A stretch of 25,982 nt of DNA from a virus (lineage: Duplodnaviria > Caudoviricetes): positions 1 through 25,982 of IMG/VR virus record IMGVR_UViG_3300030395_000058; one strand, written 5' to 3'. Shown here piece after piece: positions 1 to 25,982 of this stretch (position 1 is its first letter; the number at the start of each line of letters is the position of its first letter). The notes under the pieces were generated by a model. That model saw only the letters and a program-made list of their open reading frames with translations, had not been told where the DNA came from and did no database searches. The position numbers and the translations under genes were made by a program.

Positions 1-120
1 CTCAGTAGCATGAAGGGGACATGGATCATAATCAAAATCAAATTCATCATTTAGAATCTCATATAATTTAGGTGGGGTTTCCCAATGATCTGAATGTTCT
101 AATGCTCTTATTTTTGGCAT
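1..120 (-). CDS. Phage DNA N6-adenine methyltransferase (Dam-like), 5' part only; continues beyond window start
   Basis: Manual translation from ATG at 120: MPKIRALEHSDHWETPPKLYEILNDEFDFDYDPCPLHATE. The W-x-TP...L..EF.F..DPC pattern is the typical N-terminus of phage Dam-family methylases. The catalytic NPPY motif lies outside the window. Confidence 0.72.
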   Translation of the reverse strand, partial: MPKIRALEHSDHWETPPKLYEILNDEFDFDYDPCPLHATE

Positions 121-191
121 AGCAATATTCTACATGACAGATCGGAATATATAAACTGGAATTACTAGATGTTTTTTATTTTGACTAGATA

Positions 192-220
192 TTGTGCTAA
201 TCTAGGTCATGGGATACTAT
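192..220 (+). promoter_or_regulatory. Possible sigma70-like promoter for head genes
   Basis: TTGTGC (192-197), 17-nt spacer, TACTAT (215-220) in the divergent intergenic gap. The region is AT-rich, so the match is weak. Confidence 0.3.
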
Positions 221-288
221 ATATGCAATGAGTGTCTATTGACAAACAGGATATAAGTAGTTATGGACCAAAAAATATGGGAGACATG

Positions 289-1209
289 ATGGAATCTTTT
301 AATGAAGAAAAATCAGCTGCCCTAGCCAGTGAGCAAAATCATTACGAAGATTCTAAAGAGAATTGCAGCAAAGAAGAAATAAGAAGAGATGTATTCTCTA
401 CTGCAGACGAAGCAAGAGAGAGAGCGGAAGAAATAGGTTGTGAGGGTATTCACTCTCATTCAGAAGATGGGCAAGAGATCTTCATGCCCTGCTCAACACA
501 TGATGAATATGTAGAAGCTACAGGAGAAGATGTGAAAGCAGATTCAGAGTTCCTAGAGTTTAAGTCCAGTATTAAAGCCTATGATGATGAAGAAGAAGAT
601 AAAGACTACGGCAGTTTTGAAGGATACGGATCTGTATTCGGCAACAAAGATCTTGGTAATGATGTAATAGAAACAGGAGCTTTTGCCAAATCCCTAAAAA
701 GAAAAAAACCTCATAATGTAAAACTCTTATATCAACACAAAACAGATATGCCAATCGGTGTATTTGACGAAATCAAAGAAGATGATCACGGCTTATATGT
801 AAAAGGTAGACTTGCTTTAAAAACACAAGCAGGTCAAGAAGCATACGAGCTAATGAAAATGGGTGCACTTGATGGTCTAAGTATTGGATTCAGAGTGAAC
901 CCTGAACAAGTTTCTTACGATAAACGCAACAGAAGGCGTTATATCAAAGAAGTAGATCTAATGGAAATATCCTTAGTGACCTTCCCTATGAACCCGAAGG
1001 CAACTATCAGGTCAGTGAAGGCTAAGGAAATGACCATCAGAGAGTGGGAAAATGGACTGCGAGACGCTTTCAATCTATCCCGTTCAGAAGCGAAGGTTGC
1101 TGCAGCTGCAGTGACAAAATCATTTGACGATTCTCAGCGAGAGGTTGAGACCGCAAATGCTGAATTGGTAGAAGCCATAACAAACTTAACTAAAACCTTA
1201 AAATCATAA
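289..1209 (+). CDS. HK97-family prohead (capsid maturation) protease with N-terminal Cys/His extension
   Basis: Motifs FEGYGSVFGNKD, LLYQH (catalytic His), DGLSIGF (catalytic Ser) and EISLVTFPMN. Lies directly upstream of the capsid gene. ATG 289 follows GGGAG; alternative starts are 232, 277 and 286. Confidence 0.93.
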   Translation: MESFNEEKSAALASEQNHYEDSKENCSKEEIRRDVFSTADEARERAEEIGCEGIHSHSEDGQEIFMPCSTHDEYVEATGEDVKADSEFLEFKSSIKAYDDEEEDKDYGSFEGYGSVFGNKDLGNDVIETGAFAKSLKRKKPHNVKLLYQHKTDMPIGVFDEIKEDDHGLYVKGRLALKTQAGQEAYELMKMGALDGLSIGFRVNPEQVSYDKRNRRRYIKEVDLMEISLVTFPMNPKATIRSVKAKEMTIREWENGLRDAFNLSRSEAKVAAAAVTKSFDDSQREVETANAELVEAITNLTKTLKS

Positions 1210-1221
1210 CAGGAGTATATT

Positions 1222-2439
1222 ATGTCGGAAGATGTAAAAACTGCTATCAATGAAATGGGCAAAACCTTTGAAGAATTTAAAAAGGTAAATGACCAAAGAC
1301 TTGAAGCGATTGAAAAAGGTGAAAGCGTTGCTGACTTAGATGAGAAGATGTCTAAGATTGAGTCCAAACTAGACTCTCTTGAAGAAGTAAATCAAAAACT
1401 AAGCCTAGCAGAGCAATCATCTAATGAGGTCAAGGAGCAAGTAGAGAAATTAGAGACAGTCATTAAAAGACCTAACTCAGGTTTCTCAACTAAGCAAGTT
1501 GACGAATATATGGGTGCTTTTGACAAATATTGCAGAAAGGGTATTGAATCTCTTGACGCAATGGAACGCAAAGCACTTACAGTAAGCAATGATTCTACTG
1601 GTGGTTATTTAGCACCGCCTGAGTATGTCAGAGAGCTGTTAAAAACAGTGACTGAGATCTCACCAATTAGATCTATTGCTAGAGTAAGATCAACTGGACA
1701 AAGATCTATTCAGATTCCTAAAAGGACTGGACAGTTTGCTGCTCAGTGGGTTTCAGAAAGTGGAACAAGATCAGAAACAAGTGGTTATCAAGTAGGACTT
1801 GAAGAGCTACCTGCACATGAGCACTACGCTCTAGTAGATATCTCTGAGCAAGACTTAGAAGATACAGTGTTTGATCTTGAAGCTGAAATGCAATCAGAGT
1901 TCAGTGAGCAATTTGCTAAAGCTGAAGGTGCTGCATTTGTAAGCGGTAATGGTGTTGGTAAGCCTGAAGGCTTCATGTCTAACAGCAGTGTTGGCGAAGT
2001 AGTATCAGGAAGCGGAACAGCAATTACAGCTGACAGCTTAATTTCATTGGTGCACAACATTAAATCTGAATATGGCAAAAATGGTGTATTTGTATTCAAC
2101 AGATCAACATTGGCAGCTATCAGAAAGTTAAAAGATACTGCAGGTCAGTATGTGTTCCAAGCAGGTATGAGCCTACAAGGTGGTGCTACAAACACTATCT
2201 TAGGTTATCCATATATTGAAGCTAGTGACATGCCTTCAGTTGGTGCGGGTGCTTATCCCGTTGCTTTCGGAGACTTCTCAAGAGCTTATATGATTGTGGA
2301 TAGAGTAGCGTTAGCGGTTCTAAGAGATCCATTCACACAAGCTACAACTGGTAATGTTAGATACATTGCAAGGCGTAGAGTTGGTGGTCAAGTGGTTCAA
2401 GCTGAAGCGATTAACAAATTAAAAATAGCAGCTAGTTAA
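1222..2439 (+). CDS. Major capsid protein, HK97 fold, with N-terminal coiled-coil delta (scaffold) domain
   Basis: 405 aa with an ~115-aa heptad-rich N-terminus. Motifs GGYLAPPE, AQWVSE, FVSGNGVGKPEG, IRKLKDTAGQYVF, FGDFSRAY, LRDPF and RRVGG. AGGAG RBS. Confidence 0.96.
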   Translation: MSEDVKTAINEMGKTFEEFKKVNDQRLEAIEKGESVADLDEKMSKIESKLDSLEEVNQKLSLAEQSSNEVKEQVEKLETVIKRPNSGFSTKQVDEYMGAFDKYCRKGIESLDAMERKALTVSNDSTGGYLAPPEYVRELLKTVTEISPIRSIARVRSTGQRSIQIPKRTGQFAAQWVSESGTRSETSGYQVGLEELPAHEHYALVDISEQDLEDTVFDLEAEMQSEFSEQFAKAEGAAFVSGNGVGKPEGFMSNSSVGEVVSGSGTAITADSLISLVHNIKSEYGKNGVFVFNRSTLAAIRKLKDTAGQYVFQAGMSLQGGATNTILGYPYIEASDMPSVGAGAYPVAFGDFSRAYMIVDRVALAVLRDPFTQATTGNVRYIARRRVGGQVVQAEAINKLKIAAS

Positions 2440-2451
2440 TAGGAGTAAGTA

Positions 2452-2874
2452 ATGCAAGATTTAAGTAATAACATCAAATTAATGCAATCTTTAGCTCCTG
2501 CTGTCCGTGACGCAGACGCTAACGGAGACGGAGTTGATATCCAAGGCTACGAAAATGTGGCTATTGTTGTTGACTCAGGCGTTGAAGGTATCACATTAAG
2601 TGGCACAAACAAGATTGAGTTTGAATTAGAGCACTCTGATGATAACTCTTCTTGGAGTGACGCAGAATCTGCTGATGTAAACGGATCACTTGGTTCAGGT
2701 GGTTTGTTCTTAACATTAGACGATAATGCCGAATCTCCGCAGATCTCAGAAATTGAATATTTAGGTTCAAAGAGATATGTGAGAGTTGTTGCTAACTTTA
2801 GTGGCACACACGGAACAGGAACACCTTGTTCAGCATTTGTAATTCTTGGTAAGCCAAGACACGCACCTGCTTAA
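2452..2874 (+). CDS. Putative capsid decoration/cement protein
   Basis: 140-aa beta-rich protein (LEHSDD...YLGSKRYVRV) directly after the capsid gene, with a strong RBS and upstream of the hairpin at 2893. Function is inferred from position. Confidence 0.55.
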   Translation: MQDLSNNIKLMQSLAPAVRDADANGDGVDIQGYENVAIVVDSGVEGITLSGTNKIEFELEHSDDNSSWSDAESADVNGSLGSGGLFLTLDDNAESPQISEIEYLGSKRYVRVVANFSGTHGTGTPCSAFVILGKPRHAPA

Positions 2875-2892
2875 TAGGAGTTGTATTGTTTA

Positions 2893-2920
2893 GAGGGGTG
2901 GTAAAACACCCCTCACTTTA
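2893..2920 (+). terminator. Stem-loop (terminator/attenuator) after capsid and decoration genes
   Basis: Perfect 8-bp stem GAGGGGTG (2893-2900), loop GTAAAA, CACCCCTC (2907-2914), then only ACTTT. The weak U-tract suggests partial read-through. Confidence 0.6.
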
Positions 2921-2933
2921 AAAAGGAATAATT

Positions 2934-3287
2934 ATGAGTAGAAAGTTTAAAATCATAGTCCCAAAACCCGCAGCAAGTAATGAGCTTGGAACAGAGATAG
3001 AGCTTCTCAAAGCAGACGAAATTGTAGAGTCTAAAGGTAAATGGCATGACTCAATCCTAGATCAATTTGTTGAGAATGGTTGGGCAATGGAAGTCAAAGT
3101 AGATTCTGCAGATGAAGTTGTAGAAGTTGAAGCTGAGATCAAAAGAGCAAGAAATGAAGATGGAACTTTAAAAGGTGATGACCCTGAAACTCCTGATGTG
3201 AATGAAGCATGGGAAGGTGGGAAAGCACCAGTGAAGAAAGCTGCAAAGAAGAAAACTACTAAAAGAACTACTAAGAAAAAAGCATAA
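2934..3287 (+). CDS. Hypothetical head-region protein with RARN..G...DDP.TP..NEAW motif and Lys-rich tail
   Basis: 117 aa, AAGGA RBS, acidic core and basic C-terminus KKAAKKKTTKRTTKKKA. Confidence 0.75.
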   Translation: MSRKFKIIVPKPAASNELGTEIELLKADEIVESKGKWHDSILDQFVENGWAMEVKVDSADEVVEVEAEIKRARNEDGTLKGDDPETPDVNEAWEGGKAPVKKAAKKKTTKRTTKKKA

Positions 3288-3299
3288 GAGCACTTTTCT

Positions 3300-3308
3300 T
3301 GGTATGAT
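3300..3308 (+). promoter_or_regulatory. Candidate extended -10 promoter (TGgTATGAT) upstream of the fibre cassette
   Basis: TGnTAnnAT in the intergenic gap 3288-3369. Similar elements occur at 11390, 14417 and 16625. Confidence 0.4.
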
Positions 3309-3369
3309 TAAAATAGCAGAAGCTAGAGTTTAGAAATGGTAGACACCATGCGATTTATAGGATTATTTT

Positions 3370-3719
3370 ATGGCAGCAGGTTATCATCATTTCATATTAG
3401 AGCAAGGAGCTACTTTTAGGCAGATTCTGACCTTAAAGGACAGCTCAGGTAATCTTATAAATCTTACTGGATATCCATCAGCAGAGATGGATCTCAGACG
3501 AAATCAAGACGATTCCTCAGAAGTAATCACCCTTACAACTGCAAATAGCAGAATAACATTAGGTGGTTCGGCAGGAACAATAACACTAGAAATATCCGCA
3601 ACAGACACCGCAGCTCTTACAGTTGGTGATGGTGTCTATGATCTTGAGCTTGTAGACAGCTCAAACAGAACTCTAAGGATCATGGAAGGGACATATTCTA
3701 TTAGAGGAAATGTAAGCAG

Positions 3720-3723
<4 letters not shown>
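3370..3723 (+). CDS. Small beta-sandwich virion protein, probable fibre base/adaptor
   Basis: EQGATF...INLTGY...[15 protein letters not shown]...GVYDLEL...RIMEG pattern, as seen in small phage proteins preceding fibre genes. ATGA overlap with the collagen gene. Confidence 0.6.
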
Positions 3724-9715
<5,992 letters not shown>

Positions 9716-9716
<1 letters not shown>

Positions 9717-10486
9717 TGGCGTATCATTCCAAATGGATTTATGAGTCCGATCTGCAAGAGCTTTTTGAGAACGGACAGTTTGAACAGGTGTTTCAAGGTA
9801 GTGAAAAGCATATAGCTTTAAATAACTATCAGTATCCAAAACTACCTAGCGGAGAAGAATTAGACTACCAAGGCAGACTATCTCACTGGGCACAAAAATT
9901 TATGGGTCATTTAAACGCTGATTTTCTAGGAGAAAGAATAGCAAAGACCGCATGTTGCATGGAAGATGGGAAAATACTATCACTCACCAATGGCTTTTAT
10001 GAACCATCTACTAAAATTTGGCATGTTTCTTCAACATTAGTTGACTATGACAAGAATGGCAAAAAGACTTTCAGTTATATAAAAGAATATTCAGAAGTCT
10101 ATATGGGATTGCCAAGATCATTAGGAGCAGAGCATGTTTGGCATTATGCGGAGCTAGGGTCTTTGTATCAATTTAGGACCGAAGCTGATGACGCACAAAA
10201 TGCTAGGAGACCACATAAGTATGCAGATAAAGGTCATATTGTTGATCTGTATGGTGTGACAAGTAATGTAGAAACTATAGATTATAGTGTTGAGCTGCCA
10301 GTTTCACGCAAAGAGGACATAGAACCTCATGCAGATGGAACAGTAGCAGAGCATGATGAACCTGCTATAACAATGCAAAGCTACACTGCTGATCTACACA
10401 TAACTAAAATACCATTCAATCCCTCATTTGATTGGACAACTATAGTATATGAGGGGACAAATAATAGGAGAATAGAAAGTGAGTAA
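9716..10486 (+). CDS. Hypothetical protein in fibre cassette
   Basis: 256 aa; TAATG overlap with the collagen stop. Globular aromatic/His-rich composition; no family recognised. Confidence 0.75.
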
Positions 10487-11381
10487 ATTAGATAATTCAC
10501 CAAGTTTAGATGGTGTAAGAGATGTTATGTATCCAACATCTTCTACCACCGCAAATATTACATCAGGCAGCACTGAAACTAATGTGAAACTAGGTGCTGA
10601 TAAAACAAGATTCCGTATGCCGATACATGGCGGTAGTGTTTTATCAAGTGGCACTGCAGTCCCTTCTAGGTATCCGTGGAGTTTTGATTCTACTACTAGC
10701 TCATACAACAGAAACAATTTTTTCCCTCATAGAGCCAATGACGCTGTTCAAATGGCGGACTTAAGATATAGTTTTAGAATGTTAGGTGATCAAAAATCTT
10801 ATACAAGCACATCAACAAAATCTTCAACTACTAGGACTTTTAATGGGTGGTGCACACTTGGTGCAATGCAGGCTATTTCACAAAGCACATCAACAAGCAG
10901 AACAGCACAAGGCAGAGGAGTATCAAACGGAGATAACTCTTATACAACTTCTGCAATGCCATTTGATACTATCAATTCTAACCATGATGGCAACAAGTGG
11001 ATTTCAGGTTTAATAAGTAAACAAGAAGGAGATATTTTTAGTGGTATAGAATATGACACTTATGTAGTTTTTGAAGGTTCAGGTGCTTCAACGAGTGACA
11101 ATGACTGGAATACTATTGTTGCTAGAGTATTTGATGATTCAACAGGAGTTTTCAATATGTCTAATGGAACAAGTCCTATGCAACCTACTCAGCGTTGGCA
11201 CTCAGGTGGTTCTGCAATGGCTACAACTGATTTTGATTTACATAGATCTGACGCTACTGTTTATACTTATGGTGGGCGTGTGGTTTATAACTGGTCAACA
11301 TTCTTTTTCACTAGCATAGGTCAACAAGGATCTAATCCAATATCTTCTACAGGAACAGGAATGATAGTAAAGTTTTTCTAA
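10479..11381 (+). CDS. Ser/Thr/Gly-rich virion protein, possible fibre-tip adhesin
   Basis: 300 aa, GTG start overlapping the previous gene. Composition is typical of virion beta-proteins, and it lies downstream of an S74-bearing fibre. Function is inferred. Confidence 0.55.
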   Translation: MSKLDNSPSLDGVRDVMYPTSSTTANITSGSTETNVKLGADKTRFRMPIHGGSVLSSGTAVPSRYPWSFDSTTSSYNRNNFFPHRANDAVQMADLRYSFRMLGDQKSYTSTSTKSSTTRTFNGWCTLGAMQAISQSTSTSRTAQGRGVSNGDNSYTTSAMPFDTINSNHDGNKWISGLISKQEGDIFSGIEYDTYVVFEGSGASTSDNDWNTIVARVFDDSTGVFNMSNGTSPMQPTQRWHSGGSAMATTDFDLHRSDATVYTYGGRVVYNWSTFFFTSIGQQGSNPISSTGTGMIVKFF

Positions 11382-11389
11382 ATTAAGTA

Positions 11390-11398
11390 TGCTATTAT
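11390..11398 (+). promoter_or_regulatory. Candidate extended -10 promoter (TGcTATTAT) upstream of the enzyme trio
   Basis: Lies in the short gap between 11381 and the RBS AGGAG at 11420-11424. Confidence 0.4.
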
Positions 11399-11428
11399 GG
11401 AATGACGAAGCCAAATGGCAGGAGCATT

Positions 11429-11998
11429 ATGAATAGTCAATTTTATATGTGGGAAGGAGATCTTTCTGAAGATGAAGTAAATAGTATAATAACAGAGTGT
11501 GAATACTATAAATTAGAAGAAGCTGCTGTAGGTTATGGACCTGAAGGACGACTTAATACAACAGTCAGAAGCAGTGAAGTAAGATGGATCAATCAAGAAG
11601 ATCCTAACTCAAGATTCATTGCCAATTTAGTTTGGAATTATACGCTACAAGCGAACAGATACGCTTTTGGTGTAGATATGAGACAGATTGGTGATATTCA
11701 ATACACAACATATAACGCTGCAAATGAAGGACATTATGATTGGCATATTGATACTTTCATTGGCAACTCTTCAGCGTCAGATAGAAAGTTAAGCGTCACA
11801 ATACAGCTCTCAGACAGTGATGATTATGAGGGCGGTGATTTTATCTTAGACACTAACCAAAAACCACCTAGAGAATCTCTTAGAAAAAAAGGCACTGTCC
11901 TAGTGTTTCCATCATTTATGCGACATAAAGTAGAGCCAGTCACAAAAGGCATTAGGAAAAGCCTTGTTGCATGGATTGAAGGACCACATTGGAGATGA
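11429..11998 (+). CDS. 2OG-Fe(II) dioxygenase (prolyl-hydroxylase-like/PKHD type)
   Basis: HYDWHID (HxD), RKLSVTIQLS..DYEGG, and FPSFMRHKVEPVTKGIRKSLVAW (distal His, 2OG-binding Arg). ATG 11429 follows AGGAG; the ORF track start is 11402. Confidence 0.92.
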   Translation: MNSQFYMWEGDLSEDEVNSIITECEYYKLEEAAVGYGPEGRLNTTVRSSEVRWINQEDPNSRFIANLVWNYTLQANRYAFGVDMRQIGDIQYTTYNAANEGHYDWHIDTFIGNSSASDRKLSVTIQLSDSDDYEGGDFILDTNQKPPRESLRKKGTVLVFPSFMRHKVEPVTKGIRKSLVAWIEGPHWR

Positions 11999-12582
11999 AG
12001 TATTTTATAGAAATAGGATCTTGTGATTTTGACACCAACATAGATCTTATATCATCAGGTAATTGGCAGGGGGTTATGTGTGAACCTGCAGAGCTCTACC
12101 GCAATAATTTAGAGACATTGGTCAAAGATAATCCTTACAGATCCCATTTAGAAATTTTGCCCTATGCAATCAGTGATTTTGATGGAGAAATACTATTTGG
12201 AGAAGCTCAGGACAGCTCAGAAGGCTCTAGGAGCTTAGGTTCATGGCGTAGAGGTATCTCAAGTATCCTTGAAGAAAATCACAAGGGAGAACGCTTATTT
12301 GACCTTGCTAACAACAGACAGTTTCTTGCAAAAGAATACAAAGTTCCTTGTTGGACTCTTGATACTTTGATCAAGTTTGTAGGCTACGAACAGATAGATT
12401 ATCTCAAGATAGACACGGAAGGACATGAGATGAATATTCTTGAGAACTATTCTTGGGACATAAAGCCATGTCTAATTAAACTTGAGCACTCTCATATAGA
12501 CGATTTGTATGCAAAGAACTTCTTAGAAGCTCTAGGTTATATGGTCTATGTAGAGCAGTCAGACATATATGCAATAAGATGA
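11995..12582 (+). CDS. FkbM-family SAM-dependent methyltransferase
   Basis: FIEIGSCD, GVMCEP, PYAISDFDG, TLDTLI...IDYLKIDTEGHEMNIL. ATGA overlaps at both ends. Confidence 0.88.
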   Translation: MKYFIEIGSCDFDTNIDLISSGNWQGVMCEPAELYRNNLETLVKDNPYRSHLEILPYAISDFDGEILFGEAQDSSEGSRSLGSWRRGISSILEENHKGERLFDLANNRQFLAKEYKVPCWTLDTLIKFVGYEQIDYLKIDTEGHEMNILENYSWDIKPCLIKLEHSHIDDLYAKNFLEALGYMVYVEQSDIYAIR

Positions 12583-14429
12583 AAAAACTTGTTATATCCC
12601 TTCTCAGGAGACCTGATAGAAAACGAGAGTTCCAAAAAAATAATCTTGTTGATTATGAATACATCAAAGCATTTGACGGCAGCAACGAAATATTCAGACA
12701 TTGCAAAGGTAGAGATGGGTGGTTAGAGCCATTCAAAAAAAGACCGCTTTTGCAAAATGAAGTAGCTTGTTTCTTATCACACATCAAAGCATGGGAAAAA
12801 GTTGTAGAGCTCAATGAGCCATGTATTGTCATGGAAGATGACGCAATCATCAATGACACTTGGGACGAAGATCTATATGAATCATTCAAATATGATTTTG
12901 TATATCTACAAAGGAATGAGAATGAGCCAAATCTTGTAAGTCCTGCTGATCACGAAAAATTAGAGATCCCCTCTTATCCTTACAATATGACAGCATATAA
13001 GTTGACTCCTTTTGCAGCTAAATATCTCTTAAGCCAAGTCAACTATGAGGACATGATACCAGTAGATGAGTTTCTACCTGAGATCCTTAACAAACATTTT
13101 TTGAGAATTGCAGCTCTTAAAATTGACGCATGTAATCAACTGCCTAGGGAAATGGGTGACATAGAGCAGAGTAAACCTTTTAGAAACTACAAGATCCATG
13201 CCATGACTTGTGGAACAGATCGGAAAAAGTGCGAAAAACTAAACACCAGTGCAAAGCTGCATGGCGTAGAGATAGAGAACATAGGAACAAATGTAGTTTG
13301 GAAAGGAACAGATATGAGCTTCATGGGCGGTGGCATGAAGATCAATCTAATGAAAAAGCGTCTTGAGACTATGTATGAAGATGACATAGTTGTTTTTACT
13401 GACGCTTATGATGTTTTTTATGCAGATAATCTTGACACAATTCTTGAAAGATATGAGGACTTTGGTAAGCAGATAGTCTTTAGCGGTGAGCTTTACTGTT
13501 ATCCTGATAGCTCTTTAGCAGAGCAATTTCCTGCAGCTCCAACAGAGTTTAAATATATCAACAGCGGAACTTATGTTGGTAGAGTCTCAGAACTAAAAAA
13601 ACTATTTAACAATTATGAAATAGCAGATGATGATGATGATCAGCTGTATGTCCATAAATGCTTTCTAACGGGTTTTTTTGATATAGCTATAGATTATGAG
13701 TGCTACATATTTCAAACGAACTACAACGCAACTCAGAAGCTAGGAGAGCAACTTAATAACCCTGACACCCAATGTTGTCCATGTATCTATCATGGAAACG
13801 GGGGAGAAAGTGCAGCTCCAAAGTTTGAGTCTCTTTACAACGAGTTCTACCCCAAAACATCAGCAATGTTTATACCGCACTATAACAGAGTCAAATATTT
13901 GACAGATGACATGATTGTAGTTCCGTTTATGACTCAGACGCAGTGTGAAGATCTCATTGATATAGCTGACAAACATGGTGGGTGGGACTCTTTAGGCTAT
14001 GACAAGTTCCCTGCAAAAGAGATTAGATTAAGGCAAATGGATTCCGATCTGCAGACGGATTTGTTCATAAAATTAGATAAACATTGGGAAGAACATATTG
14101 TTCCTCTTGTTGAGAGCTATTGGAAACCTCTTCAAATGTATGGCTTAAGAGACGCATTTGTAATGAGATATTCTATGGATACTCAAATAAAATTAGCCTT
14201 ACACCATGACGCTTCTTTGGTGACTGGATCAGTAAAACTAAATGATGATTATGAAGGTGCTGATCTTTTATACCCAAGACAAGGCATTAGCAATAGAGAT
14301 ATTCCAGTAGGAAATATTCTTTTATTTGCAGGTGCAGTGACACATGGTCACGAATGTCTGCCTTTAAAAGCAGGAGTTAAGTATAGCTTGACAATATGGT
14401 CATGCAGATATATCGGTGATACAATCTAG
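12579..14429 (+). CDS. Trifunctional GT25 glycosyltransferase / PLOD-type glycosyltransferase / lysyl hydroxylase-like dioxygenase
   Basis: aa 1-~195 GT25: VISLLRRPDR, AFDG, EVACFLSH, MEDDA, PVDEFL. aa ~203-410 PLOD GT domain: WKGTDM..GGGMKI, FTDAYDV, FSGELYCYP, YINSG, DDDDDQLY, IFQ, HGNG. aa ~440-616 LH domain: FVMRY...Q..L.LHHDAS, LNDDYEG, THGHECLP (H542-D544-H591). Confidence 0.9.
   Translation: MKKLVISLLRRPDRKREFQKNNLVDYEYIKAFDGSNEIFRHCKGRDGWLEPFKKRPLLQNEVACFLSHIKAWEKVVELNEPCIVMEDDAIINDTWDEDLYESFKYDFVYLQRNENEPNLVSPADHEKLEIPSYPYNMTAYKLTPFAAKYLLSQVNYEDMIPVDEFLPEILNKHFLRIAALKIDACNQLPREMGDIEQSKPFRNYKIHAMTCGTDRKKCEKLNTSAKLHGVEIENIGTNVVWKGTDMSFMGGGMKINLMKKRLETMYEDDIVVFTDAYDVFYADNLDTILERYEDFGKQIVFSGELYCYPDSSLAEQFPAAPTEFKYINSGTYVGRVSELKKLFNNYEIADDDDDQLYVHKCFLTGFFDIAIDYECYIFQTNYNATQKLGEQLNNPDTQCCPCIYHGNGGESAAPKFESLYNEFYPKTSAMFIPHYNRVKYLTDDMIVVPFMTQTQCEDLIDIADKHGGWDSLGYDKFPAKEIRLRQMDSDLQTDLFIKLDKHWEEHIVPLVESYWKPLQMYGLRDAFVMRYSMDTQIKLALHHDASLVTGSVKLNDDYEGADLLYPRQGISNRDIPVGNILLFAGAVTHGHECLPLKAGVKYSLTIWSCRYIGDTI
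14417..14425 (+). promoter_or_regulatory. Candidate extended -10 promoter (TGaTACAAT) at end of the enzyme cassette
   Basis: In the last codons of the PLOD-like gene, 10 nt before ATG 14435, which has no obvious RBS and may be near-leaderless. Confidence 0.35.
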
Positions 14430-14434
14430 TGAAT

Positions 14435-14701
14435 ATGGAAAATGTAAATAGAACATTTAGAGAAGAACAGTCAGACGGCTCATTTAAAGAATATGATGTA
14501 GAGAAGTTCTCTCAAGAAGGTCAAAGACACTTCTATCTTCTTGGCAAAGTCCAACAAGATTTGCAGGAAACTTCTGATAGATACCTCATATTAAAAGAAG
14601 CAGAATCTAGCTTGATCAGAAAAATAAAAGATCAGCTAAATGATGATTCAATTATCAAGGAGCAAGAAGATGACAGCAAAGACGGCAAAGAGCAGGATTG
14701 A
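14435..14701 (+). CDS. Small coiled-coil hypothetical protein
   Basis: ~88 aa (GTG 14429 is an alternative start). KEYDVEKFSQEG is followed by an amphipathic helix, resembling small proteins found beside phage fibre genes. Confidence 0.65.
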   Translation: MENVNRTFREEQSDGSFKEYDVEKFSQEGQRHFYLLGKVQQDLQETSDRYLILKEAESSLIRKIKDQLNDDSIIKEQEDDSKDGKEQD

Positions 14702-14849
14702 TCAGCACGAAGAAATTTGTGCACTCAGATATAAGAGTATTGAAGATCGCTTAGAGTCAGGCTCTGCTAGATTCATTCGCCTAGAACAAATGATATGGGG
14801 ACTATACGCCCTGATAATTGGATCTCAATTATTAGGAGTGTTTATATAA
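14670..14849 (+). CDS. Small coiled-coil protein with C-terminal transmembrane helix (XhlA/holin-like architecture)
   Basis: AAGGAG RBS at 14657-14662. 59 aa, HEEICALRY...RLEQMIWGLYALIIGSQLLGVFI. TAATG overlap with the next gene. Confidence 0.65.
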   Translation: MTAKTAKSRIDQHEEICALRYKSIEDRLESGSARFIRLEQMIWGLYALIIGSQLLGVFI

Positions 14850-15511
14850 TGTCAGGCATATCAGTAGTCCAAGAACCCGCACAAGAACCAGTCACGCTAC
14901 AAGAAGTAAAAGAATATTTAAGAGTAGAAGATAGCACTGACGAGAGAGTCATTAGACCTTTCATAGAAGCTGCACGAAGAGTTGCAGAAGAACACTTAGG
15001 TAGAACCTTAGTATCAACAACATACAGACAATTTATTGACTCACTTGATGAGTTAGAAGATCCATTATGGGAAGGTGTCCGTCAAGGTCCATATCTCAAC
15101 TACTACAAGAATTATATTGTATTAGCTAAAGGACCAGTCACCTCTGTCACCCATGTGAAAACATATAATGATGATGACGAAGCAACAACATTTGCTGCGT
15201 CAAAGTATTATGTAGATAACGCTAGAGAACCTGCGAGAATAGTCTTAAGGCAAGGGGAGACGCTACCCTCTGCACTGAGAGTGGCTAACGCCATTGAGAT
15301 TGAATATGTTGCAGGATATAGCTCTATATATTCAGTTCCTGAACCAATTAGATTGGGTATTCTGCAGCATATCGCTCACTTATACGAACATAGAGGAGAC
15401 ATGGGCAACTATTTAGAAGCTAGACTGATCCCTACAATGATCAAAACATTGTATGCACCTTATGTAATTCATAAGGGTCTAGGATCTAGCTCTCTGATGT
15501 CCGTTGGATAG
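14849..15511 (+). CDS. Head-tail connector (adaptor) protein, gp6/phiE125 gp8-like
   Basis: PAQEPVTLQEVKEYLRVE, AARRVAEEHLGRTL, IEIEYVAGY, VPEPIRLGILQHIAHLYEHRG. ATG 14849 follows AGGAG; the ORF track start at 14795 is probably too early. Confidence 0.9.
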   Translation: MSGISVVQEPAQEPVTLQEVKEYLRVEDSTDERVIRPFIEAARRVAEEHLGRTLVSTTYRQFIDSLDELEDPLWEGVRQGPYLNYYKNYIVLAKGPVTSVTHVKTYNDDDEATTFAASKYYVDNAREPARIVLRQGETLPSALRVANAIEIEYVAGYSSIYSVPEPIRLGILQHIAHLYEHRGDMGNYLEARLIPTMIKTLYAPYVIHKGLGSSSLMSVG

Positions 15512-15856
15512 ATGGCAGGTAAAAAGACAAGCATATCAGTAGGAAGGCTAAGATATAAAGTAGCACTACAATCAGCTGCAGGAGCTTCTGACGGAGCAGG
15601 TGGATATACTGAATCATGGTCCACAATAGCTAATCTCTTTGCTGACATAAGACCTACAGGCGGTGACGAAGCCTATAGACAAGGCAAAGTCCAAGATAAG
15701 GTCACTCATAGGATCTATATCCGATACAGATCCGATATCAAAACGAGCTATAGAATCAGCTACGATTCTAGGATCTTCAACATTCAATCAATACTTAATT
15801 TAGATGAGAGAAATAGGTGGTTAGAGCTTACTTGTAGCGAAGGAGAAGCTGCCTAA
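15512..15856 (+). CDS. Head closure (stopper) protein, SPP1 gp16-like
   Basis: GRLRYKVALQ...DGAGGY.ESW...THRIYIRYRSDI...RI...RIFNI; position after the connector. Confidence 0.9.
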   Translation: MAGKKTSISVGRLRYKVALQSAAGASDGAGGYTESWSTIANLFADIRPTGGDEAYRQGKVQDKVTHRIYIRYRSDIKTSYRISYDSRIFNIQSILNLDERNRWLELTCSEGEAA

Positions 15857-16302
15857 TGGCTACTTATAAGTCAGCTGATGAATTGATCAAGGCTATGGAA
15901 AAAAGGCTTACAGCAGGAGCTAAGAAGAGCTCTAAGAAGGTAGTCACTAAGGCTACTCTTTTAGTTCAGAACACTGCTAAAGAATCTGTAAAGCAAAAAG
16001 GGACGGGTAGAGTTTATAGAAAATATAATCCTAATAGAGTTCATCAGGCTTCATCACCAAACAATCCACCTGCTACTGATACAGGTTTCTTAAGTGCAAA
16101 CATAACTATGAATATCAGAACTGGACATGATGGTTCTGTTATTGGACAAGTAATATCTGCAGCTCCATATTCAGCTGCATTAGAATTTGGCACAAAAGAT
16201 ATGTTAGCTCTAGGTGGTCCAAGACCATTTATGCAACCTGCACTAGAAAAGAATAAAAAGAAAATAGTAAAAATGTTTAAAGATGAGGGGATATTCAAAT
16301 GA
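15856..16302 (+). CDS. HK97 gp10-like tail completion/neck protein
   Basis: HQASSPNNPPATDTGFL, APYSAALEFGT, PRPFMQPALE. Confidence 0.88.
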   Translation: MATYKSADELIKAMEKRLTAGAKKSSKKVVTKATLLVQNTAKESVKQKGTGRVYRKYNPNRVHQASSPNNPPATDTGFLSANITMNIRTGHDGSVIGQVISAAPYSAALEFGTKDMLALGGPRPFMQPALEKNKKKIVKMFKDEGIFK

Positions 16303-16697
16303 GCATAGGTCAATTTGCATTTCAAACTGCTTTATATAATGCCCTTAATGTAAGTGCTATAACTTCCGATCTGTCATGTGCAGTGACTAATCAACCTCTA
16401 CAAGATCAATCATATCCATTTATTACAATAGGCGAAGAAACATCAGTTGATTATTCAACAAAAGATCTTGTTGGTGGAGAATATACAGTAAATCTTGATG
16501 TGTGGTCTCAATACAAAGGATCAAAAGAAGTCAAGCAAATTATGGACAAGATTCACGATTTGTTGCATGATAGTAGCATTAGTGTTAGTGGTTTTAATCT
16601 CATTAACTTGAGATTTGAGTTCGCTGATATAATGAGAGACCCAGATGGTGTCACTAGACATGGAGTCATGCGATTCCGAGCAATAATATTAGGTTAA
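16299..16697 (+). CDS. Tail terminator (DUF3168-like)
   Basis: YPFITIGE, LDVWSQYKGSKEVKQI, RDPDGVTRHGVMRFRA; position before the tail tube gene. Confidence 0.88.
   Translation: MSIGQFAFQTALYNALNVSAITSDLSCAVTNQPLQDQSYPFITIGEETSVDYSTKDLVGGEYTVNLDVWSQYKGSKEVKQIMDKIHDLLHDSSISVSGFNLINLRFEFADIMRDPDGVTRHGVMRFRAIILG
16625..16633 (+). promoter_or_regulatory. Consensus extended -10 element (TGaTATAAT) upstream of the major tail gene
   Basis: Perfect TGnTATAAT inside the terminator gene, ~90 nt upstream of the tail tube ATG. Confidence 0.4.
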
Positions 16698-16722
16698 GCT
16701 AATTTATTTATAGGAGAAAAAA

Positions 16723-17166
16723 ATGGCAGCACAAAAAGGTCTTGATATGTTATTGAAGATCAACACTAGCGGAAGCTCTTATGCAACTGTTGGTGGTCTC
16801 AGATCAACTTCAATTACACTGAATGACGAAAGCGTTGATATAACTAATAAGGATAGTGCAGGTCACAGAACCTTATTAGCGGGTGGTGGAATGAACTCTG
16901 TTTCTATCTCAGCTTCAGGTGTCTTTACAGACGCTTCAACAGAGGAGACAGTTAGAGCAGCTTTCTTTGCACAACAAAATACATCTGATGGTTCATCAGC
17001 ACAAACTCCTGCTTTTAAAAATTTCCAATTCTTGATTCCTGATTTCGGAACTCTTACAGGTTCTTTTCAGATCACATCATTGGAATATGCAGGTGAGTAT
17101 AATGGTGAAGTGACTTACAGTATGTCTTTTGAGTCTGCAGGTTATATTACTTACGCAGCAGTATAA
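16723..17166 (+). CDS. Major tail tube protein (TP901-1/GTA-like)
   Basis: MAAQKGLDMLLKI, TVGGLRS, VDITNKDS, SISASGVF, PDFGTLTGSFQITSLEYAGEYNGEVTYSMSFESAG. AGGAG RBS. Confidence 0.93.
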   Translation: MAAQKGLDMLLKINTSGSSYATVGGLRSTSITLNDESVDITNKDSAGHRTLLAGGGMNSVSISASGVFTDASTEETVRAAFFAQQNTSDGSSAQTPAFKNFQFLIPDFGTLTGSFQITSLEYAGEYNGEVTYSMSFESAGYITYAAV

Positions 17167-17175
17167 GGATAGATT

Positions 17176-17421
17176 ATGGCTTGGAAACAAGTAATAGTTA
17201 AAGTAGGAAAAGATAAATATGAGTCCATGATGGACGATAATGAATTTATTGAAATGCCCAATGCTGTTGAAATCGGTTCGGTTTTGAATGTTGATGGAAA
17301 GGATCTTAAGGTCCTTTCATCATCAGTAATACTATCGGGAGATATGCTAAGAATCCATGTTGCAGGTGCAACCTCTAAACAGGAGAAATCAGATGACGGA
17401 AGTAAACAAGCTGAGGGGTGA
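17176..17421 (+). CDS. Hypothetical protein between tail tube and chaperone
   Basis: 81 aa with AAGGA RBS; fills the gap. No family recognised. Confidence 0.65.
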
Positions 17422-17749
17422 AACCCTAGTCAATCTAGCAGGTAAAGATTACAAAGCTAGAATAACTATTAACTCTATCATGCAGATAGAGGATCAAGTT
17501 GGTATGGGCATAATCAAACTAGCTCAGATGATGAGCGAGGGGGATATTAGAATGTCTCATATAGTAAAAGTTTTAACCCCTGCGTTGAGGGGTGGTGGTA
17601 ATGATTTGCAAGAACCGCAGATCATAAATTTAATTGAAAAGACAGGAGTGGTAAACGCTACAGCTGTAGTGGCACAACTTCTTGCTTCAACTCTAACTGA
17701 CAATTCAGAGGAAAAGACAGACGAGGGAAAGCCACAAGAGGGAGAATAA
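17393..17749 (+). CDS. Tail assembly chaperone (GTA-gp10-like, lambda gpG analogue)
   Basis: NKLRGE..V.L.GK.Y...I...IED, ALRGGG. ATG 17393 follows AGGAG (17381-17385). Lies between tube and tape measure. Confidence 0.85.
17725..17731 (+). promoter_or_regulatory. Programmed -1 ribosomal frameshift slippery site G GGA AAG
   Basis: In-frame GAG GGA AAG near the end of the chaperone gene. The heptamer is identical to the lambda G-T site, and the -1 frame is open to 17958. Confidence 0.85.
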
Positions 17750-17958
17750 CAAGTGATTCCCTTCCCATCAAACGCTTCTATCAAGTATGTGTGGGCATGA
17801 TGGGACAGTCTCCTAGTATATTTTGGGAATCATCACCGATTGAAGTCTACATGGCTATTGATGGCTTTACCGAGTTCAATAACCCTGAGCATAGCAAAAA
17901 AGAAAAGCCTATGACCTCAGATAGAATGAAAGAACTTATGGAGCTATACCCTGACTAA
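17725..17958 (+). CDS. Frameshift extension of tail assembly chaperone (gpGT-like C-terminal part); not in ORF track
   Basis: -1 frame reads [48 protein letters not shown]...[16 protein letters not shown]. The G.SP..FW..P.E and LM..YPD motifs are typical of GTA-like chaperones. The stop overlaps the tape measure ATG (TAATG). Confidence 0.82.
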
Positions 17959-20594
17959 TGGCTACACCGATTGACAAACTCTTAGTAGAGATCCGAGCAG
18001 AGACCAGTCAACTCCGAAAGGAGATGAAGAAGGTCCAAGATCAGCTCAAGAAAACAGAAGATAAAACTAAAAGTGTAAACAAAGCATTTAAGGCTCTAGC
18101 GGGTGTAGCAGCTGCTCTAGGGTTAGGAATGATTGCTAGGGATACTGTCCAAACAATCAGGCAGTTTGAGGACCTAGAAGCTACTCTAAGAGCCGTCACG
18201 GGATCTTCAGATGGTGCAGCTGCAGCTATGGCAGTTGTCAGAGATTTCACCGCAGGAACAACCTTCCAAATTCAGGAAGTGACAGCTGCATTTATTAGAT
18301 TAAAACTTGCAGGTGTAGTCCCAACTACTGAGGTCATGCAGGACTTCGGTAATTTCGCAGCAGGTATGGGACGAAGTATTGAGCAACTAGCTCAAGCAGC
18401 GTTTAACGCAACAACTGGTGAGATGGAAATGCTCAAGCAGTTTGGTGTTAGAGCTGTTCAAGAAGGTGACAAAATCACTGTCACATTCAACGGAATCACC
18501 AAAGAGATTGACAGATCGGGAGAAGCGATCATTGAATATCTCAGATCTCTTGGTGCAACAGAGTTTCCAAACGCCTTAGAAGAGCGATTAAACACGCTCT
18601 CAGGCTCTATATCTAACCTTAAGGACGCAACATCAGAGTTTCAGGTAGCTATTGGTGAGGGCGGTATTACAAAGGCTCTGACAGATTTCAATAAAGAGAT
18701 CACTGAAACACTAAACAATTCAAGAGGTTTAGCTTCAGGCATTGGTCAAGGTCTTACAGTAGCTCTTAATCTACTTCTAAAACCGCTTGAGATAGCCTTA
18801 GACAATCTTAAATTATTGATCTCATTGCTTGTTGGTGCGTCCATCATGGCAGCTATAAGAGGTGTTCAGGCTCTTACAGCAGCAGTGACAGTCTTAGGAT
18901 TGAAAACAAAAGTCTTGGCAGTTGCTTCTGCAGCTGTAGCTGCTTTCACTGGAAACTTCAAAGCACTTGCAGCAGGTGCTCTTGTAGCTACAGGAACATT
19001 CTTTGCTCTTAGTCATGCAGAGAAGAAGTATGCTGAAGAGACAGAAAATGCAACTGACAAAGACGCAAAGCTCAACGAAACAGTCACTGTCCAAGAAGAT
19101 AAAATTGGGAAACTCACAAAGAAATATAAAGAACTAGCAGGGGTTATCAATAAAGAGTTTGCTAAGAAACCATCTAATCTATTTGATTTTGGAGCTGAGA
19201 ACGCAAGGCAAGACCTAGACGCATACTTCAAAGAGTTCCAACAAATACAATTAGAAGAAGCCATGAAAGCTAATGAGATGGTTCAGCTGCAGCTTAAGCA
19301 AGGTGTCAAGCCTGAAGATGTAGTAATCCCGCTTTCTATAGATCCATTCGCAGCTGATGATCAAGGACTTCTCAATCCAAATATGTATAGGGAGAAATTC
19401 TTAGAATCTCTTGGCATAGGATCAGAAGCAGAGCTTGAGGACATATTAAATGTCAATGTGATCAGTCCAGTTCAAGCTGCAAAAGACAAAATTAACGAAG
19501 CTCTAGGAATAGAAGGACCAACATTCTTAGAAGGTATCCTAGGCAATCAGGACGCACTAGAGTCAATCTTTGACATGATGGGTGGTGTTGAAGGTCTTGG
19601 CATGAGCTTCAAAGACTTCCAAGACAAACTTGAGAACGCAAGTCTAGCTGCTAAGACAGAACTCTCAGCAGTAGAAGAAGCAATGTTGAGCGTCTTTGGA
19701 TCAGGTGCTAAAGATGACATAGATATAGCTACAGAAGCCGTAGAGAACAACGAGAAAGCATTAAAAACTCTTTTTGATAAGTTAGTCCTAATTGATGAAG
19801 CCTTTGCAGATATGAGCTTTGAGGAGTTCTCAGCTCAGTATGCAGCAGGTGTCAATAAATTGACGGAAGCTGTAGATGGATTAGCAGAAGCTCAGAAGAA
19901 AGTCAGAGATCAGGTCAAAGGTCTAGCAGGAGATCTTACAAATCAAGAAGCAGTCCTCAAGATACTGAATGAAGCTGTAGCACAAGGAACATTAAATCAA
20001 GATCAAGCCAACTCTCAATATAGAGATTTCTTAGAAACAACTGGTCCAATGGGACAAGCAATGGCTCAGATTGGAGAGCAAGTAGAGTCTATTAGTAGAT
20101 CATTCTCTAATGAATTTGCTAATGCCATGCTTGAAGGACAGCTCTCTATGGATACATTCAAGAACTTTGCTAGGAATGTAGTTCAGGCGGTCATAGCTTC
20201 CTTCATGGAGCTCTTGGTAATTCAACCAATAGTGGACGCAATCTTAGGAGCTTTCAGTCTAGGGACAACAAGTGGCGGAACATCAGCAGCACCAAAAGCG
20301 TCAGGCGGAAGAGCTACTAGGGGTGCACCAACATTAGTTGGAGAGCGTGGTCCTGAGATCTTTGTCCCTGACACGCATGGAAATGTATTAAATGGAATGA
20401 ATACCCGAAACGCACTAGCAGGTGGTGGCAGTGTAAACATAGTTCAGAACTTAAACTTCTCTACTGGCGTTGTGCCTACAGTAAGGGCAGAGATTTCCAA
20501 AATGCTACCTCAGATTGCAGAGGTCTCTAAGGAAGCTGTAAGGGACGCAGGATCAAGAGGTGGCAGTTATAGAAGGAGTTTATTAGGTGGCTAA
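17958..20594 (+). CDS. Tail tape measure protein
   Basis: 878 aa, Ala-rich and helical. N-terminal tape-measure domain (GEMEMLKQFG, TLSGSISNLKD), hydrophobic segment at aa ~265-355, C-terminal ASGG...LVGERGPEIFVP. Confidence 0.93.
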   Translation: MATPIDKLLVEIRAETSQLRKEMKKVQDQLKKTEDKTKSVNKAFKALAGVAAALGLGMIARDTVQTIRQFEDLEATLRAVTGSSDGAAAAMAVVRDFTAGTTFQIQEVTAAFIRLKLAGVVPTTEVMQDFGNFAAGMGRSIEQLAQAAFNATTGEMEMLKQFGVRAVQEGDKITVTFNGITKEIDRSGEAIIEYLRSLGATEFPNALEERLNTLSGSISNLKDATSEFQVAIGEGGITKALTDFNKEITETLNNSRGLASGIGQGLTVALNLLLKPLEIALDNLKLLISLLVGASIMAAIRGVQALTAAVTVLGLKTKVLAVASAAVAAFTGNFKALAAGALVATGTFFALSHAEKKYAEETENATDKDAKLNETVTVQEDKIGKLTKKYKELAGVINKEFAKKPSNLFDFGAENARQDLDAYFKEFQQIQLEEAMKANEMVQLQLKQGVKPEDVVIPLSIDPFAADDQGLLNPNMYREKFLESLGIGSEAELEDILNVNVISPVQAAKDKINEALGIEGPTFLEGILGNQDALESIFDMMGGVEGLGMSFKDFQDKLENASLAAKTELSAVEEAMLSVFGSGAKDDIDIATEAVENNEKALKTLFDKLVLIDEAFADMSFEEFSAQYAAGVNKLTEAVDGLAEAQKKVRDQVKGLAGDLTNQEAVLKILNEAVAQGTLNQDQANSQYRDFLETTGPMGQAMAQIGEQVESISRSFSNEFANAMLEGQLSMDTFKNFARNVVQAVIASFMELLVIQPIVDAILGAFSLGTTSGGTSAAPKASGGRATRGAPTLVGERGPEIFVPDTHGNVLNGMNTRNALAGGGSVNIVQNLNFSTGVVPTVRAEISKMLPQIAEVSKEAVRDAGSRGGSYRRSLLGG

Positions 20595-21498
20595 AACAAT
20601 AGAAATGCCTACATCTCCGAACTTTGTTAAGTCGGAATTTAGGTTAATAAGAACAGTAGGAGCAGTATCTTCTCCATATACAGGGAAGGTCAGGACTCAA
20701 GAATATGATGGTGTCTTTTGGGAAGCAGTGGTTTCCTTGCCGCCAATGCGTAGGAGTGAAGCGGTTAATTGGCAGTCTTTTCTCTTAAACTTAAACGGAC
20801 CAGTTAATCAGTTCAAGTTTGCAGATCCTGACGCATTGGTGAAACAGGGAACATATAGCGGAGCACAATTTAAGACAGAAAATAGAACTAATGAAAGCTC
20901 TGCAACCCTCTCCTTCACTGCTTCTTCAGGCACTATTGCAGGAGCTAGTAGCACAACTTATTTCAACAATACAAAGGTAGGTGATTATATAGTCATTACT
21001 GGAAGTGCAAATTCAGCTAACAACGGCACTCATAAGGTTCTGACTAGATCTAATGCTTACACTATAACAGTAGCACCAGTGGACGCAGATAGCCTTGTAG
21101 ACGAATCTAATAAGGCAGGGTGCACAATCAAATGCAATGTCAAAGGTGCAAAAGGGTTATGCCTTAAATCAACAGCAAACTCACACAACGGAACTGTCTT
21201 GGTGGGGGATTATCTAGGCTTAAGCACTGACACTTCTGACAATGCTTCAGGGTATAAGCCAACACAATATTTATATGTCACGGAAGCTGCGACACAAACT
21301 AACAATGGTGGATCAGCGTTAAATCAATACGGAGTGCGTGTAGAACCTAAGCTCAGGTCAACACTTGCTGCAAATAGCAGAGTCTACTTAACACCCGCAA
21401 AAGGAATGTTTAGGCTCATAGCTGCAGACGCTGCAGGGTGGGACGCAGATAATATTTCCAATTATGGAATAAGTTTTTCATGCGTTGAGGTAGTCTAA
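20587..21498 (+). CDS. Distal tail (Dit-like) protein with internal insertion
   Basis: Follows the tape measure. SPYTG...Q...G..WEAVVSLPPM...WQSFL..L.G at the N-terminus, VEPKLR...PAKGMFRL...YGISFSCVEV at the C-terminus, and a Ser/Thr-rich middle. GTG start after AGGAG. Confidence 0.75.
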   Translation: MAKTIEMPTSPNFVKSEFRLIRTVGAVSSPYTGKVRTQEYDGVFWEAVVSLPPMRRSEAVNWQSFLLNLNGPVNQFKFADPDALVKQGTYSGAQFKTENRTNESSATLSFTASSGTIAGASSTTYFNNTKVGDYIVITGSANSANNGTHKVLTRSNAYTITVAPVDADSLVDESNKAGCTIKCNVKGAKGLCLKSTANSHNGTVLVGDYLGLSTDTSDNASGYKPTQYLYVTEAATQTNNGGSALNQYGVRVEPKLRSTLAANSRVYLTPAKGMFRLIAADAAGWDADNISNYGISFSCVEVV

Positions 21499-22137
21499 AT
21501 GTCAAACAGAAGTGGTATATCTTCAGATCTAGCAACCTTACTATCAGAAAACAATCAGATTATTTTCACTGCAGTCAAAGCAGAGTTTGATACTGAGACT
21601 TTATATGTTTGGTCAGGCACTGAAAATATGTCCATAGATGGTCAAGAATATATTGGTGCAGGAGATCTCTTAAATATATCTGAAGTGACAGACAACTTAG
21701 ATATGAGATCAAACAATATATCTATCACTTTGGCAGGTATGGACGCAACAGTTCTGAACCTAGCACTGAATGAAAATTATCAAAACAGATTCATAACAAT
21801 CTTTTTAGGATTGCTGTCAGGTGGCACGGATATTGTTGCAGGAAAGATGATTCTGTTTAAGGGCAGAATGACCTCAATGACAATTAATGATGATCCTAAT
21901 GGATCTACTATAGGCTTAGAAGCAGAGAATAGATTAGTAGATCTATCAAGACCATCAAATCTTAGATACACAAATCAATCACAAAGATACATCAACGACT
22001 CTGATACTTGCTTCAGCAGAGTAGCAACCCTTGCTGATAAAGAAATAACTTGGGGTAAATCTACTACTGGTGGCGGTGCAGGTGGCAGTGGCGGTGGTCG
22101 TGGCGGTGGTGGCACAACAAGGCGGGTTAGAGCATAG
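21499..22137 (+). CDS. Minor tail/hub protein
   Basis: LYVWSG...YIGAGDLLNIS, LFKGRM, ENRLVDLSRP..RYT..SQ, ITWG; canonical slot after Dit. Confidence 0.75.
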   Translation: MSNRSGISSDLATLLSENNQIIFTAVKAEFDTETLYVWSGTENMSIDGQEYIGAGDLLNISEVTDNLDMRSNNISITLAGMDATVLNLALNENYQNRFITIFLGLLSGGTDIVAGKMILFKGRMTSMTINDDPNGSTIGLEAENRLVDLSRPSNLRYTNQSQRYINDSDTCFSRVATLADKEITWGKSTTGGGAGGSGGGRGGGGTTRRVRA

Positions 22138-22142
22138 GTAAT

Positions 22143-22562
22143 ATGAAAAAACTACAGGACTGGAGTATTAAATTTGATGACTTTATGACAAAACATAAAG
22201 ACACTCCTTTTGTGTGGGGTAAGTGGGATTGCTGCCTATTCTCTGACGCTTGTATAAAGGCTATGACAGGCGAATCACTTATACCTAAGACCCTAAGATG
22301 GTCTGATGAAAAGAGTGCCTTAAAAGCGATTAGAGACTATGGCAAGAATCTAAGTGGTGCAATAGAAAAAGCAGCAAAAAAGAAAAATCTAATTTCTACA
22401 GATCCTATGTTTATCCAAAAAGGCGATCTGCTTGTCTACAAACAAGAGTCAGAATTATGTGGAATGTATAGTGGATCTAAAGTTTTAGGTCCTTCTGAGA
22501 ATGGTCTGATCACCAATCAGTATGAAGAAATAGTAGCAGTGTGGAGAATACCTAATGGGTAA
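22143..22562 (+). CDS. NlpC/P60-like tail-associated protein (DUF6950-like)
   Basis: PFVWGKWDCCLF...AMTG, QKGD, AVWRI. Occupies the lambda gpK-equivalent slot. No obvious catalytic His. Confidence 0.7.
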   Translation: MKKLQDWSIKFDDFMTKHKDTPFVWGKWDCCLFSDACIKAMTGESLIPKTLRWSDEKSALKAIRDYGKNLSGAIEKAAKKKNLISTDPMFIQKGDLLVYKQESELCGMYSGSKVLGPSENGLITNQYEEIVAVWRIPNG

Positions 22563-25500
22563 GGCGATAAAAGGAGCACTAAAAGTATTTGCTGTCACCT
22601 TCTTGGTGATGACAGGTGTTGGTGCTGCTATGGGAGCTTTTGCTGCAGGTGGTGTAGGTTTCACTGGTGCACTTATCGGAAGTATGTCTATTGTTGGATT
22701 CTCAACTTTGGCAGCTGTCTCTACGCTAGTAAGTGGACTTCTATCTAAAGGCATAGAAGCTACACAAGGAAACTTTGGATCTAAGATCTCAGCAAGAAAT
22801 CCACAAGCTCATAGGGCGATTGTCTATGGCAAATGTAGAGTAGGTGGAACGATTACTCATGTGCAAACTTCAGGAACAGATAATAACCTTCTGACATTTG
22901 TAGTGGTCTTAGCAGGACACCCAATAGAAAGCCTAGAAAGTGTAAAGGTCAATGATACAGTTCTAACCACAACTACAAGCGGTGGTTTTAAAGTTGCTAC
23001 AAATTCATCATTCACAAACTCTGACAATGACAATGCTTTTACTGGTGGACGATTATTAAGATATAGATTTTTAAACGGAACACAAACATCAGCAGATTCA
23101 ACGATCACATCAAATTCTTCTCTTGGTAGTAGTGATATCTTTACAGATTGTGCAATCTTATTCATGCAATGCGTGTTTGATTCTGAAAAGTTTGGTGGTG
23201 GATTTCCTAGAGTCAGTGCAATTATCAAAGGTAAAAAAGTCTATGATCCTAGGACTGGAAACACTGCATGGTCAGATAATCCTGCCTTATGTGTCAGAGA
23301 CTATATTTCAGATACTACCTATGGACTCAAAGCAACAAATGATGAAATTGATGACACAACTGGTCTAGGTGGTTTTGCAGCTGCAGCAAATACTTGTGAA
23401 TCAGATGTCATTCCTGCAACAGCTACCACATCAGGAAGCACAACAAATCAAAATTTTGTGAACATTACAGCTGCTGCTACAAATACACTTATTGAAGCAG
23501 GAGATAAAGTCACTGGAACTGGTATTAGTGGCACTGTCTATGTAGTCAACAGAAGAGGATTAAGAGTAAATTTAAGCAGTAATCAGTCTATTGGCAGTGG
23601 TGTGACTTTAAGTTTTAGTCAACCTACATACAACTGCAACGGATTTACAACCATGGGAGCTGATGGTGCAGGTGTTCTTGAAGGTCTTTTAAGTTCTTGT
23701 GCAGGGAAACTTTCTTATGTCAACGGCAAATTTGTAATGTTTGCAGGAGCTACAGTGACTCCTGAGATGACAATTACAGATGATGATGTGTTGCAACCTT
23801 TGACAATAAACACAATGTCAGCAGGTGCTGAAAGCTACAACTGCGTAAAAGCTGTCTATGTTGACGCTAATCAGAACTATGTAGCAACAGATACACCGCT
23901 ATACACAAGCCTAACTCATCTAAACGCAGACACTCCTAGTGGCGAATCTACAGCAAACTATAGAAAGGAATTAGAAATACAGCTGCCATTCACCACAAGC
24001 GTCACAATGGCTCAGAGACTACAAAAAATACAGCTATCTCATCATAGAGAAAAAGTCGGTGTCAGTGTTGTAGTGCCAATAGAATATATACAGCTGCAAC
24101 CTTTTGACTGGATCTATCTAACAAATGAAAGGCTTGGTTATACCAACAAAGTTTTTGAGGTTTTAGAAAGTGAGGTAATGGTCATTGGAGAAAAAGACGC
24201 ACCATATCTAGGTGTGAAACTTATGCTCAAAGAGATCCAAAACTCAGTCTATGGTTTCTTAGCTTCTGACTATGAGAATCCATTGGACGAATCAGATGAA
24301 GATGATTATGGAGATTACAGTGTTTCAGCTCCAACATCTTTAGGTTTGACACAACAAACAACATCAGAAGGATCAGGCTATAAAGTAGATATCAAAGTAG
24401 CTTGGACTAATGCTGCAAGTGACAAGATTCAATCAACAGAGATCCAATATAAGCTATCTACAGACTCAGACTATACCTCAGATATTGTTGTTGGTAAGGG
24501 TGTCAGCAAAGCTCTAATACCGAATGTTGTTATAGGCAAAACCTACAATGTCAGAGCAGCTCATCAAGATGTCAACAATGTAAAGAGTGACTATACCTCA
24601 GCTGTCAATATAACTATTGCAGATCCGACAAGTATCTCAGCTCCATCTAGCTTTAGTATATCTAGCAATCCCATATCTATACTATTGAACTGGACTAACC
24701 CAAATAACCACAATTTAAGAGCTGTAAAGGTCTACAGGCACACTTCTAGCTTTACCCCTAGTGATGATACCTATCTAGTAGATAGTATCACTGGAGAGCC
24801 AAATGCGGTTCAAAGATTTGGTCAAGGTGCACATCACGGATTAAGTCCAAATACTACATATTATTTTGCTCTTAGAGCAATCTCTAATACAGGACTGCAC
24901 TCATCATTCACATCAGTCAAGACAGGCTCATTTACTTTAGACAAAGGAACAGTTGGGATTATTGACTTAGATGATGTTGATTCTGCTGCAAATACAAAGC
25001 TAGGTGGCATAGAAGCAAACGCAACAGTTGGTGGAACATTAGGCACAAATATCAAAGATAGTGGCAGCACTGTTCTCAATGATAGAGATGTCAGAAATGA
25101 TGATCTCTCAATAGACTTTACAGGCGGGACAACCTTTAGATTAAGAAAGGGATCAGGCGGAAATATTGCTAATGTAGACACTCAGACTTTTGACAAATCA
25201 AATGTTGGACTTTCAGACTTAGCGTCACTGGACAGCACCTCATCAACAAAGCTAGGCACTATAGAAGAAAACGCAACAGTTGGTGCAAAGCTAGGAACAA
25301 ATTTCAAAGACTCAAGCAACAATAATCTAGGTGACGAAGATGTCAGGAACAGTGACTTAGATATAGATACAGATGGCACGAATCTAAGGATTAAAAAAGG
25401 CACTACTGTAATCAATTCTACTACTGTAGATAAGTCAGTAGTAGGTTTAGGCAATGTCACAAATCACGCTCAAGTCAAATCCGATCTGTCTAATTTAACC

Positions 25501-25982
25501 ATCAATTCTAGTGATTTAGAGGTCAGCAGTGGCTCTCTACAGGCTAAAAACGCACTTAAGAATAGTCAGATATCTATCTCAGCTTCAGGCGGAACTGTCA
25601 CTTTAAATAACGCTTCTTCATCAAACAATACTTTTACAAAGACTGATGTGGGTCTTGGAAATGTGACAAATGAATCAAAGGCAACAATGTTTGCAAATCC
25701 TACTTTTACAGGCACTGTAGCGGGTGTTTCTGCTACTCATGTAGGTCTAGGAAATGTGACCAACCATGCTCAGGTGAAATCCGATCTGTCAAACTTGAGC
25801 ATAAATTCCTCAGATTTAGAAGTATCAGGTGGCAATCTACAAGCTAAAAACGCACTTAAGAATAGTCAGATCAACATACAAAAAGCAGGAGACGGCACAA
25901 TATCCTTAGATGGTGGTGGATCAGACACCATTAGTGTTTCAAAAAGTGATGTAGGTTTGAGCAATGTCACCAATCATGCTCA
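22555..25982 (+). CDS. Tail tip / central fibre (host-specificity, gpJ-like) protein, >1140 aa, truncated by window end; not in ORF track
   Basis: ATG 22555: MGKAIKGALKVFAVTFLV...IVYGKCRVGG...LAGHPIES...KGKKVYDPRTGNTAWSDNPALCVRDY...YNCNG...LEIQLPFTTS..MAQRL. Two Fn3-like segments (WTN...Y.VRA) follow, then repeats. No in-frame stop seen. Confidence 0.9.
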   Translation, partial: MGKAIKGALKVFAVTFLVMTGVGAAMGAFAAGGVGFTGALIGSMSIVGFSTLAAVSTLVSGLLSKGIEATQGNFGSKISARNPQAHRAIVYGKCRVGGTITHVQTSGTDNNLLTFVVVLAGHPIESLESVKVNDTVLTTTTSGGFKVATNSSFTNSDNDNAFTGGRLLRYRFLNGTQTSADSTITSNSSLGSSDIFTDCAILFMQCVFDSEKFGGGFPRVSAIIKGKKVYDPRTGNTAWSDNPALCVRDYISDTTYGLKATNDEIDDTTGLGGFAAAANTCESDVIPATATTSGSTTNQNFVNITAAATNTLIEAGDKVTGTGISGTVYVVNRRGLRVNLSSNQSIGSGVTLSFSQPTYNCNGFTTMGADGAGVLEGLLSSCAGKLSYVNGKFVMFAGATVTPEMTITDDDVLQPLTINTMSAGAESYNCVKAVYVDANQNYVATDTPLYTSLTHLNADTPSGESTANYRKELEIQLPFTTSVTMAQRLQKIQLSHHREKVGVSVVVPIEYIQLQPFDWIYLTNERLGYTNKVFEVLESEVMVIGEKDAPYLGVKLMLKEIQNSVYGFLASDYENPLDESDEDDYGDYSVSAPTSLGLTQQTTSEGSGYKVDIKVAWTNAASDKIQSTEIQYKLSTDSDYTSDIVVGKGVSKALIPNVVIGKTYNVRAAHQDVNNVKSDYTSAVNITIADPTSISAPSSFSISSNPISILLNWTNPNNHNLRAVKVYRHTSSFTPSDDTYLVDSITGEPNAVQRFGQGAHHGLSPNTTYYFALRAISNTGLHSSFTSVKTGSFTLDKGTVGIIDLDDVDSAANTKLGGIEANATVGGTLGTNIKDSGSTVLNDRDVRNDDLSIDFTGGTTFRLRKGSGGNIANVDTQTFDKSNVGLSDLASLDSTSSTKLGTIEENATVGAKLGTNFKDSSNNNLGDEDVRNSDLDIDTDGTNLRIKKGTTVINSTTVDKSVVGLGNVTNHAQVKSDLSNLTINSSDLEVSSGSLQAKNALKNSQISISASGGTVTLNNASSSNNTFTKTDVGLGNVTNESKATMFANPTFTGTVAGVSATHVGLGNVTNHAQVKSDLSNLSINSSDLEVSGGNLQAKNALKNSQINIQKAGDGTISLDGGGSDTISVSKSDVGLSNVTNHA
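24931..25982 (+). repeat. Protein-coding repeats in the tail tip C-terminal region
   Basis: TKLGxIExNATVGxxLGTNxKDS...DVRNxDL at 24994 and 25246 (252-nt offset). VGLGNVTNHAQVKSDLS...LQAKNALKNSQI at 25441 and 25741 (300-nt offset), restarting at 25951. An extra VGLGNVTNESKATMF at ~25648. Confidence 0.85.

Follow-up and report, generated by a model that had tools for sequence, protein, structure and literature searches.

Hydroxylation and glycosylation of collagen lysines are documented in animals and in mimivirus. In humans, LH3 (PLOD3; PDB 6fxk, 6fxr and 6wfv) is bound as a partner by COLGALT1 (GLT25D1). In Acanthamoeba polyphaga mimivirus, L230 (895 aa; hydroxylase domain in PDB 6ax6 and 6ax7) is described as one chain with an N-terminal GLT25D1-like domain bearing an EDD motif and a C-terminal PLOD-like lysyl hydroxylase. 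Its substrate is viral collagen, and it is reported to make Glc-Hyl rather than Glc-Gal-Hyl, with no glucosylation detected on virions. Judged by its Megavirus counterpart (K7YEL3, 889 aa), L230 likely also holds a middle GT_PLOD domain. Two other mimivirus proteins are separate polypeptides, namely R699, a proven Gal-Hyl glucosyltransferase that needs a Gal-Hyl acceptor and has the GT_PLOD and accessory domains with no hydroxylase domain, and R655, a GT25 protein described as putative. For phages, a 2022 review gives collagens of ∼18 residues and regards prokaryotic collagens as mostly unmodified (PMC8968730).

The stretch of DNA analyzed here, which we call the window (25,982 nucleotides of the tailed-phage record IMGVR_UViG_3300030395_000058), encodes a three-domain enzyme downstream of a collagen-like fibre gene (Table 1). 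An artefact or wrong reading frame is ruled out by the single open frame, the many stops on the opposite strand and the existence of relatives; the ATG of the enzyme overlaps the stop of the methyltransferase gene, and its own stop overlaps the following start.

Table 1. Features of the fibre and enzyme region of the window
Feature	Position	Strand	Basis or remark
Tail-fibre assembly/adaptor-like protein, 117 aa, directly 5' of fibre gene	3370..3723	+	phrog_3304 E 4.3e-9, phrog_1084 E 4.5e-22
Collagen-like fibre, 1998 aa, likely substrate	3720..9716	+	Gly-X-Y runs; C-terminal S74 chaperone domain from ~9363
ORF, 256 aa, between fibre and enzymes	9716..10486	+	no family match in profile/database searches
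Ser/Thr-rich ORF, 300 aa, between fibre and enzymes	10479..11381	+	no family match in profile/database searches
PKHD/PiuC-like 2OG-Fe(II) oxygenase, 198 aa, frequent companion	11402..11998	+	profile and PDB matches
FkbM-family methyltransferase, optional companion	11995..12582	+	ATG 11995 overlaps oxygenase stop; listed from TTG 11989
Three-domain enzyme, 616 aa: GT25 + PLOD-type glycosyltransferase + lysyl-hydroxylase-type 2OG-Fe(II) oxygenase	12579..14429	+	Pfam, PDB sequences, model
Domain 1, GT25, COLGALT1 C-lobe fold	12579..13190	+	aa 1-204
Domain 2, PLOD glycosyltransferase	13191..13853	+	aa 205-425
Domain 3, LH-type dioxygenase	13854..14426	+	aa 426-616

The initial annotation had proposed three domains within the 616 residues, and Pfam profiles, PDB sequence matches and predicted folds (Z 22-31) agree with it. 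In a predicted model of the enzyme (mean pLDDT 91), all three domains superimpose on their proposed counterparts: the C-terminal catalytic lobe of COLGALT1 (PDB 9evj and 9u7h; residues 340-580, Z 24.4 with 204 residues aligned at rmsd 1.9), the glycosyltransferase domain of LH3 (Z 30.9, rmsd 1.6) and the hydroxylase domain of L230 (Z 22.3, rmsd 2.1). R699 and R655 match single domains (Z 31.0 and 18.7, respectively). By sequence and predicted structure the domains are thereby confirmed as relatives of the COLGALT1 lobe, the LH3 glycosyltransferase and the L230/LH3 hydroxylase, and they lie closer to the collagen enzymes than to bacterial GT25 proteins (Z 24 versus 17) or other oxygenases (22 versus 17). 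Every motif quoted earlier is found at its place in the ORF, and the human PLOD3 motifs set against them agree with LH3 as aligned from the PDB. The central accessory domain of animal PLODs had been called absent, and the fold alignment with LH3 bears this out: 400 aligned residues of the model segment 200-610 span LH3 33-738, and GT_PLOD ends near aa 425 with the hydroxylase starting near aa 426-435. Compared with LH3, to which it is ∼27% identical, the phage enzyme thus lacks the accessory domain and has an extra N-terminal GT25 domain, so that what is a binding partner of LH3 in humans is here fused to the PLOD domains. Among 60 aligned relatives (50-75% identity), E86, D87, D88, D163, D275, D278, D353, D354, H405, H542 and H591 are invariant.

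Domain 1 matches Pfam GT25 (PF01755) over aa 2-154 (E 2.3e-20; 73.8 bits against a cut-off of 24) and COLGALT1 in the PDB over aa 5-174 (E 4e-11), and the non-catalytic N-terminal lobe of COLGALT1 has no counterpart in it. It retains R11, E86-D87-D88, Y135, D163-E164 and D194; on the COLGALT1 side the residues kept are L348, R351, C412, E435-D436-D437, Y494, D522, E523 and the lid residue Asp570. The EDD motif, correctly noted as intact at the outset, corresponds to the metal motif E435-D436-D437 and is conserved, together with the base D163 (D522), in 60/60 relatives. At E164, the equivalent of the proposed anchor for the Hyl ε-amine (E523), 51 of the 60 have Glu and 8 have Asp. The cleft that would receive Hyl-Gly is only partly preserved, with Y135 (Y494) and E164 in place but N136 standing at W495 and N113 at K470, Asn being found in 60/60 and 58/60 close relatives, respectively. 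In COLGALT1, W495A is inactive and K470A is reduced in activity. With these two changes, donor sugar and acceptor may differ from those of COLGALT1, and with them the Gal-then-Glc order first proposed; on account of them we do not class the domain as a COLGALT, although its fold and residues indicate a GT25 domain with a COLGALT1-like working.

Domain 2 is a clear match to Pfam GT_PLOD (aa 205-410, E 1.3e-47; 162.5 bits against a cut-off of 27) and to LH3 in the PDB (aa 220-409, E 1.4e-25). Its motifs are WKGTDM (241-246), GGGMKI (250-255), FTDAYDV (273-279), FSGELYCYP (301-309), YINSGT (326-331), DDDDDQLYV (350-358) and HGNG (405-408), within which K254, D275/D278, E304, N328, D353/D354, Q355, H405 and N407 preserve LH3 K89, D112/D115, E141, N165, D190/D191, Q192, H253 and N255. 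The DxxD motif, the poly-Asp motif (LH3 D190/D191) and the E141 and H253 equivalents are conserved in 59-60 of the 60 relatives. Two LH3 residues are not kept, however: W145, whose replacement by alanine inactivates LH3, is Y308 here (Trp in 42 and Tyr in 18 relatives), and W148 has no equivalent.

Domain 3 is matched by the L230 hydroxylase domain (aa 441-605, E 4e-12) and by LH3 (aa 443-604, E 1.4e-7), and the best prolyl hydroxylase reaches only Z 16.8 in the fold comparison. The motifs FVMRY (527-531), LHHDAS (541-546) and THGHECLP (588-595) contain the iron triad H542, D544 and H591 and the 2-oxoglutarate-binding Y531, all kept as in LH3. In contrast, the 2-oxoglutarate-binding arginine, which as R887 is required for L230 activity, is replaced by K601, with Lys in 60/60 relatives. 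This site follows the class of protein, Lys being present in 31/38 compact rows and Arg in 31/32 long and 11/11 animal rows, and the exchange is conservative. In the sequence alignment, V587 falls opposite the dimer-contact residue L873 of L230 and is nearly invariant in relatives.

A search with the enzyme matched 918 protein clusters (90% identity), a number that includes some long and some partial forms, and phrog_61 (PHROG 61) covers aa 1-610. Thirty-nine of the best 150 representatives belong to a long class (∼850-990 aa, largely from giant viruses) that has the same three domains in the same order plus the accessory domain, an insert confined to this class among the representatives compared; the gap between GT_PLOD and hydroxylase is 4-37 aa in nearly all compact rows and >200 aa in the long ones. 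K7YEL3, annotated as a Megavirus courdo11 procollagen-lysine dioxygenase, superposes end to end on a long-class protein (TM 0.69). The architecture can therefore no longer be regarded as unique, as the idea of a Rosetta-stone fusion had implied, and in lineage terms the 616-aa enzyme appears to be a compact form of the L230-type fusion that lacks the accessory domain. It is ∼280 aa shorter than L230 and its class, has Lys for Arg887, and in its GT25 domain carries YN for YW and Asn for Lys470 (the long class has W in 30/32 and K in 28/32); unlike them, it belongs to a tailed bacteriophage, and its gene lies beside that of the phage's fibre. Animal PLODs group with the long viral class and not with the compact form; for the origin of animal collagen glycosylation, on which the enzyme had been suggested to bear, the giant-virus proteins are thus closer relatives than the phage form. 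A cellular origin of the enzyme was also rejected, since only six loci were found in 185,579 prokaryotic genomes, mostly on phage-like contigs in assemblies; three have an upstream collagen gene (L317, L318 and L320), and the others lie on short contigs or match only in part.

Cultured phages already carry the compact form, mostly annotated as hypothetical protein, and full-length homologues with 40-45% identity occur in Synechococcus phages S-PRM1 (YP_010097865.1), S-CAM9 (YP_009322466.1) and S-8S55 and in Roseobacter phage CRP-6 (QBQ72782.1), in every case with a Gly-X-Lys/Thr fibre gene upstream and with the annotation hypothetical protein or 2OG-Fe(II) oxygenase. The GT25 domains of the three cyanophage loci have YW, and that of CRP-6 has YN and EED. 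Literature searches, mostly of open-access journals, brought up no description of a PLOD/COLGALT enzyme from a phage. Variant phage cassettes were also seen with a GT4 domain in place of the PLOD-type glycosyltransferase.

The fibre gene, which the initial annotation had passed over as the likely substrate, contains four Gly-X-Y runs (4533-5252, 5604-5828, 5835-7427 and 7569-9260) totalling 470 triplets, which, if all were helical at the usual rise per residue, would form a rod of ∼400 nm. Thr occupies 227 and Lys 122 of the Y positions; all Lys is at Y, with none at X, and no Pro is found at Y. The absence of Lys from X is weak as a signature, control collagens behaving likewise (median 0). 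Salt bridges do not explain these lysines, since the X residue that comes next is acidic for only 26 of the 122 and Lys outnumbers Asp plus Glu by 122 to 78. In the 188 triplets of the last run there are 115 Thr and 41 Lys, but no more than 9 Asp/Glu.

Among 61 enzyme loci with at least 2 kb upstream, the PKHD/PiuC-like oxygenase is present in 43 and the FkbM methyltransferase, possibly a sugar O-methylase, in 29. A role of the oxygenase as a collagen prolyl 4-hydroxylase is not supported, given a fibre with no Pro at Y and best PDB matches of the PiuC type.

The link between enzyme and collagen runs both ways and in unrelated phage types. Starting from the enzyme, a collagen ORF was present in 10/10 loci with at least 9 kb upstream (one being the window's own contig), in 21/27 and 3/3 loci of further sets and in all four cultured phages inspected. 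The other 6/27 loci showed no collagen within the 10 kb examined, and 12 collagen-free records searched whole, all of them fragments, gave a Pfam collagen match in only two. Starting from the collagen, viral contigs with at least 3 kb downstream were chosen by KGQKGQTG, a motif of the window fibre, and 39/42 had enzyme domains (the full fusion in 29) compared with 0/48 for a control collagen motif, counts that include related contigs and control phages that may come from other habitats. The fibres at five T4-like enzyme loci have only 0-10% Lys at Y.

Given the three folds, the conserved active-site residues and this association, we consider that the enzyme probably acts on the phage's own collagen-like fibre, first hydroxylating the lysines in Gly-X-Lys-Gly and then attaching sugars to them. 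The enzyme, unlike LH3, has no ER-location signal, which suggests the bacterial cytoplasm, and the predicted site of action is the host cytoplasm before the triple helix folds. Domain 3 would use Fe(II), O2 and 2-oxoglutarate to form 5-hydroxylysine; domain 1, as an inverting Mn-dependent GT25 enzyme with D163 as base, would transfer the first hexose, taken from a UDP-sugar of the host (Gal if it resembles COLGALT1 in this, Glc being possible); and domain 2, a retaining PLOD-type enzyme, would add the second. The S74 chaperone would trimerize the chain, giving a sugar-coated rod in which the glycans mask a strongly basic surface and would help with stability, with resistance to proteases or with contact to the host.

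The main rival is glycosylation of threonine, in which the GT25 domain of the YN clade would act on Gly-X-Thr-Gly threonines besides or instead of Hyl, allowing a Thr-rich, hydroxyproline-free collagen to fold. The abundance of Thr at Y and the composition of the last run suit it, as does the change to YN of the YW motif that cradles Hyl, and (Gly-Pro-Thr)10, a random coil, becomes triple-helical once Thr carries β-galactose (PMC11923368). Across 44 enzyme representatives having a collagen, the median Thr at Y is 49% with YN enzymes (33) and 19% with YW enzymes (10), at a nominal p of 4e-4 that is inflated because the YN/YW split takes only ∼3 changes on the tree. There are exceptions both ways, with Thr-poor fibres (8-20%) beside 5/33 YN enzymes and fibres of 37-48% Thr beside 3/10 YW enzymes, and we did not take YN as proof of a Thr acceptor. 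Moreover, prokaryotic collagens that lack this enzyme commonly have Thr at Y, E164 is kept, and the fully conserved hydroxylase and PLOD-type domains would be left with no first sugar if the GT25 domain ignored Hyl. We therefore regard this rival as rather unlikely, and equally doubtful its particular form in which the YN clade (the window and CRP-6) was retuned to Thr as well as Hyl, with a 400-nm hydroxyproline-free helix.

A different glycan on the same lysines, either a single Glc as reported for L230 or sugars other than Gal and Glc, perhaps O-methylated by the FkbM protein, seems unlikely to us. The Glc-only product reported for L230, despite its likely having both glycosyltransferase domains, would be consistent with it, as would the cleft changes N113, N136 and Y308, the GT4 replacements in variant cassettes and the frequency of FkbM genes; yet both glycosyltransferase active sites are invariant in 60/60 relatives, so both are probably in use, and the solved PLOD-type relative R699 requires Gal-Hyl. 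That the enzyme instead modifies another protein of the phage or a host surface polymer (LPS or capsule), and sits next to the fibre gene only because both share a variable region, is very improbable: GT25 is named for LPS biosynthesis, marine-phage glycosyltransferases are commonly proposed as surface modifiers, those in the host-recognition region of pelagimyophages being read as O-chain modifiers (PMC7029224), and some large-phage fragments have the gene with no visible collagen, but all domains are nearer to collagen enzymes, the two-way link is to one collagen type across unrelated phages, and half of the few prokaryotic loci have the collagen gene too.

If fibre lysine glycosylation is the correct reading, tailed phages have a collagen glycosylation system of their own that works inside bacteria, and a large phage family decorates virion fibres of up to ∼500 triplets, with a bearing on host recognition and particle stability. 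An active enzyme would mean that the accessory domain is dispensable, and a 616-aa chain evolved for the bacterial cytoplasm would be a tool for glycosylated recombinant collagen. The threonine reading, if true, would provide the first collagen threonine glycosyltransferase to be identified in fusion with a lysyl hydroxylase.

A promoter and terminator scan gave nothing usable (31 promoter and 10 terminator sites, where shuffled sequence gave 22.8 and 7.6). The cassette sits within the virion structural block, in siphovirus-like as well as T4-like phages, and the nearest cultured capsid is that of a Rhizobium phage, at 51% identity.

The enzyme gene is one uninterrupted frame of 616 residues, with the opposite strand closed, in which Pfam places a GT25 domain at residues 2-154 (E 2.3e-20) and a GT_PLOD domain at residues 205-410 (E 1.3e-47). 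The Pfam search gave no match for the C-terminal third, which matches the lysyl hydroxylase (LH) domain of mimivirus L230 (E 7.5e-13) and LH3 (E 1.2e-8), the next oxygenase, PiuC, following at E 0.1. An AlphaFold2 model built with 60 relatives as input (mean pLDDT 91) superposes in all three domains on the proteins named for comparison in the initial annotation: domain 1 on COLGALT1 340-580 (Z 24.4, rmsd 1.9, 204 residues), domain 2 on the glycosyltransferase domain of LH3 (Z 30.9, rmsd 1.6, 215 residues) and domain 3 on the LH domain of L230 (Z 22.3, rmsd 2.1, 171 residues), bacterial GT25 and prolyl hydroxylases reaching Z of only about 17. Model residues 200-610 cover LH3 33-738 with 400 aligned, and hence the accessory domain of animal PLODs is missing, as had been proposed. 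Pfam, the sequence matches and the predicted folds (Z 22.3-30.9) likewise bear out the claimed union of GT25, PLOD-type glycosyltransferase and LH domains in one chain, and PDB chain alignments and the translated frame located every motif quoted for it. The enzyme is real, its anatomy and genomic context are well supported, and its activity is predicted from sequence and model.

Human residue numbers were taken from PDB chain alignments, with offsets anchored on residues named in papers, and conservation was counted over 60 aligned relatives. COLGALT1 is described as requiring E435, D437, C412, W495 and D522 and as holding its Hyl-Gly acceptor through K470, Y494, W495 and E523 (PMC12003778, PMC12987934). 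In the GT25 site of the phage enzyme E86-D87-D88, D163, Y135, R11 and L8 are unchanged in 60/60 relatives, position 164 (Glu) is acidic in 59 and the lid residue D194 is kept in 59, whereas Asn replaces COLGALT1 W495 in all 60 and K470 in 58; the acceptor-cleft pair Tyr-Trp (YW) of COLGALT1 is thus Y135-N136 (YN) in the window. The residues described as required by the LH3 glucosyltransferase, D190, D191, E141, W145, N165 and Q192 (PMC10342707), are kept with the exception of W145, which is Tyr in the window. This position is Trp in 42 and Tyr in 18 relatives, and the change is probably tolerated, because 2 of the 11 animal PLODs in the comparison set also have Tyr. The LH site of L230, given as H825, D827, H877, Y814 and R887 (PMC5802723), recurs as H542, D544, H591 and Y531, but its Arg is Lys (Lys601) in 60/60 relatives. 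With this conservation all three active sites look to be under selection, and two of the three contain family-wide changes.

A profile search was run over 1.84 billion representatives, and among the best 150, on which architectures were read, 40 had the compact order GT25-GT_PLOD-LH, 39 had an insert of over 150 residues ahead of the LH domain and 38 were GT25-GT_PLOD without an LH match. The long class with the insert has the accessory-domain Pfam, matches LH3 over its full length and COLGALT1 at the N-terminus, reaches E 1e-89 against the LH domain of L230, and is mostly assigned to Nucleocytoviricota in the Atlas, with members on giant-virus contigs (L311, L313). The model of one member aligns end-to-end with the Megavirus courdo11 procollagen-lysine 5-dioxygenase K7YEL3 (889 aa; TM 0.69/0.70, E 2.4e-86), which is also the second match of the window enzyme model (933 columns). 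The suggestion that this Rosetta-stone fusion is a new architecture therefore fails, 39 of the 150 best representatives being of the long class that matches K7YEL3. L230 (895 aa) is described as beginning with a GLT25D1-like domain (EDD 106-108) and ending in a PLOD1-like region, and as an active hydroxylase that adds glucose to Hyl (PMC9614988; PMC4691112 agrees); by analogy with its Megavirus counterpart, we infer that L230 itself would hold all three domains. The phage enzyme is a compact form of this L230-type collagen-modifying fusion, of which the giant viruses provide a characterized precedent.

In a quick, unrooted tree of the GT_PLOD and LH domains from 71 chosen rows (38 compact, 24 long and 9 animal), a branch with SH-aLRT 94 separates the compact class from the other rows, and the animal PLODs (SH-aLRT 99) sit within the long viral class. 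Animal PLOD has closer relatives than the compact phage form, and loss and gain of the accessory domain fit the unrooted tree alike. The proposed bearing on the origin of animal collagen glycosylation survives only indirectly, in that the enzyme is a relative of animal PLOD but the long viral class is closer in the tree.

The window, part of a record judged 52% complete, spans the structural genes of a siphovirus-like tailed phage. Its head is of the HK97 type and its tail gene set is long and of the non-contractile type; the genes present code for protease, capsid, head-tail proteins, tail tube, tape measure, distal tail and tail tip. The cassette sits between the capsid and head-tail adaptor genes, and several of its genes are coupled by overlapping stop and start codons.

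Genes of the cassette, and the prohead protease, in window coordinates
Feature	Position	Strand	Remark
Prohead protease	232-1209		N-terminal DUF3721 segment (aa 55-90) within an acidic extension
Fibre-assembly-like gene	3370-3723		cassette member
Collagen-like gene, 1998 aa	3720-9716		cassette member
Two ORFs	9716-10486 and 10479-11381		no Pfam, PHROG or NCBIfam match
PKHD/PiuC-like oxygenase	11402-11998		cassette member
FkbM methyltransferase	11995-12582		directly before enzyme
Enzyme, 616 aa	12579-14429	+	cassette member

The collagen-like protein has 470 triplets in four runs (longest unbroken run 188) and a C-terminal S74 chaperone domain; it is unusually long for a phage and, because its gene lies between capsid and head-tail genes, may belong to the neck or the head. 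Position Y holds 227 Thr and 122 Lys, Pro occurs only at X and never at Y, and Lys is absent from X. Few triplet types compose the fibre (GPT 85, GQK 66, GST 44), KGQKG occurs 58 times and there is no Arg within the runs. An acidic X residue comes after just 26 of the 122 lysines, and in the final 188-triplet run Lys outnumbers Asp/Glu by 41 to 9. The two ORFs between fibre and enzymes have poorly conserved counterparts at the same place in relatives, some of whose cassettes have an extra small ORF (L012:865-1272, L034:7660-8082, L038:2562-2966), which may resemble cytidylyltransferases, judging from its motif. The PKHD/PiuC-like oxygenase recurs in 43/61 enzyme loci versus 2/80 control loci; as the fibre has no Pro at Y, it may act on Pro at X, on the sugar or on another target. 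The methyltransferase, directly upstream of the enzyme in 29/61 loci and in 0/80 controls, could O-methylate the glycan.

We counted collagen ORFs upstream of the enzyme in loci with 9 kb or more of upstream flank, and found one in 10/10 loci of a first set (one being the window's own contig), in 21/27 and 3/3 loci of further sets and in 4/4 cultured phages. Six loci with this flank had no collagen nearby; when 12 collagen-free records, all of them fragments, were searched in full, two gave a collagen match. In the opposite direction, the fibre motif KGQKGQTG, scanned in 14 of 64 parts of the viral contigs, gave at least 142 loci, and an analyst-chosen control collagen motif, scanned in 4 of 64 parts, at least 124, with flanks taken for 80 each. 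After merging loci on the same contig and requiring 3 kb or more downstream, enzyme domains followed in 39/42 contigs versus 0/48 controls, counts that take in related phages and controls that may differ in habitat. The 39 comprise 29 full fusions, 5 GT25 + LH without GT_PLOD and 5 split or cut genes, and one of the three blank contigs has the enzyme gene farther off. In five T4-like loci (L325, L352, L353, L359, L360) a YW enzyme follows fibres rich in Gly-X-Gln, in which Lys fills 0-10% of the Y positions. The enzyme and the companion oxygenase also lie behind structural genes on fragments of very large phages (L326, L327, L328, L334, L336; 15-26% complete, 56-93 kb), where collagen was scarce or not seen; the enzyme may have another substrate there.

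Very likely the enzyme acts on the fibre in one way or another. We consider it probable, with every chemical step drawn from homology, that the LH domain would hydroxylate Gly-X-Lys-Gly lysines on the unfolded chain, that the GT25 domain would then add a first and the PLOD-type domain a second hexose from host UDP-sugars, and that the S74 domain would trimerize the modified chain. R699, another mimivirus enzyme, is described as a viral GT_PLOD domain glucosylating Gal-Hyl (PMC9546862, PMC12279948). Glycosylation of the threonines is a minor possibility, suggested by the report that (Gly-Pro-Thr)10 folds only if beta-galactosylated (PMC11923368) and by the YN cleft of the window enzyme, YW being kept in 30/32 long-class but 20/38 compact representatives; median Thr at Y is 49% with YN enzymes (n=33) versus 19% with YW (n=10), although this contrast rests on about three changes in the tree and has counter-examples in both directions (YN with Thr-poor and YW with Thr-rich fibres). 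That the fibre receives a shorter or different glycan is a slighter possibility, and a host-surface target, the one usually assigned to marine phage glycosyltransferases (PMC7029224), is quite unlikely.

A word-indexed search for the family gave 918 proteins among 7169 candidates; the 120 of these that were listed share 50-100% identity, and nearly every one is close to 610 aa long and has both Pfam domains. Full-length homologues at 40-45% identity occur in 11 phage records, including S-PRM1, S-CAM9, S-8S53/55/56, CRP-6 and a single-cell virus; annotations in four phage regions inspected read hypothetical (three) or 2OG-Fe(II) oxygenase (one). The nearest Atlas clusters are 98-100% viral, mostly Uroviricota, and 185,579 prokaryotic genomes held 6 loci, on assembled-genome contigs or as partial matches. 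Our literature search, made over article listings and the openings of abstracts, found no paper on a phage PLOD/COLGALT enzyme, although alignments with phage homologues might lie in supplements. Virion glycosylation in mycobacteriophages is reportedly the subject of one title. Fibre glycosylation of the L230-type kind appears undescribed in phages, and is open to immediate test.

Several variants were seen. Phage fusions of GT4 + GT25 + LH without GT_PLOD (L047:10730-12994, L053, L101, L107, L118; 746-770 aa) follow collagens of 266-475 triplets that are rich in Lys and acidic residues and mostly poor in Thr, and probably decorate a fibre of the same kind with a different glycan. Domain shuffling within the family places a second GT25 (P0122) or a methyltransferase (P0134) in front, joins GT_PLOD + GT25 to a halogenase D (P0238), and yields GT25 + GT_PLOD forms of about 700 aa without LH and a 1781-aa multi-glycosyltransferase (P0200-P0244, P0269 respectively). 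On a giant-virus contig (L056:5365-13934) a 313-triplet collagen with 60% Lys at Y adjoins a stand-alone GT25 gene and a gene that combines GT_PLOD with a pyruvyl-transferase.
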